In this document: in pieces, positions 1 to 64,000 of the stretch
Layout: each line of letters begins with the position of its first letter
How positions within the stretch are numbered: the first letter of the stretch is position 1
Assembly: GCA_963819655.1 (NCBI GenBank)
Contig: CAWFXA010000003.1
Location: 160,001-224,000, forward strand
Length of the DNA: 64,000 bases
Source of the DNA: an uncultured Chloroflexia bacterium
GTDB taxonomy: Bacteria; Chloroflexota; Limnocylindria; Limnocylindrales; CSP1-4
Direction: 5' to 3'
The notes under the pieces: model-generated
Told to the model about the DNA's origin: nothing
What the model saw: only the letters and a program-made list of their open reading frames with translations
Database searches by the model: none
Program-made: the position numbers and the translations under genes

Positions 1-52
1 TCACCTCCGCGGTCACGCTCTCCTGACGGGCGTCGACGTTCCGCGATCCCGC

Positions 53-916
53 TCAGCCGGGGCCGTCCTGCACGACGATGTCGCCGGAGGTCAACGGGAA
101 CGGGCCGCCCGGGATGAACCGGGTCTGGCACCAGCCTTCCATCGTGGTCAGCGTCTCACCGCGATTGCTCAGCCACAGGATGGCCTCATCACCGCGGCCG
201 TTCGGACCGCCGTCGTGGAGATGCAGGAACGCGGCGCGGTTTTTGCTCCCGTCCGTGGCCGTCGTCGCCGGACCGGCAAGCCATGCGTCCGATCCTGAGA
301 TCACGAGGCAGGTGATCGGACCTCCGTATGAATCCCCTGCGGGCGTCGCGGGGATCGTGCGCGACCACTCGCCGACCGGATCACCTTCGAAATGCGCAGA
401 GACGGCGTCGCGCCTTGCCCCCGGCTCGCCGTACGTATAGGCACCGGCGACGAAGCGTGCCGGTCCGGGGGACGCGGACGGCGGGATCGAGGCAGCGGAC
501 GGAGAGGGCAGGGCCGAGGCGGTCGAGGGAGACGGCGTGACGGACGCCGACGGGGTTTGCGACGCTGTTGTCGCGACCGCGGGTGGTGAAGGCGAAGCCT
601 CGAGTCTTCCCCCGGCGATCAGGGGCACCGCGATCGTTGCGAGCAGGAGCGTCGCGGCAAGGGCCAGGAGGATGCGCCAGTCGAATCGCCGGGCCCCGGA
701 CGCCTCGTCGAAGACCCGCTGCCGGACACGCGGCGACACCGAGACTTCACCGAGTTGGCCTCGCAGCAGGATGTCGTCCCGTCGCATCGCGGCCGCGACG
801 GAGCGGCAGCTCGGACACGTGGCGAGGTGCCGCTCCAGTTCCTGTTCCTCCGCGGCGGGTAGGACCTCCCTGATCTGCTTCGCCGCGAGGAGCAGGAACG
901 TCTCGTGATCCATCAT
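53..916 (-). CDS. Anti-sigma factor (zf-HC2 zinc finger, TM helix, Ser/Pro linker, extracellular domain)
   Basis: HLATCPSC motif, hydrophobic ILLALAATLLLATIAVPLIA, Ser/Pro-rich linker; overlaps the stop of the ECF sigma gene. Confidence 0.8.
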   Translation of the reverse strand: MMDHETFLLLAAKQIREVLPAAEEQELERHLATCPSCRSVAAAMRRDDILLRGQLGEVSVSPRVRQRVFDEASGARRFDWRILLALAATLLLATIAVPLIAGGRLEASPSPPAVATTASQTPSASVTPSPSTASALPSPSAASIPPSASPGPARFVAGAYTYGEPGARRDAVSAHFEGDPVGEWSRTIPATPAGDSYGGPITCLVISGSDAWLAGPATTATDGSKNRAAFLHLHDGGPNGRGDEAILWLSNRGETLTTMEGWCQTRFIPGGPFPLTSGDIVVQDGPG

Positions 917-1461
917 CGCGGTGCATCCCCGGACCCCGACAGGATCTCCCGAAGTCGGATCCGCGCGCGGCAGATGTAGGTGGACGTCGCGTTGGCCGTT
1001 CGACCGATCGCTTCACCGATCTCAGTGGATGAGAATCCGGCGGCGGCCATCAAGAGGGCGACTCGAGCATCCGGTGGCAACTCCGCGAGTCCGTTTCGGA
1101 GCCGGGCGCTTTCATCGGAGCGGATGGCGTGGTCCTCGGGCGAAACGCCCATGGTGAGATCGACGAGCGCAGCGTTCCTGCGGACAGCCACCGTCTGACG
1201 CCGTCCCCGGCTGACGATCAGATTCGCACAGACCCGGTGGAGCCAGCCCCCGACATTGTCTGGGACGTCGCCCTGCCGAACCTGACGGACGAACCGAAGG
1301 AACGTCTCCTGGACCAGGTCGTCGGCTGCGTCGTCGTCGCGGACCGCAGCGAGTGCGAAGGCCTTGAGGCGTGCCGCATGCGCATCGAAGGCCTCTTCCA
1401 CTATCAGGCCGACGGCCGATCGAGCTGGCGCCATACGTGTCGTCGCGACATCGCTCGTCAC
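913..1461 (-). CDS. ECF RNA polymerase sigma-70 factor
   Basis: ADDLVQETFLR and GWLHRVCAN (region 2), SSTEIGEAIG..YICRAR (region 4); start uncertain (1434, 1461 or 1557). Confidence 0.88.
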   Translation of the reverse strand: MTSDVATTRMAPARSAVGLIVEEAFDAHAARLKAFALAAVRDDDAADDLVQETFLRFVRQVRQGDVPDNVGGWLHRVCANLIVSRGRRQTVAVRRNAALVDLTMGVSPEDHAIRSDESARLRNGLAELPPDARVALLMAAAGFSSTEIGEAIGRTANATSTYICRARIRLREILSGSGDAPR

Positions 1462-1636
1462 GACCGGGTTGTCCGTTGGTTCGACATCCGGTCCATTGAC
1501 GTTTGCGTCGTCGATGTCTTTCACACGGCAACGCGGTCTCGGCCGATCATCGCGCACGTTCCCTCTGGAACAGAGGGCGAATCGTACCCCTCGTCTGTCA
1601 GTGCTCCGGGAAGGTGCGGTATCATCGCCGACCCGT

Positions 1637-1711
<75 letters not shown>

Positions 1712-1729
1712 CGATTTCACGCAGCAGAT

Positions 1730-1765
1730 GACCCCTGACGGATGGTCCGTCAGGGGTCTGTCTTT
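1730..1765 (+). terminator. Intrinsic terminator after tRNA-Lys
   Basis: 13-bp perfect stem GACCCCTGACGGA/TCCGTCAGGGGTC followed by TGTCTTT. Confidence 0.75.
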
Positions 1766-1891
1766 GGCCTGCACCACGCTGCCTCACGCGTCGAGCCGTC
1801 GACACCGGGATCGGGCTGGCGTGGCCGGCGACGACGGCGCGAAAACGCCGTCGCGACACCCCAGGCGTAGTGTCCGCCCCGCCGGGGAGCG

Positions 1892-2392
1892 ATGCTGGGG
1901 GAACGCAGGAGGCCGACATTGGTCCGCAGACTACTGCTCGCGCTCACGATGGGCGCGCTGGCAACAGGGGTCCTCGCGCAGGTCGCACTGGCGGGTGCGC
2001 CGGAGCGCTTCACTGAGACCTTCGAAGGCACGAACTTCATCCCCGAAGGTGAGCTCTGCGATTTCGACTACTCGCAAACCTTCTCGGGGACGGACGAAGT
2101 CACGATCTTCGGCGACCGCGTGCAGGTGCACGAGACCCTCGCCGTCGCGCACACGAACGTCGGCACGAACTACACGTTGACGGAGAACGACAGGCTCTTC
2201 TTCACGTTCAGGGCTGACTCGGAGAAGGATGTCGGGATCTTCTGGCACCTGCGTGACCCGAACGGAAAGATGGTCGTCGTCCAGGCTGGGCAACTCCGCT
2301 TTGACGAGACCGGCCTGATCAAGTTCACGCCCAACATCAACCCAGATTTCGCCGCGGTGATCTGTCCCGCGCTCGGAGGCAGCCCGGCCTAG
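1892..2392 (+). CDS. Secreted hypothetical protein
   Basis: GGGGAG RBS, signal peptide ending ALA, two Cys, coding-like codon usage. Confidence 0.7.
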   Translation: MLGERRRPTLVRRLLLALTMGALATGVLAQVALAGAPERFTETFEGTNFIPEGELCDFDYSQTFSGTDEVTIFGDRVQVHETLAVAHTNVGTNYTLTENDRLFFTFRADSEKDVGIFWHLRDPNGKMVVVQAGQLRFDETGLIKFTPNINPDFAAVICPALGGSPA

Positions 2393-2407
2393 GCGAACCC
2401 ACGAAGA

Positions 2408-2442
2408 CATGACCCCCGACGGACTCGCCGTCGGGGGTCATG
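2408..2442. terminator. Hairpin between convergent genes
   Basis: 15-bp stem CATGACCCCCGACGG/CCGTCGGGGGTCATG. Confidence 0.65.
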
Positions 2443-2605
2443 ATTTAGGGCGGGCGCCCCCGCGCCGCCCCACTGGAATGCCTAATCAGCACGACCCAGC
2501 CATGAACGTCCGGCTAACAGTGCAGGGCCTCGACGAGCTCGGTCAGCGGTTCAGCTCTATGACGCGCTTTCCTCGAGGTCATTGCAGGACCCCATCCGAT
2601 GCGCG

Positions 2606-3559
2606 TCAGCGCATCAACCAGCGCAACCGCGAGTACATGGCGGGCGCCAGGGCTGCCGCGTAGGTATTGGTCAGGTGATGCGCGTCGCGATAGCGGAGGA
2701 TTCGGTTCGACGTCACGGGCCAGCAACGTGTCGGCTGGCAGATCCAGTCGGCCATGTCGGTCGCGCGCACCCACGCGTACCTCACGTCGACAGCGGTCTC
2801 CGCCTGCCAGTGCAGCGCCTCTAGCGAGCTCGAACGCAGCCCCGAACAGGGTTGAGTCCAGCCAGCCTTCGCCACCAGGCAGGACGGGACGAGGAACCTG
2901 AAGCTCGGTGTGTCGCGAAGGATCACGACCCGGCGCACCTGACCAGCCACGCGATCGACCGTGCGTCGATAGCCGGCTTCCCACTCCGCGCGCTCCGCGT
3001 CCGGATCGGTGATGACCGCCCAGTTCGCGCGCCGGAGCAGGGTCGATCGCGACGAACCGCTCATCACGAGGAGGTCGACCCGAGGGAGGTTGCGGATCTT
3101 GGTCAGCACGTTCCGTCGCCACGTGTCGCAGGCCGCATAGCGGGACGAGCCGCTGCGGATCGTGACATCGGCGGCCGGACACGCCGTTTTGCTCATCCAG
3201 ACGACACGCCAGCCAGCGCGCCGCGCGGCGCCGTCGATCGCCGCCCACCACTGGGCCATGACCGAGTCGCCGATCACCACCACGACCTTCGTGCCGTCAC
3301 GCCGGCCGTACGTGCAATGGGTCGGGCTGGTGGTCGCGCGAGCGACGTGGCAACCGTCTCGATAGACGCGGCCCAGGTCGGATGGCGCGGCGGAGGTCCG
3401 TGGCTGAAGTGTCGAGAGGGAGACGCGGCTCGGGTCGTCGGCCGGGTCCGGCACGGCCGCTGAGACGGGTCGCGCACTCAGGGGCAGAAGACCCGACAGG
3501 ACGATGAGGCCGGCGATGCCGAGGCGGACCGGCGGCGGGAAGCGACGCTCGGCGACCAT
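2606..3559 (-). CDS. Secreted SGNH-domain protein (OafA/OatA C-terminal-like acetyltransferase/esterase)
   Basis: VVIGDS (block I), SKTACP, YRDAHHL (DxxH), paired Cys; N-terminal signal peptide; start taken at MVAERR. Confidence 0.8.
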   Translation of the reverse strand: MVAERRFPPPVRLGIAGLIVLSGLLPLSARPVSAAVPDPADDPSRVSLSTLQPRTSAAPSDLGRVYRDGCHVARATTSPTHCTYGRRDGTKVVVVIGDSVMAQWWAAIDGAARRAGWRVVWMSKTACPAADVTIRSGSSRYAACDTWRRNVLTKIRNLPRVDLLVMSGSSRSTLLRRANWAVITDPDAERAEWEAGYRRTVDRVAGQVRRVVILRDTPSFRFLVPSCLVAKAGWTQPCSGLRSSSLEALHWQAETAVDVRYAWVRATDMADWICQPTRCWPVTSNRILRYRDAHHLTNTYAAALAPAMYSRLRWLMR

Positions 3560-3659
3560 CGACACGAGCCTACACCCCTGATCCAGAACCGCCGGCCGAA
3601 TATGGCCGTACCTCCCAATAGAGCTCGGACCCCACGCCCGAGACGGAAGGAGGAGACGG

Positions 3660-4154
3660 ATGCGAAAGCTGCTCTTCGTCATCGCCGGAGGCGGGCTGGC
3701 CCTCGCTCTGGCGGCGCCAGTCGTGATCGGCGATTCCGACCAGGCGTTCACGGCCTCCCTCAATGGCTATCTCGAGGTGCCATCGATCTCGACCACCGCA
3801 CGTGGCTCGTTCCAGGCCGAGGTCGTCGGGTCGACCATCAAGTATCGATTGGTCTTCCGCGACCTCTCGACGCCTTCGCTGTTCTCGCACATCCACTTCG
3901 CCCGGCCCGACGTGAACGGAGGGGTGTCCGCCTTCCTGTGCGGCGGCGGTGGGAAGGCGGCATGTCCGACGACGGCCGGCACCGTGACCGGCACGATCGT
4001 GGCAGCCGATGTCATCGGCCCGACCGACAAGGGCATCCTGGCGGGCGAGTTCGCCGAGCTGCTCCGGGCGATGCGCAACGGCGCGACGTACGTCAACGTC
4101 CACAGCGACGCGTGGCCGAGCGGCGAGATCCGCGGCAACATCCGCCGCTCCTGA
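3660..4154 (+). CDS. CHRD domain secreted protein
   Basis: LNGYLEVP, SHIH, YVNVHS..PSGEIRG motifs; AGGAG RBS; signal peptide. Confidence 0.9.
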   Translation: MRKLLFVIAGGGLALALAAPVVIGDSDQAFTASLNGYLEVPSISTTARGSFQAEVVGSTIKYRLVFRDLSTPSLFSHIHFARPDVNGGVSAFLCGGGGKAACPTTAGTVTGTIVAADVIGPTDKGILAGEFAELLRAMRNGATYVNVHSDAWPSGEIRGNIRRS

Positions 4155-4177
4155 CCTAACTCGACACCCCCGCACAC

Positions 4178-4214
4178 GAACGGCCGGGTCTCCCTCCGGG
4201 GCACCCGGCCGTTC
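4178..4214 (+). terminator. Hairpin terminator
   Basis: Stem GAACGGCCGGGT/ACCCGGCCGTTC. Confidence 0.55.
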
Positions 4215-4236
4215 CACGTTCCGTACACTCGGCGTC

Positions 4237-5199
4237 ATGACACAGAAGGTGATCCTGGACGTCGATACGGGCACGGACGACGCCGTGGCCCTCATGCTCG
4301 CCGCGCTCCACCCGGACCTGGAGTTGCTCGCAGCGACGACGGTCAACGGGAATGTGCCGGTCGACTACTGCACGGAGAACTCGCTCCGGGTGTTCGACCA
4401 CATCGGGGTGCCGGTGCCGGTCTACGAGGGCGTGAGCCGGCCCATCGAGCGGGCCGATTTCCCGATCGCGCGCGGTGACATCCAGAGTTCGAACGCCGTG
4501 CACGGCGGCTACCTCGACATCCCACCGTCGACCTCGACGAAGCAATCGACGGGAGCGGTCGACTTCCTGATCGAGACGTACCTCGCGGCGACCGACGAGA
4601 TCATCCTCGTCCCGGTCGGACCGCTGTCCAACGTCGCCACGGCGCTCCGACGCGAGCCGCGCCTGAAGGACCGCATCCCCGAGCTCGTGATCATGGGCGG
4701 GGCGAACCGCTACGGGAACGTGACCCCGCGCGCGGAGTTCAACGTCTGGGCCGACCCGGAAGCTGCCCGCACCGTCATCACGAGCGGCATCCGCAAGATC
4801 ACGCTCGTGCCGCTCGATGCGACCCACCGGGCCCTCGTCTCGCTCGACGACTGTGCCGCGCTCCGGGCGCTCGGCACGCCCGCCGGCGACGCGGCGGCCA
4901 CGTTCACCGAGCGTCGGATCCAGGGGTACGACACGACCCAGCCGATGAAGCGTCGGCATGCCGCGCCGGTCCACGACGCGCTCGCAGTCGCGGCGATCGT
5001 CGACCCTGCGGTCATCACGACCCACCACCTCCATGTCGACGTCGAGACCAAGGGCGAGCTGACCGTGGGCGAGACCGTCGTCGACACGAACTTTCGGAGC
5101 CGGCAGGAGCCGAATGTCCACGTGGCGCTCGACGCCGACGAGCGGGCGTTCGTGTCGATGCTGTTGGAGACGTTCGCCAGGAATCCGGCTGTCAACTGA
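4237..5199 (+). CDS. Inosine-uridine preferring nucleoside hydrolase
   Basis: DVDTGTDDA, GPLSNVA, AEFNVWADPEAA and VHDALAV motifs. Confidence 0.93.
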   Translation: MTQKVILDVDTGTDDAVALMLAALHPDLELLAATTVNGNVPVDYCTENSLRVFDHIGVPVPVYEGVSRPIERADFPIARGDIQSSNAVHGGYLDIPPSTSTKQSTGAVDFLIETYLAATDEIILVPVGPLSNVATALRREPRLKDRIPELVIMGGANRYGNVTPRAEFNVWADPEAARTVITSGIRKITLVPLDATHRALVSLDDCAALRALGTPAGDAAATFTERRIQGYDTTQPMKRRHAAPVHDALAVAAIVDPAVITTHHLHVDVETKGELTVGETVVDTNFRSRQEPNVHVALDADERAFVSMLLETFARNPAVN

Positions 5200-5254
5200 C
5201 CGACATCGCCGCACATTGGCGCCACAAGCCGATCGCCCGCGCGTCTAGCCTGCC

Positions 5255-6535
5255 ATGGAAGTGCCCACCATCCTTCGCCGATCTCTGACCATCCTCGCCG
5301 TGGGTGCCCTCGTGGCTGCGTGTGGCACCACATCGACCGCGAGCCCGTCGGGCTTGACCCAACCATCCTCGCCGCCGCCCACGGCGGCGCCCTCGGGATC
5401 CGCTGCCTCGCCGTCGCCGTCCGCGTCGGCGGCGATCCGGGTGGAGCGGGCGGGGTCCATGCTGCGTGCCCGGACCGGGTTCGAATCCGTCCTCCTCGGT
5501 GACGGCACCGTGCTCGCTGTCGGCGACCACTCTGCCTGTCTCCCGGGCCCAGCGGAGCCGGGCAGTGAGCGGGCCGAACGCTACGACTCGAGCACGGACA
5601 TGTGGACGGAGGCCGAGAACCTCAACAAGCCGCGCAAGTCGTTCGCGATGGTGCCGCTCAAGGATGGCGCTGCGATGGTGGTCGGTGGCATGAACGCGGA
5701 CGACGTCCCGTTCTCGAGCACAAAGGTCTTCGCTCCGGATTCCGGGACTTGGTCCGACGGGCCGCTCCTCGAGATCGCGGTCGGCGACGGGCTCGCCGCG
5801 ACCCTCACCGACGGACGGGTGATGTCCTTCAGGCCCCGGTTCTACGGCGAGACTGGCACCGCGACGGCCGTCGAGCTCCTAGATCCGACGGCTGGTCGGT
5901 GGGAACCAGGGACGGAAGTCGGCATCTTCGTCGATGGGGTCCTTGCTCTCTCAGATGGAAACCTTTTGGCGAGGGGCTCGGCCTTCGAATCGCCCGAGCT
6001 TCTCTACCGTTACGATCCGGCCGCCGACGCCTGGACGAATGTCGCCAGCCCGATCGAGATCGTCAGCTCAATGGACTTTGGGAGATTCGGACCGTTAGTA
6101 GCGCTCGAGGACGGTGACGTCCTTGCGCTGAGCGTCGCGGCGTCTTCCACTGATCCGTTCCCATCGACTGGGGTGCGGCGGTTCGACGGCGCCACCGGAG
6201 AGTGGTCGGAAGGCGCCCCCACGTCGACTCCCCGGGAGGGCGCGATGATCGCGACGCTCGCCGACGGTCGGGTGCTCGTCGCTGGTGGGGCCACGTCCGA
6301 CGAGAACGACATGGGAGCCCGCGCGCTAGCCACGACCGAGATCTACGATCCCGTCGCCGATTCGTGGACCGCAGGCCCCGATCTGCTAGAGCCGCGCAAG
6401 GACGGCCACGCGCTCCTCCTGACCGACGGCAGTGTCCTGATCCACGGCGGTGACGCGAGCTTTAACGTCAATGGCGACGTGCCGTGGTGCCCGGATCCGA
6501 TGACAACGACTGAACGGGTCTACCTTGGGTCCTGA
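5255..6535 (+). CDS. Kelch-repeat lipoprotein
   Basis: Lipobox LVAAC, Ser/Pro linker, repeated L.DG.VLV.GG...E.YDP...W units. Confidence 0.85.
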   Translation: MEVPTILRRSLTILAVGALVAACGTTSTASPSGLTQPSSPPPTAAPSGSAASPSPSASAAIRVERAGSMLRARTGFESVLLGDGTVLAVGDHSACLPGPAEPGSERAERYDSSTDMWTEAENLNKPRKSFAMVPLKDGAAMVVGGMNADDVPFSSTKVFAPDSGTWSDGPLLEIAVGDGLAATLTDGRVMSFRPRFYGETGTATAVELLDPTAGRWEPGTEVGIFVDGVLALSDGNLLARGSAFESPELLYRYDPAADAWTNVASPIEIVSSMDFGRFGPLVALEDGDVLALSVAASSTDPFPSTGVRRFDGATGEWSEGAPTSTPREGAMIATLADGRVLVAGGATSDENDMGARALATTEIYDPVADSWTAGPDLLEPRKDGHALLLTDGSVLIHGGDASFNVNGDVPWCPDPMTTTERVYLGS

Positions 6536-6565
6536 GAGATAGCGACCAGCCCGGGAGGACCGACC

Positions 6566-7036
6566 ATGACGCGATCCGTCAGGCACGCCACTTTCACGAT
6601 CGAGAAGACATACGACGCACCGCCATCGACGGTCTGGCGCGCATGGTCCGACCCCGCCGAGAAGGCCGTGTGGTTCTCGGGTCCCGAGGAATGGGGTCCC
6701 GACGAGTTCGAGCTCGACTTCCGGGTCGGTGGGCGCGAGATCAGCCGCGGCGGCCCGCCCGGCGGGCCTGTGTTCACCTACGACGCCACGTATCGCGACA
6801 TCGTGCCGGGTGAGCGGTTCGTCTACGCATACGACATGTTCAGCGACGAGATGCGGATCTCGGTCTCGCTCGGGACGGTCGAGTTAGCGGCGGTCGGCGG
6901 CGGCACGAAGCTGACCTACACCGATCACGGTGCGTACCTCGACGGCGCCGACACGCCGGAGGAGCGTGAGCACGGGACCCTGGAGCTGCTCGACGCTCTC
7001 GGTCGGGTCCTATCCGGGGAGCCCGCGACCGCCTGA
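6566..7036 (+). CDS. SRPBCC/AHSA1 (START-like) family protein
   Basis: TFTIEKTYDAPPSTVWRAWSDP, DFRVGG; GGAGG RBS. Confidence 0.88.
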   Translation: MTRSVRHATFTIEKTYDAPPSTVWRAWSDPAEKAVWFSGPEEWGPDEFELDFRVGGREISRGGPPGGPVFTYDATYRDIVPGERFVYAYDMFSDEMRISVSLGTVELAAVGGGTKLTYTDHGAYLDGADTPEEREHGTLELLDALGRVLSGEPATA

Positions 7037-7091
7037 CGGCGGGGCTCCCGGGGCGCCGACCGTCGCAAGGGTCGGGATGCTACCCTGACGC

Positions 7092-7213
7092 CGTCCTTGG
7101 ATGGCCGGTCCTGTGAGGCCGGCGTACCGGTCCCGTGAGGCCGGCGAAGGAGGCATCGATGTCCGCGCACGCCCTCGCCCACCACGCCGATCCGGCGGGT
7201 GGGTCGTTTGTTA
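7092..7213 (+). promoter_or_regulatory. PyrR-binding attenuator leader (two tandem PyrR loops plus terminator)
   Basis: GGTCCTGTGAGGCC and GGTCCCGTGAGGCC match the PyrR loop consensus RUCCnGnGAGGY, followed by GAAGGAG and a GC hairpin with a TTTGTT tail; directly upstream of carA. Confidence 0.75.
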
Positions 7214-7229
7214 TCCGGGCCGCCGTCGA

Positions 7230-8381
7230 GTGATCGCTCCACCACCGCCCCGGGCAAGCTCGGTCGTGGACCCGAGGATCGGTGATCTCGGGCCGGCAGT
7301 CCTGGCACTGGAGGACGGAACGGTGTTCCCGGGCGTGGCGTTCGGGGCGCCGATCGCGGCGGGCGGCGATCTCGTCGTCAATACGAGCCAGACCGGCTAC
7401 CAGGAGGTCTGCACCGACCCGTCGTACGCCGGCCAGGTCGTCGTCATGACCTATCCGCTCATCGGCAACTACGGCCGGCTGGCCGACGACGACCAGTCCG
7501 TCAAGCCCTGGTTACGGGCGCTCGTCGTTGCCAACGCCACCGCGGCCGTTCTGGAGGACGCTCGTCAGCTCGCGGCTCTCCTCCGCGACGAGCGCATCCC
7601 GGCGATCGCGGGTGTCGATACCCGTGCGCTTGCCCGTCACCTGCGCGCCAACGGCAGTCTGCGCGGGATCGTCACGGCACCGAGCGAGGTGGACACCGCA
7701 GGTGCCGTGCTCGCCGCGCGGGCCGTGGCGCGCTGGGAGGACCAGGATTTCGTGGGCCAGGTCTCGCCGACCGCGATCACCGAAGTCGGCTCGGTGGACG
7801 ACGGCGGTCCACTCATCGGCATCGTCGATCTCGGCCTCAAGTCGAACATCGTTCGGGCGATGCGCCATCGCGGGGCGCGCGCGCGCGTGTTCCCGCATAC
7901 GGTCGAGGCGTCGGATGTGCTCTCGTCCGACATCGACGGGATCATCCTGTCGCCCGGTCCTGGGGATCCCGCGCGGCTTGCATCGCAGGTGGCGCTGGCG
8001 CGCGCAGTCATCGACGACGGCCGGCCGCTGCTCGGGATCTGTCTCGGACACCAGATCGTGGGGCGGGCTGCGGGCGCGGATACCCGGCGCCTGCGGTTCG
8101 GGCATCACGGGGCGAACCATCCGGTCCAGGACTCGGACCTTGGGCTCGTCCAGGTGACCGCCCAGAACCACGAGGTCCAGGTGGTCGGCGACTCGCTGCC
8201 GTCGACGTCGGGCTTCCACGTCAGCCAGGTGAACCTCAACGACCTGTCGGTCGAGGGGCTGCGCCACGGCGAGAAGCCGATCGAGACGGTCCAGTACCAC
8301 CCGGAGGGGGCACCGGGGCCACTGGACGCCCTCGCCGTGTTCGACCGCTTCGTGGCCGCGGCGCGGGGCGGGGTCGCGTGA
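7230..8381 (+). CDS. carA: Carbamoyl-phosphate synthase small subunit
   Basis: LALEDGTVF, GYQEVCTDPSY, SPGPGDP, GICLGHQ, VQYHPE; start 7230 or 7266. Confidence 0.96.
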   Translation: MIAPPPPRASSVVDPRIGDLGPAVLALEDGTVFPGVAFGAPIAAGGDLVVNTSQTGYQEVCTDPSYAGQVVVMTYPLIGNYGRLADDDQSVKPWLRALVVANATAAVLEDARQLAALLRDERIPAIAGVDTRALARHLRANGSLRGIVTAPSEVDTAGAVLAARAVARWEDQDFVGQVSPTAITEVGSVDDGGPLIGIVDLGLKSNIVRAMRHRGARARVFPHTVEASDVLSSDIDGIILSPGPGDPARLASQVALARAVIDDGRPLLGICLGHQIVGRAAGADTRRLRFGHHGANHPVQDSDLGLVQVTAQNHEVQVVGDSLPSTSGFHVSQVNLNDLSVEGLRHGEKPIETVQYHPEGAPGPLDALAVFDRFVAAARGGVA

Positions 8382-8388
8382 TGGCGTG

Positions 8389-8565
8389 TTTCCTGCCAAA
8401 TCGTCGCCACATGACCCTTGGGCGCGCTGCCGGCCGTTCGATGCCGGCTGGCGGAGTTGGTCCGTGCGGGGCAGAGATGCCCAGCGCGCCGGGAGGGCGT
8501 CAAATCCGAGCCGAAGGGCGCCAGATCCATGCGCAGGCGTCACTCCGTGACGATTTGGCAGGAAA
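8389..8565. repeat. 17-bp perfect inverted repeat pair bounding the carA-carB spacer (MITE/REPIN-like)
   Basis: TTTCCTGCCAAATCGTC (8389-8405) and GACGATTTGGCAGGAAA (8549-8565). Confidence 0.7.
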
Positions 8566-8653
8566 TGGCGCGGGCCGACGGTGACGAAGCCGGCCATCTT
8601 CCTTGCAGGCGCTTTGAACCTTGCCGGCTGTGATCGAGCAGACGCGGTGGACT

Positions 8654-11600
8654 ATGCCGGCCGCTACTAAGCCGACGTCGGTGCTGATCCTCGGCAGCGG
8701 GCCCGTCGTCATCGGCCAGGCGGCGGAGTTCGACTATGCCGGCACGCAGGCCTGTCGCGCGCTGCGGGCGGAGGGTGTGCGCACGATCCTCGTCAACTCG
8801 AACCCGGCCACGATCATGACCGACCCCCAGGTCGCCGACGTCATCTACCTCGAGCCGCTGACGGTCGAGGCGGTCGAGGCGGTCATCGCCCGCGAGCGAC
8901 CCGACGGGGTCCTCGCGGGCCTTGGCGGCCAGACCGCCCTCAACCTGGCCATGGCGCTGGCGGAAGCCGGCGCCTTCGAGCGCTACGACGTCCGGCTCCT
9001 CGGGACGCCGCTCGAGGCCATCCGCATGGCCGAAGATCGCGAGGCGTTCCGCGACCTGCTCGACCGGATCGGCCAGCCGTATGCCCCGTCGTGGATCGTG
9101 GAGACGCCCGACGATGTCGAAACGGCCCTCCGAGAGATCGGGCTCCCGGCGATCGTGCGACCGGCGTTCACCCTCGGCGGGACCGGTGGCGGCATCGTCG
9201 AGACCGAGGCGGCCTACCGCGAACGCATCCGGGCCGGCCTGCGCGCGAGCCCCATCGGCCAGGTCATGGTCGAGCGCTGCCTCGTCGGTTGGCAGGAGAT
9301 CGAATACGAGGTCATGCGCGACGCCGACGACACGTGCATCGCCGTGTGCTCGATGGAGAACGTCGACCCGCTCGGCGTCCACACCGGCGATTCGATCGTC
9401 GTCGCGCCGGTCCAGACACTGACCGACGCCGTCCACCAGCGTCTCCGCAGCGCGGCGCTCGCGATCATCCGGGCGCTTGGCGTCGAGGGCGGCTGCAACG
9501 TCCAGTTCGCTCTCTCGCCCGACTCCACCGAGTACGCGGTCATCGAGGTCAACCCGCGCGTCTCGCGCTCCAGCGCGCTGGCGAGCAAGGCCACGGGCTA
9601 CCCGATCGCCCGGGTCGCGGCGCAGATCGCGGTCGGGCGGCGGCTCGCCGAGATCCCGAATGTCGTGACCGGCACGACGGTGGCCGCGTTCGAGCCGGCT
9701 CTCGACTACCTCGTCGTCAAGCTGCCACGCTTCCCGTTCGACAAGTTCCCGACCGCCGACCGCACGCTCGGCAGCCAGATGAAGGCCACGGGCGAAGTGA
9801 TGGCGATCGACCGCACGTTCGGCTCGGCGCTCAACAAGGCGCTCCGCGGCCTGGAGCAGGCCGGCGCCGGGCCGCTGGCCGAGGATCCGTCGTGGACGCC
9901 GGCGTTCGACTACCTGGCCGGGGTCTACGCCGGCGATCCCGACGAGGACGAGCCGATCCGCTGGGTCGACGACGACCGGTCAGGCCTGCGAATCGACCCG
10001 ACACGCGCAGAGGACCGCCGCCCCGATCGTGCTGCGGCGCTTCCTCGAGCCGTCCGACTCGCGGCTCTGGCGGCTCCTCGGGCTGCTACGGCGAGGCGTC
10101 CCGGAGGCCGTGGTGGGCGAGGCGACGGGGATCTCGGCATGGTTCCTCGCCGAGATGGGCCGCAATGTCGCGCTCGAACGGGAGGTCACCGTCGTGGGAT
10201 CGCGCCTGGCCGACCCCGAGGACGGCGGAGCCGCAGAGCTGCTCGCCACCGCGAAGCGCGCCGGGTTCGGTGACAAGGAGCTCGCCGGACTGGCCGGCAC
10301 GAGCCCGGAGGCGCTGCGGGACGCCCGCCTCGCCCTCGGTATCGTGCCGGGCTACGCCATGGTCGACACGTGCGCCGCCGAATTCGCGGCCGAGACCCCC
10401 TACTTCTACGCGACCTACGCTGCAGCCGGCTCGGCGCCGGAGGCGCCACCGGTCGATCGACCCGCGGCGCTCGTGATCGGCAGCGGCCCGGTCCGGATCG
10501 GGCAGGGGATCGAGTTCGACTACTGCGCAGTGCAGGCCGCCGACACGCTCCGACGCAATGGCTGGCAGGCGGTGATGATCAACTCGAACCCGGAGACCGT
10601 GTCGACCGACTTCGACGCGTCGTCGCGCCTCTATTTCGAGCCGCTCGACCCGGAGAGCGTGCGCAGTGTCATCGACGCGGAGGGCGGGATCCCGGCCATG
10701 GTCGCGTTCGGGGGCCAGACCCCGCTCAACCTTGCCGCGCCGCTCGTGGCTGGTGGCGTGCAACTGCTCGGATCGGATCTCGAGGCCATCGACCAGGCCG
10801 AGGAACGCGTGCGCTTCGCGGCTCTGCTCGACCGCCTCGGCATCCCGCAGCCCGAGGGCGGGATGGCACACAGCATCGAGGAGGCGCTGACGCTGGCCGA
10901 GCGGATCGGCTTCCCGGTCATCGTCCGGCCATCGTTCGTGATCGGCGGCCTGGCGATCGACTTCTGCTATTCGACCGAGGACCTCGAGCGCCAGCTCGCG
11001 CTGGCCACGGTCGTCGACCCGGATCGACCCGTCCGCATCGATCGCTATCTCGAGGGCGTCGAGGTCGATGTCGATGCCGTCAGCGACGGCGTGCGGGTAC
11101 TGATCCCCGGATTGCTCGAGCACGTCGAGCGGGCTGGTGTGCACTCCGGCGACAGCGTCGGCGTCTTCCCCCCGCAGTTCGTCAGCGAGGGCGACCAGGA
11201 CCTCATCGTTGCGACGATGGAACGGGTCGTGCTCGCCCTGGGCGCGAAGGGGCTCGTCAACGCCCAATTCATCGTCCGCGACGACGGCGTCTACCTGATC
11301 GAGGTCAACCCGCGGGCGTCGCGCACCGTGCCCTTCATGTCGAAGGTGACCGGCGTCCCGATGGTCGAACTGGCCGTCCGGATCGCGCTCGGGGCGACGC
11401 TCCCGGATCTCGGCTGGGACGGCGGGCTGCTGCCGACGCCGTCGTTCGTGGCCGTCAAGGCGCCAGCGTTCTCGACCGCGAAGCTGCGAGGGGTCGACCC
11501 ATCGGTCGGTCCTGGCATGCAGTCGACCGGCGAAGTCATCGGCCTGCACGAGGATCCGCGCGTCGCGCTGGCAAAGGCCCTGCTCGGGGCGGCGCTCGTG

Positions 11601-12074
11601 CCGCCGCGCCCCGGCGAAGCAGGGGCTCTCGCCCTGTTGTCCATCGCCGATCGCGACAAGGCGCAGCTGGAGCGGCTCGCCGCCGGCCTGGCGAGGGCCG
11701 GGTATCGGCTTGCGGCGACCCCGGGCACACGCCGCCGGCTCGCGGCGGTCGGTTACGACGCCCGACCGGTGGCCAAGCTCGGCGAAGCGCCCGACGAATC
11801 GATCGGCGAGGTGCCGATCCTGGAGCTGATCGCGAGCGGCGAGGTGCGGCTCGTGGTCAACACCCCGACACCGCGTTCGGGCGCAGTCCGCGACGCAGCG
11901 GAGATCCGCCACGCGGCCACGGGCGAGGGGATCCTGTGCCTCACCGCCATCGAGACCGCGGTCGCCGCCGCGGAGGCGCTTGATCCTGAGGTCGCCGAGC
12001 GGCTCTCCAGCGTGCGTCCACTCGGCGAGTGGGTGCCGGAGCCGGGTCAGCCGCGGCTGGTCGCGACCGCCTGA
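8654..12074 (+). CDS. carB: Carbamoyl-phosphate synthase large subunit (one +1 frameshift near 9977)
   Basis: [26 protein letters not shown], second half [16 protein letters not shown]-terminal MGS domain; split over ORFs 8621..10273 and 10029..12074. Confidence 0.95.
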
Positions 12075-13441
12075 TCAGCGCCGGCCTCCGCCGGCGTCAC
12101 GACGATCGCCTGGCCCAGCGACCAGAGCGTCAGCGTCGTCAGGGCGACCATCACGATCGCGAGCGGGATCTGGCGGACAGTGAGCGGTCGGCCCTCGAGA
12201 CCGGCCGGCGCCTCGAGCGCGGCGACCACGTGCCCACCCCACGCCCCGAGCATGTGGCCGCCGACGACGGCCGCGAGTTGCGCGGTCCACACGAGGCCCG
12301 GCGGCAGCCACGCCCCGCTCGGCACGAAGAACGCGGTCCCGACCAGATCCCAGCCCCTCTGGAATGGGTCGGATATGGCGATGACGATCCGTTGTCCGTC
12401 GATCAGCAGGTAGGTCAGGTAGTGCGCGATGAGATAGCCGACGGCGATCGGGAGCAGGCCCGCGCCGGTCGCAGCGACCCCGACGAACCGGGTCACGGCC
12501 AAGGCGGCGACCACGACGATCCCGAGGAACGCGGCGAGCAGCACCGTCTGGATCGGAAGGGCGGGGAACCCGAACGCCTCGAACCAGATCTGCGTCTGCG
12601 ACAGCCCGTCGAAAAGGATCGAGCCGACCGCGAGGGCCACCATCACGACATCCGCCAGCGTCCAACCGGGCTCCAGCAGCCCGCTCGCGAAAGAACGTCG
12701 ACGCACGCGTCCCGTCTCATCGACGAGTGCGTACGGAGCCAGCCGGCCGAGGAGGCGGAACCAGACCGTGAAGACCTCGGCGGTCGATCGCCACGTGTCG
12801 CGCCCGTACTGAGCCATCATCGCCAGCGTCAGGGCCGTATAGCCGACGAGCACGATGAACAGGACCTGGGGCCCCGCCTCGAGCACGAGCTCGAGCCAGA
12901 CGACGACCGCAAAGCCGACGACGGCCGGCCAGCGACCGAGCCTCGCTGGGTAGTCGGCCAGGTCCCACGGCCGCACGCCGAGCCGGCGGACGACCCATGC
13001 GCCCATGTCGAACAGGGTCGAGAACGGGTCCAGCCATTGCCAGATCGGCCCGACCAGGGCTGAGATCGCGGCCACGCCGACCCAGCCATAGACCCACAGG
13101 AAAAGCGTCGCGACCTCGGCGCTGCTGGTCCCCCCGGCGATCCCCTGGGCGACGATCCACAGCCAGCCGATCAGGCCCACGGCCCGCAGGAAGAGTCGGA
13201 GCGGGGCAGGGGGGAGATGGCCGCGATCACTCGTATCGGGGCGTTCCGCGCGCACGTCGCGCACGAGCACGAACACGAAGGACAGCGCGACCGTCGCCGC
13301 GGCCCCGGCAAGGTAGACAGCGAGCGGAAGCCGGCTCGTGTAGGTCGGGTTGAGCGAATGGGCCGCAACCCCGACAGGGGCAGCCAGCACGACCAGCGAG
13401 CCGCCGGCAACCGCGCCGACGAGGGCCCAGGCGCGTCGCAT
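12047..13441 (-). CDS. Polytopic membrane protein with signal peptide and predicted mature N-terminal His
   Basis: About 10 TM helices, VAA-HSL cleavage site, IAHY and GHMLG motifs; starts 2 nt after the copC stop. Confidence 0.75.
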   Translation of the reverse strand: MRRAWALVGAVAGGSLVVLAAPVGVAAHSLNPTYTSRLPLAVYLAGAAATVALSFVFVLVRDVRAERPDTSDRGHLPPAPLRLFLRAVGLIGWLWIVAQGIAGGTSSAEVATLFLWVYGWVGVAAISALVGPIWQWLDPFSTLFDMGAWVVRRLGVRPWDLADYPARLGRWPAVVGFAVVVWLELVLEAGPQVLFIVLVGYTALTLAMMAQYGRDTWRSTAEVFTVWFRLLGRLAPYALVDETGRVRRRSFASGLLEPGWTLADVVMVALAVGSILFDGLSQTQIWFEAFGFPALPIQTVLLAAFLGIVVVAALAVTRFVGVAATGAGLLPIAVGYLIAHYLTYLLIDGQRIVIAISDPFQRGWDLVGTAFFVPSGAWLPPGLVWTAQLAAVVGGHMLGAWGGHVVAALEAPAGLEGRPLTVRQIPLAIVMVALTTLTLWSLGQAIVVTPAEAGADQAVATSRG

Positions 13442-13443
13442 CG

Positions 13444-14064
13444 TCAGCGGCCGGCTCGGCTGCGGTTGAGCAGGAACCCGGCGAGGACGAGCACGAGCGC
13501 GAAGGCCGCGATGATCGGCAGCAGCACGTCGGTGGTCGACGACGTCGGCCCCCCGGGTTCGGCGGACGGGGTCGGGCTCGGGCTCGCGGATGGCGCGGCG
13601 GATGGGGTCGCCTCCGGCGTCGGCGAGCTCGTCGCCGGCGCGGACGTCCCCGCCGCTGGGCTCGGTGTCGGAGCCGCGGTCGCCGCGACCTCCACCGTGA
13701 AGATCCACGTCAGCCGCTCGATGTCGCCGTCCTCGGCTGAGATGGACGTCGACCTGACGGTGTACGTGCCGTTCGTCAATGGGACGTCGGGCCGAGCCAG
13801 CATCCGTCGGGCGTCCCCAGGGCCGACGCCGCCCTCCGCGACGATCGCGCCGCTGGCATCGAGCACATCGAGACTGCTGGCGGACGTCAGGTCCTGGGAG
13901 TACCGACCGCTGACGAGGGTCACGGGTTCCGTCACCGTCGACCCGTCCGGGGGGATGGCCCGGACCAGCTCGGCGTGTGCGAACGCGGTGGCCGGGATGG
14001 TGGCCAGGACGGCGGCGGCTGCCGCGACCAGCACGAGGCGCCGGGCGCCGATCCGTGATGTCAT
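13444..14064 (-). CDS. copC: CopC-family copper-binding protein with C-terminal membrane anchor
   Basis: AFA-HAELV..P.DG, GTYTV...S.EDG, Pro/Ser linker, C-terminal TM. Confidence 0.8.
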   Translation of the reverse strand: MTSRIGARRLVLVAAAAAVLATIPATAFAHAELVRAIPPDGSTVTEPVTLVSGRYSQDLTSASSLDVLDASGAIVAEGGVGPGDARRMLARPDVPLTNGTYTVRSTSISAEDGDIERLTWIFTVEVAATAAPTPSPAAGTSAPATSSPTPEATPSAAPSASPSPTPSAEPGGPTSSTTDVLLPIIAAFALVLVLAGFLLNRSRAGR

Positions 14065-14175
14065 GGGCGGAGCATACGGAACATCCAACGGGCGGGTCGC
14101 CGCCCGGCCCCGACCGATCCGACGGGGTACGATCGACCGCACTCCACCGACCATGTGCCCTACCAGGAGCTCTGC

Positions 14176-15525
14176 GTGCCGACCACCCGCGTCCCGACCG
14201 TGACCTTCAGAGACGAACGCCTCGCGAACGGGCTCCGACTGATCGTCGCGGAAGACCATCTCGCCCCGGTCGTGGCGATCAACGTGTGGTACGACGTCGG
14301 ATCGAAGCACGAACAGCCCGGCAAGACGGGATTCGCCCACCTCTTCGAGCACGTGATGTTCCAAGGCTCGAAACACGTCGCCAAGGCCGAGCACATCGCG
14401 CTCATCCAGGCTGCCGGCGGCACGATGAACGGGACGACCTGGCTCGACCGGACCAACTATTTCGAGACGCTGCCGTCCCACGAGCTCGATCTCGGCCTGT
14501 GGCTCGAAGCCGACCGGATGGCCACGCTGCTCGATGCGCTCAGCCAGGAGAACCTCGACAACCAGCGCGAGGTCGTCAAGAACGAGAAGCGCTGGTCGTA
14601 CGACAACCGGCCGTACGGGTCGTGGCAGGAGAAGCTGCAGGCGCACCTCTTCCCGCCGGAGCATCCCTACCACCACTCGACGATCGGCTCGATGGCCGAT
14701 CTCGACGCGGCGTCGCTGGACGACGTGAAGGCCTTCTTCCGCACCTACTACGCCCCGAACAACGCCGTGCTGTCGGTCGTCGGGGACGTCGACGCAGCCG
14801 CGGTACGCGCAAGCGCCGAGCGCTACTTCGGTGCGATCCCGGCGAACCCGTCGATCCCGCCGCTGGGCGACCTGTCGTTGCCGCCGACCCTCGGTCACGA
14901 GGTCCGCGAGATCGTCCACGACCGCGTACCGCTGCCGCGCATCTACTTTGGTTTCCGCGCGCCGATCTACGGCGACACGCGCCTCGACGCGCTCGAAGTG
15001 GCCGGCCAGATCCTGGCCGGTGGCAAGGGCAGCCGGCTGCATCGCCGACTGGTCCGCGAGGAGCGGATCGCCCAGGACGTGGCGCTGTTCACGCTGGGCT
15101 TCATCGGCGGGGCCTCGGTGTCGGCGGGCTGGGCGACGGTCCGTCCCGGCATCTCGGTCGATCGCGTGGAGCGCGCCTTCCACGAGGAGCTCGAGCGACT
15201 GGCCGTGGAACCGGTGAGCCAGGACGAGCTGGCTCGTGCATTCGCGCTGATCGAGGCCGACGAGCTGGGTGCCCTGCAGCGCGTGGAGGAACGGGCCGAT
15301 CGGCTGTCGATGTACGCGACACTGTTCGACCGGCCCGCGCTCATCAACGAGATGCTGGGCCGATACCTGTCGGTCACACCCGAGGCGATCCTCGAGGTGG
15401 CGGCAGCGACATTCCGCCCGGACAACAGGCTCGTCCTGACATACCTGCCGGAGACTCCGTCCGCGGACAGTGAGGCGAACGACGCCGACGAGCGCGAGAC
15501 GGCCGACGAGGAGGTTGCGGCGTGA
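14176..15525 (+). CDS. M16 (pitrilysin-family) zinc peptidase, catalytic subunit
   Basis: FAHLFEH (HxxEH), NGTT..DRTNY; AGGAG RBS before GTG. Confidence 0.93.
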   Translation: MPTTRVPTVTFRDERLANGLRLIVAEDHLAPVVAINVWYDVGSKHEQPGKTGFAHLFEHVMFQGSKHVAKAEHIALIQAAGGTMNGTTWLDRTNYFETLPSHELDLGLWLEADRMATLLDALSQENLDNQREVVKNEKRWSYDNRPYGSWQEKLQAHLFPPEHPYHHSTIGSMADLDAASLDDVKAFFRTYYAPNNAVLSVVGDVDAAAVRASAERYFGAIPANPSIPPLGDLSLPPTLGHEVREIVHDRVPLPRIYFGFRAPIYGDTRLDALEVAGQILAGGKGSRLHRRLVREERIAQDVALFTLGFIGGASVSAGWATVRPGISVDRVERAFHEELERLAVEPVSQDELARAFALIEADELGALQRVEERADRLSMYATLFDRPALINEMLGRYLSVTPEAILEVAAATFRPDNRLVLTYLPETPSADSEANDADERETADEEVAA

Positions 15526-17078
15526 CCGCCGAGAGCCCGGAGCGGGACGGCGTCGTCGTCGCCCAGCGGCCGGCGCCCGGCACACCCCGGCCATACGACT
15601 TTCCCGAGGTGACACGCACGCAGCTCGACAACGGGTTGACGGTCATGATCGCCGACCTGCCGGGCAGGCCGCTGGTGAGCGCCTCGATCGTGATCCCGGT
15701 CGGCGCGTCGGATGAGCCGCCAAACCAGGCCGGTGCGGCTGTCCTTGCCGCGCGCGCACTGACCGAGGGCACGGAGCACTACGACGCGGTCGGGCTGACC
15801 GAGGCGTCGGAGCGGCTCGGGGCGTCCATCCATGCCGAGGCCGGCTGGGACGCGACCAGCGTCGGGGTCGATGTCCCGTCGACGAGGCTGGAGCCGGCGC
15901 TGGAGCTGCTGGCCGAGGTCCTCCTCCGGCCGACCTTCCCGGCGAGCGAGGTCGAGCGCCTGCGCGACGAGCGGCTGAACGACCTGCTGCAGGCGCAGGC
16001 CGACCCTCGCCGGCGCGCCGACGAGACGTTCATCGGCACGATCTACGCTCCGGCGTCGCCGTACCACCGGCCATCCGCCGGGACGAAGGAGACCGTCGAG
16101 GGCCTCGACGACGCGGCGGCCCGCCGCGCGTACGAACGGATCCTCGATCCGTCCCGCGCCACGCTCGTGGTCGGCGGCGACCTCGGCGGCCAGGATGTCG
16201 TCGAGCTCGCCCGGCGGCTGTTCGGCGAGTGGTCGCGACACGACGACGCTGCCGATCCGGGTTCGGTCGACGACCAGGGCGCCGGGAGCGGCCGGCTGGT
16301 CCGCGTCGTGCATCGACCGGGGAGCGTCCAGACAGAGATCCGGATCGGCCACCCCGGTCTGCCTCGACGCGTTCCCGATTACCACGCCGTGTCCGTCATG
16401 AGCGCGATCCTCGGCGGGCTGTTCAATTCGCGGCTGAACATGCAGCTCCGCGAGGCCAAGGGCTACACCTACGGGGCCGGCGCCGGCTTCGACATGCGCC
16501 GCGGGGCTGGGCCCTTCACGGCCAGGGCTGCCGTGAATACCGAGGTCACGGTGCCTGCGGTGATCGACACGCTCGCGGAGCTCGAACGCATGCGCGACAG
16601 CCGCATCGAAGACAGCGAGCTCGCGGCAGCCCGCGACTTCCTGGTCGGCGTCTTTCCGCTGCGCTTCGAGACACCCGGTGCGGTCGTCGGGGCCGTCGCG
16701 GGCCTGGCGGTCCACGGGCTCCCGCTCGAGGAGTTGACCGATTACCGCGCGCGTGTCGAGGCGGTCGACATCGACGCGGTCGAGGCCGCGGCGCGCGCGC
16801 ATCTCGCGGTCGATCGGGCGGCGATCGTCCTGGTCGGCGATGTCGACGCGTTCGGTGCGGATCTCGAGGCGGCCGGGCTCGGACGGCTCGTGATCGATCG
16901 GGACGAGCCCGCCGGCGCCCGGATGGCGCCAGAACCGGAGGTCGCCGCCGCGGTCGGACCGACCGACGAGGGCGACGAGGCAGGTCCCACCGCCGGAGCC
17001 GAGGACCCGAGCCTGCCCGGCTCGGACGAACCGGCCGCCTCCGATGTCACGAGCGGGGACTCGGACGCAGGCGCCTGA
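15522..17078 (+). CDS. M16 peptidase, non-catalytic partner subunit
   Basis: No HxxEH; SRL...LRE.KGYTYG motif; GTGA overlap with upstream gene; acidic tail. Confidence 0.9.
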   Translation: MTAESPERDGVVVAQRPAPGTPRPYDFPEVTRTQLDNGLTVMIADLPGRPLVSASIVIPVGASDEPPNQAGAAVLAARALTEGTEHYDAVGLTEASERLGASIHAEAGWDATSVGVDVPSTRLEPALELLAEVLLRPTFPASEVERLRDERLNDLLQAQADPRRRADETFIGTIYAPASPYHRPSAGTKETVEGLDDAAARRAYERILDPSRATLVVGGDLGGQDVVELARRLFGEWSRHDDAADPGSVDDQGAGSGRLVRVVHRPGSVQTEIRIGHPGLPRRVPDYHAVSVMSAILGGLFNSRLNMQLREAKGYTYGAGAGFDMRRGAGPFTARAAVNTEVTVPAVIDTLAELERMRDSRIEDSELAAARDFLVGVFPLRFETPGAVVGAVAGLAVHGLPLEELTDYRARVEAVDIDAVEAAARAHLAVDRAAIVLVGDVDAFGADLEAAGLGRLVIDRDEPAGARMAPEPEVAAAVGPTDEGDEAGPTAGAEDPSLPGSDEPAASDVTSGDSDAGA

Positions 17079-17117
17079 ATAACCTTCGGGACGGCGATAC
17101 CTCGAGGATCCGCAGCC

Positions 17118-18599
17118 CTATTGGACGAGACCGGCTCCGCTGAGTTGGAGGGCAGTATCCGGATCGTATGTGACCGTCACGTTGCCGTTGCCGCCAACAT
17201 CGAACTCGTCGCAGATGACCTGGGCATCTAACACGTTCCCGGTTCCGTTCCCCTCGTAGGAGAACAGCGCGTTAGGGATATAGATGGTCCCCGAATACGT
17301 CGACGTCGCGTTTCCGGTGATCTTGAGCGGCGGCTGACTCGACGCATCGCGATCCTGGAAGAACAGCAGGTTCGTGTAGACCAGCCCCTGGTAGCCGCGC
17401 ATCCGGATGTCTCCGCCCGCCGTGTTTCGGAAGTCGATCGGACGGATGCAGTTGCCTGACGTGCCGCAGGTCGGACCGTCCGTGTTGTAGATCATCACGC
17501 CGCCGGAAGCGGTCGCGTAGCTCGTACCACCAGGGTCGACCGTGATGAGGTTGACGCCGCCGTCTACCAGGAAACCGCCGCCCGCCATGACGTAGAGGCC
17601 CGGTTCCATGTAGACCGTCAGCTGTCGAGCAGCATTTGGCTCTGAAAGATTGATCCCGCCGTAGTAGACGCCTGGGTAGATCCGCACGACAGACGGCGAA
17701 GTCTTTGGTTGTATGACGCACAGCTTCGGTGACGCTGCCGTCGCCCCTGCCGGCATGCCCGGACAATCATCGACCTTGTTGGTGAGGTCGCCGCCTGAAA
17801 CCAGAAGGGGCACATTCGGGGGGTCCGGAACGGCCGTGCCACCGGGTGAAGGCCCATCTAGACCGGCCAAGGGATCACTGATCGGCGGTGCTCCCTCAGA
17901 GTACGAACCGCAAACCGCCGTTGCTGACGGGCCGATGTCGATAGTTCCGACCGTGCCGCAGTTTCCCGCAACGTCGACGACCGTGCGGTTCCCATCAAAC
18001 ACCAGGGCGCCCGGTGACGTGCAGTCGGAGAGGACCATCACATCGCCTTCGACATGCAGCGTGCCGTTCCCGTGCGCGTGGCCGGCTTTGCATGTCGACG
18101 GGTCCAGGGCGAGGAAGGAGAAGGGAAACGAGTAGTCGTCGATATTCGCCGCGACGGCCATCGAGGCAACGCGGAAGCTCGTCATGCCAAGGACGCCCGC
18201 GAAATACGACGCGCGGGTGTTGGCGATCCCGACCTGGATGTGCCCCGGAAATCCGGCGAACCGCGTGGTGTTGTCAGGGGGGATCTTCACCGTGACTTGC
18301 GCTGTCGCGTACCCATGGAGCGTTGTGATCTCGCGCGCCGCGGCCTCCGCCTGAGGGCACGAAGCGAGGGACGGAGCCGCCTTGCAGGCCGGCTCTACGA
18401 GATATCTCGCGCCGGCCAGGGCGGCTGCATCGGACGCATCCTGTTGCATGCGTCGCTCGAACAGGTTCTGACCGACATCGAACACCAGTGCCGCAACGGC
18501 GATGATCCCGATCAGGCCGAAAGCGAAGATCGCAAGGACCTGCCCTCGCGTCCGTTCGCGACCCACGTCAATGGTTGATGACAAGGGTCGAGCCTCCAT
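17118..18599 (-). CDS. TadG-like Flp pilus-associated protein (large Cys/Gly-rich C-terminal domain)
   Basis: RGQ.L..F prepilin-like site, VFDVG...MQQDASDAAALAGA; start approximate. Confidence 0.8.
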   Translation of the reverse strand: MEARPLSSTIDVGRERTRGQVLAIFAFGLIGIIAVAALVFDVGQNLFERRMQQDASDAAALAGARYLVEPACKAAPSLASCPQAEAAAREITTLHGYATAQVTVKIPPDNTTRFAGFPGHIQVGIANTRASYFAGVLGMTSFRVASMAVAANIDDYSFPFSFLALDPSTCKAGHAHGNGTLHVEGDVMVLSDCTSPGALVFDGNRTVVDVAGNCGTVGTIDIGPSATAVCGSYSEGAPPISDPLAGLDGPSPGGTAVPDPPNVPLLVSGGDLTNKVDDCPGMPAGATAASPKLCVIQPKTSPSVVRIYPGVYYGGINLSEPNAARQLTVYMEPGLYVMAGGGFLVDGGVNLITVDPGGTSYATASGGVMIYNTDGPTCGTSGNCIRPIDFRNTAGGDIRMRGYQGLVYTNLLFFQDRDASSQPPLKITGNATSTYSGTIYIPNALFSYEGNGTGNVLDAQVICDEFDVGGNGNVTVTYDPDTALQLSGAGLVQ

Positions 18600-19068
18600 T
18601 GAGAGTGAACGATGGGACAGGGGTAAACCCGGAGATGACCGGCCGGTACACGTAGGCGACGTCGACCTGGACTGTCTGACCCCGCTCGTTCGTGCCGTCG
18701 CCCAACGTTCCTGGACAGGCAGTGGTGTCACACCACTTGACCGTCACGGCGAAGTCAGCTGGACCCGAATCGATCACCGCGATGGCGTGGTCCTTGACGA
18801 CCCCGATGACCCGAGCGCCGTTCGGGTCGAACGGATTCGAGCCGTAGCCGACCGGCATCGGCCCACTGGGACACCTGGATTCGGCGCCGCACACGATGGC
18901 GTAGCGGGCACCCTCACGAGCGGCGTTGTTCAGCATCTGGATGTAGTAGATCGCCCGGCCGAACTCGATCAGCGTGAAGAGCAGGAAGAAAAAGAACGGC
19001 GCGACAAGGGCAAATTCGACGAGTGCCTGTGCCCGGTGCCGTCGATCGCGTCTCGCCATCTCACGCAC
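18568..19068 (-). CDS. TadE-like minor pilin
   Basis: AQALVEFALV, LNNAAREGARYA. Confidence 0.88.
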   Translation of the reverse strand: MREMARRDRRHRAQALVEFALVAPFFFFLLFTLIEFGRAIYYIQMLNNAAREGARYAIVCGAESRCPSGPMPVGYGSNPFDPNGARVIGVVKDHAIAVIDSGPADFAVTVKWCDTTACPGTLGDGTNERGQTVQVDVAYVYRPVISGFTPVPSFTLNGGSTLVINH

Positions 19069-19612
19069 CCGTCAGATCGGAGATGGCAAACACGCTTTCG
19101 CGCGTGAGGGTGAAGGTGGAAGGTAACGGCGGCAGATCGAAGAACGTTCGGAATTCGAAGGTCACCGTGACGTGGATCCGGCAGGGCTCGACGAGCCCGG
19201 TCCGTCCACCGCACTCGGTCACCCCCGATGGCTTCTGCAGAGACCACGTCATCGCCGGGTTCGTGTCGCAGTTGCCGTTCGCATTGTTGAACCCGGCAAG
19301 CCGAGAGGTGGCGACGCAGGCACGACGCTTCATCTCGTCAACATTTGTCCCCCAGGGGGAATAGGCCTCTTGCCAGGCATCGGACCCGAGAAAGGCGCCG
19401 TAGTCCGCGGCCTCTCGCGCGGCGGATTCCGTCGCGACCGCCGCGGTGAAGACGCGGCCGAAATCGCCGATCGCGACTGCCAGTAGGAACAGGATCGGGA
19501 CGATGAGTGCGAACTCGGCCAATGACTGGCCGCGGCTCGACCGGACATGCGATCGGGCGGGAAGGGGGAGGCGGCCGATGGCGACCCGGCGCCAGTTGGG
19601 GGAGATATTCAT
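19061..19612 (-). CDS. TadE-like minor pilin
   Basis: RGQSLAEFALIVP, SAAREAA. Confidence 0.85.
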   Translation of the reverse strand: MNISPNWRRVAIGRLPLPARSHVRSSRGQSLAEFALIVPILFLLAVAIGDFGRVFTAAVATESAAREAADYGAFLGSDAWQEAYSPWGTNVDEMKRRACVATSRLAGFNNANGNCDTNPAMTWSLQKPSGVTECGGRTGLVEPCRIHVTVTFEFRTFFDLPPLPSTFTLTRESVFAISDLTGA

Positions 19613-19757
19613 ATGACGCTCTGCCGCTGTGACTTTAGGTTCCCCGAGGCCGCCGATAGTACTGGTAGGAACCTTGCAATCAACCTGACGAAATACCTAT
19701 TCCGTTGTCCTGCAGCAACGAGAGGTATGGCGCGGTAGGGACCGGTACAGTGCGGGC

Positions 19758-20399
19758 GTGATCGTCGTCATCGGGTCGCTGCGTCTGCGCGGGTCGGGGC
19801 CGGACGCGGACGCGGACGGTCTTGCGGCCTCGATCGCCGCCGCGGCGGCAGCCGAGGGTGCTCGGGTCGAGCTCATCGGCAAGGTCGGAGACGACCCTGC
19901 GGGTGACGCCGTCCTTCTGTCACTCGCACGCCATGGCGTCGGCCATGTCGCCATGCTCCGAGATCCAGGGCGCCGGACGACGACCGCCGCGGCGATCGAC
20001 GAACGGATCGACGTGGATGCGAGCGAGGCGCTCACGACCGAGGTGGGCGCGGCCGAACCGGCCGGCGCAGGAGACTCACCGACTCTCGAGGCGGCGGATG
20101 TCGGCCTCGCCCTGCGCTACCTGCCGGAGATCTCGGTGATCGTGGCAGTCCACCTGGCGCCGGAAGTCCTGACCGAAGCCGCTGCGGCCGCGGGTTGGGC
20201 TGAGACCTCGTTGGTGGTGGTCGTGCCTGTCGATGGTGGGCCACCTGACGGCCTGCCCGCCGGTGCCGTCACCCTGGCCGCCGCCGACCACGACGAGTCG
20301 GCGGTCGGCGGGGCGATCGGACGCTACGCAGCCGCGCTCGACCGTGGCGATCCGGCCGATGCCGCCTACGACGCGCTCGTCGCTGCGGGGCGCGGCTAG
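19758..20399 (+). CDS. Shortened PfkB/ribokinase-like protein
   Basis: ELIGKVGDDPAGD...L...GV PfkB N-terminal signature; canonical C-terminal DTxGAGD missing. Confidence 0.65.
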   Translation: MIVVIGSLRLRGSGPDADADGLAASIAAAAAAEGARVELIGKVGDDPAGDAVLLSLARHGVGHVAMLRDPGRRTTTAAAIDERIDVDASEALTTEVGAAEPAGAGDSPTLEAADVGLALRYLPEISVIVAVHLAPEVLTEAAAAAGWAETSLVVVVPVDGGPPDGLPAGAVTLAAADHDESAVGGAIGRYAAALDRGDPADAAYDALVAAGRG

Positions 20400-21118
20400 A
20401 TCCCGAGCGTGCCCTCGGCCGGCGTTGCCGCGACCGCCAGCAGCGGCTCGGTCAGCTCTGGGCCGTCACGGCGGACGTCGTTCACGTATCGATTGACCGG
20501 GTAGATCCGCACCGCGACAGCGTCGCTCGGCTCGAGCATCGCGAGCAGCTCGTCGGGATCGACCGCCGGTCCCGCTCGCCCATCGGTCAGCCAGCGATCC
20601 CATGATCCCTCGCCGAGCACGACCGGCATCCGGTCGTGCAGATCGGCCAGCGCGTCGTTCGGTGTCGTCGTGATGATCGTGAACGTCCGGCGGACCTCGT
20701 CGATCGACGGGTCGTGCCAGCCCGCCCACAGGCCGGCGAGGGCAAGCGGCAGGCCGTCCTCGCGCACGACGCGGTACGGCTGGCGGACGGTGCCCTCGCG
20801 CTTCCACTCGTAGAACGAGTCGACCGGCACGATGCAGCGCCGCCGGCGGAACGCCTCGCGGAAGGCCGGGCTGGAGGTGATCGTCTCTGCGCGCGCGTTG
20901 AACATCCGGGAGCCGCCCTTGAGGTCGGTGGACCAATGCGGCACCAGGCCCCACCGATAGGCCGTGACGGCCCGGCGATCCTCGCGCTGCACGACGACGA
21001 AGGCGTCGTCGGTGGGAGCCACGTTGTACCGCGCGCCCAACTCGTCGGCGAGCGGTTCGGCGGCGAAGATCTCGGCGAGCTCGGACGCTGGCCGCTCCTG
21101 CGTGAACCGTCCGCACAT
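20396..21118 (-). CDS. SOS response-associated peptidase (SRAP/YedK/HMCES), abasic-site protection
   Basis: N-terminal MCGRF, YNVAP, WGLVP.W, NARAET, FYEW, HDRMP. Confidence 0.95.
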   Translation of the reverse strand: MCGRFTQERPASELAEIFAAEPLADELGARYNVAPTDDAFVVVQREDRRAVTAYRWGLVPHWSTDLKGGSRMFNARAETITSSPAFREAFRRRRCIVPVDSFYEWKREGTVRQPYRVVREDGLPLALAGLWAGWHDPSIDEVRRTFTIITTTPNDALADLHDRMPVVLGEGSWDRWLTDGRAGPAVDPDELLAMLEPSDAVAVRIYPVNRYVNDVRRDGPELTEPLLAVAATPAEGTLGI

Positions 21119-21145
21119 GCGGGCAAGTCTAGTATCGTCCGGCCG

Positions 21146-22358
21146 ATGGACGACGCCCGGCCACCTGCCTCGCCCGACCCGTCACGGCAGGGCCGCCTGT
21201 CCCCCGCGGACGCCGCCGCGCTGCTGGCGGAGGGCGACAGCCTCCTCGCTGCGGGCGACTACCCGGAGGCCGCCGTCCGATATGGGCGCGTGGTCGGTTT
21301 CGACGACGCGGCGGTCACGGCCGCCGCATTGCTCGGGCTAGGCGAGGCCCGGTTCCGCCTCGGTGAGGACGGCGCCGCCCTGGCGTCCTGGAAGGCCGTC
21401 CTGCAGGTCGGGGAGACGCCGTCGTCGTACCCGGCGTGGCGGAACATCGCGGCCGCCAACGTTCGTGACGGGGATCTCCAGTCGGCGATCAGCGCCTATC
21501 GCCAGGCCGAACGGCGGGCGCCGCCCGCCGACCGTCCCGAGATCGCGAACCGACTCGGCTGGTTGACCAAGGAGACCGGCGACGTCAACGGGGCGCGGCG
21601 CTACTTCGCCCGCGGTCGTGGCGATACGCAGGTGCTGTCCGTCACGACCGTGCTCATCGCGGCGACGGTCATCGTCTCGCTGACGGCGATCCTGTCGGCC
21701 GAGGGTCAGTTCCTGTACGACGCCTTCCAGCTCGACAAGCAGGCGGTGGCGGCCGGCGAATACTGGCGGCTGTTCACGGTGACGCTGTTGCACGGCAGCC
21801 CTGATCCGGGGTTCTTCGCCCCGTCGCTCCTGCACCTGTTCTTCAACATGTATGCCCTGTACCTCGCCGGGCCGATCGTCGAGCGCTGGTACGGGTCGCT
21901 GCGCTTCCTGATCTTCTACCTCGTCTGCGCGGCCGGCGGATCCGTCGCGAGCTTCGCGTTCGGTGGCGATCTCCCGTCGGTCGGCGCCTCAGGCGCCATC
22001 TTCGGGTCTGTTCGGGCTGTTGCTCGGCGCGAATCGCTTCCACCAGCCGGTCGATCGTCAGAGCCGGGCGCTCGTCCGACAGCTCGGGATGCTCATCGTC
22101 CTGAACATCCTGTTCGGCTTTGCTGTCCCGGGCATCGACAACGCCGCGCATCTTGGCGGCCTCGTCACCGGCCTGTGGCTCGGTGCGGTGATCCCGCCGA
22201 CCCGCGTCGACACGATGGGGTCGTACTGGCAGCAGGCGAAGGGGGCGGCTGGGGCGCATGTCGCTCGCGTCCCGATGGCCGTCCCGATCCTGGCGGTCGT
22301 CGCGGTCGCGGTCGTCGTGGTCGCAGGGCTGATGTACGGGACATCGATCCGGGCGTAG
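21146..22358 (+). CDS. TPR-rhomboid intramembrane serine protease (+1 frameshift near 22005)
   Basis: TPR helices followed by GEYWRL, HLFFNM, VGASGAIFG (Ser) and, in the next frame, AAHLGG (His). Confidence 0.85.
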
Positions 22359-22377
22359 CGCGCCGGGCTGACAGACG

Positions 22378-23253
22378 ATGTTCGCCACGCTCCTCGGCCC
22401 GCTCCCGCGGCCGCTCCTCCCGGCGGACACGTCCCCCGAGGCGATCCTCGACGCATGTTTGGCGCTCCAGATCGAGCACGGTCTCGAGCCGCTGACCGAC
22501 GCCGGCTGGCCACTGATCGACTCCGAGCCGGTCGCATCGTGGGTCGCCACCACGGAGCGTGCCGGCGGTGGCCTCGTGAAGGCTGTGCTGGACGGCCCGG
22601 TCTCGGCGGGTCGTGGCGTCGGCGACGTTCGACGGGAGGTCTTGGCCCTCGCCGCTGCCGGGTGCCGCTGGATCGAGATCCATGAGCCGGCCGTCACGGC
22701 GATCGGGGACGACGCGGAAGCCCGGAAGCGGTTCGCGGCGGCTCATCGGGAGCTCACCGCCGATCTCGAGCCGGACGTGCATCTGACCCTGGCCATCACG
22801 GGCGGCAGTGCCGACACGGCAGGCATCGAGACGGTCTTGGCCGGCGCCTACGCGAGCCTGGCGGTGGATCTCATCGACGGGCCGGACAACTGGCGGCTCG
22901 TCGTCGAGACGCCGGGAGAGCTGGGCATCGTTTGCGGCGCCCTGTCTGCGCACCGTGCCACCGACGACGGACCGGAGCACTTGCTGTTCGCGGCGAGGTA
23001 CGCCGCGTCGACTGGCGGGCGCGGGATGACCCGGGTAGGGCTCGCGACGTCGGGCTCGTTCGCGGAGCTGACGTGGGTCGAGGCGGCGACCAAGGTGCGC
23101 CGACTAGGTGAAGCGGCGCGGCTCGTGACTGCGTCACCCGTCGAGCGCCGCGAGGCGCTCGATCCGCGGGCAGTCGACATCCGGTCGGCCGCGCTCGGCC
23201 GGGTCGAGGACCCGCGACATCGGAAAGAACGGCGCGACCACGATGAGTCCTGA
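22378..23253 (+). CDS. Methionine synthase (MetE C-terminal/Meth_synt_2)-like protein, degenerate
   Basis: TLLGPLPRP, Q...GL..LTD and GCRWIEIHEP resemble the MetE barrel; Zn-ligand HxC and SCG not evident. Confidence 0.6.
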   Translation: MFATLLGPLPRPLLPADTSPEAILDACLALQIEHGLEPLTDAGWPLIDSEPVASWVATTERAGGGLVKAVLDGPVSAGRGVGDVRREVLALAAAGCRWIEIHEPAVTAIGDDAEARKRFAAAHRELTADLEPDVHLTLAITGGSADTAGIETVLAGAYASLAVDLIDGPDNWRLVVETPGELGIVCGALSAHRATDDGPEHLLFAARYAASTGGRGMTRVGLATSGSFAELTWVEAATKVRRLGEAARLVTASPVERREALDPRAVDIRSAALGRVEDPRHRKERRDHDES

Positions 23254-23288
23254 CGACGGGGCGGACACCGCTCTTGCCACCGGGACGA

Positions 23289-23442
23289 TGATCGCTCGCA
23301 GCGATCGTTTTCGGTTCGTAGCCACTCGCGGCGGCGTCCAGCGGCGCGTTTGATCGCTCAGAGTGATCGATGGGTGGTGTTGCACGACCCACGAGCCCAT
23401 CTGGACGCGCTTGGGCGCAGAATCGATCGCTGCGAGCGATCA
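23289..23442. repeat. 19-bp perfect inverted repeat pair with a degenerate internal copy
   Basis: TGATCGCTCGCAGCGATCG (23289-23307) and CGATCGCTGCGAGCGATCA (23424-23442); TGATCGCTCAGAGTGATCG near 23351. Confidence 0.7.
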
Positions 23443-23646
23443 CCTCGGGCCGATCCTGTGCGGGGAGCACCGTGCGGGTTCCGACTTGATTCCCCACCCT
23501 GACGGTGGGACCATCGCAGTCCCTCCCACCGACGCGAGGAGCGGGTCGGTAAGAGGCGCGAGTGCTCCAGCCGACAACGCATCCGTGACCGCGCCGCGAC
23601 CCCCATCCGGCCGCGCCGTCGGTCGTCGTCGAAGGAGGTCCGGCCC

Positions 23647-24141
23647 GTGGGCGAACACATCTCCCTGACCGTCAACGGAGCACGACGGGAGCTCGATGTC
23701 GAGCCCAGACGCCTGCTCGTCCAGGCGATCCGCGAAGACCTCGACCTGACCGGGACCCACATCGGATGCGACACGAGCCAATGCGGCGCGTGCACCATCC
23801 ATCTCGATGGCAAGGCCGTGAAGTCCTGCACGGTGCTCGCCGTCCAGGCCGACGGCGCCACCGTCACCACCATCGAAGGGATGGCGAACGGCGAGACCCT
23901 CCATCCGCTCCAGACCGCCTTCTGGGAGAAGCACGGCCTGCAGTGCGGGTTCTGCACCCCTGGGATGATCATGGCTGCGGCCGACCTGCTGGCTCGCAAC
24001 AGCGACCCGTCCGAGGACGAGATCCGCCACGCCATCGAGGGCAACATTTGCCGCTGTACCGGTTACCACAACATCGTGGCGGCCGTGCGCGCGGCTGCTG
24101 CCGCCATGCGCGAGGGGGCCGTCGCCCCCGTCACCGCTTAG
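23647..24141 (+). CDS. coxS: Molybdoenzyme small 2Fe-2S subunit (CoxS/CutS-like)
   Basis: [25 protein letters not shown]. Confidence 0.92.
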
Positions 24142-24156
24142 GCCGGGAGACGAACG

Positions 24157-26580
24157 ATGACAGACGTACTCGACGCCCCGGCGACCACTCCGCTCGGCCA
24201 GCCGATCAAGCGCACGGAGGACCCACGCTTCATCACCGGCAAGGGCCGCTACCTCGACGACATCAAGCTGCAGTCGATGACCCACCTGGCCATCCTGCGC
24301 AGCCCGTACGCTCACGCCAACATCCGCTCGATCGACACGAGCACGGCCAAGTCGATGCCCGGCGTGCACGCGGTCTTCGTCGGCGCCGACATCCCGTACA
24401 ACCCGCTGCCGATGGCCTGGCCGGCCGGGGGCAGTGCCGGGATCACCAACAACATCAACACGCCGCGCGTGCTGGCCACCGACTCGGTCAAGTGGACCGG
24501 CGAGGGTGTCGCGGCCGTCGTGGCCGAGACGCCCGAGCAGGCGCTCGATGCCCTCGAGGCGATCGACGTCGATTGGGAGCCATTGCCCGCGGTCGTCGAC
24601 TCCGAGGCGGCCATCAAGGACGGCGCCCCGCAACTCCACGAGAACGCCCCGAACAACATCGTGTTCGAGTGGTCGGTCGGCGACAAGGACGGCACCGCCG
24701 CGGCCATCGAAGGCGCCGAGGTCGTCGTTAAGCAGCGCCTCGTGAACCAGCGGCTCATCCCGAATCCGATGGAGACCCGGGGCGACATCGGCTGGTACAA
24801 CCCAGGCACCGATGAGTACACGGTCTGGATGTCGAGCCAGACGCCGCACATCCAGCGGCTGCTCCTGGCGGCGTTCGTGACCGGCATCCCGGAGCACAAG
24901 ATCCGCTGTATCAGCCCCGACGTCGGCGGTGCCTTCGGCACCAAGATCTTCACCTATGCAGACATGCCGCTCGTGATGTTCGCGAGCAAGGCGATCGGCG
25001 GCCGGCCCGTCAAATGGGTCGAGGGCCGCCGCGAGAACTACCAATCGACCATCCACGGTCGCGACCACATCACGTACGTCGAGATCGCCGGCAAGCGTGA
25101 CGGCGAGGTCACCGGTGTCCGCGTCAAGACCTACGCCAACCTCGGCGGCCGTCTCTCGACGATCGGCCCGGGCATCCCCACGACCCTCTACGCCCGCGTC
25201 CTGTCGGGCTGCTACAAGATCCCGAACGTCTACGCCGAGGTGACCGGCGTCTACACGAACACTGTGTTCGTCGACGCCTACCGCGGAGCCGGCCGGCCCG
25301 AGGCGACCTACGTCATCGAGCGGGCGATGGACCTGTTCGCGGCAGAGATCGGCATGGATCGGGCCGAGGTGCGCCGTCGCAACTTCATCCCGAAGGACCA
25401 GTTCCCGTACGAGAACCCGTCGGGTCTCGGCACGGCCAGTGGCGGCGCCAAGATCTACATCGACTCCGGCGACTATGAGCCAGCCATGGACAAGGCCCTA
25501 GGCATGGTCGATTACGCGGCGCTCCCTGCGCAGAAGGCCGATGCACGAGACCGCGGCAAGCTCCTCGGCGTCGGGCTAAGCACCTACATCGAGGTGTGCG
25601 GCGTCGCCCCGTCCAAGTGGATCGGTGCTGTCGGCGAGGGCTGGGGTGCGGCGATGTGGGAATCGGCCAACATCCGCGTCCACCTGACCGGCAAGGTCGT
25701 CGTCACGGTCGGCACCCAGCCGCAAGGCCAGGGCCACGAGACGACGTACGCCCAGGTCGTCGCCGCGGAGCTCGGCGTGCCGATGGCGGATGTCGTCGTC
25801 CAGCACTCGGACACACTGGGCACGCCATTCGGTTACGGCTCGTACGGCAGCCGCACGTCGTCGGTCGGCATGACCGCGGCGATCAAGGCTGCGGACAAGA
25901 TCAAGGACAAAGCGCGTCGCTATGCGGCTCACATGCTGGAGGCGTCGCCGGACGATATCGAGATCGACGGCGCCGAATACCGGGTCAAGGGTTCGCCCGA
26001 CCGCAAGAAGACATTCCAGGAGATCGCGTTCGCGCTCGACCTCGCGTTCGACGCGCCCGATGGTATGGAGCCCTATCTCGACGAGACGGCCTACTACGAC
26101 ACCCCGAACTGCACGTGGCCGTTCGGGACGCACATCGCGACCGTCGAGATCGACGAGGAGACCGGCGTCGTGGATCTTGTCCGCTACGTTGCGGTTGACG
26201 ACGTCGGCAACAAGATCAACCCGATGATCGTCGACGGCCAACTCCACGGCGGCATCGCCCAGGGGGTCGGCCAGGCGCTCTGGGAGGGCGCCGTCTACAG
26301 CGATGACGGTCAGCTGCTGACCGGCTCGATGATGGACTACGCGCTGCCGAAGGCTGCGATGCTCCCGAACTTCGAGCTTGACCAGACTGTCACGCCGTCG
26401 CCGGTGAACCCGCTCGGGGTCAAGGGCGTCGGCGAGGCCGGCGCGATCGCGTCGACGGCCGCGGTGGCCAACGCCGTGGTCGACGCGTTGAGCGCCTATG
26501 GGATCCGCCACCTCGACATGCCGTACACGCCGCAGAAGCTGTGGTCGGCGATCCAGTCGGCGAAGGGAGGCCAGGCATGA
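24157..26580 (+). CDS. coxL: Xanthine dehydrogenase-family molybdopterin large subunit, form II CoxL-like
   Basis: Active-site loop AYRGAGR, VGGAFG.K, QGQGHET, KGVGE. Confidence 0.9.
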   Translation: MTDVLDAPATTPLGQPIKRTEDPRFITGKGRYLDDIKLQSMTHLAILRSPYAHANIRSIDTSTAKSMPGVHAVFVGADIPYNPLPMAWPAGGSAGITNNINTPRVLATDSVKWTGEGVAAVVAETPEQALDALEAIDVDWEPLPAVVDSEAAIKDGAPQLHENAPNNIVFEWSVGDKDGTAAAIEGAEVVVKQRLVNQRLIPNPMETRGDIGWYNPGTDEYTVWMSSQTPHIQRLLLAAFVTGIPEHKIRCISPDVGGAFGTKIFTYADMPLVMFASKAIGGRPVKWVEGRRENYQSTIHGRDHITYVEIAGKRDGEVTGVRVKTYANLGGRLSTIGPGIPTTLYARVLSGCYKIPNVYAEVTGVYTNTVFVDAYRGAGRPEATYVIERAMDLFAAEIGMDRAEVRRRNFIPKDQFPYENPSGLGTASGGAKIYIDSGDYEPAMDKALGMVDYAALPAQKADARDRGKLLGVGLSTYIEVCGVAPSKWIGAVGEGWGAAMWESANIRVHLTGKVVVTVGTQPQGQGHETTYAQVVAAELGVPMADVVVQHSDTLGTPFGYGSYGSRTSSVGMTAAIKAADKIKDKARRYAAHMLEASPDDIEIDGAEYRVKGSPDRKKTFQEIAFALDLAFDAPDGMEPYLDETAYYDTPNCTWPFGTHIATVEIDEETGVVDLVRYVAVDDVGNKINPMIVDGQLHGGIAQGVGQALWEGAVYSDDGQLLTGSMMDYALPKAAMLPNFELDQTVTPSPVNPLGVKGVGEAGAIASTAAVANAVVDALSAYGIRHLDMPYTPQKLWSAIQSAKGGQA

Positions 26581-27419
26581 TCCCGGCGGCATTCGACTAC
26601 CGGCGGGCCACCTCGATCGACGACGCCCTCGGCGCGCTGGCCGGCGGTGACGCCAAGGTCATTGCCGGCGGGATGAGCCTGCTGCCGTTGATGAAGCTGC
26701 GGCTGGCGCAACCGTCGATGTTGGTCGATATCGGCCGCCTGGAGGAGCTCAAGGGCTCGCGGGCGACCGCGGATGGTGGCTGGGAAGTCGGTGCGCTGAC
26801 GACGTACACCGAGGCGCTCGAGGCCACTCAGCTCGATTTCACCCGCGACTGCATCCTCGGCATCGGTGATGTCCAGGTCCGCAACCGGGGCACGGTCGGT
26901 GGGTCGATCAGCCACGCCGACCCGGCGTCGGACCTGCCGGCGCTCCTGCTCGCCCTCGACTACTCGGCCGTGCTGCGGTCGAGGCGGGGCGATCGAACCG
27001 TGCCGCTCGACGGGTTCTTCGAAGGCGCCTTCCAGACCGGCATCGCACCGGACGAGATCCTGGTCAAGCTCGTCCGGGGACCTCTGGCCGCGGGCGCCCA
27101 GGGCTCGTATCTCAAGATGGCGCATCCGGCGTCCGGCTATGCGATCGTCGGCGTGTGTGCTGTCGTCGCGTCGTCCGGTGGTGCCGTGTCGCATGCGCGC
27201 ATCGGGATCACCGGCGTCGGCGACGTGGCCTATCGGGCGAAGGAGGTCGAGTCGGCGCTGATGGGTAGCGACGGATCGCCCAGCGCGGTCGTCGCCGCAG
27301 CAGCCCATGCCGCCGACGGGCAGACCGTCAACAGCGACATCTATGCCGATCGCGACTATCGATCGAAGATGGCGGAGGTCTATACCCGCCGTGCGATCGA
27401 AGCCGCACTCGGTCGCTAG
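26577..27419 (+). CDS. coxM: FAD-binding medium subunit (CoxM/CutM-like)
   Basis: IAGGMSLLP.MKLRL, QVRNRGTVGG...HADP; ATGA overlap. Confidence 0.9.
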   Translation: MIPAAFDYRRATSIDDALGALAGGDAKVIAGGMSLLPLMKLRLAQPSMLVDIGRLEELKGSRATADGGWEVGALTTYTEALEATQLDFTRDCILGIGDVQVRNRGTVGGSISHADPASDLPALLLALDYSAVLRSRRGDRTVPLDGFFEGAFQTGIAPDEILVKLVRGPLAAGAQGSYLKMAHPASGYAIVGVCAVVASSGGAVSHARIGITGVGDVAYRAKEVESALMGSDGSPSAVVAAAAHAADGQTVNSDIYADRDYRSKMAEVYTRRAIEAALGR

Positions 27420-27443
27420 CGCACCTTCGTCAGCGTCCCGGCA

Positions 27444-28487
27444 TTGCGCGTCGAGCGGGTCATCCCGGGTCGACGCGTCTCGGGACGGCTGGCGGGCGCC
27501 GTCCTCACGCGCGACCTGACCGTCGGCGGCCGACGCTGGTCGAAGGGCCGCCGGCTGAGTCCCGATGACCTCTTGGCGCTCGCGGCCGAGGAGCCGGGTC
27601 CGCCTGTGACCGTGCTCGTCGCCGACGGCAACGAACTGCACGAGGACGAGGCCGCGCTGCGCCTTGCCAAGGCGATCGCGGGGCCGGGTCTCGAGGTCCG
27701 CGGTCCGAACCAGAGTCGCCTTGATCTGGTCGCCACGGCCGACGGCGTCGTCACCGTGCGGATCGGCGAGCTCGAGCGCGTCAATCGGCTCGATCCTTTG
27801 GAGGTGTTCACGGTCTATGACGGTCAGGTCGTCGAGCGCGGCGACCTCGTGGCGAGCGTGAAGGTGGCGCCACACCTGGTGGATGCGGCCGTGGTCGAGG
27901 CCGGCGCGCGCATCGCCGGGTTCGGCAGCCAGCCGATCGTGTGGGTCGCGCCGTTCGTGGCACGACGCGTGGGCATCGTCGTGAAGGAGTCGATCCGCGC
28001 GACGGCCAGGGAGCGGTTCGAGGCATCCGTCCGGGCGAAGGTCGAGGGTCTCGGGTCGGAGATCATCGACATCGTATACGTCGAGGACGACGCCGACGCG
28101 GTCGAGACGGCGGTCGGGCGGTTCACGCGGGGGGTGGACACGGCCGATCTCGTGCTGACCGCCGGATCCGCCAGCACGGACCCGGATGACGCCTTCTTCG
28201 TGGCGATCGCCGCACTGGGCGGGCGGGTGGTCCGGCGCGGCGTGCCGTCGCATCCCGGATCGATGTTGTGGCTGGCACGGGTGGGCGGCACCTCGATCCT
28301 GGGGCTGCCGACGTGCGGGGCGTATTCGAAGGCGACCGCGGCGGACCTGCTGATGCCACGGTTGCTGGCCGGCGAGCCAGCGTCCGAGGCGACTGTGGCG
28401 AAGCTCGGCCACGGCGGCATCCTCACGCGCGACCAGCGGTTCCGCTTCCCACGCTACGCGCGGGACCTCGACGCACCGGAAGGGTAG
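27444..28487 (+). CDS. Molybdopterin-binding MoeA/MogA-like protein
   Basis: LHEDEAA, TAGSASTDPDD, GVPSHPGSML, GLPTC; TTG start uncertain. Confidence 0.72.
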   Translation: MRVERVIPGRRVSGRLAGAVLTRDLTVGGRRWSKGRRLSPDDLLALAAEEPGPPVTVLVADGNELHEDEAALRLAKAIAGPGLEVRGPNQSRLDLVATADGVVTVRIGELERVNRLDPLEVFTVYDGQVVERGDLVASVKVAPHLVDAAVVEAGARIAGFGSQPIVWVAPFVARRVGIVVKESIRATARERFEASVRAKVEGLGSEIIDIVYVEDDADAVETAVGRFTRGVDTADLVLTAGSASTDPDDAFFVAIAALGGRVVRRGVPSHPGSMLWLARVGGTSILGLPTCGAYSKATAADLLMPRLLAGEPASEATVAKLGHGGILTRDQRFRFPRYARDLDAPEG

Positions 28488-28498
28488 GGAGGACACCG

Positions 28499-29014
28499 AT
28501 GGGAGAGGCGGACATCGCCGCGGCAATCAGCCGCGCCCGTGCGTATCTGACGGTGAACCCGACCGAAGCGCGGTACCGCGACGGCGCGGCGACCGCGTCG
28601 ATCGAGGATGGGCTGCGGGTGCGGGTCTCCGGCGCTGACGGCGCGTCGATCGTGACCGACATGGTCACGGGCATCGGTGGCGGCGGATCGGCGCCCAGCC
28701 CTGGTTGGATGTTTCGGGCCGCCTACGCGTCGTGCGTCGCGACGCTGATCGCGATGCGTGCCGCCGAGGAGGGGTGGGCGCTTGGGGCGCTCGAGGTCTC
28801 GGTCGACTCCGAGTCTGACGACCGAGGGATCCTGGCCACTGACGCCGGTGTTCCGGCGGGCCCGCTGAGTGTCCGCGTGGCGGTGACCGCCTCAGCCAAG
28901 GCCGCGGACAGTGCTGCGGTCCGGACAGCGATCGAGCAGGTAGTCCAGCGTTGTCCCGTCCACGATGCGGTGACGCGGGAGGTGCCCGTGGAAGTCGACG
29001 TTCGGGTGACGTGA
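28499..29014 (+). CDS. OsmC/Ohr family protein
   Basis: PSPG..F..A.ASC and CPVHD; GGAGG RBS. Confidence 0.85.
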   Translation: MGEADIAAAISRARAYLTVNPTEARYRDGAATASIEDGLRVRVSGADGASIVTDMVTGIGGGGSAPSPGWMFRAAYASCVATLIAMRAAEEGWALGALEVSVDSESDDRGILATDAGVPAGPLSVRVAVTASAKAADSAAVRTAIEQVVQRCPVHDAVTREVPVEVDVRVT

Positions 29015-29125
29015 CTCAATACCACCACTTTGTCTGCTTACCCCAGCGCGCAAAGAGCGCGTGCGAACGGCGGCATCATGAAGGTGCCTTCGATCGACTG
29101 GCACATATAGGAGTACCTCGGGCGC

Positions 29126-29491
29126 ATGGAACCGACCGTTAGGGACTTCCACACCGATCCGCCTTGGATAGAGGTCGACATCGGTGGAGGTCGGCTATCG
29201 ATCCTCTATGGGGCGACGTGCAACCCAGGTCCTTGGGACATCGAGTATCGAACCGAGTCGGGCGATAGATACTTGGCCTCGATCGCGACGATCGAAGACA
29301 TCGTCCGACTGATGGACGTCTGGAAGTCGACGGGCGAGTGCCTAAATGGCCGCTACTTCTGGACGTCGGACCTGATAATCGTCGATCAGCTGAACGCTAT
29401 CGCGATTGCCGACGTTGTTGAAGACCTCGTCAAGACCGGCGACATCAGAGGCGCGATGACACGGGCCGAGGACGACGAATCGTCAGACTAG
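29126..29491 (+). CDS. Hypothetical protein (acidic, immunity-protein-like)
   Basis: AGGAG RBS, lower GC, GEC..G.YFW..DLIIV motif. Confidence 0.6.
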   Translation: MEPTVRDFHTDPPWIEVDIGGGRLSILYGATCNPGPWDIEYRTESGDRYLASIATIEDIVRLMDVWKSTGECLNGRYFWTSDLIIVDQLNAIAIADVVEDLVKTGDIRGAMTRAEDDESSD

Positions 29492-29706
29492 CTCGGGTGA
29501 CCTTGCCGGACACTTAGCCATCAGGGCGTCCTTTCGGAGGATTTAGGGCTGAGGGAGCCCAGGGCGGTTGCTAGAGCGAGCCGCGAGGGGGTCGGTGTCG
29601 CCAGCCATACACCACAAGCCCTACGGCCTTCATCGGTGTTCGACACCGTCGGCGTCGACGAGGTCGAGGACTTCTAGCACAACCGTCCGTGGAGTAGTTT
29701 TCGCGC

Positions 29707-29988
29707 ATGTTCACGCACATCGCGATCCACACCCCCAAACCGGAACACCGCGACCACGTCATCGCCTCGATGCAACGAGCGGGCGCTGCAAGTGATGGTG
29801 CGGAAGGCCTCCTCCAGATGGGACCGTGGCAGGAGATCGACGGCGGCCGACTCGTCGGCCTCGCCATCTGGGAGTCGCGCGAGGCATTCCTCGCCGCGGC
29901 TCCGGGCATCTTCGCGGCTGTCGGCGACGACCCGTTCGACGAGTGGGAAGCCGAGCCGATCGTGAGCCTCCAGCTCGAGGAGGCCTAG
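29707..29988 (+). CDS. Antibiotic biosynthesis monooxygenase (ABM) domain protein
   Basis: 93 aa, AIWESREAF dimeric alpha-beta barrel pattern. Confidence 0.75.
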   Translation: MFTHIAIHTPKPEHRDHVIASMQRAGAASDGAEGLLQMGPWQEIDGGRLVGLAIWESREAFLAAAPGIFAAVGDDPFDEWEAEPIVSLQLEEA

Positions 29989-30080
29989 GCCGCAGGCATC
30001 GGGGCGGCTAACCCAACCGACCGAGGCCCAAGGGTTCTAACGAGCGCTCGCTGACGCGAGCGTCCGGTAGCCTGCGTCGT

Positions 30081-30956
30081 GTGATCGCCATGGCAATGCA
30101 GGCGTCAGAGGTACCGCGGGCGGTGGCTGCGGCCACGTCGACCGCCTCAGCCCTCGGCCTGAGGGTCGACGAGGCGATCGTTCTTCACGTCTCGAACAGG
30201 CTCGCGTTGCGCCTGCTGCCATCCGACGTTCTTGCGCGTGTGGCTCTCGCAACGCACGAGGCCGCAGAGCTCGAAGTCGAAGTCGCAACACGGCTGGCTG
30301 CAACGGACAGTCCCGTGGCGCTTCTCGATCCTCGAATGGCGCCGCGCGTCTACGAGCGCGACGGCTTCGCGATCACGCTCTGGACCTACTACGAGCCCCA
30401 ACCGGCTTGCGAGCTCTCACCAGCCGATTACGCTGACGCGCTCTCGCGGCTTCACGTCGGTATGCAGCACGTGGATGTCACCACGCCGCATTTCACGGAG
30501 CGCGTCAAGGAAGCTCAGCGAATCGTTGGAAACCGCGACCGGACTCCGGAGCTCGGCCAGGCGGACCGCGACCTTCTCGTGAGCACGTTCAGTCGCGTGA
30601 TGCGCGCGATCGCCGGGCGGGGCGCCGCGGAGCAGCTGCTGCACGGCGAGCCACACCCAGGGAACGTCCTCAACACCAAATACGGCCCGCTGTTCATTGA
30701 CCTCGAGACTTCGTGTCGCGGTCCGGTCGAATTCGACCTCGCCCATGTCCCGAAGGAGGTCAGCGAGTGCTACGCCGGCATCGATCAGGCACTGCTCGAC
30801 GATTGCCGCGTCCTCGTCCTTGCGATGGTCGCAGCCTGGCGGCTGGATCCTGAAGACCAGTTCCCGAGCGGAAGGCAGGCAGCCGTGGAGCTCCTCGCCG
30901 CTTTGTGGGCCGGTCCACCGTACCCGGCGCTCGGCGCCATCTCGGGCCTCAACTGA
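30081..30956 (+). CDS. Aminoglycoside phosphotransferase (APH/kinase-like) family protein
   Basis: LHGEPHPGNV and FIDLE motifs. Confidence 0.85.
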   Translation: MIAMAMQASEVPRAVAAATSTASALGLRVDEAIVLHVSNRLALRLLPSDVLARVALATHEAAELEVEVATRLAATDSPVALLDPRMAPRVYERDGFAITLWTYYEPQPACELSPADYADALSRLHVGMQHVDVTTPHFTERVKEAQRIVGNRDRTPELGQADRDLLVSTFSRVMRAIAGRGAAEQLLHGEPHPGNVLNTKYGPLFIDLETSCRGPVEFDLAHVPKEVSECYAGIDQALLDDCRVLVLAMVAAWRLDPEDQFPSGRQAAVELLAALWAGPPYPALGAISGLN

Positions 30957-31173
30957 GGCCGAGTCGAGCAGGGTCCGCACGCCAACCCGACATGTGACGT
31001 CCGGTAACGTCCGAGTCTAGGCCGCGACCGTCAGCCGCCGATGAATTGTCGGTGGCTCGTCGAGTGACATTTAGAGCACTCTGCCACCACGCGGTCACGT
31101 CACCAGCGATCCCGCTGGCCATCAAAGGGGCGTCGCCCGGACAGGCACGCTGGTCAAGGATGCAGGTCGGACG

Positions 31174-31677
31174 TCAGTAGTTGGGTTCCAGGCCCAGGGC
31201 CTTTCGCAGGATCTCCGCTTTGTCTGCCGCAGCGTCGGCCGCATCGTTGGCGGCCGCTGACAAGGAGATGGCCTCGGCGGGGCTATCGGCACGCGACGCC
31301 GCACGTGCTCGCTGCTGGAACGCGGTGTCGGCCTTGATGAGTGTCGTCGCAGCGGCCTGGACCTCAGGCGGAAATGCAATCTCCTTGACGCCATCGAGGA
31401 ATGTCGCGTCCGCCTCCGCGATCAATGCCCAATAGCGCTGGTGGTCCTTGAGTGACGCCCGAGGGTCGTAGAGCTCGTCGGCCCGCTCGATCGCGGCGTT
31501 GTAGGGCTCCGCGATGGCGGAATACGTCGCAGCGGCCTGTTCGAGCGTGAGGGATACGCCCTGGGACCCTGAAGGCACCACACTCGCTGTCACCGAGGGC
31601 GTCACTTGAGCCCGAGGGGCAGGAACGCACCCCAGCACCAGGAGCGCCAAGAAGACCACCGCACCTAGGTGGGCCAT
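31174..31677 (-). CDS. Helical lipoprotein
   Basis: Lipobox LVLGC, Ala-rich helices; 40 bp downstream of the dynamin gene. Confidence 0.65.
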   Translation of the reverse strand: MAHLGAVVFLALLVLGCVPAPRAQVTPSVTASVVPSGSQGVSLTLEQAAATYSAIAEPYNAAIERADELYDPRASLKDHQRYWALIAEADATFLDGVKEIAFPPEVQAAATTLIKADTAFQQRARAASRADSPAEAISLSAAANDAADAAADKAEILRKALGLEPNY

Positions 31678-31717
31678 CAGACCCTCTAAGCGTTGGTTGC
31701 GCGGTGGCTGGACAGCG

Positions 31718-33188
31718 TCACTGGGCGGCAGCGTGGATCTCCTCATAGGCGCGGCTGACGATCTCGGCCGCCTCGATCGTACGGCGGTCGCTCAACGGGT
31801 TGCCGGCCCGGCCGCGCCAGCGCTCGACACCCGCCAGAGCCGCGACGCGGACCTCGTCCGGGGACGCGCCGGCCGGCAGTCCGGCCCGCTCGGCATCCCG
31901 CCCCGACCCCCACAGCCGGCCGACCTCATCTCGCTCACTCGCGGCGAGCTCGAGATGGCCGGCGAGCACGAGATGCTGCAGCCGAAGGAGCGCCAGGGCG
32001 CCCGACGACGCCTCCAATCGATCGATCGCCTCCGTGACGTTCGCCGAGCCCGCAATGCCATCCCGTCCAAGCTTCGTCCCGATCGCCCGGAGCGCGACCA
32101 GCGCGGACCTCGCCTTCAGCAGGGTCGCCCGATCGCCGTATGCCTCGGCCAGCACCCGCTGCAAAGCGCGGATCCCGGACTGCTCCAGCAACGCCTCTGA
32201 CAATGCGGTCGCGCTCCGCACGCTCCCATCCGAGATCAGCCGGACCGCCAGGCGCACCCCATACAACCCGAGCCGGGCCAGCAGGTCCTCGCGGATCTCC
32301 TCGCCCAGCGGGTTGCGTTCCGGGTCGCGGAAACGCTCGACCGACGTCAACAAGTGATCCCGCGCGTCGGGCTCGAGCCGGACGAGCGCGCGCAGCCAGT
32401 CGAACTGTTCCTGGCGCAGCGTCGCGCCCGTCTCGGCGAGCAGGCCCGCCACGGGGAGCACGCCCGACGCGAGCTCGCGAACGCGGGGATCGGTCGCATA
32501 CCGTTCCGCGATCGACCGCGCCGAATCGAGCGCGTCCGGCCGTGCCGCGCCGATCTCGTCGGCGCGTGACAGCACCACGACCGCGTTGACCGGCGACGCC
32601 TGCGCGATCGAGTGGTCCATGAACGCCTCGAGGAAGCGCGCGTCGCCATGATGCAGATGGCGCATCAGGTAGACGACTGCGTCAGCCTCGGCCGGGCTGT
32701 CGACTCCCGCATCGAGCAACGAGGCGGTCGTGCGCATCGACGCCCGTTCGTCGGTCGAGCCGAGCCCCGGCGTATCGATCAGTGTCATCGACTCGAGCTT
32801 GGCCGATGGCCAGCCGACCTCGATGCGTTCGATCTCTTCGACTTCGCGCGTTCCGAGGTCGATCAGCTAGCTCGCCGTCCCGCCGTGTGAACTCGAGATC
32901 GGCGTGGCCCTCGGGCCGCAGGTCGGCGGTCACCCGATACCCGAGCCCGTGCCGGTACCACGTCACGATCCGGGTGCACTCCCCGGCGTCGGTGGCAGCC
33001 AGGCGCTCACCGACCAACGCGTTGAGCAGAGTCGACTTGCCGGCCTTCACGCGACCGGCGATCGCGACGCGGAGCGGTTCATCGAGGCGTCGAACGACGG
33101 CATCGACGGCCGCGGCCTGATCGGTCCCCCGGGCGACTCCCCGGGCCAACTCGGCGATCGCGCGGACCTCGGTCGCGAGATCGGTCAT
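31718..33188 (-). CDS. Bacterial dynamin-like GTPase, IniC-like (+1 frameshift near 32868)
   Basis: GRVKAGKSTLLNAL (G1), ECT (G2), DTPG (G3), SRADE (G4); split over ORFs 32682..33188 and 31718..32788. Confidence 0.85.
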
Positions 33189-33198
33189 CCGCGTCCGC

Positions 33199-35002
33199 CT
33201 ACGAAGGGAGGTCGAAACAGTTGCCGGTGTTCTGGATGACCGAGTGGTCGTGCCGCGCGACGAGGACGCACATCTGCGACGCGCCCGTGGGGCGATCGCT
33301 GACTTTGTAGCGGTCGAACGGCACCGGACCGTCGTACAGGATCCAGTTGCGGGAGTTGGCCGGCGTCCCGGCCTGGTCCGGCGGGATCGTGTCGAAGAAG
33401 AAGTGGATATGACGATCGAGAACGTCAGGCGAGAAGTTGAAGATGTCGTAGTCGACCAGATATGTGCCGCTGCTGACCGTGATGCCCGTGATCCGGGCCT
33501 GGCGACCGCCCGGGGTCGGGGTCGGCGTCGGCACGGTAGTCGGCGTCGGCGCGGCGGTCACGATCGGGCTCGGGGATGGCGTCACGGCGACGGACGGCGA
33601 AGCGGTGGGGATCGTCGCGACGGACGGTGCCGGGGACGGGGTGGCGGAGGCGCCGCCGAACATGCCGGACGAGGCCGCGACGGCGACCGCCCCGACCACT
33701 GCCATCCCGGCGATCGCCAGGCCTATGGGTAAGAGGTTCCGTGAGCCGCGGCCGCCGGGCGGCGGGGTCGGAGCGCCCGAGCCCCCCACGCCCGTTGCGG
33801 GCGTGTCCAGCGGGGGCGTCGGCGGGGACTCCTGCGGCGGCTCGGCGAGCGCGCCGGCAACGGCCGCGGTACCCGGGACCGCAACGGCCGCGACCGCAAC
33901 TGCCGCGACCCCGCCGACCTCCGTCGGCTCCGCCGCGACCCGCTGCTGCTCGGCCACGAACGCGGCGCCAAGGGCCATCGTGTGCTTCGGGTGTGCATCG
34001 ACCGCGACCGGCCGCCCGGTCGCCTCGCGCACCATCTCCTCGACGAGCGGGATCCGCGACGAGCCGCCGACGAGCAGGATCCGATCCACGTCCCCGAATC
34101 CAAAGCCGGCGCTGCGGGTCGCCCGGCCGAGTGCCTCGATCGTCTCGCGGATCCGGGGACGGATCATGTCCTCGAACTCCGCGCGCGTCAGGCGCATCTC
34201 GGTCTGCAGGCCAGGCAGGACGATCGGGATCGTCGCGTCGGTGTCCGACGACAGGGCCTCCTTGGCGCGACGACACTCGTCGCGGAGCCGGGCGATGGCG
34301 GCCATCGTCGCCGGGCTGGTTCGCATCGATCTGGACGCCCTGTGCGGTGGCGTGCTCGATCGCCCGCCGGAACAGCGCCTCATCGAAGTCGATGCCGCCG
34401 AGCCGCTCCAGCCCCTCCGGTTGACCAAGGAGCTCGAAACCCTCGTCGGTCTTGCGCAGGATCGTGGCGTCGAACGTCCCGCCACCGAAGTCGTAGACCG
34501 CCACGACCGAGCCGGACGGCACCCGCTCCTGGCGCGCGTAGTCGAGGGCGGCCGCCTCGGGCTCCGCCAGCAGCGAGACCTGGCCGATGTCGGCCTGTCG
34601 GACGGCCTGCTGGAGCAGGTCGAGCTTGTACGGCCCGTAGCTGGCCGGATGGCACAGGGCGATCGCCGCGGGCGGCTCCCCGAACTGCTGCGTGACCCGT
34701 GCGACGATCGAGCGCAGGAGGTGGGCGAGCAACGCCTCGGCTCCGTACGGGGTGCCGCCGAGGATGATCGGGGTCGGGTCGCCCAGGCGCCGCTTGAACT
34801 CGCGGCCCGTGCGCGTCGGTTCGGCGAGGGCTCGCCGCTCCGCGGCTTCGCCGACGAGGACCTCGCCGTCGGCACGCAGGAGCACGATCGACGGAATCGT
34901 CGCGGCGCGCTCGCCGAGTTGGAAGATCTCCAGTCGATCGCCGCGCGCGACCGCGGCCGCGGAGTACGTGGTCCCGAGGTCGATCCCGAGCGAGTAGGCC
35001 AT
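33199..35002 (-). CDS. Hsp70-family NBD fused to TM helix, Pro/Thr linker and extracytoplasmic domain (+1 frameshift near 34318)
   Basis: GIDLGTT, EPEAAA, YDFGGGTFD, LGGIDFD, LVGGSSRIP; no substrate-binding domain; TM LLPIGLAIAGMAVVGAVAVAA. Confidence 0.85.
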
Positions 35003-35161
35003 CAGTCCCTTCGATCGCTGGCAGGGCTCCCGAGTCTAGCGTGCGGGGCGCCGCGTGGGACGACCGATGAGACGTCGCGGCCGTCGTCGCGCGGCGCACG
35101 GGACACGTTCAGCGTGACGCCGGACGGTACACTCGCGGGCCGGAAGGAGGGACACACGCCG

Positions 35162-36966
35162 ATGCCGGCTGGGGTCATGGTCGCGCCCGCGACGGAGCAG
35201 CTCGATGCTGTCGTCGGCGACGTCCGCTCGATCGCTCGAAACCTCGATCGGGACGACCTTGCCGACCGGCTCGACGACATCCGGCGTCGGGCCGCGCGGA
35301 CGGACACCGTGGTCTGTGTGGTCGGCGAATTCAAGAAGGGCAAGAGCGCCCTCATCAACGCGCTGCTCGGCAGTGCGGTGTGCCCCGTCGACGACGATCT
35401 CGCGACGGCTGCCGTCACGGTCGTCCGCTACGGCGAGACGCCGAGCGCCACTAGTCCACCGCCGCGAGGGTGGCGAGTCGGTCGTCGAGCAGATCGAACC
35501 GACCGCCGTGCCCGACTGGGCGCAGGAGCCGGTCGGTCGTGAGCGTCGACCCCAGGTCGACCTCGTCGAGGTGCGCATCCCGAATCCGCTTCTCGAGGGC
35601 GGTCTCACGCTCGTCGACACACCGGGTGTCGGTGGCCTGAACGCCGGGCACGCCGCAGCGACGCTGGCCTTCCTCCCATCGGCCGATGCGCTCGTGTTCG
35701 TGACCGATGCGTCGGCTGAACTGTCGGGTCCGGAGCTGGAGTTCCTGGCCAGCGCCAGGGGCGCAGGCCCGCCGGTGCTCGTCGCCGTCACCAAGATCGA
35801 CATCTACCCGGCGTGGCGTCGCATCATCGACATCGATACCGGCCATCTGCAGGCGATCGGTTTCGCCGAACGGCCCTTCGGGCTGAGCGCGGCGCTTCGT
35901 GCCCGGGCCGATGAGCGGGACGACGAGAGCGGCTACGGGGCATTCTCCGAGGCTCTTCGTGGCGACGTCGTCGAGCGCGCCCGCGTGGCGAGCCTGGGCG
36001 CGGCGGTCGGCGACCTGCGCTGGGTCCTCGGGCAGCTGCGGGAGCCCCTCGTCGCCGAGCGAACAGCACTCGAACACCCGGAGCAGGCTGCCGCGATCGC
36101 CGCGGACCTCGCGGCCGTGCGCGAGCGGCTTGCGGCGTTGCGCCGAGCGGACGCCGCGTGGTCGACCCGGCTCGACGATGAGTTCGGCACCGTGCGCACG
36201 CGCGTCGCGTTCGGTTTCCAGCGCGACATGCGGACGATCCTGCGTGACGCGCAGGCCGAGATCGAGGGCACGGATCCGTCCGGGACGTGGCCGGAACTGA
36301 GCGCAAGGATCCAGGATCACATCGCGACTGCTGTCCGGGCGGCGTTCCGTGGCGCGACGACCGGCGCAGCCGATGTCCAGGCCACCATCGCTGACCTCCT
36401 GGCCGACGAGGAGCGCGGGTCCACCGACGCCGCGCCCTCGATCACGTTCGACGTCGGCGAGTTCTGGCGCGGTGACCCGGAGTTCGAGGGTCGGACGAAG
36501 TCGCGTCTGGGAGCCGGCTACGGCGTGGTGACCGGCGCCAAGGCCGGCGTCGAGCTGCTCGGTCTCGTCGGCACGCTGCTCGGTGCGGCGATCGTCGGGC
36601 CAGCCGTGCTCGGCGTGGCTGCGCTGTACGGCGGCAAGGAGGTCCTCGACGAGCGGCGCCGTCGTCTCACCGACCGCCGCCAGCAGGCGCGGAGCTTCCT
36701 CGCCGACCTCGTCGAGGAGATCGCCTTCCAGGTCGAGGGACGGCTGACCACGGTCCTCGACGAGATGCAGCGCCAGATGCGGGCACGCTTCACCGACCGG
36801 ATCGGTGAGCTGCATCGGACCGTCGGGGCGAGTGCCACCGCGCTGGAGCGTGCAGCGAAACGCGAAGTCGCGACCGCAACGCGCGCGCCAGGAGGAAGTC
36901 GATGCGACCCTCGACGAGATCGACGCGCTCCACGAGCGGGCGCGCGGGTTGCGGCCGGTGGTCTGA
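35162..36966 (+). CDS. Bacterial dynamin-like GTPase, IniA-like (+1 frameshifts near 35452 and 36875)
   Basis: GEFKKGKSALINAL, DTPGVGG, TKID, hydrophobic paddle LLGLVGTLLGAAIVGPAVLGVAALY, coiled coils. Confidence 0.85.
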
Positions 36967-37017
36967 CCCGAGGCGCCCGACCCCGTCGAAGGCCGCTGCG
37001 TGTAGCATCCTCGGACG

Positions 37018-37948
37018 ATGACCGACCTACCCGTCGGACCGCGACGACCGCCCGGCCGGCACGCGATCGATCGACGCGCTGACCGAGGAGTTCCGCAGCC
37101 GCGACTACATCACGGACCGCTCACTCGCGACCGCCGTGTTCCTTGCGTTGGAGCTCGGCCGCCCGCTGCTGCTCGAGGGAGAGGCCGGCGTCGGCAAGAC
37201 GGAGCTCGCCAAGGTCCTCGCGGCGTCACTCGGTGCGCGCCTGATCCGGCTGCAGTGCTACGAAGGCTTGGACGTCAACACGGCCGTCTACGAATGGAAC
37301 TACCCGCGCCAGATGCTGGAGATCCGGCTGCTCGAGGCGCGCGGCCAGGCCGAGCACGCCAGCGCCCACGACATCTTCGGGTCGGACTTCCTGATCCGCC
37401 GGCCGTTGCTGCAGGCGCTCGAGAGCGACGACGGCGTCGCGCCCGTCCTCCTGATCGACGAGATCGACCGGGCCGACGAGGAGTTCGAGGCGTACCTGCT
37501 CGAGATCCTGTCGGACTTCCAGGTCACGGTGCCGGAGATCGGCACGATCCGTGCCGAGAAGCCGCCGCGCGTGATCCTGACGTCGAACCGGACGCGCGAG
37601 GTCCACGACGCGCTCAAGCGCCGCTGTCTCTACCACTGGATCGACTATCCGACGGCCCAGAAGGAATACGAGATCGTGCTTGCGCGCGTTCCGGAGTCGC
37701 CGGAGCGCCTGGCGCGCGAGGTCGTCGGTTTCGTGCATCGACTGCGTGAGGCCGATCTGACCAAGGTCCCGGGCATCGCCGAGACGCTCGACTGGGCAGC
37801 CGCCTTGCTGTCGCTCGGCGCCCGTGAGCTCCGTCCCGACCTGGTCGACGAGACGCTCGGTGTCGTCCTCAAGTACGAGGAGGACATCCGCCACGTGCGC
37901 GGCGAACAGGCTGCCCGGATGCTCTCGGAGATCGCCGCTCGGGGCTAG
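37018..37948 (+). CDS. coxD: MoxR-family AAA+ ATPase CoxD (probable +1 frameshift in the 5' end)
   Basis: GEAGVGKT, RLQCYEG, LLIDEIDRADEEFEA, HDALKRRC. Confidence 0.88.
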
Positions 37949-37976
37949 CGACAGTAGCCAGGAGACAGAACGCCCG

Positions 37977-40154
37977 ATGACCTTCCCGGTCCAGGTCGGA
38001 CCGTCGACGATCACGATCAACCGCGACGACCGCGTCCTCGTCTCCCAGCCCGACGCGAGGGTGCTCGGCGAGTCAGACGGCTTCTTCACGCGCGACACGC
38101 GTTTCATCTCGGGCTACGACATGTGGATCAACGGGCGACGGCCGATCCTCCTCGCGTCGGGGCCCATCCAGTTCTTCTCGTCGCGGTTCGAGTTCACGAA
38201 CGAGGCGTCGGTCGATGCGGATGGCCCGATCGAACGCCAATCGCTCGCGCTGCGGATCGACCGGACCGTGGCGGATGCGGTGCACGAGGACATCGACCTC
38301 ACGAACTATGCACGCCGACCCGTGCGACTGACGATCGAGGTCGCGATCCTGTCGGACTTCGCCGACATCTTCGACGTGAAGGCGGGGCGGATCCTCCGGC
38401 GTGGCGAGGTCAACTCGCGCTGGTTCCGCTCCCGCGGTGAGCTCCGCACGACCTACGTGAACCGCGATTTCCGTCGGGACCTCGTCGTCGCGGTGGAGCG
38501 CGCCGGCTCGACCCCCCAGTTCGCCAACGGTCGCCTGGTCTTCGTCGCGAACATCCCTCCGAAAGGGACGTGGCACACCTGCCTGAAGTGGCTGCCGGTG
38601 ACCGGCGCGCACCGCCGGCCCCTCACACTGGCGTGCAACGCTGTCGATGCGCCGCTGCGCAAGATCGGTCGGACCACGCTGCCGAACGTCGCGATCCAGA
38701 CGCCGAACCAGGTCGTCGATCGCGCCTGGGACCAGGCCGTGCGCGATCTCGAGTCGTTGCGTCTCGAGGACCCGACGTTCGAGCGGGGCGTGTTCATCCC
38801 GGCAGCCGGGGTGCCGTGGTTCGTGACGCTGTTCGGACGTGACTCGCTGATCGTGTCGATGCAGGGGATCTCCGGCTTCCCGGAGTTCGCGGCCGGCGCT
38901 TTGCGGCGCCTGTCGGGTTTGCAGGCCACGAGCGACGACCCCGAACGCGACATGGAGCCCGGCAAGATCCCCCATGAGATCCGGCACGGCGAGCTTGCCC
39001 AGCTCGGGATCCTGCCGTATCAGCCGTACTACGGGACGCACGACGCGACCAGCCTCTTCGTGATCGTCCTGTCCTACCTCTATCACTGGACAGGCGACGC
39101 GAGCATCCTGCGCCGGTTCCTCCCGAATGCGGAAGCGGCGATGGCCTGGATCGACCGCTACGGGGATCGTGACAGCGACGGTTTCCAGGAGTACAAGACG
39201 CGGTCGTCGCACGGGTACTACAACCAGGGCTGGAAGGACGCGGGCGACGCGATCGTCGAGGCGGATGGCACGTTGGCAGCGCTCCCGATCGCCACGTGCG
39301 AGCTGCAGGGCTACGTGTTCGACGCGAAGAACCGGATGGCGGACGTGTACGAGGCGCTCGACCGGCCGAAGGACGCGCGCCGACTCCGCCGCCAGGCGCA
39401 GCGCCTCTACGAACGCGTGAACGAGACGCTCTGGTGGGAGGAGGAGGGCACGTACTACCTCGGGCTCAATGGCCGCAAGGAACCGATCCGGAGCGTCGCC
39501 TCGAACGCCGGTCATCTCCTCCAGTCGGGGATCGTCCCACCGGAGCGCGCCGGTCGCGTCGTGAAGCGCCTGATGGCCGACGACATGTGGTCTGGCTGGG
39601 GCGTCCGGACGCTGTCGTCCGCACACCCCGCGTACAACCCGTTCTCCTATCAGACCGGCTCTGTGTGGCCACACGACAACGCGTCGATCGCCGGCGGGTT
39701 CCGCCGGTACGGCTACGCGGCCGAGGCGGCCCAGGTCGCCAAAGGCATCTTCGATGCCGCGGAACGGCTGGTCGGTCTGCGGCTCCCCGAACTGTTCTCG
39801 GGCCTCCCGCGAGTGCCGGCCAGCTTTCCTGTGCCGTACCTCGGCGCGAACGTCCCGCAGGCATGGGCGGCCGGCTCGGTCTTCCGGTTCGTCGCGATCC
39901 TGTGCGGGCTGCACGCGACCGTCGATGCCGACGGGTCCAAGCTCTATGTCAACCCGGCACTCCCGGACTGGCTGCCCGAGATCACGATCCAGAACCTGCG
40001 GTTGGGGACCGGCTCGATGGCGATCCGTTTCGCCGACGGCGACGCCGAGGTGCTCTCGAACACGTCCGGCTATCGCGTCGTGCACGGACCCGCGCCCGGG
40101 CCATTCGGCAGTCGCGGCGCGGTCGTGGCAGAGTCACCGCATGCAGGCGCCTGA
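37977..40154 (+). CDS. Amylo-alpha-1,6-glucosidase / glycogen debranching enzyme (GDE N-terminal domain + (alpha/alpha)6 barrel)
   Basis: DTRFIS, AGVPWF.TLFGRD, PGKIPHE, NQGWKDA, Y.GSVWPHDN, LPELF; AGGAG upstream. Confidence 0.9.
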   Translation: MTFPVQVGPSTITINRDDRVLVSQPDARVLGESDGFFTRDTRFISGYDMWINGRRPILLASGPIQFFSSRFEFTNEASVDADGPIERQSLALRIDRTVADAVHEDIDLTNYARRPVRLTIEVAILSDFADIFDVKAGRILRRGEVNSRWFRSRGELRTTYVNRDFRRDLVVAVERAGSTPQFANGRLVFVANIPPKGTWHTCLKWLPVTGAHRRPLTLACNAVDAPLRKIGRTTLPNVAIQTPNQVVDRAWDQAVRDLESLRLEDPTFERGVFIPAAGVPWFVTLFGRDSLIVSMQGISGFPEFAAGALRRLSGLQATSDDPERDMEPGKIPHEIRHGELAQLGILPYQPYYGTHDATSLFVIVLSYLYHWTGDASILRRFLPNAEAAMAWIDRYGDRDSDGFQEYKTRSSHGYYNQGWKDAGDAIVEADGTLAALPIATCELQGYVFDAKNRMADVYEALDRPKDARRLRRQAQRLYERVNETLWWEEEGTYYLGLNGRKEPIRSVASNAGHLLQSGIVPPERAGRVVKRLMADDMWSGWGVRTLSSAHPAYNPFSYQTGSVWPHDNASIAGGFRRYGYAAEAAQVAKGIFDAAERLVGLRLPELFSGLPRVPASFPVPYLGANVPQAWAAGSVFRFVAILCGLHATVDADGSKLYVNPALPDWLPEITIQNLRLGTGSMAIRFADGDAEVLSNTSGYRVVHGPAPGPFGSRGAVVAESPHAGA

Positions 40155-41538
40155 CGATCCAGCTGTCGTCAAGGCCCCGTGGGGCCCCGAGGTCGATGGT
40201 CGACGCCTGCTGAACGAGGCGGTCGGCTTCGGACGCGCGCTGCGCACAGCCGGCCTCCACATCGACCTCGGTGCCGCGGTCGACTTCGCGCGGGCCCTGC
40301 CGCTTGTCGATATCGGCTCGCGCGAGCAGGTCCGAGCCGCCGGCGAGACCGTGTTCGTCCGCCGACGCGACGACCGCGAGACGTACGACGTCGTCTTCGA
40401 CCGCTGGTGGCGTGCCCGCGGTCGCCGTCCCGGCGACTTCCAGGCACCGGCGCTCCAGCGCCCGGACGGCACCGAGTCCGAGGGCGACGACCCGACCGGT
40501 GAGGCCGCGCCGATGCCGGGCGACGAGACGACCTCGACGCGCCCCGACGAGTGGGGCGTGCCGATCCCCACGGCCGGTGACGACGATGACGAGGCGGGCG
40601 ACGACATCGAGGGCGTCGTGGTCGCGCCCGACGCCTACTCGCGGGGCGAGATGCTGAAACACCGCGAGTTCGACCGGATGACGCCCGCCGAGCTGCGCGA
40701 CGCGGAACGTCTGGTCGACGAGCTGGTCCCGCGGCTGGAGCAGCGCCGGACCCGTCGGTACGAGTTGCACTCGCACGGCCGCCGGCTCGCCCCGCGGGCC
40801 ATGTTCCGCCGCAACCTGGGGACCGGCGGTCAGCTCATGTCGTGGGTCTGGCGCCGACCAGTGAAGGAGCCGCGCTCGCTGGTGGTGCTGTGCGACATCT
40901 CGGGCTCGATGGAGCGCCACTCCCGGTTGCTCCTCCGCTTCATCCAGGCGCTGTCCGCCTCGAGCGAGGTTCGCGCCGAGTCATTCGTGTTCGGGACGCG
41001 GCTGACGCGCGTGACGCGGCTGTTGCGCGACAAGGACCGCGATCGGGCCCTCGCGCGGGTCAGCGATGCGGTCAACGACTGGGCGGGCGGGACCCGCATC
41101 GGTGAGAGCTTCCGGATGTTCAACCAGAGATGGGCGCGCCGCTCGCTTCGCTCGAGCGGCGTGGTGATCGTCGTGTCCGACGGGTGGGACCGGGGCGATC
41201 CGAACCTCGTGGCGACCGAGACCGCGCGCCTCCGGCGGAACTGCCACAGGCTCGTGTGGCTGAACCCGCTGGCCGGCACGCCCGGCTACCAGCCACTGGC
41301 CGGCGGGATGCGTGCGGCGTTCCCGTACATCGACGACTTCCTGCCGGCCGGCACCGTCGCGTCGCTCGAGCGGCTCGGCGAGATCCTCGGCGGCGTCCGC
41401 TCCGCCGACACGCGACAGGGCGCCGAGGCAGCAGCCCACGCGTCACTCCCCGGTGTGACCGACCTGGCCGGTGTCGGGCCGCCGACCGTCGTCGGTGGCA
41501 CGCCCACCGATCCCACCACAGCGAGGCCGATCCGATGA
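40141..41538 (+). CDS. coxE: VWA domain protein CoxE
   Basis: DISGSM MIDAS, FVFGTRLTRVT, GGTRIG, SDGWD, WLNPL. Confidence 0.9.
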   Translation: MQAPDDPAVVKAPWGPEVDGRRLLNEAVGFGRALRTAGLHIDLGAAVDFARALPLVDIGSREQVRAAGETVFVRRRDDRETYDVVFDRWWRARGRRPGDFQAPALQRPDGTESEGDDPTGEAAPMPGDETTSTRPDEWGVPIPTAGDDDDEAGDDIEGVVVAPDAYSRGEMLKHREFDRMTPAELRDAERLVDELVPRLEQRRTRRYELHSHGRRLAPRAMFRRNLGTGGQLMSWVWRRPVKEPRSLVVLCDISGSMERHSRLLLRFIQALSASSEVRAESFVFGTRLTRVTRLLRDKDRDRALARVSDAVNDWAGGTRIGESFRMFNQRWARRSLRSSGVVIVVSDGWDRGDPNLVATETARLRRNCHRLVWLNPLAGTPGYQPLAGGMRAAFPYIDDFLPAGTVASLERLGEILGGVRSADTRQGAEAAAHASLPGVTDLAGVGPPTVVGGTPTDPTTARPIR

Positions 41539-42689
41539 AGGAACTGCTCGAGACGTTATCTGGCTGGCAGGGCGAGGGCATCGATGCGGGCCGCGCGGTC
41601 GTCGTTCGCACATTCGGCTCGGCCCCTCGGCCGGAGGGCGCGTCGCTGCTGTATGCGTCGGACGGTCGCATCGCGGGGTCGGTGAGCGGCGGCTGTGTCG
41701 AGGGCGCAGCCGCAGAACAGATCGAGCATGCCCGTGTGACCGGCAACGCCCGCGTCATCCGCTACGGCATCAGCGACGAGCAGGCGTGGGATGTGGGGCT
41801 CGCCTGCGGGGGCACCATCGACGTCCTGGTCCAGCCCGCGGTGCCCACCGCCGCTGTCGCGGCGGCCACTGCATCGCTCGGTGCAGGCGGCCACGGTGCC
41901 GCCGTCGTCACGCCGCTCCCCGCCGACTCCCCACCGGCCGAAGGCGGTCCGCACGAGCCGGGGGAGGGGGCGGCGCCCGAGTCGCCCCTGGTGGTCCATG
42001 AGGATGGCCGTCTTGAGGGCACGCTCGGCGATCCGGCCCTCGATGGAGCCCTGGTCGACGGCGCGCTCGACGCGTTGCGGCGCGGCCAGTCGCGCACGAT
42101 GGAGCTCGGTGAACGATCGCTCTTCGTCGAAGTGTTCCCGGTCCGGCCACGGCTCGTGGTGGTCGGCGCGGTCGAGGTGGCCCGCTCGCTGGTCCGGCTG
42201 GCGAAGGAGCTCGGGTTCGAGACCGTCGTCATCGACGGTCGGGCGTCGTTCGCGACCCCCGAGCGGTTCCCGGACGTCGACCGACTCGTCGTCGGCTGGC
42301 CCGACGAGGTCGCCGATGAGATCGGCCTCGGACCCAATGACGCCGTGGCCGTGCTGACCCACGATGTGAAGTTCGACGAACCGGCGATCGTGGAAGCGCT
42401 CAAGCGAGGTTGTCGCTATGTCGGGGCTGTCGGCTCGCGCAAGACCCAGGCGGATCGCCGGCAGCGTCTGCGCGATGCCGGCGTGAGCGACGAGGCGCTC
42501 GCCGAGCTGCGTGGTCCGGTCGGGCTCGACCTCGGCGGCCGGCAACCGGCCGAGACGGCGCTCGCGATCCTCGCCGAGGTGGTCGCAGAGCGCTACGGCG
42601 GGTCCGGGCGGCCGATGCGCGACCGTGCCGCCGAGGGACCCGCGGCGTCGCGGATGGCGATCGAGGGGACGCCGGTCACGGCCGGCTGA
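41535..42689 (+). CDS. xdhC: XdhC/CoxF-CoxI family Moco insertion chaperone
   Basis: GSVSGGCVEG, GLACGG, THD, YVGAVGSR, PVGLDLG..PAETA. Confidence 0.9.
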   Translation: MKELLETLSGWQGEGIDAGRAVVVRTFGSAPRPEGASLLYASDGRIAGSVSGGCVEGAAAEQIEHARVTGNARVIRYGISDEQAWDVGLACGGTIDVLVQPAVPTAAVAAATASLGAGGHGAAVVTPLPADSPPAEGGPHEPGEGAAPESPLVVHEDGRLEGTLGDPALDGALVDGALDALRRGQSRTMELGERSLFVEVFPVRPRLVVVGAVEVARSLVRLAKELGFETVVIDGRASFATPERFPDVDRLVVGWPDEVADEIGLGPNDAVAVLTHDVKFDEPAIVEALKRGCRYVGAVGSRKTQADRRQRLRDAGVSDEALAELRGPVGLDLGGRQPAETALAILAEVVAERYGGSGRPMRDRAAEGPAASRMAIEGTPVTAG

Positions 42690-42701
42690 CGGAGGGCGGC
42701 G

Positions 42702-43145
42702 ATGAGAGGCGACAGGGTCGAGGTGGTGGTCGACACCGGCGGGACGGTGCAGACATTCGAGATCGTGGCCACCCGCGCAGGCCGACGGATCGAGGTCACG
42801 ACGGCGCGCGGCGTCGTCGAGGTCACCGAGGTGACGCGCGGCGGGACGCCGGTCCGCACAGGCCGGTTCATGTCGAGCCGGCTGATCGCGCTCGTCGAGC
42901 ATCCGGCTCGGGAGGGGGATTCGACCGTCGAAGTCGTGACCCGTCGGCGGATCGGCGCGAAGGAACCAGGTGGCCGCCGCGGGCGGGCCGCCGAGAAGGC
43001 GCCCGGCCTGTTCGATCCGAGCGCGGCCGACCCAGTCGGCGCGGTCGACCCGGACGTGAGGCCGCAGCCGAGGGCTGAGGCGTCGCAGACGTGGACGACA
43101 CGGTCGCGACGGCTTGCGTCGGATGCACGCTACGACCGCGGATAG
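42702..43145 (+). CDS. Hypothetical protein (small beta-rich N-terminal domain)
   Basis: GGAGG RBS, coding-like codon usage, in the cox accessory operon. Confidence 0.6.
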   Translation: MRGDRVEVVVDTGGTVQTFEIVATRAGRRIEVTTARGVVEVTEVTRGGTPVRTGRFMSSRLIALVEHPAREGDSTVEVVTRRRIGAKEPGGRRGRAAEKAPGLFDPSAADPVGAVDPDVRPQPRAEASQTWTTRSRRLASDARYDRG

Positions 43146-43352
43146 CACCATCCGTGCCCGATTCGTGCGTCAGGCGCATGCCGCAGCGGCCGGCGCTCCG
43201 GTTTCATGCACCGACCGCCAGAATTGACGGCCGGGGCACCGGTGCGTGCCCGATCGGTGACAACCTGCATCGGACGCAGCCACTGAGAGCAGGCGGACGC
43301 GAGCCCGGAGACGACGTCCGACGCCGGTCGACGCATAGGCGAGCATCGGACG

Positions 43353-44799
43353 ATGCGGGACTCGCGTCGGGACGGATCGGGTCGCCGCGGTCGTCCTCGC
43401 GGCCGGCGCGGGCTCGCGCTTCGGCGGCGGCAAACTCCTGGCGCCGCTCGAGGGCCGGCCGATCCTCCAGCACGTGATGGACAGACTTGCTGCATCGGGG
43501 CTGGAGGACGTGGTGGTCGTCCTGGGCGACGACGCGGCCGATGTCGAACGGAGCATCGACTGGCATGGTGCCCGCCGGATCCGGAACCCCGACCCGTCGC
43601 GCGGCTTGTCGAGCTCGCTGCAGCACGGGATCGAGGCGCTGGCACCGAGCGTCGATGCAGCGCTGATCGTGCTCGCCGACCAGCCGCGCCTCCCGCCGCG
43701 CGCGATCCGGGCATTGCTCGACGCCGAGGTCGACGCGGCGCGACCGATCGTCGTGCCGGTCTACGGCGGCGACACCGGTCGCAACCCCGTCCTCCTCGGG
43801 CGGGCGGCGTTCGCGTTGGTCGCCGACGCGACCGGCGACCGCGGTCTGGGTCCGCTCATCGCGGCGAACGCGGAGCTGGTGCGGGAGATCCCTATCCGCG
43901 TCGAGGGCGGCAATCCGGATGTCGACACGCGGGCGGACCTCATCGGATTACTGGAGACTGCCTGGGCGACGCGCGTGCGGGCGAATGCGGAGCAGGTCGA
44001 TCGATTCCGCGAGGTCCCCGACGGCGCCGATTTCTACGCGCCGGTCACCGGCCTGTTCCGTGCGGACCCACGCCGCACTGACGAGCCGGTGCTCGACGCG
44101 CTGCTCCGCTTGGTCCAGCCGGGCGAGACGTGGATCGATATCGGCGCGGGCGCGGGTCGGTACGCCCTGCCGATCGCACTCCGCCTGGCGTTGTCAGGCG
44201 GCCGGGTCATCGCGCTCGACGCGTCGCACGGGATGCTCGATGCGTTGCTGGACCTGCAGACGGAGCATGGCGTGGCCGATGTCGAGGTCATCGAGGGTCG
44301 CTGGCCACCGGCGGACGGGTCGTCGCTCGACCGCTATCGGGCGGACGTCGCCCTGATCGCCCACGTCGGCTACGACATCGAGTCGATCGGGCCATTCGTC
44401 CACGCGATGGAGTCGGTCGCGCGGCGGCTGTGCGTTGCCGTCCTGATGGAACGCCAGCCGTCGTCGATCGCCGATGCGTGCTGGCCGCCGGTCCACGCCG
44501 AGGCGCGCGTCGCGTTGCCGGCCCTGCCCGACTTCGTGGAGCTGCTGGAAGCGCGCGGGCGGCAGCCCGCGATCGAGATGCTCCAGCGCGAGCCTCGGCT
44601 GTTCGCGTCTCGCGATGAGCTCGCGGGCTTCCTGCGCCGGCAGCTGTGGATCGAGCCCGGCGGTGAGGCCGACGAGCGGTTCCAGGCTGCCCTCGACGAT
44701 CTCGTCGTGGTCGACGCGCACGGCGGCGTCGGATTGCGCGGGCAGCAACCACTGCCGATCGGGATCGTGACATGGGATCCCCGCGGAGAGGCGGCGTGA
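43353..44799 (+). CDS. MocA-like molybdenum cofactor nucleotidyltransferase fused to a class I SAM methyltransferase (probable +1 frameshift just after the start)
   Basis: VVLAAGAGSRFGG.KL, LADQP, GNPDVDT; then WIDIGAGAGRY, ALDAS..ML. Confidence 0.82.
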
Positions 44800-45392
44800 C
44801 GAGCGCATCAGCACCGGACGGGCGGCCCATGGTCGGCCCCTTCGATCGGGCGGGCTGGCGCGGCTGGCTCGGTGCCAATCACGCGGCGACCAAGGGCGCG
44901 TACCTCGTCTCGTGGCGGCGCGCGACCGGCCGGACCAGCGTGTCGTACGAGGAGGCCGTCGAGGAGGCGTTGTGCGTCGGGTGGATCGACTCGTCCGGCA
45001 GGGTGATCGATGACGAGCGTTCGATCCAGTGGTTCGCGCCACGAAGGGCACGGAGCGTCTGGGCGCGCTCGAACAAGGAGCGGGTGGCGCGGCTGACTGC
45101 GGCCGGCCTGATGCTGCCGGCAGGGCTGGCCGTCGTCGAGGAGGCGAAGCAGTCGGGTATGTGGTCGCTACTCGACGCCGTCGAACAACTCATCGTGCCG
45201 GACGACCTGGGCGCCGCCCTGGCCGCCGTCCCGTCAGCTCGTGCGAACTGGGAAGCGTTCCCGCCGAGCGCCCAGCGGGCGATGCTCCAGTGGGTCGTGG
45301 AGGCGAGGCGCCCTGAGACGCGTGAAAAGCGCATCGCCGACATCGCCGAGAAGGCGGCGCGCAATGAGCGCGCCTACCCGCCGGCTCCCTAG
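44796..45392 (+). CDS. YdeI/OmpD-associated family protein
   Basis: EALCVGWIDS, WARSNK, VPDDL, ARRPETREKRI. Confidence 0.88.
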   Translation: MTSASAPDGRPMVGPFDRAGWRGWLGANHAATKGAYLVSWRRATGRTSVSYEEAVEEALCVGWIDSSGRVIDDERSIQWFAPRRARSVWARSNKERVARLTAAGLMLPAGLAVVEEAKQSGMWSLLDAVEQLIVPDDLGAALAAVPSARANWEAFPPSAQRAMLQWVVEARRPETREKRIADIAEKAARNERAYPPAP

Positions 45393-45808
45393 CGCTGCAG
45401 GTCGTCGATGGAGCGGAGCATCCGTTCGCCGCGGGTCATCGCCGCGACTCGGGCGCCCTCCAGGATCAGCTCGCGACAGCGCTCCTCCGGGATTCGATCG
45501 CCGGGTCGGAATGTCAGCCAGCGCACCCGTTTCGTGATGCCCGCGCCGAGGAGCAGGCCGCGTGGATCGCGCATCGCCCAGCCGTGCTCGAAGCCGAGGT
45601 GGACGTGCTCGATCTCGGGTGCGACATAGGCGAAATACGCGAGCTTCTTGCCGATCGGGAGGTCGTAGCCGATCAATCGCCACCCCGGCCTGACCCGCTC
45701 GATGGCGTCCGGGACGGTGTTCATGACGATCGCGCGGAGCCGCTGCGCGATGGCCTGCATCGGGGGAGGGAAGTCCTCGAGCAGGGCCTCGGGCGGGATA
45801 GGTTCCAT
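45389..45808 (-). CDS. DUF1801 (YdhG-like) domain protein
   Basis: LRAIV...P.A.E, HVHLGF..G..DP.GLL.G. Confidence 0.72.
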   Translation of the reverse strand: MEPIPPEALLEDFPPPMQAIAQRLRAIVMNTVPDAIERVRPGWRLIGYDLPIGKKLAYFAYVAPEIEHVHLGFEHGWAMRDPRGLLLGAGITKRVRWLTFRPGDRIPEERCRELILEGARVAAMTRGERMLRSIDDLQR

Positions 45809-45870
45809 GGTCGGCATCATGGCCGATGTTGCACCCATGAGCGGCCGTCCGCGCCCGGCGGGCGAGCCGG

Positions 45871-46434
45871 CTAGCGCGCCACGCGGTAGCGGAGGTAGAT
45901 GACTTTCGAGCTGAAGGTGCGGGTCTCGACGAGTTCGAGATCCACCCGGCGCTCGTCCCGAGGAAAGAACGGGATGCCACCGCCGACCAGCACCGAGTAG
46001 ACCATGACCCGGTACTCGTCGATCAGGCCCGACGCGGCCACCTCGGAGGCCAGCGTCGCGCCGCCGATCGCGATGTCGCCGTCTCCTGGCTCGGCGCGCA
46101 GACGCCCGATCTCCTCTGCGATGCCGCCGGAGGCCAGGCGGGCGTTGCCCTGGACCTCTGACAGCGTGGTGGAGAACACGACCTTCGGCAATGGCTTCCA
46201 GAGCCCGGACCACTCGAGCTCGGCGTCGCCGAGCGTGGGATCCTCGTCGGCGGTCTCCCAGTACAGCATCGTCTCGTACAGCCGTCGGCCCATGAGGTGG
46301 ACGCCGACCTCTCGGATCTCGTCGATCCAGAAGCGGAACACCTCGGTCTCGAACCCCGGCCAGTCGAAGCCGCCGTCCGGCCCGACGATGTAGCCGTCGA
46401 GTGACATGCTCATCGAATAGGTCACGCTGCGCAT
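45871..46434 (-). CDS. Dihydrofolate reductase/RibD C-terminal family protein
   Basis: MSLDGYI, LMGRRLYE, IGGATLA, GLIDEY; GAGGAG RBS. Confidence 0.9.
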   Translation of the reverse strand: MRSVTYSMSMSLDGYIVGPDGGFDWPGFETEVFRFWIDEIREVGVHLMGRRLYETMLYWETADEDPTLGDAELEWSGLWKPLPKVVFSTTLSEVQGNARLASGGIAEEIGRLRAEPGDGDIAIGGATLASEVAASGLIDEYRVMVYSVLVGGGIPFFPRDERRVDLELVETRTFSSKVIYLRYRVAR

Positions 46435-46560
46435 CAGAAGTCCTCCTCGGTCACGGGCTCCACGATTCGATCGCCGGACGCCGCAGGACTACCGCTACGG
46501 ACGACGACCAGATCGAAGTGTTCTGACTACGCTGGAAAGCAACGACTCGGCTGGCCATAC

Positions 46561-47244
46561 CTAGGCCCGCGGGTACCCCGATGCGTAGGCTCGCAGTTGT
46601 GTCGGCAGCGAATCGGCCGACTCCTTGTCAACGGCGAGTCGGAAGAAAAGCTCGTTCTCGATCCAAAAGCGGTACAGGAACTCTTCGAAGGTCTCCGAGC
46701 AGACAGTCATCCGGTCCGATGCATCGTCGACGTTCACGAGGCGAACTGGTTCACCTTCGCCGTTATCGAAGCCGAGCGGGTCCGGGGATACCACCACCGC
46801 TTCCGAGCCGTCAGGGCCGAGGTAGAGCAGCCAATGCAGAACCCATTGCTGGTCGGAGAGGAAATGGACGAGGATGCCACCGTCGCTCACCTCGACGCTG
46901 AAGTGTGCAAGGTCGAGGTAGCAAGCTGTCGCGGACCGGATGTGGCGTCTGGGTTCCGGGTCCTCGATGAACATGCGGAAAGACGGTGGGAACGAGAGCG
47001 ACGGCGCAATCGCCTGCAGTCCCGCGGCATCAGCGTCCCGCTCTGCCGGATCGTCGAGCCCACGCCGAAGCGACCGATCGTGGGTTGGCGTTTCGAGTAG
47101 CCAGCCGAGGGTCGCATCAAAGGCTTGCTCTGTCGGCGACATCGAATCCAGCGGGATCGGCGAGTAAGTCGTCCAGCCTGGTTCGAAGATACCCGGCAGC
47201 GCGATGCTCTCCCATACCCGCGGAAAGCCCGGCAGAGCCGTCAT
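46561..47244 (-). CDS. Hypothetical protein, possibly SMI1/KNR4 (SUKH)-like
   Basis: FPPSFRMF..., FLSDQQ...W.LYL, CSETFEEFLYRF; lower GC. Confidence 0.55.
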   Translation of the reverse strand: MTALPGFPRVWESIALPGIFEPGWTTYSPIPLDSMSPTEQAFDATLGWLLETPTHDRSLRRGLDDPAERDADAAGLQAIAPSLSFPPSFRMFIEDPEPRRHIRSATACYLDLAHFSVEVSDGGILVHFLSDQQWVLHWLLYLGPDGSEAVVVSPDPLGFDNGEGEPVRLVNVDDASDRMTVCSETFEEFLYRFWIENELFFRLAVDKESADSLPTQLRAYASGYPRA

Positions 47245-47658
47245 AGCGCAAGACTACCGGCGCGGCGTGAGCAGCTGACCGATTCCAGGAGCACTGCGTT
47301 TGGGATAGGTGGGAGTAGCACCGCGGCTCTCGATCAGGACTAATCGTCGGTGGTGCCGTCACATAGCAATACGAAACGACTCAGGTCTCCGGTCGCGACC
47401 CTGAAGTACGCGGATGGGAGCGACCTAATGGCGCGCTGATCCGCTCTCAAAGGATCGCAAGGCCGTTTCTATCGACATACCGTCGGCCGCGGACGCGCGT
47501 TATGCGGTATCGAGGCGCCCTGCGGCCTTCCTACGGCTCAGGCGGCGGCCACAAGGCCATGGTGGTGCGCGTAGTTCACGGTCCCTCCACGGTCGTTCGC
47601 AGATGGCCGGAGCACCTCGTGCCGCGATCGGTTTGGTATCGGGATTCGCCAGGTCTCG

Positions 47659-47688
47659 TTGACATGTGACCATATGGTCACATAACAT
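47659..47688 (+). promoter_or_regulatory. Sigma70 promoter with a 20-bp palindromic operator (probable ArsR autoregulation)
   Basis: TTGACA-18 nt-TAACAT; perfect palindrome ATGTGACCATATGGTCACAT at 47664-47683. Confidence 0.8.
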
Positions 47689-47695
47689 CCGGCAC

Positions 47696-48463
47696 GTGAC
47701 GGACGACATGGCTCCGGTCTTCCGGGCACTCGGCGACGCCAATCGGCGCGTGCTGCTCGACCGGCTCTTCGAGCGCGATGGCCAGACGCTCGGCGAGCTG
47801 TGCGAGGCGTTGCCCGACATGACGCGGTTCGGAGTCATGAAGCACCTCGGGGTCCTGGAAACGGCCGGTCTGATCTCGACCCGACGCGCCGGTCGAGAGA
47901 AGCGGCACTACCTGGATCCCGTGCCGATCCGTTTCGTCCACGATCGATGGACCGGCAAGTTCGCCGAATCGATCGTGGGCTCCATGACCGCTCTCAAGCG
48001 ACACCTGGAGGCACCGATGGACACGGTCGATCACGTCTATTCCGTCTACATCAAGGCACCCGCGGACCGCATCTGGCGCGCGATCACCGACGGCGACGAG
48101 ACCGTCCGCTACTACTACGGCACGAGGGTCAGCTCGACCTGGGAGGTCGGGGCGGCGATCTCGTACACGTACCCGGATGGCAGCGTGGCCGCCGACGGAT
48201 CCGTGCTCGAGATCGAGCCCGGCCGTCGCGTCGTGATGTCGTTCCACCCGCGCTGGGACCCCGACATCGAGGCGGCCGGTCCGATCAGGATGACCTGGGC
48301 GATCGAGTCCGGGGAGGGCGATGACAAGCCGTCGCGCCTGGTCGTGACCTCAGCCCTGGTATCCGGGTCGAAGACCGAGCGCGAGTTCAGCGGCGGAGTC
48401 GTGTACATCGTGTCCGGTCTCAAGACCGCGATCGAGACGGGTGCCTCGATGGCCGCGGCATAG
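47696..48463 (+). CDS. ArsR/SmtB HTH regulator fused to an SRPBCC domain
   Basis: VFRALGDANRR.LL, RFGVMKHL.VLE.AGL, then YIKAP..IW.AITD. Confidence 0.9.
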   Translation: MTDDMAPVFRALGDANRRVLLDRLFERDGQTLGELCEALPDMTRFGVMKHLGVLETAGLISTRRAGREKRHYLDPVPIRFVHDRWTGKFAESIVGSMTALKRHLEAPMDTVDHVYSVYIKAPADRIWRAITDGDETVRYYYGTRVSSTWEVGAAISYTYPDGSVAADGSVLEIEPGRRVVMSFHPRWDPDIEAAGPIRMTWAIESGEGDDKPSRLVVTSALVSGSKTEREFSGGVVYIVSGLKTAIETGASMAAA

Positions 48464-48519
48464 GCGTCGGAGGAGCGCCCAAGCCCGCTCGGGGTGGCGA
48501 AAAACCGGGCCGCGGGCCG

Positions 48520-48548
48520 TTGACGGTCCAACGACCCGGGACGATACT
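48520..48548 (+). promoter_or_regulatory. Putative promoter of the form I cox operon
   Basis: TTGACG-17 nt-GATACT about 150 nt upstream of coxM. Confidence 0.55.
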
Positions 48549-48701
48549 CGCTCGCAACATCGCCGCACCGCGGACCAGCGCGTCGAGGAGGACGCGACGG
48601 CCTCCGCGCCACCGTCATCGGACACGCTCGAGGCCTGTCCGGGCCGGACAGGGCAGGCCCCACCAGCCCCCGCGGAGAGCGGGGAGGAGGGATGCTGCGC
48701 G

Positions 48702-49574
48702 ATGATCCCCGGTCAGTTCGACTATGTGCGTCCGGGCAACCTGGACGAAGCGCTGGCGATCCTCCGAGACCGCGAAGGCGAGGCCAAGCTCCTCTCGGGC
48801 GGCTACAGCCTGATCCCTCTCATCAAGCTCCGGCTCGCCCAGCCGGCTCTTCTCGTCGACATGCGCGACCTGACCGGGCTCGACGGCATCGTCGAGACCG
48901 ACGACGAGCTTCGGATCGGGGCTCGCGCAACCCATCGCCAGATCCACGAGCACCCGGTGATGGCCCGCTATCCGATGATGCGCGAGGTGGCCGGCGGGAT
49001 CGGGGACCCGCAGGTCCGCAACTGGGGCACGATCGGCGGATCCGTGGCCCACGCCGACCCAGCCAGTGACTGGCCGGCCGTCCTGCTCGCACGGCACGCC
49101 CACATCGTCTGCAGAAGTGGCAGTGGCGAGCGCACCATCCGTGCTCGCGACTTCTTCATCGACACGTTCCAGACCGCGATCGAGCCGACCGAAGTGCTCA
49201 CCGAGATACGCATGAGCTCCCGCCCGAAGGGTGGCGGAGGTGCCTACAAGAAGCTCGAGCGGCGGGTCGGCGATTTCGCCACGGTGGGCGTCGCCGCAGC
49301 GGTGGTGATCGACGCCGGTGGTCGGATCGACACGGTCGGGATCGGCGTGACCGGCGTCTCGCCTTCGCCGTTCGTCGCGCTCGACGCCGAGGACATCCTG
49401 GAGGGCCAGGTGCCATCCGACGACCTCTTCCGTCGCGCGGCTGACGCGGCCGCCGCGCAAGCGGATCCCACAGCCGATGTCCGCGGGCCCATCGAGTACA
49501 AGCGCGGGATGGTCGCGGAGATGACGATCCGGGCCCTCCGGACAGCCGTCGAACGCGCCATGTCGGACGCGTAG
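48702..49574 (+). CDS. coxM: Aerobic CO dehydrogenase medium (FAD) subunit
   Basis: [35 protein letters not shown]. Confidence 0.93.
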
Positions 49575-49588
49575 GGCGAGGGACGACC

Positions 49589-50137
49589 ATGAGCACCCAG
49601 CACATCACGGTAACGGTCAACGGCGAGGCCCGCGAGGCCGACGTCGAGCCCCGCTTCCTCCTGGTCCATCTCCTGCGGGACACGTTCGGGCTCACCGGTA
49701 CGCATATCGGCTGCGACACGAGCAATTGCGGCGCGTGCACGGTCCACATCGACGGCGTCAGCGCCAAGTCCTGCACGATGCTCGCGGTCCAGGCCGATGG
49801 GCGCGAGGTCAAGACCATAGAGGGCATGGCCGACGGCGCCAACCTCCACCCGCTCCAGCAGGCGTTCTGGGACCAGCACGGCCTGCAATGCGGGTTCTGT
49901 ACGCCGGGGATGATCATGCAGGCCGCCTGGCTGCTCGGCGAGAACCCCGACCCGAGCGAGGAGGAGATCCGCGAGGGGATCAGCGGCAACCTCTGCCGCT
50001 GCACCGGCTACGTGAACATCGTGAAGGCGATCCGGCAGGCGTCAGGGCAGCTCAGCACCGACGAGTCGGCGCCGGTCGTCGCCGCCGAGACCACCGAAGG
50101 CCAGGCCGTGTCGGCCGAACCGGCCGCGGCCGGTTGA
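49589..50137 (+). CDS. coxS: Aerobic CO dehydrogenase small (2Fe-2S) subunit
   Basis: [27 protein letters not shown]. Confidence 0.94.
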
Positions 50138-50153
50138 GTGGGGAGCAACAAAC

Positions 50154-52535
50154 ATGACGATGACGGAACCCCGCACGACCCCCGAAGTCGGGGGTATGGG
50201 CCATTCGGTCAAGCGCAAGGAGGATCCGCGCTTCATCCGCGGCGCCGGCGAGTACATCGACGACGTCAACCTGCCAGGTCAGCTCTGGCTCGACATCGCC
50301 CGGTCGCCGTACGCGCACGCCACGATCAAGAGCATCGACACCAGCGAGGCCCTCAAGGTCCCGGGCGTGCTGGCGGTCATCACCGGGAAGGATCTCGAGG
50401 GCTACAAGCTCCACTGGATGCCGACGCTGGCCGGTGACATGCAGATGGTGCTCCCGACCGACACGGTGATGTACCAGAGCCAGGAGGTCGCCGCGGTGAT
50501 CGCCACGTCCCGCTACGCCGCGGCCGACGGCGTCGAGGCGGTCCTGGTGGACTACGAGCCGTTGCCGGTCATCGTCGACCCGAAGAAGGCACTCGAGGCT
50601 GGCGCCTTCGTCCTGCGGCCCGACCGCGGTGAGGACAAGCAGAACAACCACATCTGGCACTGGGAGTCGGGCGACGCGGCGAAGGCCGATGCGGCCCTCG
50701 CCGCCGCCGACGTCACGGTCAGCGAGGACATCTACATCCCGCGCATCCACGTGGCGTCGATCGAGACGTGCGGCTGCGTCGCGGACTGGGATCCGGTGCG
50801 CCAGCAGCTCACCTTGCACATGACCAGCCAGGCGCCGCATGCGATCAGGACGGTCCTGGCGCTCGTGGCAGCGGGCGCTGGGTTACCGATCCTCGAACAG
50901 AACATCCGCGTGAAGACGCACGACATCGGCGGCGGATTCGGCGGCAAGGTGCCGGTCTACCCGGGCTACGTCCTCGCGGTCGCGGCCTCGTTCCTGATCG
51001 GCAAGCCCGTCAAGTGGATCGAGGACCGTTCGGAGAACCTCCAGGCCGATTCGTTCGCCCGCGACTACCACATCCATGCCGAGATGGGCGCGACCAAGGA
51101 CGGCCGCATCACCGGCCTCAAGGTCAAGACCATCGCGGATCACGGCTACTCGGACGCGGCCGCCGACCCGAGCAAGTTCCCGGCGGGGTTGTTCAACGTG
51201 ATCACGGGCTCGTACGACTTCGACGACGCGTTCGTCGAGGTCGATGGCGTCTACACGAACAAGCCGCCGGGCGGCGTCGCCTACCGCTGCTCGTTCCGGG
51301 TGACCGAGGCCGTCCACGCCATCGAGCGCATGGTCGACATCCTCGCGCACGAGATCGGCAAGGATCCAGCCCAGCTGCGGATGGAGAACTTCATCCGCAA
51401 GGACCAGTTCCCGTACAAGACACCGACCGGCTGGGAGTACGACTCCGGCGATTACGCGCCGGCGCTCCAGAAGGCCATGGACATGATCGATTACGCCGGC
51501 CTCCGCAAGGAGCAGGCCGAGAAGCGCGACCGCGGTGAGCTGATGGGCATCGGCATCAGCAGCTTCACCGAGATCGTGGGTGCCGGCCCATCGCACGACT
51601 TCGACATCCTCGGGCTAAAGATGTTCGACTCGTGCGAGATCCGGGTCCACCCGACCGGCAAGGTCCTCGCGCGGATCGGCGTCCAGACGCAGGGCCAGGG
51701 CCACGAGACGACGTTCGCCCAGATCATCGCTGAGGAGTTGGGCTTCCCGGTCGGCGACATCAAGATCGAGTACGGCGACACCGACACGGCGCCGTACGGG
51801 CTCGGCACGTACGCCTCGCGGTCAACGCCCGTCGCCGGCGCGGCAACGGCGATGGCGTCGCGCAAGATCCGCGACAAGGCGCGCAAGCTTGCGGCGCACC
51901 TCCTCGAGGCGTCCGAGGACGACCTCGAGTGGGAGCCCGGCAAGTTCAGCGTCAAGGGCTCGCCGGACCGCTTCACGACCATCCAGGACATCGCCTTCGC
52001 CGCCTACACGAATCATCCCGCCGGGATGGAGGCCGGTCTGGAGGCGGTCGACTATTACGACCCACCCAACCTGACGTTCCCGTTCGGAAGCTACATCTGC
52101 GTCGTCGACATCGACAACGGCACGGGGCAGGTCAACATCCGGCGGTTCGTCGCGGTCGACGACTGCGGCAACATCATCAACCCGATGATCGTCGACGGCC
52201 AGATCCATGGCGGGCTGACGATGGGCCTCGCGCCGGCGTTGTATGAGGAGATCACGTACGACGAGCTCGGCAACAACATGGCCGGCACGTTCATGGACTA
52301 TCTCATCCCGACGGCCGTCGAGACGCCCGCCTGGGAGCTCGAGAAGACCGTGACCCCATCGCCACACCACCCGATCGGCGCCAAGGGCGTGGGGGAATCG
52401 GCCACGGTCGGCGCCCCGCCGGCCATCGCCAACGCCGTCGTCGACGCTCTGTGGCACCTCGGTGTGCGCAACATCGACATTCCGATCACTCCCCAGAAAG
52501 TATGGGCGATCCTGCACGAGAAGGGCATCAGCTGA
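50154..52535 (+). CDS. coxL: Aerobic Mo-Cu CO dehydrogenase large subunit, form I
   Basis: Diagnostic AYRCSFR loop; coxMSL gene order. Confidence 0.96.
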   Translation: MTMTEPRTTPEVGGMGHSVKRKEDPRFIRGAGEYIDDVNLPGQLWLDIARSPYAHATIKSIDTSEALKVPGVLAVITGKDLEGYKLHWMPTLAGDMQMVLPTDTVMYQSQEVAAVIATSRYAAADGVEAVLVDYEPLPVIVDPKKALEAGAFVLRPDRGEDKQNNHIWHWESGDAAKADAALAAADVTVSEDIYIPRIHVASIETCGCVADWDPVRQQLTLHMTSQAPHAIRTVLALVAAGAGLPILEQNIRVKTHDIGGGFGGKVPVYPGYVLAVAASFLIGKPVKWIEDRSENLQADSFARDYHIHAEMGATKDGRITGLKVKTIADHGYSDAAADPSKFPAGLFNVITGSYDFDDAFVEVDGVYTNKPPGGVAYRCSFRVTEAVHAIERMVDILAHEIGKDPAQLRMENFIRKDQFPYKTPTGWEYDSGDYAPALQKAMDMIDYAGLRKEQAEKRDRGELMGIGISSFTEIVGAGPSHDFDILGLKMFDSCEIRVHPTGKVLARIGVQTQGQGHETTFAQIIAEELGFPVGDIKIEYGDTDTAPYGLGTYASRSTPVAGAATAMASRKIRDKARKLAAHLLEASEDDLEWEPGKFSVKGSPDRFTTIQDIAFAAYTNHPAGMEAGLEAVDYYDPPNLTFPFGSYICVVDIDNGTGQVNIRRFVAVDDCGNIINPMIVDGQIHGGLTMGLAPALYEEITYDELGNNMAGTFMDYLIPTAVETPAWELEKTVTPSPHHPIGAKGVGESATVGAPPAIANAVVDALWHLGVRNIDIPITPQKVWAILHEKGIS

Positions 52536-53566
52536 CGTCGATCTTCGCGCGCGCCGCCGAGCTGGAAGGATCCGGCCGACCATTCGCGGTCGCCACGGTG
52601 GTGGCAGTCCGGCGCCCGACCTCGGCGCGCCCGGGCGCGAGCGGCATCGTCCACCCGGACGGGACCATCGAGGGCTGGGTCGGCGGCAGTTGCGCGCAGC
52701 CCGTCGTGGTTCGCGAGGCCCTGCGCGCGATCGGCGACGGCCAGCCGCGGCTGCTCCGGCTGTCTCGTGACGGTCCGGCCGAAGGCCGCCGCGCCGACGG
52801 CGTCATCGAGCTTGTCATGACCTGTCATTCGGGGGGCACGCTGGAGATCTACGTGGAACCGCACCTTCCCGCCGCGCATCTCTGGATCGTCGGGACGACG
52901 CCGATCGCAGGGGCACTCGCGGCGATCGGATCGGCCGCCGGGTGGCAGATCACCGTCATCGATCCGATCGCCGACGCCGACGCGTTCCCGGGAGCGCGTG
53001 TTCAGCGCTCGGCGGATATCCGCGGTCTCGACCCGGAGGTCGCGCCCTACGTGGTCGTTGCCAGCCAGGGGATCTGGGACGAGGAGGCAGTGGCGCTGGC
53101 GCTCACCCGTGAGTCGGCCTACGTCGGGCTCGTCGCCTCACCGACCCGGGCCGCCGTCGTGCGCGACTGGCTGCGCGAGGAGACGACGGTCGGCGACGAG
53201 CGGATCGCGGCGCTTCGAGCGCCGGCCGGCCTCGATATCGGTGCCGAGACCCCCGAGGAGGTCGCGCTGTCGATCCTGGCCGAGCTCGTCCAGGTTCGTC
53301 GCGGCCGGGCCGATTTCGTCGCCTCGCCTGGTCCGGCCACCGTGGCGGGCGCGCTTCCGGAGTCGATCACACTGGAACCCGTCGTCGACGACATCGTGCT
53401 CGTCGACCCCGTCTGCGGGATGACGGTCGAGGCCGCCCATGCACGGCACCTGGCTGAGCACGACGGTATCGTCTATGCGTTCTGCTCGATCGGGTGCCGG
53501 ACCCGATTCATCCGCGAGCCCGCGACCTACCTGAACGCGAGCGAGTACTCCCCGATGCACGACTGA
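52532..53566 (+). CDS. XdhC/CoxF-like protein with a C-terminal YHS domain
   Basis: GWVGGSCAQP, MTCHSGG, PAGLDIGA.TPEE; DPVCGM...YAFCSIGC; start probably CTG overlapping the coxL stop. Confidence 0.85.
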   Translation: MTSIFARAAELEGSGRPFAVATVVAVRRPTSARPGASGIVHPDGTIEGWVGGSCAQPVVVREALRAIGDGQPRLLRLSRDGPAEGRRADGVIELVMTCHSGGTLEIYVEPHLPAAHLWIVGTTPIAGALAAIGSAAGWQITVIDPIADADAFPGARVQRSADIRGLDPEVAPYVVVASQGIWDEEAVALALTRESAYVGLVASPTRAAVVRDWLREETTVGDERIAALRAPAGLDIGAETPEEVALSILAELVQVRRGRADFVASPGPATVAGALPESITLEPVVDDIVLVDPVCGMTVEAAHARHLAEHDGIVYAFCSIGCRTRFIREPATYLNASEYSPMHD

Positions 53567-53590
53567 CCGACCTGGCCACGGGAGGATCCG

Positions 53591-54046
53591 ATGCATTTCG
53601 AGGGCACTGTCCAGATCGCCGCACCGCGCGACCGCGTCTGGGCGTTCGTCACCGACCCGAATCAGGTCGGCCAGTGCGGTCCAGGCGTCGAATCGATCGA
53701 CGTCGTCGACGACACGCACTTCAAGGCAAAGGCCAAGGTCGGGGTTGGCTTCATCAGCACTCGATTCGTGGTGAACATGGAGTTCGCCGAAATGACCGCG
53801 CCAGACGCGGCCACCATCAAGGCGCATGGGCAGGCGCCCGGCAGTGCCGTCGACGCGACAGCGCAGATGCGGCTGGCGGACGGCGATGCCGGTGGCACCA
53901 CGATGGAGTGGTCCGCCGACGTCAACATCTCTGGCACGATCGCAAGCGTTGGCGCTCGGCTCATCGAGGGGACGGCGGACAAGATGATCGGCCAGACCTT
54001 CGATTGCATGAAGGCCAAGCTCGAAGGCGGCGAATCCTCGGGCTGA
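53591..54046 (+). CDS. coxG: CO dehydrogenase subunit G (SRPBCC)
   Basis: VWAFVTDP...C.PG, GTIASVGARLIEG; GGAGG RBS. Confidence 0.88.
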   Translation: MHFEGTVQIAAPRDRVWAFVTDPNQVGQCGPGVESIDVVDDTHFKAKAKVGVGFISTRFVVNMEFAEMTAPDAATIKAHGQAPGSAVDATAQMRLADGDAGGTTMEWSADVNISGTIASVGARLIEGTADKMIGQTFDCMKAKLEGGESSG

Positions 54047-54220
54047 TGGCTCGCACGGGCGTCGACCCAGTCCGCGGGGCGGGCCGGCCGCTGTGGCGAT
54101 GTCCCCGCTGCCGGCACTCGTCTGCGAGGGCTACCGCGACCTGGGCATGCAGGGTTTCCTGGCGGTGCGACCCGGTTAGTCGCGCAGCGCCCGGCCGGCA
54201 CGGATGCGACACTCGCGCCG

Positions 54221-54859
54221 ATGGAGCATCTTCACCGCGTTGTCGGCCCAGTCGCGACAAACCTGCATGTCCTGGCCGACCCGCGGACGCGCGAGGCGAT
54301 CGCGATCGATACCGCCATCCCGTCGCTCGCCTGGATCTCAGACGAGCTCGCCGAGCGCGAGTGGTCGCTGAAGCTGATCGTGTCGACGCATGGTCACTGG
54401 GACCACATCGGTGACAACGCGGCAGTCGCCGCCCATACGGGCGCCGAGATCGCGGTCCACCCGCTCGACCGGACGCGGCTGACCGACCCACGACCCCTGT
54501 CGGCGCCGTTCGAGATCCCGTCATCCGTCCCGGCCGTCGAGCTCGCGGAGGGGGGCGAGGTCAGGTTCGGGGCGATCCGCCTCCTGGTCATGCACACACC
54601 CGGCCACACGGAGGGATCGGTCTGCCTGTACGACCCGGACCAGGGCCTCCTGTTCAGCGGTGACACCCTGTTCCAGGGCGGCTGGGGTCGCGTCGACCTG
54701 CCCGGTGGCGACGCGTCGGCGATGGTCGCGTCCCTCGGCCGGTTGCTGACGCTCGACGACCCCGTTCACGTGTTCCCGGGGCACGGCGACTCGACGACCA
54801 TCGGCCGGGAACGACCCTGGCTCGAGCTCGTCCGCGACTCCGGACGTCTGATCGCCTAG
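54221..54859 (+). CDS. Metallo-beta-lactamase fold hydrolase (glyoxalase II-like)
   Basis: THGHWDH, TPGHT, FSGDTLF, PGHG. Confidence 0.92.
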   Translation: MEHLHRVVGPVATNLHVLADPRTREAIAIDTAIPSLAWISDELAEREWSLKLIVSTHGHWDHIGDNAAVAAHTGAEIAVHPLDRTRLTDPRPLSAPFEIPSSVPAVELAEGGEVRFGAIRLLVMHTPGHTEGSVCLYDPDQGLLFSGDTLFQGGWGRVDLPGGDASAMVASLGRLLTLDDPVHVFPGHGDSTTIGRERPWLELVRDSGRLIA

Positions 54860-55272
54860 ACCAGGTCGTCGGTCGAAGTCACGACCGTGACCGGCACACG
54901 GACCGAATCGCGCAGCCTGCTCGGGACATCCTCACCAAGCCACCGGGACAGGCCCTTGGGGAGCGTCGAGACGATCACCTCGTCGACCTCGCGCCCGCGC
55001 AGCGCATCCCGCACCGCCATGACGGGGTCCCGGTCGCCAACCTCGCCGTCCGCCTCGGCGTCCATCTCCCGCAGCTTCTCGAGCACCTCGTCGAGGCGGG
55101 TCTGGGCGACCTGGCGGGATGCCTGTTCGTCCCAGGTCAGGCGTCCGCCGACCGGGCTGAGCGGCACCACGACATAGGTCCGCACTGGTCCCTCGGCGAG
55201 CCTGGCCGTGATCGCGTCGGTCAGCGATCGACTCGTCAGCGTCTGGTTGGCCACGATCAGATAGGAGCGCAC
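54856..55272 (-). CDS. Universal stress protein-like hypothetical protein
   Basis: YLIVANQT, GD.DP, DEVIVSTLP..SRWL. Confidence 0.7.
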   Translation of the reverse strand: MRSYLIVANQTLTSRSLTDAITARLAEGPVRTYVVVPLSPVGGRLTWDEQASRQVAQTRLDEVLEKLREMDAEADGEVGDRDPVMAVRDALRGREVDEVIVSTLPKGLSRWLGEDVPSRLRDSVRVPVTVVTSTDDLV

Positions 55273-55317
55273 GGCCGGATCCTCCAACGCGTCCCGTCAT
55301 GATGCCACGGCCCGCCG

Positions 55318-56346
55318 TCACTCCTGGGCCGGCCACCCGTAGAGCATCGAGCGCTGCGCGATCTCGAACCCCATGCCCTCGTACAAGCCGAGCGCCCCGG
55401 TCGGGTTGTCGGCATCGACGCCGAGCATCGCGTCGGCCAGCCCAGCGGCTCGGAGACGACGGAGTGCCTCCGCGGTGATCGCCCGGCCGAGGCCCCGACG
55501 CCGCCAGGGACGGCGGACGCTGATGCGCTCCAGCCAGCCGCGTTGGACCCCGAGCCGCTCGTTCTCGTCGGCCCAGACCCAGCTCTGGACGACGCCGGCG
55601 ATCTCGGCGCCGTCCCAGGCGACGACCCACAGGCTCGTATCGAGCTCGGAGCGTTCGAACCGTGCCGTGAAGTCCGCCTCGCTGAAATCGCGAGGCTCCC
55701 AATGATCCCGAAACGCCTCGTGCTCGGCGAGGATGAGCGCTCGGTGCTGCTCCGGCTCGACCGGGCGCAGCTCGATCCCCGCGGGCAGCGGCGCGTCTGG
55801 GATATCGTCGAGGGTCGGCCGAAGCATCAGGAAGATCCAGCGGATCGGGGCCATGCCCACGGCGGTCAGGATCGCCCGGTGGCCCGGCTCATCCTCGCCC
55901 GCCAGGCTGCGGACCTCGGCGCGTCCGCCCGGTGAGATGTCACCGAGCCCGACGGCACGCTCGTCGGCACCGCGGAGGTTCGCCCGCAGCACGGCCCGGC
56001 CGATACCCCGCCTGCGCCAGGCCGGATCGACGTGGCCCCACGCCTGGTAGACCGGCCGGCCGACCCGCAGCGCTCGATCGGTCCCGGCGATGGCGACCAG
56101 GCGTCCGTCGACCTCGGCCACGATGCCGTCAGACTCCGGCCCGAAGACCTCCGGGTCGTCCTCCCAGTCCTCGCGCAGCATCGCGCCCGAGGGGAACCAC
56201 GGAATGTCGTCTGCGCGGCTGGCCACACCGATGAGCTCGGCCAATGCCTCGTATTCGGCGTCGTCCCGCCGCGGCCGCCGGAAACGCAGCCCAGCGACGG
56301 ACGGCGCGTCGGCGAGCTCGAGCCAGGTGTCGGTCGACACCGTCAT
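55318..56346 (-). CDS. Tandem GNAT acetyltransferase (MshD-like)
   Basis: Two acetyl-CoA motifs: VDPAWRRRGIG and VRRPWRRRGLG; LGVDADN..GA..LYE. Confidence 0.88.
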   Translation of the reverse strand: MTVSTDTWLELADAPSVAGLRFRRPRRDDAEYEALAELIGVASRADDIPWFPSGAMLREDWEDDPEVFGPESDGIVAEVDGRLVAIAGTDRALRVGRPVYQAWGHVDPAWRRRGIGRAVLRANLRGADERAVGLGDISPGGRAEVRSLAGEDEPGHRAILTAVGMAPIRWIFLMLRPTLDDIPDAPLPAGIELRPVEPEQHRALILAEHEAFRDHWEPRDFSEADFTARFERSELDTSLWVVAWDGAEIAGVVQSWVWADENERLGVQRGWLERISVRRPWRRRGLGRAITAEALRRLRAAGLADAMLGVDADNPTGALGLYEGMGFEIAQRSMLYGWPAQE

Positions 56347-57422
56347 CAGCCCAGGTCGCCGTATTTGGCGTGCATCTGCCGCGCGACCGCCTTGTGGATC
56401 GACTTCCATTTCTTCGTCTCGGCCGCGCGGGCACGAGCATCGCCCTTGCGCTCCGCGTGCGCCAGCTCGCGCTCCAGCTTCCGGTGGCTGGCGAGCCGGT
56501 CGTCGCTCAGCCGGCCGTCGTCGACGGCGGCACGGACCGCACAGCCGGGTTCGCCCTCGTGACGGCAGTCGCTGAAGCGGCACGCGGATGCCAGATCGGC
56601 GATGTCGTCGAAGGCCACGTCGACACCCACGTCGGCGCCGGCCACCTCGAGCGAGCGGATGCCGGGCGTGTCGATGAGCAGCGCACCACCCGGTAGCGCG
56701 AACAGCTCCCGATGTGTCGTCGTGTGGCGGCCCCGCGAGTCATCGTCGCGGACCGCCGCGGTGGCCTGGCGCTGCTCGCCGAGGAGGGTGTTGACCAGCG
56801 TCGACTTGCCGACGCCCGACGATCCCAGCACGACCGCGGTCTGGCCCGCTAAGAGGAAGGGAGACAGGTCCGCGACGTGGTCGCCGGTCAGAGCCGACAA
56901 AACGACGATCGGGACGGCCGGGGCGATCGATTCGACCTCGAGCAGCCGTTGCTCCAGGTCCACCGCGATGTCGGCCTTGTTGAGGATGATCACCGGCCGG
57001 ACGCCGCTCGACCACGCGACGGCGAGATAGCGCTCGAGGCGGCGGAGGTTGAAGTCGTGGTCGAGCCCGGCGACCAGGAACGCCACGTCGACGTTTGCGG
57101 CCAGTACCTGCTCATCGGCGAGATGGCCCGCCGACCGCCGGCTCGCGTCGGCCGCGCTGCGAACGAATGCGGACCGGCGGGGGAGGACGGCGGTGATGAT
57201 GGCGGGCTCGTCCGTGCGGGTCGTGGCCAGGTCGGTCGCGAGCGCCACCCAGTCGCCGACTGCCGGATAGTCGGACGGGGCAAGGGCGTCAAACCGGAAC
57301 CTGCCCGACACGATGGCCGAACGGTCGGTGCCGTCCGGCCCGCGCACGATCGACGTCTCCTTGTGGACGGCGACGACGCGGGCCGTGACGGCCTCGCTGG
57401 CGAGCGACACTGCCTCGCTCAT
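56346..57422 (-). CDS. rsgA: Ribosome small subunit-dependent GTPase A
   Basis: VGDWV, NKAD, GSSGVGKS, RGRHTT, DTPG, CRFSDCRH.EPGC. Confidence 0.95.
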   Translation of the reverse strand: MSEAVSLASEAVTARVVAVHKETSIVRGPDGTDRSAIVSGRFRFDALAPSDYPAVGDWVALATDLATTRTDEPAIITAVLPRRSAFVRSAADASRRSAGHLADEQVLAANVDVAFLVAGLDHDFNLRRLERYLAVAWSSGVRPVIILNKADIAVDLEQRLLEVESIAPAVPIVVLSALTGDHVADLSPFLLAGQTAVVLGSSGVGKSTLVNTLLGEQRQATAAVRDDDSRGRHTTTHRELFALPGGALLIDTPGIRSLEVAGADVGVDVAFDDIADLASACRFSDCRHEGEPGCAVRAAVDDGRLSDDRLASHRKLERELAHAERKGDARARAAETKKWKSIHKAVARQMHAKYGDLG

Positions 57423-57425
57423 CGC

Positions 57426-58229
57426 TCAGCCGACCCGCTTGAGCTTGCCGGTGCGCTTGGCGTAGCGCTCCGCGCGGCCGAACGCCCACAGGCCGAACGG
57501 GATGAGCACGATCCCAGCCACGATCAGCGGCCAGACGTCGTGCATCAGCTCCGATACGGGCGTCCCGTGGACGAGCCCGGCACGGACGCCATCGAGGACG
57601 TAGGTCGCCGGCGACAGGTGCGACAGGACCTGCATCCACTCTGGCAGGATCTCGATCGAGTAGTACACGCCGCTGACGAGCAGCAGGCAGGACTGCAGGA
57701 CGAAGGTCATCTGTGCCCCGCGCTCGACGTACAGCAGCGGCAGGATCGCGGCGATCATGCCGATCCCGACGAAGCTGAACGAGCCGAGCAACATGAACGT
57801 CAGGGCCGTCGCCGGGTTCGCGTTCGAGAAGTCGAGCTGCGGGAAGAACAGGACGAGCGCGACGAAGATCACGGCCGTGTGGATGAAGCCGTAGACCATC
57901 GCGTACAGGACCGAGCCCAGCAGCTGCGACCAGCGCCGGATCGGGGCCATGAACGTGTACTCGAGGGTGCCTTCCCAGCGCTCGATCGAGATCGTCTCGG
58001 CGATCCAGCTGAAAACCACCGACAGGTAATTCCAGAAGATCGCTCCCACCATCAGCGTCAGCAGCAGCGTCGGGTCACCCTGGTCGGCACCGATGAGCGA
58101 GATCGAGAGAGCGCCCGCGACGGAATAGACCAGGAAGGCGACTTCCCAGCCCCAGTAGCGGCGAGTCAGAAAGAAGTTGCGCTCGATGAAGGCGTATGAG
58201 GCCTTCAGCTCATGGGCGACGATGGTCAC
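57426..58229 (-). CDS. ABC-2 type exporter permease
   Basis: Six TM helices, ERWEGTLE, SGVYY...LP.W. Confidence 0.9.
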   Translation of the reverse strand: MTIVAHELKASYAFIERNFFLTRRYWGWEVAFLVYSVAGALSISLIGADQGDPTLLLTLMVGAIFWNYLSVVFSWIAETISIERWEGTLEYTFMAPIRRWSQLLGSVLYAMVYGFIHTAVIFVALVLFFPQLDFSNANPATALTFMLLGSFSFVGIGMIAAILPLLYVERGAQMTFVLQSCLLLVSGVYYSIEILPEWMQVLSHLSPATYVLDGVRAGLVHGTPVSELMHDVWPLIVAGIVLIPFGLWAFGRAERYAKRTGKLKRVG

Positions 58230-58267
58230 GAGAGGATCTCCTCGAGAGTTGGGAGCCGGCCCGATCC

Positions 58268-58456
58268 CTAGCGGGACCGAGCCAGCTCCAGTGCGGTGGC
58301 CGCAGCGATCCGCTCGCCCATCGCGATGACGCGACGACCGATCGATCGGCGGATGGATGGGCGGCTGGGCTGGATCTGGCGCGCACGCGCCCTCTCCGCG
58401 ATCAGCTGCTCCTGGCGCTCACGCGCCAGCTCCAATGCGATCTGGTTGAAGTTCAT
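58268..58456 (-). CDS. Small (62 aa) basic helical protein
   Basis: Strong AAAGGAGGTGA RBS; lies between the ABC ATPase and permease. Confidence 0.7.
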   Translation of the reverse strand: MNFNQIALELARERQEQLIAERARARQIQPSRPSIRRSIGRRVIAMGERIAAATALELARSR

Positions 58457-58479
58457 GGTTTCTCACCTCCTTTCGGCAT

Positions 58480-59367
58480 CTATTCGTCGTCGTCCGGCTC
58501 GGCGTCCTCTTCGTCGACGTCCTCGTCGAGGGAGCGGCCGGTGTATGTCATGAACACGTCTTCGAGGGTGGTCGGCCGGCCGAGGCGCTCGGCAGTGATC
58601 GCCTTGAGCCCGTCCGGCGTGTCCTCGGCGACGACGCGACCGTCGTTGAGGACCGTGATCCGCGCGCACAGGCGCTCTGCCTCGGCGAGGTCGTGGGTCG
58701 TCAGGACGATCGTCGCGTCGTGGGTGGTGTTGATCTCCTCAATGAAGGACTGGACGTCGAGCTTGCTGCGCGGGTCGAGACCGGTCGTCGGCTCGTCGAG
58801 CAGCAGGAGGGTCGGGCTGGTCAGCAGGGCTCGCGCGATCGCGACCTTCTGCTGCATGCCTCGACTCATCTGTTCGACCGGTCGGCCGACCCGCTTCTCA
58901 CTGATGCCCAGCCGGCCCAGGATCGAGATGGCGTCGCGCTTTGCGGCGCCCCCGTCGAGCCCGTACAGCCGGGCGGCGAACAGCAGGTTCTCCATCGGGC
59001 TGAGCTTCTTGAAGAAGGCGGCGTCAACGCTGACCCGGTTGATCACGCGCTTCACTGCCATCTCCTCGCGTTCGAGGTCGTGGCCGAAGACCTCGACTCG
59101 ACCGCTATCGAGCGTGAGCAGCCCGCTGATCAGACGGATGAGGGTCGACTTGCCAGAGCCGTTCGCCCCAAGGATCCCCTGCACGTCGCCACGCTCGAGG
59201 CGCATCGACACGTTCGAGATCGCGGCCACGGGCTTGCGCTTGCGGCCGACGACGAACGACTTACTGACACCCTCGAGGAGCAGGGCCGGGACCGCCGCGG
59301 TCGCCGTCGAAGCGACCGGAGCGGCGCGGGTGGTCGTCTTCAGTTGATCGGTCAGGATGGCGGTCAT
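58480..59367 (-). CDS. ABC exporter ATP-binding protein
   Basis: GANGSGKS, MSRGMQQ, LLLDEPT, TTH; GGAG RBS before MTAILT. Confidence 0.93.
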   Translation of the reverse strand: MTAILTDQLKTTTRAAPVASTATAAVPALLLEGVSKSFVVGRKRKPVAAISNVSMRLERGDVQGILGANGSGKSTLIRLISGLLTLDSGRVEVFGHDLEREEMAVKRVINRVSVDAAFFKKLSPMENLLFAARLYGLDGGAAKRDAISILGRLGISEKRVGRPVEQMSRGMQQKVAIARALLTSPTLLLLDEPTTGLDPRSKLDVQSFIEEINTTHDATIVLTTHDLAEAERLCARITVLNDGRVVAEDTPDGLKAITAERLGRPTTLEDVFMTYTGRSLDEDVDEEDAEPDDDE

Positions 59368-59505
59368 CGGTGACTCCAGGTACGGGGCGGGTTGGACAAA
59401 GAACGAGCCGCGGGCCTCGTCCGACGTTCGTCGGGTGGGCCTCGCGGCTCGTGATGCGGGTCCTGGGTATGCCGCCCGGTAGGCGGGGAGGGCAGGGAAG
59501 AGCAT

Positions 59506-59540
59506 CAAAAAAGCCGGGGGCCCGATCTGGCCCACGGCTC
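59506..59540 (-). terminator. Intrinsic terminator in the ABC operon leader
   Basis: Minus strand AGCCGTGGGCC-AGATCG-GGCCCCCGGCT followed by a T-run. Confidence 0.7.
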
Positions 59541-59574
59541 TTGCTCTTCCGGAAGGCGGTCCTGCCGCCTGCGG

Positions 59575-59658
59575 CTAGCTCGAGATGGGCACAGATCTCC
59601 CGTCATCGACGGCGCCGATAGGCGCGGTCGTGCGTCGGAAGAGGTGCGTCATCGACAT
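59575..59658 (-). CDS. Putative leader peptide MSMTHLFRRTTAPIGAVDDGRSVPISS
   Basis: GGAGG RBS; lies between the promoter and the terminator. Confidence 0.5.
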   Translation of the reverse strand: MSMTHLFRRTTAPIGAVDDGRSVPISS

Positions 59659-59714
59659 ATTCCGAGCCGCCTCCGCTAGGGGATGGATGGGTGGGCGCTC
59701 CAGGCCCGGCGCGC

Positions 59715-59744
59715 AGTCTACGGGTCGGGGACGCGCCCCGTCAA
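59715..59744 (-). promoter_or_regulatory. Sigma70-type promoter for the leader/ABC operon
   Basis: Minus strand TTGACG-18 nt-TAGACT. Confidence 0.6.
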
Positions 59745-59873
59745 GGTGGACAGACGACGATGTCGGAGGCCAGCGAAAGATGACGTCCGGACGCCCCGTT
59801 TGCACCCGCGCGACGGTGGCGGTCGAAGGTCGTTCGATGCCGGGAGGACGTCCGAACCGGGCCGGGTGCCTGA

Positions 59874-60497
59874 TCACGGTCCTCCAGGTCGACGTGGCCG
59901 CCGTGGGCGGATGGCGCGTCGGACGATCGAGCGCGGTTTCGCTGCGCCGGATGCCGCACGTCGCTCGACGACCTTGAAGGCTGCTCGCTCGAACATGGCG
60001 AGCGTGCCGCGGAATGCGTCCCCCGCGGGGATCCGCTCGCCGGCGGGGATATCGACCGGATAGGCCTCGAGCGTCGTGGCCCCGTGATCACGGGCGTAGT
60101 CGACGCCGGCATCCAGCAGCGCCCGCGCGACCCCGCGCCCGCGTGACTGACGACCGACGACGAAGCAGACGATCGACCAGACGGGCTTGTCGTCGAGCGG
60201 AGCGAGGACCTTGGAGTGCGCGAGCCGCTCGTAGTCCTCGCGCGGACCGATGCTGATCCAGCCGACCGCCTCGGTGCCGTCGTAGGCCACCAGACCGGGG
60301 GCGCGACCCTCATCGGCCGTCTCGGCGACGGCAGCCTCCATGACCGACCGATGTCTGGCCTTGCCACCGCTGGAGAAGTCGAACCCACGGATCCGGAAGT
60401 AGGCGCACCAGCACCACTTCGGGTCGCCACCCTGCTCGAAGAGTGACGCGAGGTCCGGGAGGCGATCGGGAGTGAGGGGCCGGATGTCGATAGCCAT
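59874..60497 (-). CDS. GNAT acetyltransferase
   Basis: WCWC, VGW...GPRE.Y, WSIVCF.V..RGRGV, EAYP. Confidence 0.88.
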   Translation of the reverse strand: MAIDIRPLTPDRLPDLASLFEQGGDPKWCWCAYFRIRGFDFSSGGKARHRSVMEAAVAETADEGRAPGLVAYDGTEAVGWISIGPREDYERLAHSKVLAPLDDKPVWSIVCFVVGRQSRGRGVARALLDAGVDYARDHGATTLEAYPVDIPAGERIPAGDAFRGTLAMFERAAFKVVERRAASGAAKPRSIVRRAIRPRRPRRPGGP

Positions 60498-60669
60498 CTT
60501 GGCGATCGTACGTGCTGAGGTGACCGCGGTCCGTCATGAACCCGTGCCGGCCGTGGTTTGGTGCCGCATTGGGTCACCTCATGACCATTCCGGAGAACGA
60601 GCGCTTTGATCGACGGCCGTCGGGGCCTCGTCGGGTCACCCGACGACACATCCGACGCTCGAGCGCTGG

Positions 60670-60762
60670 CTCAGGCCTCGATACGGTCACGGGGTGACAC
60701 ATCAGGCCGTCGAGCGGCCCCCATCCTCTGCTCAGGTTCCGATACGGTCACCGGGTGACACA
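60670..60762. repeat. Two direct copies of a palindromic unit
   Basis: CTCAGG..CGATACGGTCAC(GGG/CGG)GTGACACA at about 60670 and 60731, 60 bp apart. Confidence 0.65.
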
Positions 60763-61765
60763 GGGCCCGCCCGGTGCAGCCGCCAGGTCCCGCCACGCCC
60801 GTTTGACGCTCCTCGGACCCCGGCCGTACGCTCCGCCCGTGGCCGAGACCTCGCCGGGGCGGGGCCGGTGGACCATCCGCCACGTCCCACCGACGCCGCG
60901 CTCGATCGTCGAGCTGATCCGTGCCGGCACGCTCGATGCGGAGCTGGCGGCGACCCTGTGGGTCCTGATCGAGAGCCGGGTCCCGCTCGTCGTCGCGGCA
61001 CGTGTCCAAGGTGCCGGCAAGACCACGCTTCTCGACGCTCTGATGGTGTTCCTCCCGCCAGGTGTGCGGACGATGGAGCTGGCCGGCGCGATGGAGACGT
61101 TCGACTGGCTCCCGCAGGCTCCGGAGCTGGGCTGGCGTCGCCCCCACGCACCGGACGCGATCGCCGCACGGGTCACCGGCCGCCAGCCCCCTGCGATCAC
61201 ACCCGACAACACGGTCCTCCTGATCCCTGAGCTGTCCGACCACCTGCCGTCCTACACGTGGGGCGCGGAGGCACGCATCGCGATCCGGGCGGTGGCGATC
61301 GGTTACGGGCTGGCCGCGACGATCCACGCCGACTCGCTCGACGAGGTCTTCGAGGAGCTTCGCCACCCGCCGGTGAGCCTCGGCGACGACGAGCTCTCGC
61401 GGCTCGGCGTCGTGCTCGTTGTGCGACCGGTCGGGGACGGGCTGCGCCGGGTCGCTGCCGCCCACTACGTCCGCCCGGTCGCGCGCGATGAGCACGGACA
61501 CGTCCAGCGGCTCGGGCCGGCCGTACTGGCCACCTGGGACCCGAATGGCGATCGGTTCGAGCACTTCGGCTGGGGCATCATCCCCGAGCTCGCGCGGCGG
61601 GTCGAGCGGCGCCCGGGCGACTTCGAAGTCGATGTCGATCGTCGGCGCGACTACCTCGCCGGTCTTGCCGAGGCCGGCATCGTCGATGTCGATGCCGTCC
61701 GCGCTGCCATCGAAGGCTTCCGAGCCACGACCGTCGATCCTTCCAGCGTCCTCGCCACGAACTGA
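60755..61765 (+). CDS. Minimal CpaF/VirB11-like P-loop ATPase
   Basis: ELIRAGTL, GAGKTTLLDAL, atypical Walker B LIPE, ATIHA His-box. Confidence 0.75.
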   Translation: MTQGPPGAAARSRHARLTLLGPRPYAPPVAETSPGRGRWTIRHVPPTPRSIVELIRAGTLDAELAATLWVLIESRVPLVVAARVQGAGKTTLLDALMVFLPPGVRTMELAGAMETFDWLPQAPELGWRRPHAPDAIAARVTGRQPPAITPDNTVLLIPELSDHLPSYTWGAEARIAIRAVAIGYGLAATIHADSLDEVFEELRHPPVSLGDDELSRLGVVLVVRPVGDGLRRVAAAHYVRPVARDEHGHVQRLGPAVLATWDPNGDRFEHFGWGIIPELARRVERRPGDFEVDVDRRRDYLAGLAEAGIVDVDAVRAAIEGFRATTVDPSSVLATN

Positions 61766-61775
61766 GGTCCCAGCG

Positions 61776-63218
61776 ATGCCGACCCCCGCGCGCCCCGCCA
61801 CGATCGCCGAGCTGCGGGCCGCCGGGTGGCGCTCGCGGACCGTCAAGGAGGAGCTTCGTGCGAACCTCCTCGACCGCCTGGGCTCCGGTGACGACGTGCT
61901 ACCCGGGATCGTCGGCTACGAAGACTCGGTCGTCCCCGCGATCGAGAACGCGATCCTCGCCGGGCACGACCTGGTCTTCCTCGGCGAACGCGGCCAGGCG
62001 AAGACGCGTATGGCACGGCTGCTCGTCGGGCTGCTCGATGAATGGCTGCCGGTCGTCCGCGGTGGCGACCTGAACGACGACCCGTACGCCCCCGTCTCAC
62101 CCGCGGCCCGCGCGATCATCGAGCGCGACGGCGACGACGCGCCGATCGACTGGCTGCCACGTGACCGGCGCTATGCCGAGAAGCTGGCGACACCGGACAT
62201 CACCATCGCCGACCTCATCGGCGAGGTCGATCCGATCAAGGTCGCAGAGGGTCGCTACTTGTCCGACGAGCTGACGCTTCATTACGGGCTGATCCCGCGC
62301 GCGAACAGGGGCATCGTCGCGATCAATGAGCTGCCCGACCTGGCGGAGCGGATCCAGGTCGGACTGCTGAACGTACTCGAGGAACGCGACGTCCAGATCC
62401 GTGGCTTCATCGTCCGGTTGCCGTTGGACCTGTATGTCGTCGCGAGCGCCAACCCCGAGGACTACACGTCGCGCGGCCGCATCATCACGCCGCTCAAGGA
62501 TCGCCTCGGGTCGCAGATCCGGACGCACTACCCGCGCTCTCTCGACGACGAGCTGTTGATCGTGGCGCAGGAGAAGCACCGCTTCCCGGTGGCCTCGGAT
62601 CCCGATGTCGCAGCCCCGACCGTGGTCGTGCCTCCGTTCATGGAGGAGGTCGTGGCCGAGATCACGCACCTCGCCCGGCGCTCCCCGGAGATCAGCCAGC
62701 GCTCGGGTGTGTCGGTCCGGGTTTCCGTCGCGAACATGGAGGTCCTCGAGGCAGCGGCATTGAAGCGCGCGGTGCGTCTCGGCGAGGCCGTCGGTGCGCC
62801 GCGCGTCTCGGATCTCGGAGCGGTCGTCGCCTCGACCGTCGGCAAGGTCGAGCTCGAATCGGTCGGCGACGAGGCGCCCGAGGAGCGCGTCGTCGAGCGC
62901 CTCATCACGAAGGCCCTGTACGCGACGTTCAACCGGCGCGTGACCCTCGACGACCTCGACCCGATCGTCGAGGCATTCGAGGACGGCTTCATCGTCGAGA
63001 CGGGCGAGCGGACGCCGTCACGCGAGTACGTGGCGTGGTTGCGTGAGGTTCCCGGGATGGATGACGCCGTGGCCGGCCTCGGCACGTTCGATGTCACCGA
63101 TGGGGCCGAGGAGCCCGCGGTCGTCGCATCGGCCGTCGAGTTCCTGCTCGAAGGGCTCCACCTCGCCCGCCGGCTGAACAAGGAGCGGGTCGCGGGCGGG
63201 ACGGTCTACCACCGATGA
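61776..63218 (+). CDS. Magnesium chelatase ChlI-like AAA+ ATPase
   Basis: GERGQAKTR, IGEVDPIKVAEGR, INELPDL, ANPEDYT.RGRIITPLKDR. Confidence 0.88.
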   Translation: MPTPARPATIAELRAAGWRSRTVKEELRANLLDRLGSGDDVLPGIVGYEDSVVPAIENAILAGHDLVFLGERGQAKTRMARLLVGLLDEWLPVVRGGDLNDDPYAPVSPAARAIIERDGDDAPIDWLPRDRRYAEKLATPDITIADLIGEVDPIKVAEGRYLSDELTLHYGLIPRANRGIVAINELPDLAERIQVGLLNVLEERDVQIRGFIVRLPLDLYVVASANPEDYTSRGRIITPLKDRLGSQIRTHYPRSLDDELLIVAQEKHRFPVASDPDVAAPTVVVPPFMEEVVAEITHLARRSPEISQRSGVSVRVSVANMEVLEAAALKRAVRLGEAVGAPRVSDLGAVVASTVGKVELESVGDEAPEERVVERLITKALYATFNRRVTLDDLDPIVEAFEDGFIVETGERTPSREYVAWLREVPGMDDAVAGLGTFDVTDGAEEPAVVASAVEFLLEGLHLARRLNKERVAGGTVYHR

Positions 63219-63262
63219 TCGGTTCAGGGATCCGGGCGCTGCCGGTCCCACTCCCAGGCGCG

Positions 63263-63513
63263 CGCGCTGACCGACGGTCAACGTTGATGTCCGGCACCTT
63301 GGAGCGCGCTGACCGTGGGTCAACGTACCGGTCGCAAACGGCTGCCGACGGGCGCCTGGCGACGTCTACGTTGCCCGTCGGTAACCAAGGGTCCGCGATG
63401 ACGGGCCCCCAGAGCGTCACTGCGCCCCTTCGTGCCAAGATCGTTGACCCTGGGTCAGCGCGGCGACGGTCCATGGCGTTGTTGCCCAAGATCGTTGACC
63501 GTGGGTCAGCGCG
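63263..63513. repeat. Four REP-like 21-bp palindromic units (two forward, two reverse)
   Basis: CGCGCTGACC-N3-GGTCAACG at 63263 and 63305; reverse complement at 63442 and 63493. Confidence 0.8.
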
Positions 63514-63528
63514 GGACGGGCCGTCGTC

Positions 63529-64000
63529 GTGACCGCCTACTCGCCCGACCCGCGTGACCTCGCCGGGCGCGTCCCGGTGCCACCTGAAGCGGACGGGACG
63601 CTGGCCGGTCGCGCGCGATACTCGCGCTGGGACGGCACGCAGCGTCTGCCCGACCTCGAGGCTGACGAGATCCTCAAGGCGCTGTCCGACGACGTCATGG
63701 CGGAGGGAGATCTGGCCGAGGCGCTGCGCCGGCTGATGGACCGCGGTTGGCGGAGCGGCGATCCGACCCGCCCGGACATGCCCGGCCTCCAGGATCTGAT
63801 GGAACGTCTGGCGCGCCGTCGCGAGGAGCTGCGCGAGCGGTACGACCTCGGCGACGTCCTAGGCGACATTCGGCACGAGCTCGAGGAGATCGTGGCCGAC
63901 GAGCGATCGGGCGTGGAGCGGCGCCTGGAGCGGGCCGCGGAAGACGCGCCCGATGCGGACACCGCGCGCGTGGCGCAGGACCTCGCCGCTCGGCGCCTGG
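63529..64000 (+). CDS. Partner of the ChlI-like ATPase, probably a VWA protein (runs off the window end)
   Basis: Open frame VTAYSP...RYSRWDGTQ...ALRRLMDRG typical of this gene pair; VWA domain itself not in the window. Confidence 0.7.
   Translation, partial: MTAYSPDPRDLAGRVPVPPEADGTLAGRARYSRWDGTQRLPDLEADEILKALSDDVMAEGDLAEALRRLMDRGWRSGDPTRPDMPGLQDLMERLARRREELRERYDLGDVLGDIRHELEEIVADERSGVERRLERAAEDAPDADTARVAQDLAARRL

Follow-up and report, generated by a model that had tools for sequence, protein, structure and literature searches.

A dynamin pair of the IniA and IniC type and a membrane-anchored Hsp70-like protein are encoded together in a conserved three-gene module that is found in several phyla. 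In the window (the whole stretch of 64,000 nucleotides analysed here, to which all positions refer), this module lies on an accessory block, and we think it rather probable that it acts at the membrane, that the Hsp70-like protein controls the dynamin pair, and that the window copy of the three genes is intact or nearly so. In mycobacteria, IniA/IniC-type dynamins have been connected with tolerance to drugs, with membrane fission and with the release of vesicles. We know of no factor that recruits the soluble IniC-type partner to the membrane or that switches the pair; an Hsp70-like ATPase that is conserved beside the dynamins in several phyla is a candidate for this missing control element.

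Gene order and conservation of the module

The Hsp70-like gene, the IniC-like gene and a lipoprotein-like ORF follow one another on the minus strand (Table 1), separated by spacers of 10 bp (33189-33198) and 40 bp (31678-31717, measured from the MAH... start of the ORF), while the IniA-like gene is transcribed divergently from the Hsp70-like gene across 159 bp. This arrangement had been described in an earlier note on this DNA, and its order, strands and gaps all match the sequence.

Table 1. Positions of the module, its parts and its surroundings in the window
Feature	Position	Strand	Remarks
Accessory block	28485-37036		between MoCF-binding gene and coxD (MoxR-type) gene; ~8.5 kb
Lipoprotein-like ORF	31174-31677	-	signal peptide and LVLGC lipobox; MAH... 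start at 31677
IniC-like dynamin gene	31718-33188	-	Pfam Dynamin_N
Hsp70-like gene	33199-35002	-	Pfam HSP70 in each half of the interrupted gene
Outside domain, C-terminus of Hsp70-like protein	33202-33531	-	~105 aa; beta-sandwich at 33202-33507
TM helix of Hsp70-like protein	33673-33735	-	single helix
ATPase domain of Hsp70-like protein	33958-35002	-	+1 insertion near 34318
Divergent control region	35003-35161		one -10-like box facing each way
-10-like box CCGAGTCTA	35030-35038		reads TAGACTCGG towards the Hsp70-like gene
-10-like box TACACTCG	35128-35135		towards the IniA-like gene
IniA-like dynamin gene	35162-36966	+	Pfam Dynamin_N in both pieces

With an alignment of the IniC-like family as the query, 543 related loci were confirmed, and we analysed the best 80 of these; they are kin, were selected for their similarity to IniC, and include one (L048) that seems to duplicate the stretch of another (L015). 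Presence was counted over a flank of 8 kb in the 56 of these 80 loci that have at least 6 kb of upstream sequence. Among these 56, the IniA-like gene is present in 55 and the Hsp70-like gene in 43, the latter called where 200 aa or more of the ATPase domain align at 45% identity or higher (canonical DnaK reaches ~33-36%); in the other 13 it was not found within the 8-kb flank. In 15 loci the Hsp70-like gene stands between the dynamins, and elsewhere it is divergent, upstream or downstream; in the tandem-type loci it is, when present in the flank, 2-5 kb off and on the opposite strand. Carriers include Chloroflexota, Acidimicrobiia, an Acidobacteria MAG and cultured Actinomycetes (Pseudonocardia, Actinoplanes and Krasilnikovia). 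A literature search that extended to sources other than subscription journals and closed supplements found no paper on the trio of a dynamin pair and an Hsp70-like protein, and our literature searches likewise found none that joins an Hsp70-like ATPase with IniA/IniC.

The earlier note had proposed a module of four components. Its dynamin pair and Hsp70 are borne out by these counts (55/56 and 43/56), but its lipoprotein is not (2/56): the ORF adjoins the IniC-like gene in 3 of the 80 loci (L027, L029 and L048), two of which are among those with a full flank, and it is absent from the orthologous loci of two same-genus genomes (G024 and G020). It has no Pfam, NCBIfam or PADLOC match, and is a lineage-specific neighbour outside the conserved module. 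A search of the 13 loci with the same gene order for another conserved fourth gene returned only the flanks of the cox cluster (coxD in eight, the MoCF gene in six).

In the divergent control region, a purine-rich stretch for ribosome binding comes after each of the two -10-like boxes. In an alignment of the window and 15 related loci, the consensus at 80% reads TA.ACTCGG before the Hsp70-like start and has its reverse complement on the opposite side, suggesting that these conserved boxes could be the promoters of the two transcription units. A simple sigma-70 promoter scan of 31000-37200 gave no match, and a scan of the same interval for terminator-like sites gave one, which is within chance.

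An accessory insertion in a cox-type cluster

The module is carried on an 8.5-kb accessory block that has been inserted into a molybdoenzyme cluster of the cox type; the earlier note had likewise placed it, as an accessory block, among molybdoenzyme genes. By Pfam, its left flank consists of CoxS/L/M-type genes and a MoCF-binding gene, and its right flank of genes for a MoxR/CoxD-type ATPase, a VWA_CoxE protein and a MobA-like protein. Besides the dynamin/Hsp70 trio and the lipoprotein, the block contains an APH-type kinase, an OsmC-like gene and, in a stretch of 62% GC, small ORFs. The site is empty in all five same-genus genomes without the module that were tested; in these, the homologues of window positions 28484 and 37037 are 35-253 bp apart, compared with 8.55 kb in the window. 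An orthologue of the Hsp70-like gene is present in 3 of 24 other genomes of the genus and in none of 16 from the sister family, and of 13 related loci, 8-9 have the module at this same position within the cox cluster.

Frameshifts in the window copy

All three genes of the window copy are interrupted. Alignment with the orthologous loci of three same-genus genomes (G020, G021 and G024) places window-specific single-base insertions at ~32868 in the IniC-like gene, ~34318 in the Hsp70-like gene, and ~35452 and ~36874 in the IniA-like gene, and none of the three loci has the extra base at any of these sites. The frameshifts that the earlier note had reported are, by this alignment, genuine in the window sequence as given. 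As the best public runs contain at most 0.20 of the words of the stretch, the read-derived check consists of contigs of related populations that are 94-98% identical to it, from four unrelated metagenome runs of four studies. In these contigs one letter is missing at 32868 (contigs X2 and X3), 34313/15 (X9 and X2), 35452/3 (X1, X3 and X9) and 36874/6 (X3 and X9), as well as at 37033/4 in coxD (X1, X2 and X3). At 34313/15 and 36874/6 the letter is missing in part of the contig depth (e.g. 15.1/34.8 in X2 and 3.76/8.96 in X9), and at 34313 it is missing in 0 of 27.3 depth in contig X3.

We conclude that the four frameshifts are probably insertion errors of long-read metagenome assembly and not signs of decay. 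The alternative, that they are real and that all three genes are pseudogenes in this genome, draws on their density: four fall in the ~5.2 kb of the locus versus two in the other ~36 kb aligned, ~9-13 times the density of the aligned flanks (binomial ~0.003-0.006, a post hoc estimate). The locus of G021 is likewise enriched, with five or six frameshifts of its own at other sites in the same genes, and the enrichment in both loci leaves room for genuine recent decay in two lineages; the module is also missing from most of the genus, so that loss must be common. Moreover, rpoB and rpoC (8.2 kb) are unbroken in the genome of the window, indicating that the genome-wide error rate is below that of the locus. 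Decay would, however, be expected to mix deletions and stops, whereas all four events are single-base insertions, a technical signature shared by the window's other events (in-CDS +1 shifts at 9974 and 22006) and by most events in the sister assemblies (four such shifts outside the locus in G021 and at least seven in G024). The window copies align over their full length at 67-90% identity to their orthologues with no stop codons or larger deletions; tblastn covers query positions 14-110 and 112-584 of the IniA-like protein and 1-107 and 108-487 of the IniC-like protein with zero stops. The extra bases are missing from the contigs of the four other studies, and in a mixed population the reads probably cover an accessory block less deeply, which would make consensus errors more frequent. 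We therefore regard decay as unlikely. Frameshifts in long-read MAGs of this group are, without reads, a poor basis for inferring gene decay.

The dynamin-like proteins

Judged by its sequence, the larger dynamin is a clear full-length homologue of IniA. Read through its frameshifts, it has ~600 aa, contains the G motifs GEFKxGKS, DTPG and TKxD, and near its C-terminal third has a hydrophobic stretch of ~35 residues in the form of a hairpin (...GVELLGLVGTLLGAAIVGPAVLGVAALYGG...). The intact orthologue from G024 matches Dynamin_N at E=1.6e-23, and a phmmer search of the PDB aligned residues 38-595 of 614 to residues 14-580 of the Mycobacterium smegmatis IniA chain (6J72, E=6.4e-67).

The partner is smaller (~489 aa when read through) and consists of a G domain (Dynamin_N, E=1.3e-10) followed by a helical C-terminal region, with the P-loop GRxKAGKST and the motifs DTPG and SRxD invariant in the family alignment; no hydrophobic stretch was found in its sequence. 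The PDB holds IniA but no IniC, and the IniC-like protein matches IniA there over the G domain only (E=3e-7). In its structural model, helices 295-486 have a pLDDT of 80-93 and the whole a mean of 68.4; with this model Foldseek returned nothing at E<=0.001, the weak top rows being mitofusin, BDLP, LeoA and IniA, and an ESM Atlas look-up gave clusters named 'GTPase/dynamin family' and none named IniC. The literature describes IniC as lacking a lipid-binding sequence, having an additional C-terminal helical tail and being required jointly with IniA (PMC10240201), and IniA as carrying out GTP-dependent membrane fission (PMC6715688). The IniC-like protein fits the description of IniC in its size (~490 vs ~600 aa), in its C-terminal helices and in having no hydrophobic stretch.

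The pair resembles mycobacterial IniA/IniC (iniBAC) in the IniA homology of one protein, whose hydrophobic segment may interact with the membrane, and in the IniC-type size and tail of the other, and in most related loci the two dynamin genes are in tandem and co-oriented, as are iniA and iniC. Unlike the mycobacterial system, it comes with a dedicated third partner, an Hsp70-like ATPase anchored in the membrane, and is hosted here by a MAG that appears to be of a Limnocylindria-type member of the Chloroflexota and not of an actinobacterium; in this clade, moreover, the Hsp70-like gene stands between the dynamins and the IniA-like gene is divergent. Compared with iniBAC, the place beside the dynamins is occupied by the Hsp70-like gene.

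Side-by-side pairs of dynamin-like proteins (DLPs) are described as the usual bacterial arrangement in PMC6104087, where 'Hsp70' occurs only as an item of the reference list. The pair in the window shares with those of Nostoc (BDLP), Campylobacter (DLP1/DLP2), Streptomyces (DynA/DynB) and Bacillus subtilis (DynA) the adjacency of the DLPs and, putatively, the combination of one membrane-binding and one soluble partner, but their descriptions include no Hsp70-like partner. BDLP (2J68) and Cj-DLP (5OWV) are matched in the G domain, with weak similarity elsewhere.

The Hsp70-like protein and its outside domain

The third protein combines an Hsp70-type ATPase domain with an Ala/Pro-rich linker, a TM helix, a Pro/Thr/Ser linker and a small domain outside. 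It matches Pfam HSP70 (E=2e-53) at profile positions 105-372 of 599 only, and DnaK chains in the PDB align to its residues 3-348 only (2V7Y, E=4.6e-45). Like canonical Hsp70s (DnaK/HscA), it has a complete nucleotide-binding domain in which phosphate-binding and catalytic motifs are invariant (D8, G10-T12, K70, E147, D171, G173-T176 and D178 in 21 orthologues). Unlike them, it has a low-complexity linker, a TM helix and an unrelated outside domain where the substrate-binding domain and lid would be: neither was found, profile and PDB matches ending at about residue 350. Its NCBIfam score of ~180 bits is far under the DnaK/HscA cut-offs of 650-820 bits.

The outside domain has no match to a Pfam family. 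Its alignment of 20 sequences contains an invariant HxH...H pattern, two Cys, a Trp and an AG motif, and an AlphaFold2 model (pLDDT 86.6) has six strands. Foldseek against the PDB found nothing at E<=0.001 (the best row being the NDP52 SKICH domain, TM 0.53), and a wide VIA-align search yielded generic rows of the FN3 type only (best Z 6.8, rmsd 4.3, 91 aligned); these matches are generic FN3/Ig-like and support no functional inference. Among the 120 carriers of this domain that were listed, 63 have an HSP70 domain, 40 a protein-kinase domain, 5 META and 12 no Pfam domain. In two of the kinases, which we inspected, the domain forms a tandem pair behind a TM helix, at 50-54% identity to the one studied here. 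The Hsp70-like protein accordingly shares both this domain and its topology (an outside sensor domain, one TM helix and a cytoplasmic enzyme) with PknB-type receptor Ser/Thr kinases, but its cytoplasmic output is an Hsp70-fold ATPase and its outside domain is not PASTA. Between related loci, the Hsp70-like proteins differ in their C-terminal domains.

Predicted contact between the Hsp70-like and IniC-like proteins

Co-folding, which the earlier note had proposed, gave a confident result for the Hsp70-like ATPase domain with the IniC-like protein, the one pair modelled, for which the intact G024 orthologues were used: ipSAE 0.82 (0.81-0.85 in three runs), compared with 0.00 for the best of three controls. 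Among 157 solved complexes 116 attain the mark, as do 2 of 215 mismatched pairs; because our own alignments went into the prediction, these counts apply only roughly. At least 93% of the contacts recur between runs, and the pLDDT of the partners is 88 or higher. In the predicted complex, the ATPase domain clasps the helical tail at the C-terminus of the IniC-type protein, with ATPase residues 58-85 and 194-240 facing IniC-like residues 370-395 and 450-487; the IniC-like side of the interface includes the family-invariant residues R457, P463, D466, R467, E471, E474, R478 and E481. By DnaK numbering, the two ATPase stretches would lie in lobes IB and IIB, the docking site of GrpE- and BAG-type exchange factors. 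As with canonical Hsp70s and their exchange factors, the helices of the predicted partner contact two separate stretches of the ATPase domain. Two computational results, the kinase-type outside domain and the co-fold, suggest that the Hsp70-like protein may couple an outside signal to the dynamins.

Proposed function and alternatives

From the gene order and this one co-fold, a mechanism can be sketched for an IniA-type GTPase with a hairpin that would insert into the membrane, a soluble IniC-type partner and a single-pass Hsp70-like protein, whose ATPase, devoid of a substrate clamp, would face the cytoplasm and whose small beta-sandwich of the sensor type would lie outside. The Hsp70-like protein would tether the soluble IniC-type dynamin at the membrane; its ATP state, which may depend on whatever the outside domain detects, could time the assembly of the dynamin pair, and the assembled pair could remodel or reseal the cytoplasmic membrane during envelope stress.

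Two other readings bear on this proposal. In an anti-phage defence of the dynamin type (similar to Eleos/LeoABC or to B. subtilis DynA), infection would be signalled through the outside domain or through damage to the membrane, and the dynamins would seal the membrane or delay lysis. The patchy, accessory spread of the module (3/24 genomes of the genus, 0/16 of the sister family, 5/5 empty sites) is consistent with this, as are the varied C-terminal domains of the Hsp70-like proteins in related loci, such variability being a pattern of conflict systems; the title of one paper (PMC12998192) connects membrane binding by DynA with phage defence. As in Eleos/LeoABC, two dynamin-family proteins are encoded together, and PADLOC profiles of LeoA (E=5.8e-17) and LeoBC (E=8.3e-17, over residues 262-578), which have no curated cut-offs, match the IniA-like protein. 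These matches are, however, partial and far weaker than that to IniA (E=6e-67); the IniC-like protein matches LeoA around the P-loop only (E=2e-11, again with no curated cut-offs), the Hsp70-like protein has no PADLOC match and no counterpart among the Eleos/LeoABC components, and the neighbouring genes that were scanned have no defence-related Pfam domain. The recurrence of the module at one place in the cox cluster is also unlike a fast-moving defence island. We rate this reading as improbable; it is compatible with the control of a membrane-remodelling pair, because membrane repair can itself protect against phage. More doubtful still is that the Hsp70-like protein is a mere neighbour with a role of its own, for instance in handling envelope proteins, and is functionally unconnected to the dynamins. 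Gene neighbourhood by itself is weak evidence, and in tandem-type loci the gene is at a distance on the other strand or missing from the flank (13/56). Against this, the association persists through changed gene order in several phyla, the co-fold separates clearly from its controls (0.82 vs 0.00) with invariant residues in the interface, and the same -10-like box precedes both divergent transcription units.

Within the preferred reading, control of the dynamin pair by the Hsp70-like protein, we tentatively raise a further possibility, which we hold to be somewhat doubtful: that this protein represents a novel type of transmembrane signal transducer, gating by ATP turnover the recruitment and assembly of IniA/IniC at damaged membrane. 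The invariant His triad of the outside domain may bind a metal or an envelope ligand, the outside domain would control the nucleotide state of the cytoplasmic Hsp70-fold ATPase, and the C-terminal tail of the IniC-type protein would clamp the lobes of the ATPase in the manner of a nucleotide-exchange factor. Such a transducer would be a bacterial parallel to the interplay of Hsc70 and dynamin in eukaryotic endocytosis. The predicted interface sits on the C-terminal tail of IniC-type proteins, which is otherwise unexplained, and the analysis brings to light an uncharacterised outside domain that is common to receptor kinases and Hsp70-like proteins.

Conservation and organization of the dynamin-Hsp70 locus

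The two dynamin genes of this locus belong to the known IniA/IniC kind; the unusual part of the module is its third component, a membrane-anchored, Hsp70-like ATPase, on which a search of the literature outside subscription journals found no paper. The layout over 31174-36966 is as an earlier note on this DNA described it, in gene order, strands, the 10-bp and 40-bp gaps and the divergent IniA-like gene.

Features of the locus and its surroundings (window coordinates)
Feature	Position	Strand	Description
Accessory block	28485-37036	.	8.55 kb; dynamin-Hsp70 trio, OsmC-like gene, small ORFs (62% GC stretch), APH-type kinase
Lipoprotein-like ORF	31174-31677	-	start at 31677; LVLGC lipobox; 40 bp after IniC-like gene
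IniC-like dynamin gene	31718-33188	-	10 bp after Hsp70-like gene; Pfam Dynamin_N
Hsp70-like gene	33199-35002	-	Pfam HSP70 in each half of split gene
Outside domain	33202-33531	-	~105 aa; invariant HxH, third His, two Cys, Trp; HxHFFFDT...AG...C...DHS...GNC
IniA-like dynamin gene	35162-36966	+	across 159-bp divergent region; Pfam Dynamin_N

With an alignment of IniC-like proteins as query, 543 related loci were confirmed in the genome collection; the best 80 of these were searched with the intact proteins of the same-genus genome G024, and counts were made on the 56 whose upstream sequence extends to 6 kb or more. Cultured carriers of related loci include strains of Actinoplanes, Krasilnikovia and Pseudonocardia. 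Among them, the IniA-like gene is present in 55, an Hsp70-like gene (at least 45% identity in the ATPase domain) in 43, and the same outside domain as well in 23, counts that overstate independence because the loci are kin chosen by IniC similarity and one locus (L048) appears to be the same DNA as another (L015). Within this set, the dynamin pair and the Hsp70-like gene do recur as neighbors, as had been proposed. The lipoprotein, suggested as a fourth component, does not share this conservation: it is found in only two of the 56 loci (three of the best 80 overall). Its ORF has no match in a Pfam search. Thirteen loci with the gene order of the window yielded no other conserved gene as a fourth member. 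That order, with the IniA-like gene divergent from the Hsp70-like and then the IniC-like gene, occurs in 15 Limnocylindria-type loci; most others (Acidimicrobiia, cultured Actinomycetes, an Acidobacteria MAG, Thermomicrobiales) have IniA-like then IniC-like genes in tandem, and the Hsp70-like gene usually lies 2-5 kb upstream on the opposite strand or just downstream. The Hsp70-like partners in the tandem-type loci (L043-L103) range from 571 to 887 aa and differ widely at their C-terminal regions; the outside part of these proteins seems exchangeable between lineages.

An accessory insertion among molybdoenzyme genes

The trio lies in an accessory block between a MoCF-binding gene and coxD, a MoxR-type ATPase gene, of a CoxSLM-type cluster. 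The same two flanks are 35-253 bp apart in all five of the same-genus genomes tested that lack the module, an empty site that bears out the earlier proposal of an accessory insertion among molybdoenzyme genes. An Hsp70-like orthologue is found in only three of 24 other genomes of the genus and in none of 16 from the sister family. The window has a GC content of 70%, and the host genome comprises 3.49 Mb in 3 contigs; the names attached to its close protein relatives and to related contigs suggest Chloroflexota of the Limnocylindria type. Small unknown ORFs, an ABM-like ORF of 93 aa and an APH-type phosphotransferase lie within the block on a segment of lower GC (29000-31100, ~62-66%). Since the G024 locus lacks this segment, it looks like a second, later insertion. 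Outside the block, a GDE_N_bis/MGH1-like glycoside hydrolase gene (37761-40151, + strand) lies between coxD and coxE (VWA_CoxE); it is absent from this position in the same-genus genome G020.

The dynamin proteins

The IniA-like protein aligns over nearly its whole length with the sequence of the M. smegmatis IniA structure (E=6.4e-67) and contains a hydrophobic hairpin of ~35 residues. The match of the IniC-like protein to solved dynamins is confined to the G domain; it has no hydrophobic segment, and the C-terminal half of its model is helical and well predicted. This fits a published account of IniC, in which the protein is smaller, lacks a lipid-binding sequence and has an additional helical tail at its C terminus (PMC10240201). 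The same genome (G000) has a second adjacent pair of Dynamin_N matches outside the window (contig C3, 633530-635349), and the pair in the window is therefore an extra, accessory one. No Hsp70-like gene is near the second pair among the matches listed in the genome search.

The Hsp70-like protein and its predicted partner

The Hsp70-like protein shares with DnaK an ATPase domain, with invariant motifs. Since the match is limited to residues 3-348, beyond which it has instead a linker, one transmembrane helix and an outside domain, it is not a canonical Hsp70 chaperone. No Pfam family covers the outside domain; its model, at pLDDT 86.6, is a beta-sandwich predicted with confidence, whose structural neighbors are generic FN3/Ig-like folds only, and its invariant histidine triad hints at a bound metal or ligand. 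Searching for longer proteins with a profile of the domain gave 321 carriers, of which the 120 listed comprise 63 Hsp70-like proteins, 40 Ser/Thr kinases, 5 META-domain proteins and 12 without a Pfam domain. In two kinases inspected, a kinase domain and a transmembrane helix are followed by two tandem copies, the architecture that a sensor domain has in a receptor. Among proteins P0121-P0166, two tandem copies are found on many receptor Ser/Thr kinases and on small META-domain proteins.

Co-folding of the G024 ATPase domain (residues 1-365; 21-row alignment) with the G024 IniC-like protein (13-row alignment) gave a score of 0.82 (0.81-0.85 in three runs), while the best of three controls scored 0.00. 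The runs share at least 93% of contacts, with a partner pLDDT of at least 88. In calibration of the tool, 116 of 157 solved complexes and two of 215 mismatches attained the score mark, counts that apply only approximately with user-made alignments. The model supports, short of demonstrating, binding of the ATPase domain to the IniC-like protein; the predicted interface is formed by ATPase residues 58-85 and 194-240 and IniC-like residues 370-395 and 450-487, the latter side including eight family-invariant residues. The ATPase stretches presumably correspond to lobes IB and IIB in DnaK numbering, where nucleotide-exchange factors bind.

Frameshifts and possible roles

The orthologous locus is syntenic in three same-genus genomes (G020, G021 and G024). 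In a four-way DNA alignment the window alone has an extra base at ~32868, 34318, 35452 and 36874. The IniC-like and Hsp70-like genes are unbroken in G020 and G024, and in G021 they carry five single-base insertions peculiar to that genome. A codon-phase test of lineage-specific shifts within coding sequences, over 41.6 kb of the window aligned with G021 and G024, gave four within the locus and two outside for the window (9974, and 22006 in a rhomboid gene), five or six within and four outside for G021, and none within and at least seven outside for G024; nearly all are +1 insertions. The breaks could reflect recent decay: the locus is ~9-13-fold enriched in frameshifts (binomial estimate 0.003-0.006, post hoc), and rpoB and rpoC are unbroken in the same genome, observations that speak against a purely random error model. 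We nevertheless consider decay improbable and read the breaks as likely consensus errors, perhaps favored by lower depth over the accessory block. Contigs 94-98% identical to the locus, from four metagenome runs of four studies, are one letter short at all four sites, and also at 37033/4, where coxD starts. The letter is missing in only part of the contig depth at 34313/15 and 36874/6, and in one of the four (X3) none is missing at 34313. The window copies align over their full length with the G024 proteins at 67-90% identity and without a stop codon.

A defence role, part of the earlier reading of the locus, is possible; its support consists of weak matches to LeoA/LeoBC and of the patchy distribution.

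Scattered single-base, mostly +1, frameshifts also occur in conserved genes, rhomboid and coxD among them, of the window assembly and two same-genus assemblies of few contigs (window 9974, 22006 and 37033; L013, L015-L023). Gene breaks in this group of MAGs should not be read as pseudogenes unless the reads are checked.

The divergent region

In the divergent region, each of the two genes is faced by a copy of one -10-like box, TA[C/G]ACTCGG; both copies persist in the 80% consensus of an alignment of 16 sequences, and the whole genome has 22 occurrences of the motif. A third box, CCGAGTCTA, is located at 31011-31019 on the minus strand, just beyond the lipoprotein ORF, and faces the 3' end of the APH-type kinase gene.

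Follow-up and report, generated by a model that had tools for sequence, protein, structure and literature searches.

A predicted membrane-spanning Hsp70-like protein without a substrate-binding domain, encoded between two dynamin-like genes in a Chloroflexota genome, as a candidate regulator or tether of the dynamin pair

The window (the whole 64,000-nucleotide stretch of DNA analyzed) carries on its minus strand an Hsp70-like gene at 33199..35002, which occupies two frames in this assembly and ends with a stop codon at 33199-33201. From its N-terminus, the product is composed of an Hsp70-type nucleotide-binding domain (NBD) of about 354 aa (33940..35002), an Ala/Val/Pro-rich low-complexity linker (33745..33939), a single transmembrane (TM) helix, LLPIGLAIAGMAVVGAVAVAAS, with GGRGSRN just before it (33679..33744), a Pro/Thr/Ser-rich stalk (33511..33678), and a 103-aa C-terminal domain or CTD (33202..33510), all encoded on the minus strand. 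A sequence-only reading of this DNA had described an Ala/Pro linker, one TM helix, a Pro/Thr stalk and a C-terminal domain of ~100 aa with several quoted motifs, and we located all of these between 33199 and 35002. The gene is far above chance, with Pfam E-values of 1e-23 to 4e-27 for the NBD and 539 representative clusters matching the CTD at E<=1e-3. The structure model of an ortholog placed the NBD at residues 1-374, the TM helix at 450-467 and the CTD at 526-625, with the linker and the stalk disordered; the sequence of the linker was not conserved. Arg residues flank the TM helix on its N-terminal (cytoplasmic) side. In all intact homologs the C-terminal frame belonged to the same protein as the NBD, as had been supposed. 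We infer a single-pass protein with its N-terminus inside and its C-terminus outside. A hydrophobic Ala/Val stretch in the linker also reached the crude hydropathy threshold and, were it membrane-crossing, the CTD would lie inside; this stretch is low-complexity, variable and non-helical in the ortholog model.

The NBD was matched by Pfam HSP70 (PF00012) in two pieces (E 3.9e-27 and 1.2e-23) covering profile positions 2-247 and 251-373 of 599, and its alignment to DnaK (2v7y) had an E-value of 1.2e-44 over residues 3-348. The phosphate-1, Lys, Glu, phosphate-2 and adenosine motifs were all present. D8, K70, E147, D171 and T176, whose correspondence to DnaK numbering is presumed, were invariant in 20 orthologs. 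When 150 stored family members were counted, P1 was found in 150, P2 in 149, EP.AA in 145, GG..R.P in 136 and FKR in 127. The fold and the nucleotide motifs of the NBD are common to the canonical Hsp70s (DnaK, HscA) and to NBD-only relatives. On the other hand, neither Pfam, whose match ends at position 373 of 599, nor the model after the NBD revealed a substrate-binding beta-domain or a helical lid, which bears out the earlier claim that this is an Hsp70 NBD without a substrate domain: the profile covers the NBD half and nothing of the substrate-binding half. The scores against the DnaK and HscA equivalogs of NCBIfam (about 166-176 bits) did not reach the cut-offs of 620-822. The protein also differs from DnaK and HscA in its receptor-like, membrane-spanning form and in a shortened NBD lobe IB, which bears the family-specific invariant REFKRRLGDPTPIILGGTPYGAE. 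Since the protein lacks a substrate-binding domain, it cannot serve as a classical chaperone. The ectodomains differ across the NBD-TM family and include PD40, DUF6777, Septum_form, LytR_C and GH99, and a Pkinase domain was not matched by Pfam in the window protein.

The CTD had no match in Pfam or NCBIfam and, judged by its own sequence matches, is an undescribed mobile module. Structure prediction, which the sequence-only reading had proposed as a check, gave a confident AF2 model (pLDDT 96.2) of an FN3-like beta-sandwich bearing H34-x-H36, H89, C81 and C98. Of 409 copies, 405 kept the Cys pair and 384 kept the His/His/His triad. In 305 of 345 proteins no more than 10 aa separated the domain from the C-terminus, and it occurred in 1-5 tandem copies. 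In the VIA wide search the CTD gave generic FN3-like matches, the best of which (Z 6.9, rmsd 3.2, 85 residues aligned) was within the 'common arrangement' range, and Foldseek found nothing in the PDB at E<=1e-3 (best E 0.035). Since the fold matches were generic only, no particular fold relative can be named. A sequence search of the PDB with the CTD and DUF4399 profiles gave nothing significant. In the protein atlas only unnamed clusters scored at least 0.9, and the DUF4399 clusters scored 0.81, below the trust level. DUF4399 (PF14347), for which we know of no function, aligned with the CTD in hhalign over 78 columns (Prob 84.3%, E 7.2e-6, with only 5 sequences on the DUF4399 side), and the H-x-H and D-H motifs were in register. 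The DUF4399 examples, in contrast, have no Cys at the positions of the CTD pair, and the DUF4399 Pfam model matched none of 19 CTD sequences even at E<=10. The case for a remote likeness of the CTD to DUF4399 is modest. The window's own genome contained no DUF4399 and no CTD copy besides the one in the Hsp70-like gene, so this organism has no CTD-bearing kinase beside the Hsp70-like protein.

Two dynamin-like genes, both with Pfam Dynamin_N matches, flank the Hsp70-like gene. A shorter dynamin-like GTPase is encoded at 31718..33188 on the minus strand (its frame interrupted by one inserted nucleotide at 32868), and an IniA-like GTPase is encoded divergently at 35162..36966 on the plus strand (likewise interrupted, by 1-nt insertions at both 35452/3 and 36874/6). 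The sequence-only reading had missed both genes. The G024 ortholog of the IniA-like protein aligned with IniA (6j72) over residues 40-597 against 14-580 (E 6.4e-67) and is a full-length homolog. The shorter, IniC-sized protein (493 aa in the G024 ortholog) resembled IniA and BDLP, the two proteins compared, in the G-domain only. Its gene begins 10 nt past the stop codon of the Hsp70-like gene; across about 20 loci, a gap of about 10-30 nt separated the Hsp70-like stop from the start of the downstream dynamin.

We consider the flanking dynamin-like genes to be the strongest clue to function. Both were present at 26 of 26 Chloroflexota loci with flanks of at least 5 kb and at 14 of 23 other, mostly actinobacterial loci, these counts and the following ones being drawn from related genomes rather than from independent samples. 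A second draw of mostly actinobacterial full-flank loci had dynamin-like genes at 29 of 38, and 10 of these 29 also had the CTD as scored by HMM. No dynamin-like gene occurred within 7-8 kb at 9 of the 23 and 9 of the 38 full-flank loci; at L051, L052 and L089 the CTD was present and the dynamins were absent. Of the 81 species genomes of the genus, 19 had the Hsp70-like gene (as did 7 of the 18 high-quality ones), and the triad keeps the same chromosomal neighbors in many species. MoxR/VWA genes were considered as core parts and rejected; they occur in only a subset of the Chloroflexota loci and are associated with XdhC, MobA-like and Mo-enzyme genes. A GC3 filter for real ORFs gave no discrimination.

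The arrangement resembles the mycobacterial iniBAC operon, whose IniA/IniC pair has its counterpart here in a full-length IniA homolog and a shorter dynamin-like protein. Unlike iniBAC, it has an Hsp70-like gene with a dynamin gene on each side, and this gene is co-transcribed with that of the shorter dynamin. The locus of Pseudonocardia hydrocarbonoxydans has Gly-rich ORFs together with IniA-like and IniC-like genes, all of them divergent from an NBD-TM gene. Neither the Gly-rich IniB nor IniR was identified in the flanks within the window, and Gly-rich ORFs were seen only at the Pseudonocardia locus. A dnaK-like gene beside iniR in Mycolicibacterium smegmatis (Boot et al.) is a candidate member of this family. 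In cyanobacteria, a gene with a DnaK domain lies downstream of a bacterial dynamin-like gene in the 'chaperone group' of BDLPs (Jilly et al. 2018, PMC5827413); these belong to another phylum and have another gene order, and the relevant passage of that paper contains no membrane-spanning or ectodomain architecture. The literature searched gave only two passing mentions and no description of the module, nor of an Hsp70-like partner role for IniA/IniC.

The NBD was modeled in complex with the shorter of the two dynamins from alignments of 20 fairly close orthologs (60-84% identity). The models had ipSAE values of 0.80, 0.81 and 0.82 (median 0.81), while the best of 3 controls had 0.00; the ipSAE pass mark, which 116 of 157 solved complexes and 2 of 215 mismatched pairs had attained, is a rough guide here, as our own alignments were used. 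The contacts agreed to at least 96% between runs and the pLDDT of the partner was at least 87. In the model, the C-terminal helices of the shorter dynamin sit on NBD lobes IB and IIB, the surface that is bound by nucleotide-exchange factors in ordinary Hsp70s. NBD residues 58-85 at the interface were invariant in the family, formed a family signature in 113 of 150 members, and were poorly ordered when the protein was modeled alone. Binding of the Hsp70-like NBD to the shorter dynamin is thus predicted by the model.

With the architecture, the family distribution, the gene linkage and the model-level interface established, the explanation that we find on balance probable is that the protein is a membrane-anchored regulator or tether of the dynamin pair, with a binding module on the outside. 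The Hsp70-like gene, the IniA-type gene and the gene for the shorter, IniC-sized GTPase would form a three-gene module. The NBD would most likely serve as a nucleotide-dependent switch or tether with presumed ATPase activity, and the C-terminal helices of the shorter dynamin would clamp its lobes IB and IIB. The membrane-anchored ATPase may in this way bring the dynamin pair to the membrane, keep it there or let it go. Outside, the CTD, an FN3-like module with a His triad and a putative disulfide, would bind a ligand of the envelope or environment, possibly a metal ion, and would position the module or gate it; the ligand and the direction of signaling are both conjectural. IniA and IniC act in membrane remodeling or repair under envelope stress, and such remodeling or repair is the likely role of the module as well. 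Drug tolerance, membrane repair and vesicle release have all been linked to IniA/IniC-type bacterial dynamins, and the question touched here is how they reach the membrane and get switched on. As a conserved protein that spans the membrane and is predicted to grip one of the dynamins, the Hsp70-type ATPase would be a concrete and testable third component; it would also put the Hsp70 ATPase fold to a new use, without a client-binding domain.

The sequence-only reading had likened the protein to a receptor Ser/Thr kinase in which the kinase was swapped for an Hsp70 ATPase, and had asked whether the C-terminal domain also caps kinases. A profile search with the last ~100 aa indicated that it does: 27 of the 83 longer CTD representatives had Pkinase, 8 had HSP70, 2 had TIR, 1 had CHAT and 1 had FHA, and a separate search gave six kinases among its 120 matches. 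Receptor Ser/Thr kinases of Actinomycetota and Chloroflexota (PknB-like) have the same topology and the identical outside domain in one or two copies; they differ in carrying a kinase in the cytoplasm where the Hsp70-like protein has an Hsp70-type ATPase domain. By a crude hydropathy threshold, 98 of 144 representatives had one hydrophobic segment before the CTD (67 internal and 31 N-terminal), 46 had none, and none had two or more. Signal or lipoprotein-type N-termini were present on the CTD proteins P0126, P0193 and P0204, and the domain also ends secreted enzymes (Peptidase_S8, Beta_helix and FGE-sulfatase). The segment counts, these N-termini and the nearly universal Cys pair are consistent with the outside location that had been claimed for the domain. 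Because the CTD sits at the end of kinase, TIR, CHAT, FHA and signal-peptide proteins, the receptor-like reading is supported, and the suggestion of a metal-binding or disulfide-stabilized sensor is plausible from the conserved residues.

A more specific version of the preferred reading makes the Hsp70 ATPase domain the cytoplasmic module of a TM receptor with a membrane-remodeling output. A ligand bound by the His-triad ectodomain would act through the TM helix on the NBD, the C-terminal helices of the dynamin would drive the nucleotide cycle in the manner of an exchange factor on lobes IB/IIB, and the cycle would load or release the IniA/IniC-type pair at damaged or targeted membrane; in other proteins this ectodomain would provide the input for kinase, TIR and caspase-like (CHAT) outputs. 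We regard this full scheme as possible and rather doubtful. If true, the CTD would be a bacterial surface sensor that is widespread and has yet to receive a name. It is in any case an unnamed family of several hundred clusters found on receptor kinases and on membrane proteins bearing TIR, CHAT and FHA, and its ligand, once found, would give insight into many signaling proteins of Chloroflexota and Actinomycetota.

The occurrence of the identical CTD on kinase, TIR, CHAT and FHA proteins would also suit a receptor that stands alone, in which a CTD ligand alters the oligomeric or nucleotide state of the NBD and the protein signals to cytoplasmic targets independently of the dynamins. Such a receptor would agree with the varied ectodomains of the NBD-TM family and with the full-flank loci that have no dynamins nearby (9/23 and 9/38). 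We consider it unlikely, as the protein has no output domain or known target, dynamin linkage is strong where the flanks are known, and the predicted NBD-dynamin interface falls on the family-specific lobe.

The position of the CTD near the C-terminus, its tandem copies, its FN3-like fold and its presence on the secreted proteins with Peptidase_S8, Beta_helix and FGE-sulfatase are features that a passive anchor could share. The CTD would then bind the wall or surface in the way of tandem C-terminal cell-wall-binding repeats, and the NBD would be a structural adaptor without regulated ATP turnover. This appears quite improbable given that the catalytic residues of the NBD are invariant and that the His triad, kept at 94%, suggests a specific site and not a generic spacer.

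A conflict or anti-phage module was considered as well, in which the dynamins would be a pair like Eleos (LeoA/LeoBC) or the module an analogue of GTPase-plus-HSP70 conflict systems; the CTD would then detect an invader at the cell surface. PADLOC matched LeoA/LeoBC to both dynamins weakly and partially (E 8e-17 to 3e-6), though it found nothing for the Hsp70-like protein. The presence of the CTD on TIR, CHAT and FHA proteins and the patchy occurrence within the genus (19/81) would fit such a role, whereas the retention of the same chromosomal neighbors in many species argues against it. The DO-GTPase/GAP1 systems of Kaur, Burroughs, Iyer and Aravind (2020, PMC7159879), whose defining parts are GAP1, GASH or FNIII proteins and variable effectors, likewise have paired GTPases accompanied, often near the membrane, by an HSP70 domain without its peptide-binding domain. 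However, the GTPases at our locus matched Dynamin_N and IniA and are probably not DO-GTPases, the gene neighborhoods compared showed the triad with neither GAP1, GASH or FNIII proteins nor an effector gene or any other conserved gene, and PMC7159879 nowhere uses the word 'dynamin'. Defense is thus a distinctly unlikely function, and we retain the regulator or tether of the dynamin pair as the preferred reading.

The sequence-only reading had called the NBD intact. All elements of the NBD were indeed present, but its frame is broken at 34313 and that reading had passed across the frameshift. NBD residues 1 to ~229 lie in ORF 33425..35002 and the remainder lies in the +1 frame, in ORF 33199..34875, the switch occurring within ...CAGCCCGGCGAC... 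at about 34313, where a single-base insertion (GGG on the plus strand, CCC in the gene) splits the frame. The orthologs are single ORFs of 596-656 aa (G024 626, G020 656, P0121 596 and P0122 604) and read ...DANEPATMAAIARLRDEC... at the switch point, with the consensus DAN[ED]PATMAAIARL. Short-read runs were used for comparison; they share at most 23% of sampled words with the window, and their contigs therefore represent relatives and not the source strain. Contigs from two runs had one base fewer at 34313 (X1, depth 6.09/6.09; X4, depth 6.71/9.71), and X5 had no cover there. The relatives' contigs were also one base short at 32868, 35452/3 and 36874/6, in both neighboring dynamin-like genes. 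Because the relatives lack one base here and at the breaks in both neighboring genes, the frame break is most likely an assembly indel, and therefore the Hsp70-like gene is probably functional. Run X6 covered 34313 at a depth of 27.3 without any contig missing the base and the window sequence itself is broken, so we allowed for a real, strain-specific frameshift that would make the gene a pseudogene in this strain, and found it very unlikely in view of at least 4 further single-base insertions in the two neighboring genes within 5.4 kb, all absent from the relatives' contigs, of the about 90-95% identity of both halves to intact, near-identical orthologs with no other damage, and of a genome of 3 contigs at 91% completeness. 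Single-base insertions in this assembly disrupt real genes and yield false fusion proteins in public databases.

The Hsp70-like gene occupies positions 33199-35002 on the minus strand and contains all the parts named by the sequence-only reading: a nucleotide-binding domain (NBD) without a substrate-binding part, an Ala/Pro-rich linker C-terminal to it, a single hydrophobic transmembrane (TM) helix at 33679-33744 with 'GGRGSRN' just before it, a Pro/Thr/Ser stalk, and beyond the stalk a 103-aa C-terminal domain (CTD) at 33202-33510, all on the minus strand. The architecture is real, and what did not stand is the continuity of the frame, which is broken in the window. Within the 599 positions of the Pfam HSP70 profile, the match covered only 2-247 and 251-373, the NBD part. 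DnaK (2v7y) was aligned to NBD residues 3-348 with an E-value of 1.2e-44, and the NCBIfam score of the protein (~175 bits) was far under the DnaK/HscA cut-offs. Residues D8, K70, E147, D171 and T176 of the NBD were invariant in 20 orthologs, as was the segment 'E61...E89' of the shortened lobe IB; 'FKRR.GD.TP' was present in 113 of the 150 family members compared. The whole-protein model of the ortholog from the same-genus genome G024 (mean pLDDT 67.7) consisted of the NBD (1-374), a disordered stretch, the TM helix (450-467), a second disordered stretch and the CTD (526-625), and a substrate-binding domain was absent from it. An Ala/Val-rich linker stretch at 33850-33935 on the minus strand, VAAVAVAAVAVPGTAAVAGALA, is hydrophobic enough to pass a crude cut-off for TM segments; it has acidic residues on its flanks and was not conserved among orthologs.

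The CTD had no match in Pfam or NCBIfam, and a sequence search of the PDB found no relative. When 1.84 billion representatives were searched exhaustively with phmmer, 539 clusters matched at E<=1e-3; at the stricter thresholds of 1e-10 and 1e-30, 351 and 36 remained. Using a custom HMM, we found the CTD in 345 of 352 collected proteins, giving 427 unique copies; 281 proteins carried one copy, 53 two, 6 three, 3 four and 2 five, and in 305 of the 345 no more than 10 residues separated the end of the last copy from the C-terminus. The genome of the window encodes it once only, in the Hsp70-like gene. Among 409 near-full copies, conservation was 100% for C81, 99% for C98, 98% each for H34, H36, F37 and A77, 97% for G48 and 95% for H89, with the Cys pair complete in 405 and the His/His/His triad in 384. 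An AlphaFold2 model built from a 19-sequence alignment (pLDDT 96.2, pTM 0.89) had six strands. Foldseek with this model found nothing in the PDB at E<=1e-3, the best being a SKICH domain (E 0.035), and VIA-align against 48,161 chains retrieved only FN3-type sandwiches, the best of which (Z 6.9, rmsd 3.2, 85 residues) falls in the range of a common arrangement. In the protein atlas, clusters of DUF4399 lie near the CTD (0.81). When the CTD was compared by hhalign with five DUF4399 sequences from Chloroflexota, where 5 of the 201 searched genomes had the domain, 78 columns aligned at a probability of 84.3% and an E-value of 7.2e-6, and the H-x-H and D-H motifs lined up; none of 19 CTD sequences matched the DUF4399 model of Pfam, even at E<=10. 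The comparison suggests that the CTD may be remotely related to DUF4399, itself a domain of unknown function.

The searches indicated that the CTD also caps kinases and other proteins. Of 144 newly listed database representatives (P0209-P0352), 83 reach 330 aa; a Pfam scan of these 83 identified Pkinase in 27, HSP70 in 8, FGE-sulfatase in 4 (one of them also with TIR_2), Beta_helix in 4, TIR_2 in 2 in all, and FHA, CHAT, Peptidase_S8 with DUF11, DUF11, PD40 and Calx-beta in one each; 33 had no Pfam family. The 120 long matches of the first search, 113 of which carried the CTD by HMM, included six kinases with one or two CTD copies after a TM segment. The CTD also ends the database proteins P0126, P0193 and P0204, which have signal-peptide or lipoprotein-type N-termini. 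Of the 144 representatives, 67 had one internal hydrophobic segment before the CTD, 31 had one in the first 45 residues, 46 (many of them fragments) had none, and not one had two or more. This single-segment pattern, together with the signal or lipoprotein-type N-termini and the Cys pair, argues for an extracytoplasmic CTD. The pattern also indicates that the CTD behaves like a sensor or binding module of receptor-type proteins, and to this extent the earlier receptor-like interpretation held in part. In five Ser/Thr kinases (P0040, P0051, P0057, P0071 and P0081) a Cys/Trp-containing module of ~90 aa ('...CRAGPG...WW...CW...'), without annotation among the listed Pfam matches, lies between two CTD copies.

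That the Hsp70-like protein is a stand-alone receptor appeared rather unlikely to us; the gene has a dynamin-like neighbour on each side. The upstream gene (35162-36966), divergent from the Hsp70-like gene, is a full-length IniA homolog, and its G024 ortholog matched IniA (6j72) over residues 40-597 with an E-value of 6.4e-67. The downstream gene (33188-31718) begins 10 nt past the Hsp70-like stop and encodes a shorter protein of 493 aa with Dynamin_N, in which the likeness to IniA/BDLP is confined to the G-domain. Both dynamin genes and the CTD were present in 26 of 26 Chloroflexota loci with flanks of at least 5 kb. Both dynamin genes were found in 14 of 23 other, mostly Actinomycetota loci, and the CTD in none of these 23 by tblastn; by HMM it was found in loci L051, L052 and L089, the last being one of the 23, and these three had no dynamin genes nearby. 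A second, more diverse draw of 38 loci with full flanks had the dynamin genes in 29, the CTD in 13, both in 10 and neither in 6. In these counts related genomes are not independent, and several orders of two phyla are covered.

The named relatives of the Hsp70-like family are Chloroflexota MAGs (labelled 'Candidatus Limnocylindrales' or 'uncultured Chloroflexia') and numerous Actinomycetota, and the outside domains of other members were PD40, DUF6777, Septum_form, LytR_C or GH99. In Pseudonocardia hydrocarbonoxydans, an NBD-TM gene that encodes 712 aa and no CTD is transcribed divergently from Gly-rich ORFs and from IniA-like and IniC-like genes, a layout that resembles iniBAC; the Gly-rich ORF presumably resembles IniB. 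The cultured strain NBRC 14498 of this species has no fewer than three NBD-TM paralogs, each on a separate contig (L103, L106 and L117), with dynamin-like neighbours at L103 and L106. Within the genus of the window the gene was found in 19 of 81 species genomes, among them 7 of the 18 of high quality, and never in more than one copy. This patchy occurrence would fit a conflict or anti-phage module, as would the weak PADLOC matches of the dynamins to LeoA/LeoBC and the presence of the CTD on TIR, CHAT and FHA proteins; however, the Hsp70-like protein itself had no PADLOC match, and we consider such a role quite improbable.

We modelled NBD residues 1-372 (alignment A2) together with the shorter dynamin (alignment A3), each alignment having 20 rows, and obtained ipSAE values of 0.80, 0.81 and 0.82 (median 0.81), while the best of three controls gave 0.00. 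Among solved complexes, 116 of 157 reach the pass mark, and among mismatched pairs 2 of 215; these rates are only a rough guide here, since custom alignments were used. The runs shared at least 96% of contacts, with a partner pLDDT of at least 87. The predicted interface consists of dynamin residues 371-396 and 451-489, which are conserved C-terminal helices, and of NBD residues 58-85, 123-126, 194-212 and 225-240. Of these, 58-85 is the invariant, family-specific lobe IB segment, which was poorly ordered when modelled alone (pLDDT <50 for 61-86). In Hsp70s, lobes IB and IIB form the docking site for exchange factors, BAG and GrpE among them; a solved Hsp70-dynamin complex is not known. The model supports a predicted binding of the NBD to the shorter dynamin. 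Our best reading, held with moderate confidence, is that the Hsp70-like protein would be anchored in the membrane and, in a nucleotide-dependent way, tether or regulate an IniA/IniC-type dynamin pair, while its outside module would bind a putative envelope or environmental ligand. That it is a passive anchor we find quite improbable. The constant element of the family is the NBD plus TM, with the ectodomain and exact gene order variable, and the nucleotide motifs were nearly universal across the 150 members compared.

Literature searches found no description of this NBD-TM/dynamin module beyond two passing mentions of what may be related genes, in Boot et al. and Jilly et al. 2018. The latter (PMC5827413) describes a cyanobacterial dynamin-like 'chaperone group' with a DnaK-domain gene downstream, and according to Liu, Noel and Low 2018 (PMC6104087) the dynamins of bacteria usually occur as pairs within an operon. 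Kaur et al. 2020 (PMC7159879) describe paired GTPases that are accompanied by an HSP70 domain without the peptide-binding domain; those systems are defined by another GTPase family and GAP1, and the word 'dynamin' is absent from the paper. The Hsp70 ATPase and the bacterial dynamin system are both of known kinds; the form found here comes with an ectodomain family without a name and a testable predicted interface.

Directly 3' of the shorter dynamin gene lies a 190-aa ORF (31174-31746, minus strand) that matches nothing in Pfam and whose N-terminus ('...LVLGC...') is lipoprotein-like. On the other side, 37136-44799 (plus strand) carries MoxR-type AAA_5, GDE_N_bis/MGH1-like glycoside hydrolase, VWA_CoxE, XdhC and MobA-like genes, and a molybdopterin oxidoreductase gene is located at 24157-26580. 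The MoxR, VWA_CoxE, XdhC and MobA-like genes beside the triad of Hsp70-like and dynamin-like genes belong to a CoxD/E/F-like molybdoenzyme maturation cluster, found alongside the triad in only some Chloroflexota loci.

The NBD had been described as intact, a claim that failed because a frameshift near 34313 had been read across. Residues 1 to ~229 lie in ORF 33425..35002 and the remainder in ORF 33199..34875, the switch occurring within CAGCCCGGCGAC. The same-genus orthologs are single ORFs (626 aa in G024, 656 aa in G020), as are two nearly identical proteins from the database, P0121 with 596 aa and P0122 with 604 aa, in which the break is spanned by '...DAN[ED]PATMAAIARL...'; both flanking dynamin-like genes are split in the window and whole in G024. 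We aligned relatives' contigs from four public sequencing runs of four studies (X1, X4, X5 and X6) to window positions 31700-37100. One base was absent at 32868 in X1, X5 and X6, at 35452/35453 in all four runs, at 36874/36876 in X1, part of X4 and X6, and at 37033 in X6. At 34313 it was absent in X1 (6.09 of 6.09) and X4 (6.71 of 9.71) and in 0 of 27.3 in X6, with X5 giving no cover. Elsewhere each listed contig piece had 0-1 gaps and otherwise substitutions only, except that X1 and X4 carry 17 additional letters near 35070-35079. The insertions at 32868, 35452/35453, 36874/36876 and 37033 disrupt the two dynamin-like genes and, at its start, the MoxR-type gene. Only the site at 34313 lies in a short homopolymer, and two others read C-T-A-G; the insertion sites may reflect a systematic base-calling or polishing artefact. 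Single-base insertions at five or more sites within 5.4 kb, in genes that are otherwise well conserved, point to assembly error, which is probably the cause of the break in the Hsp70-like gene. The genome comprises 3.49 Mb in 3 contigs, with 91% completeness. Given the X6 result, a real strain-specific frameshift at 34313 is possible; a true pseudogene is very unlikely. The predicted 'protein' of P0208 (463 aa) and of locus L006 (G021) joins out-of-frame Hsp70-like sequence, a partial CTD and a dynamin N-terminus; these fusions arise from frameshifts in long-read MAGs and are false architectures in public databases.
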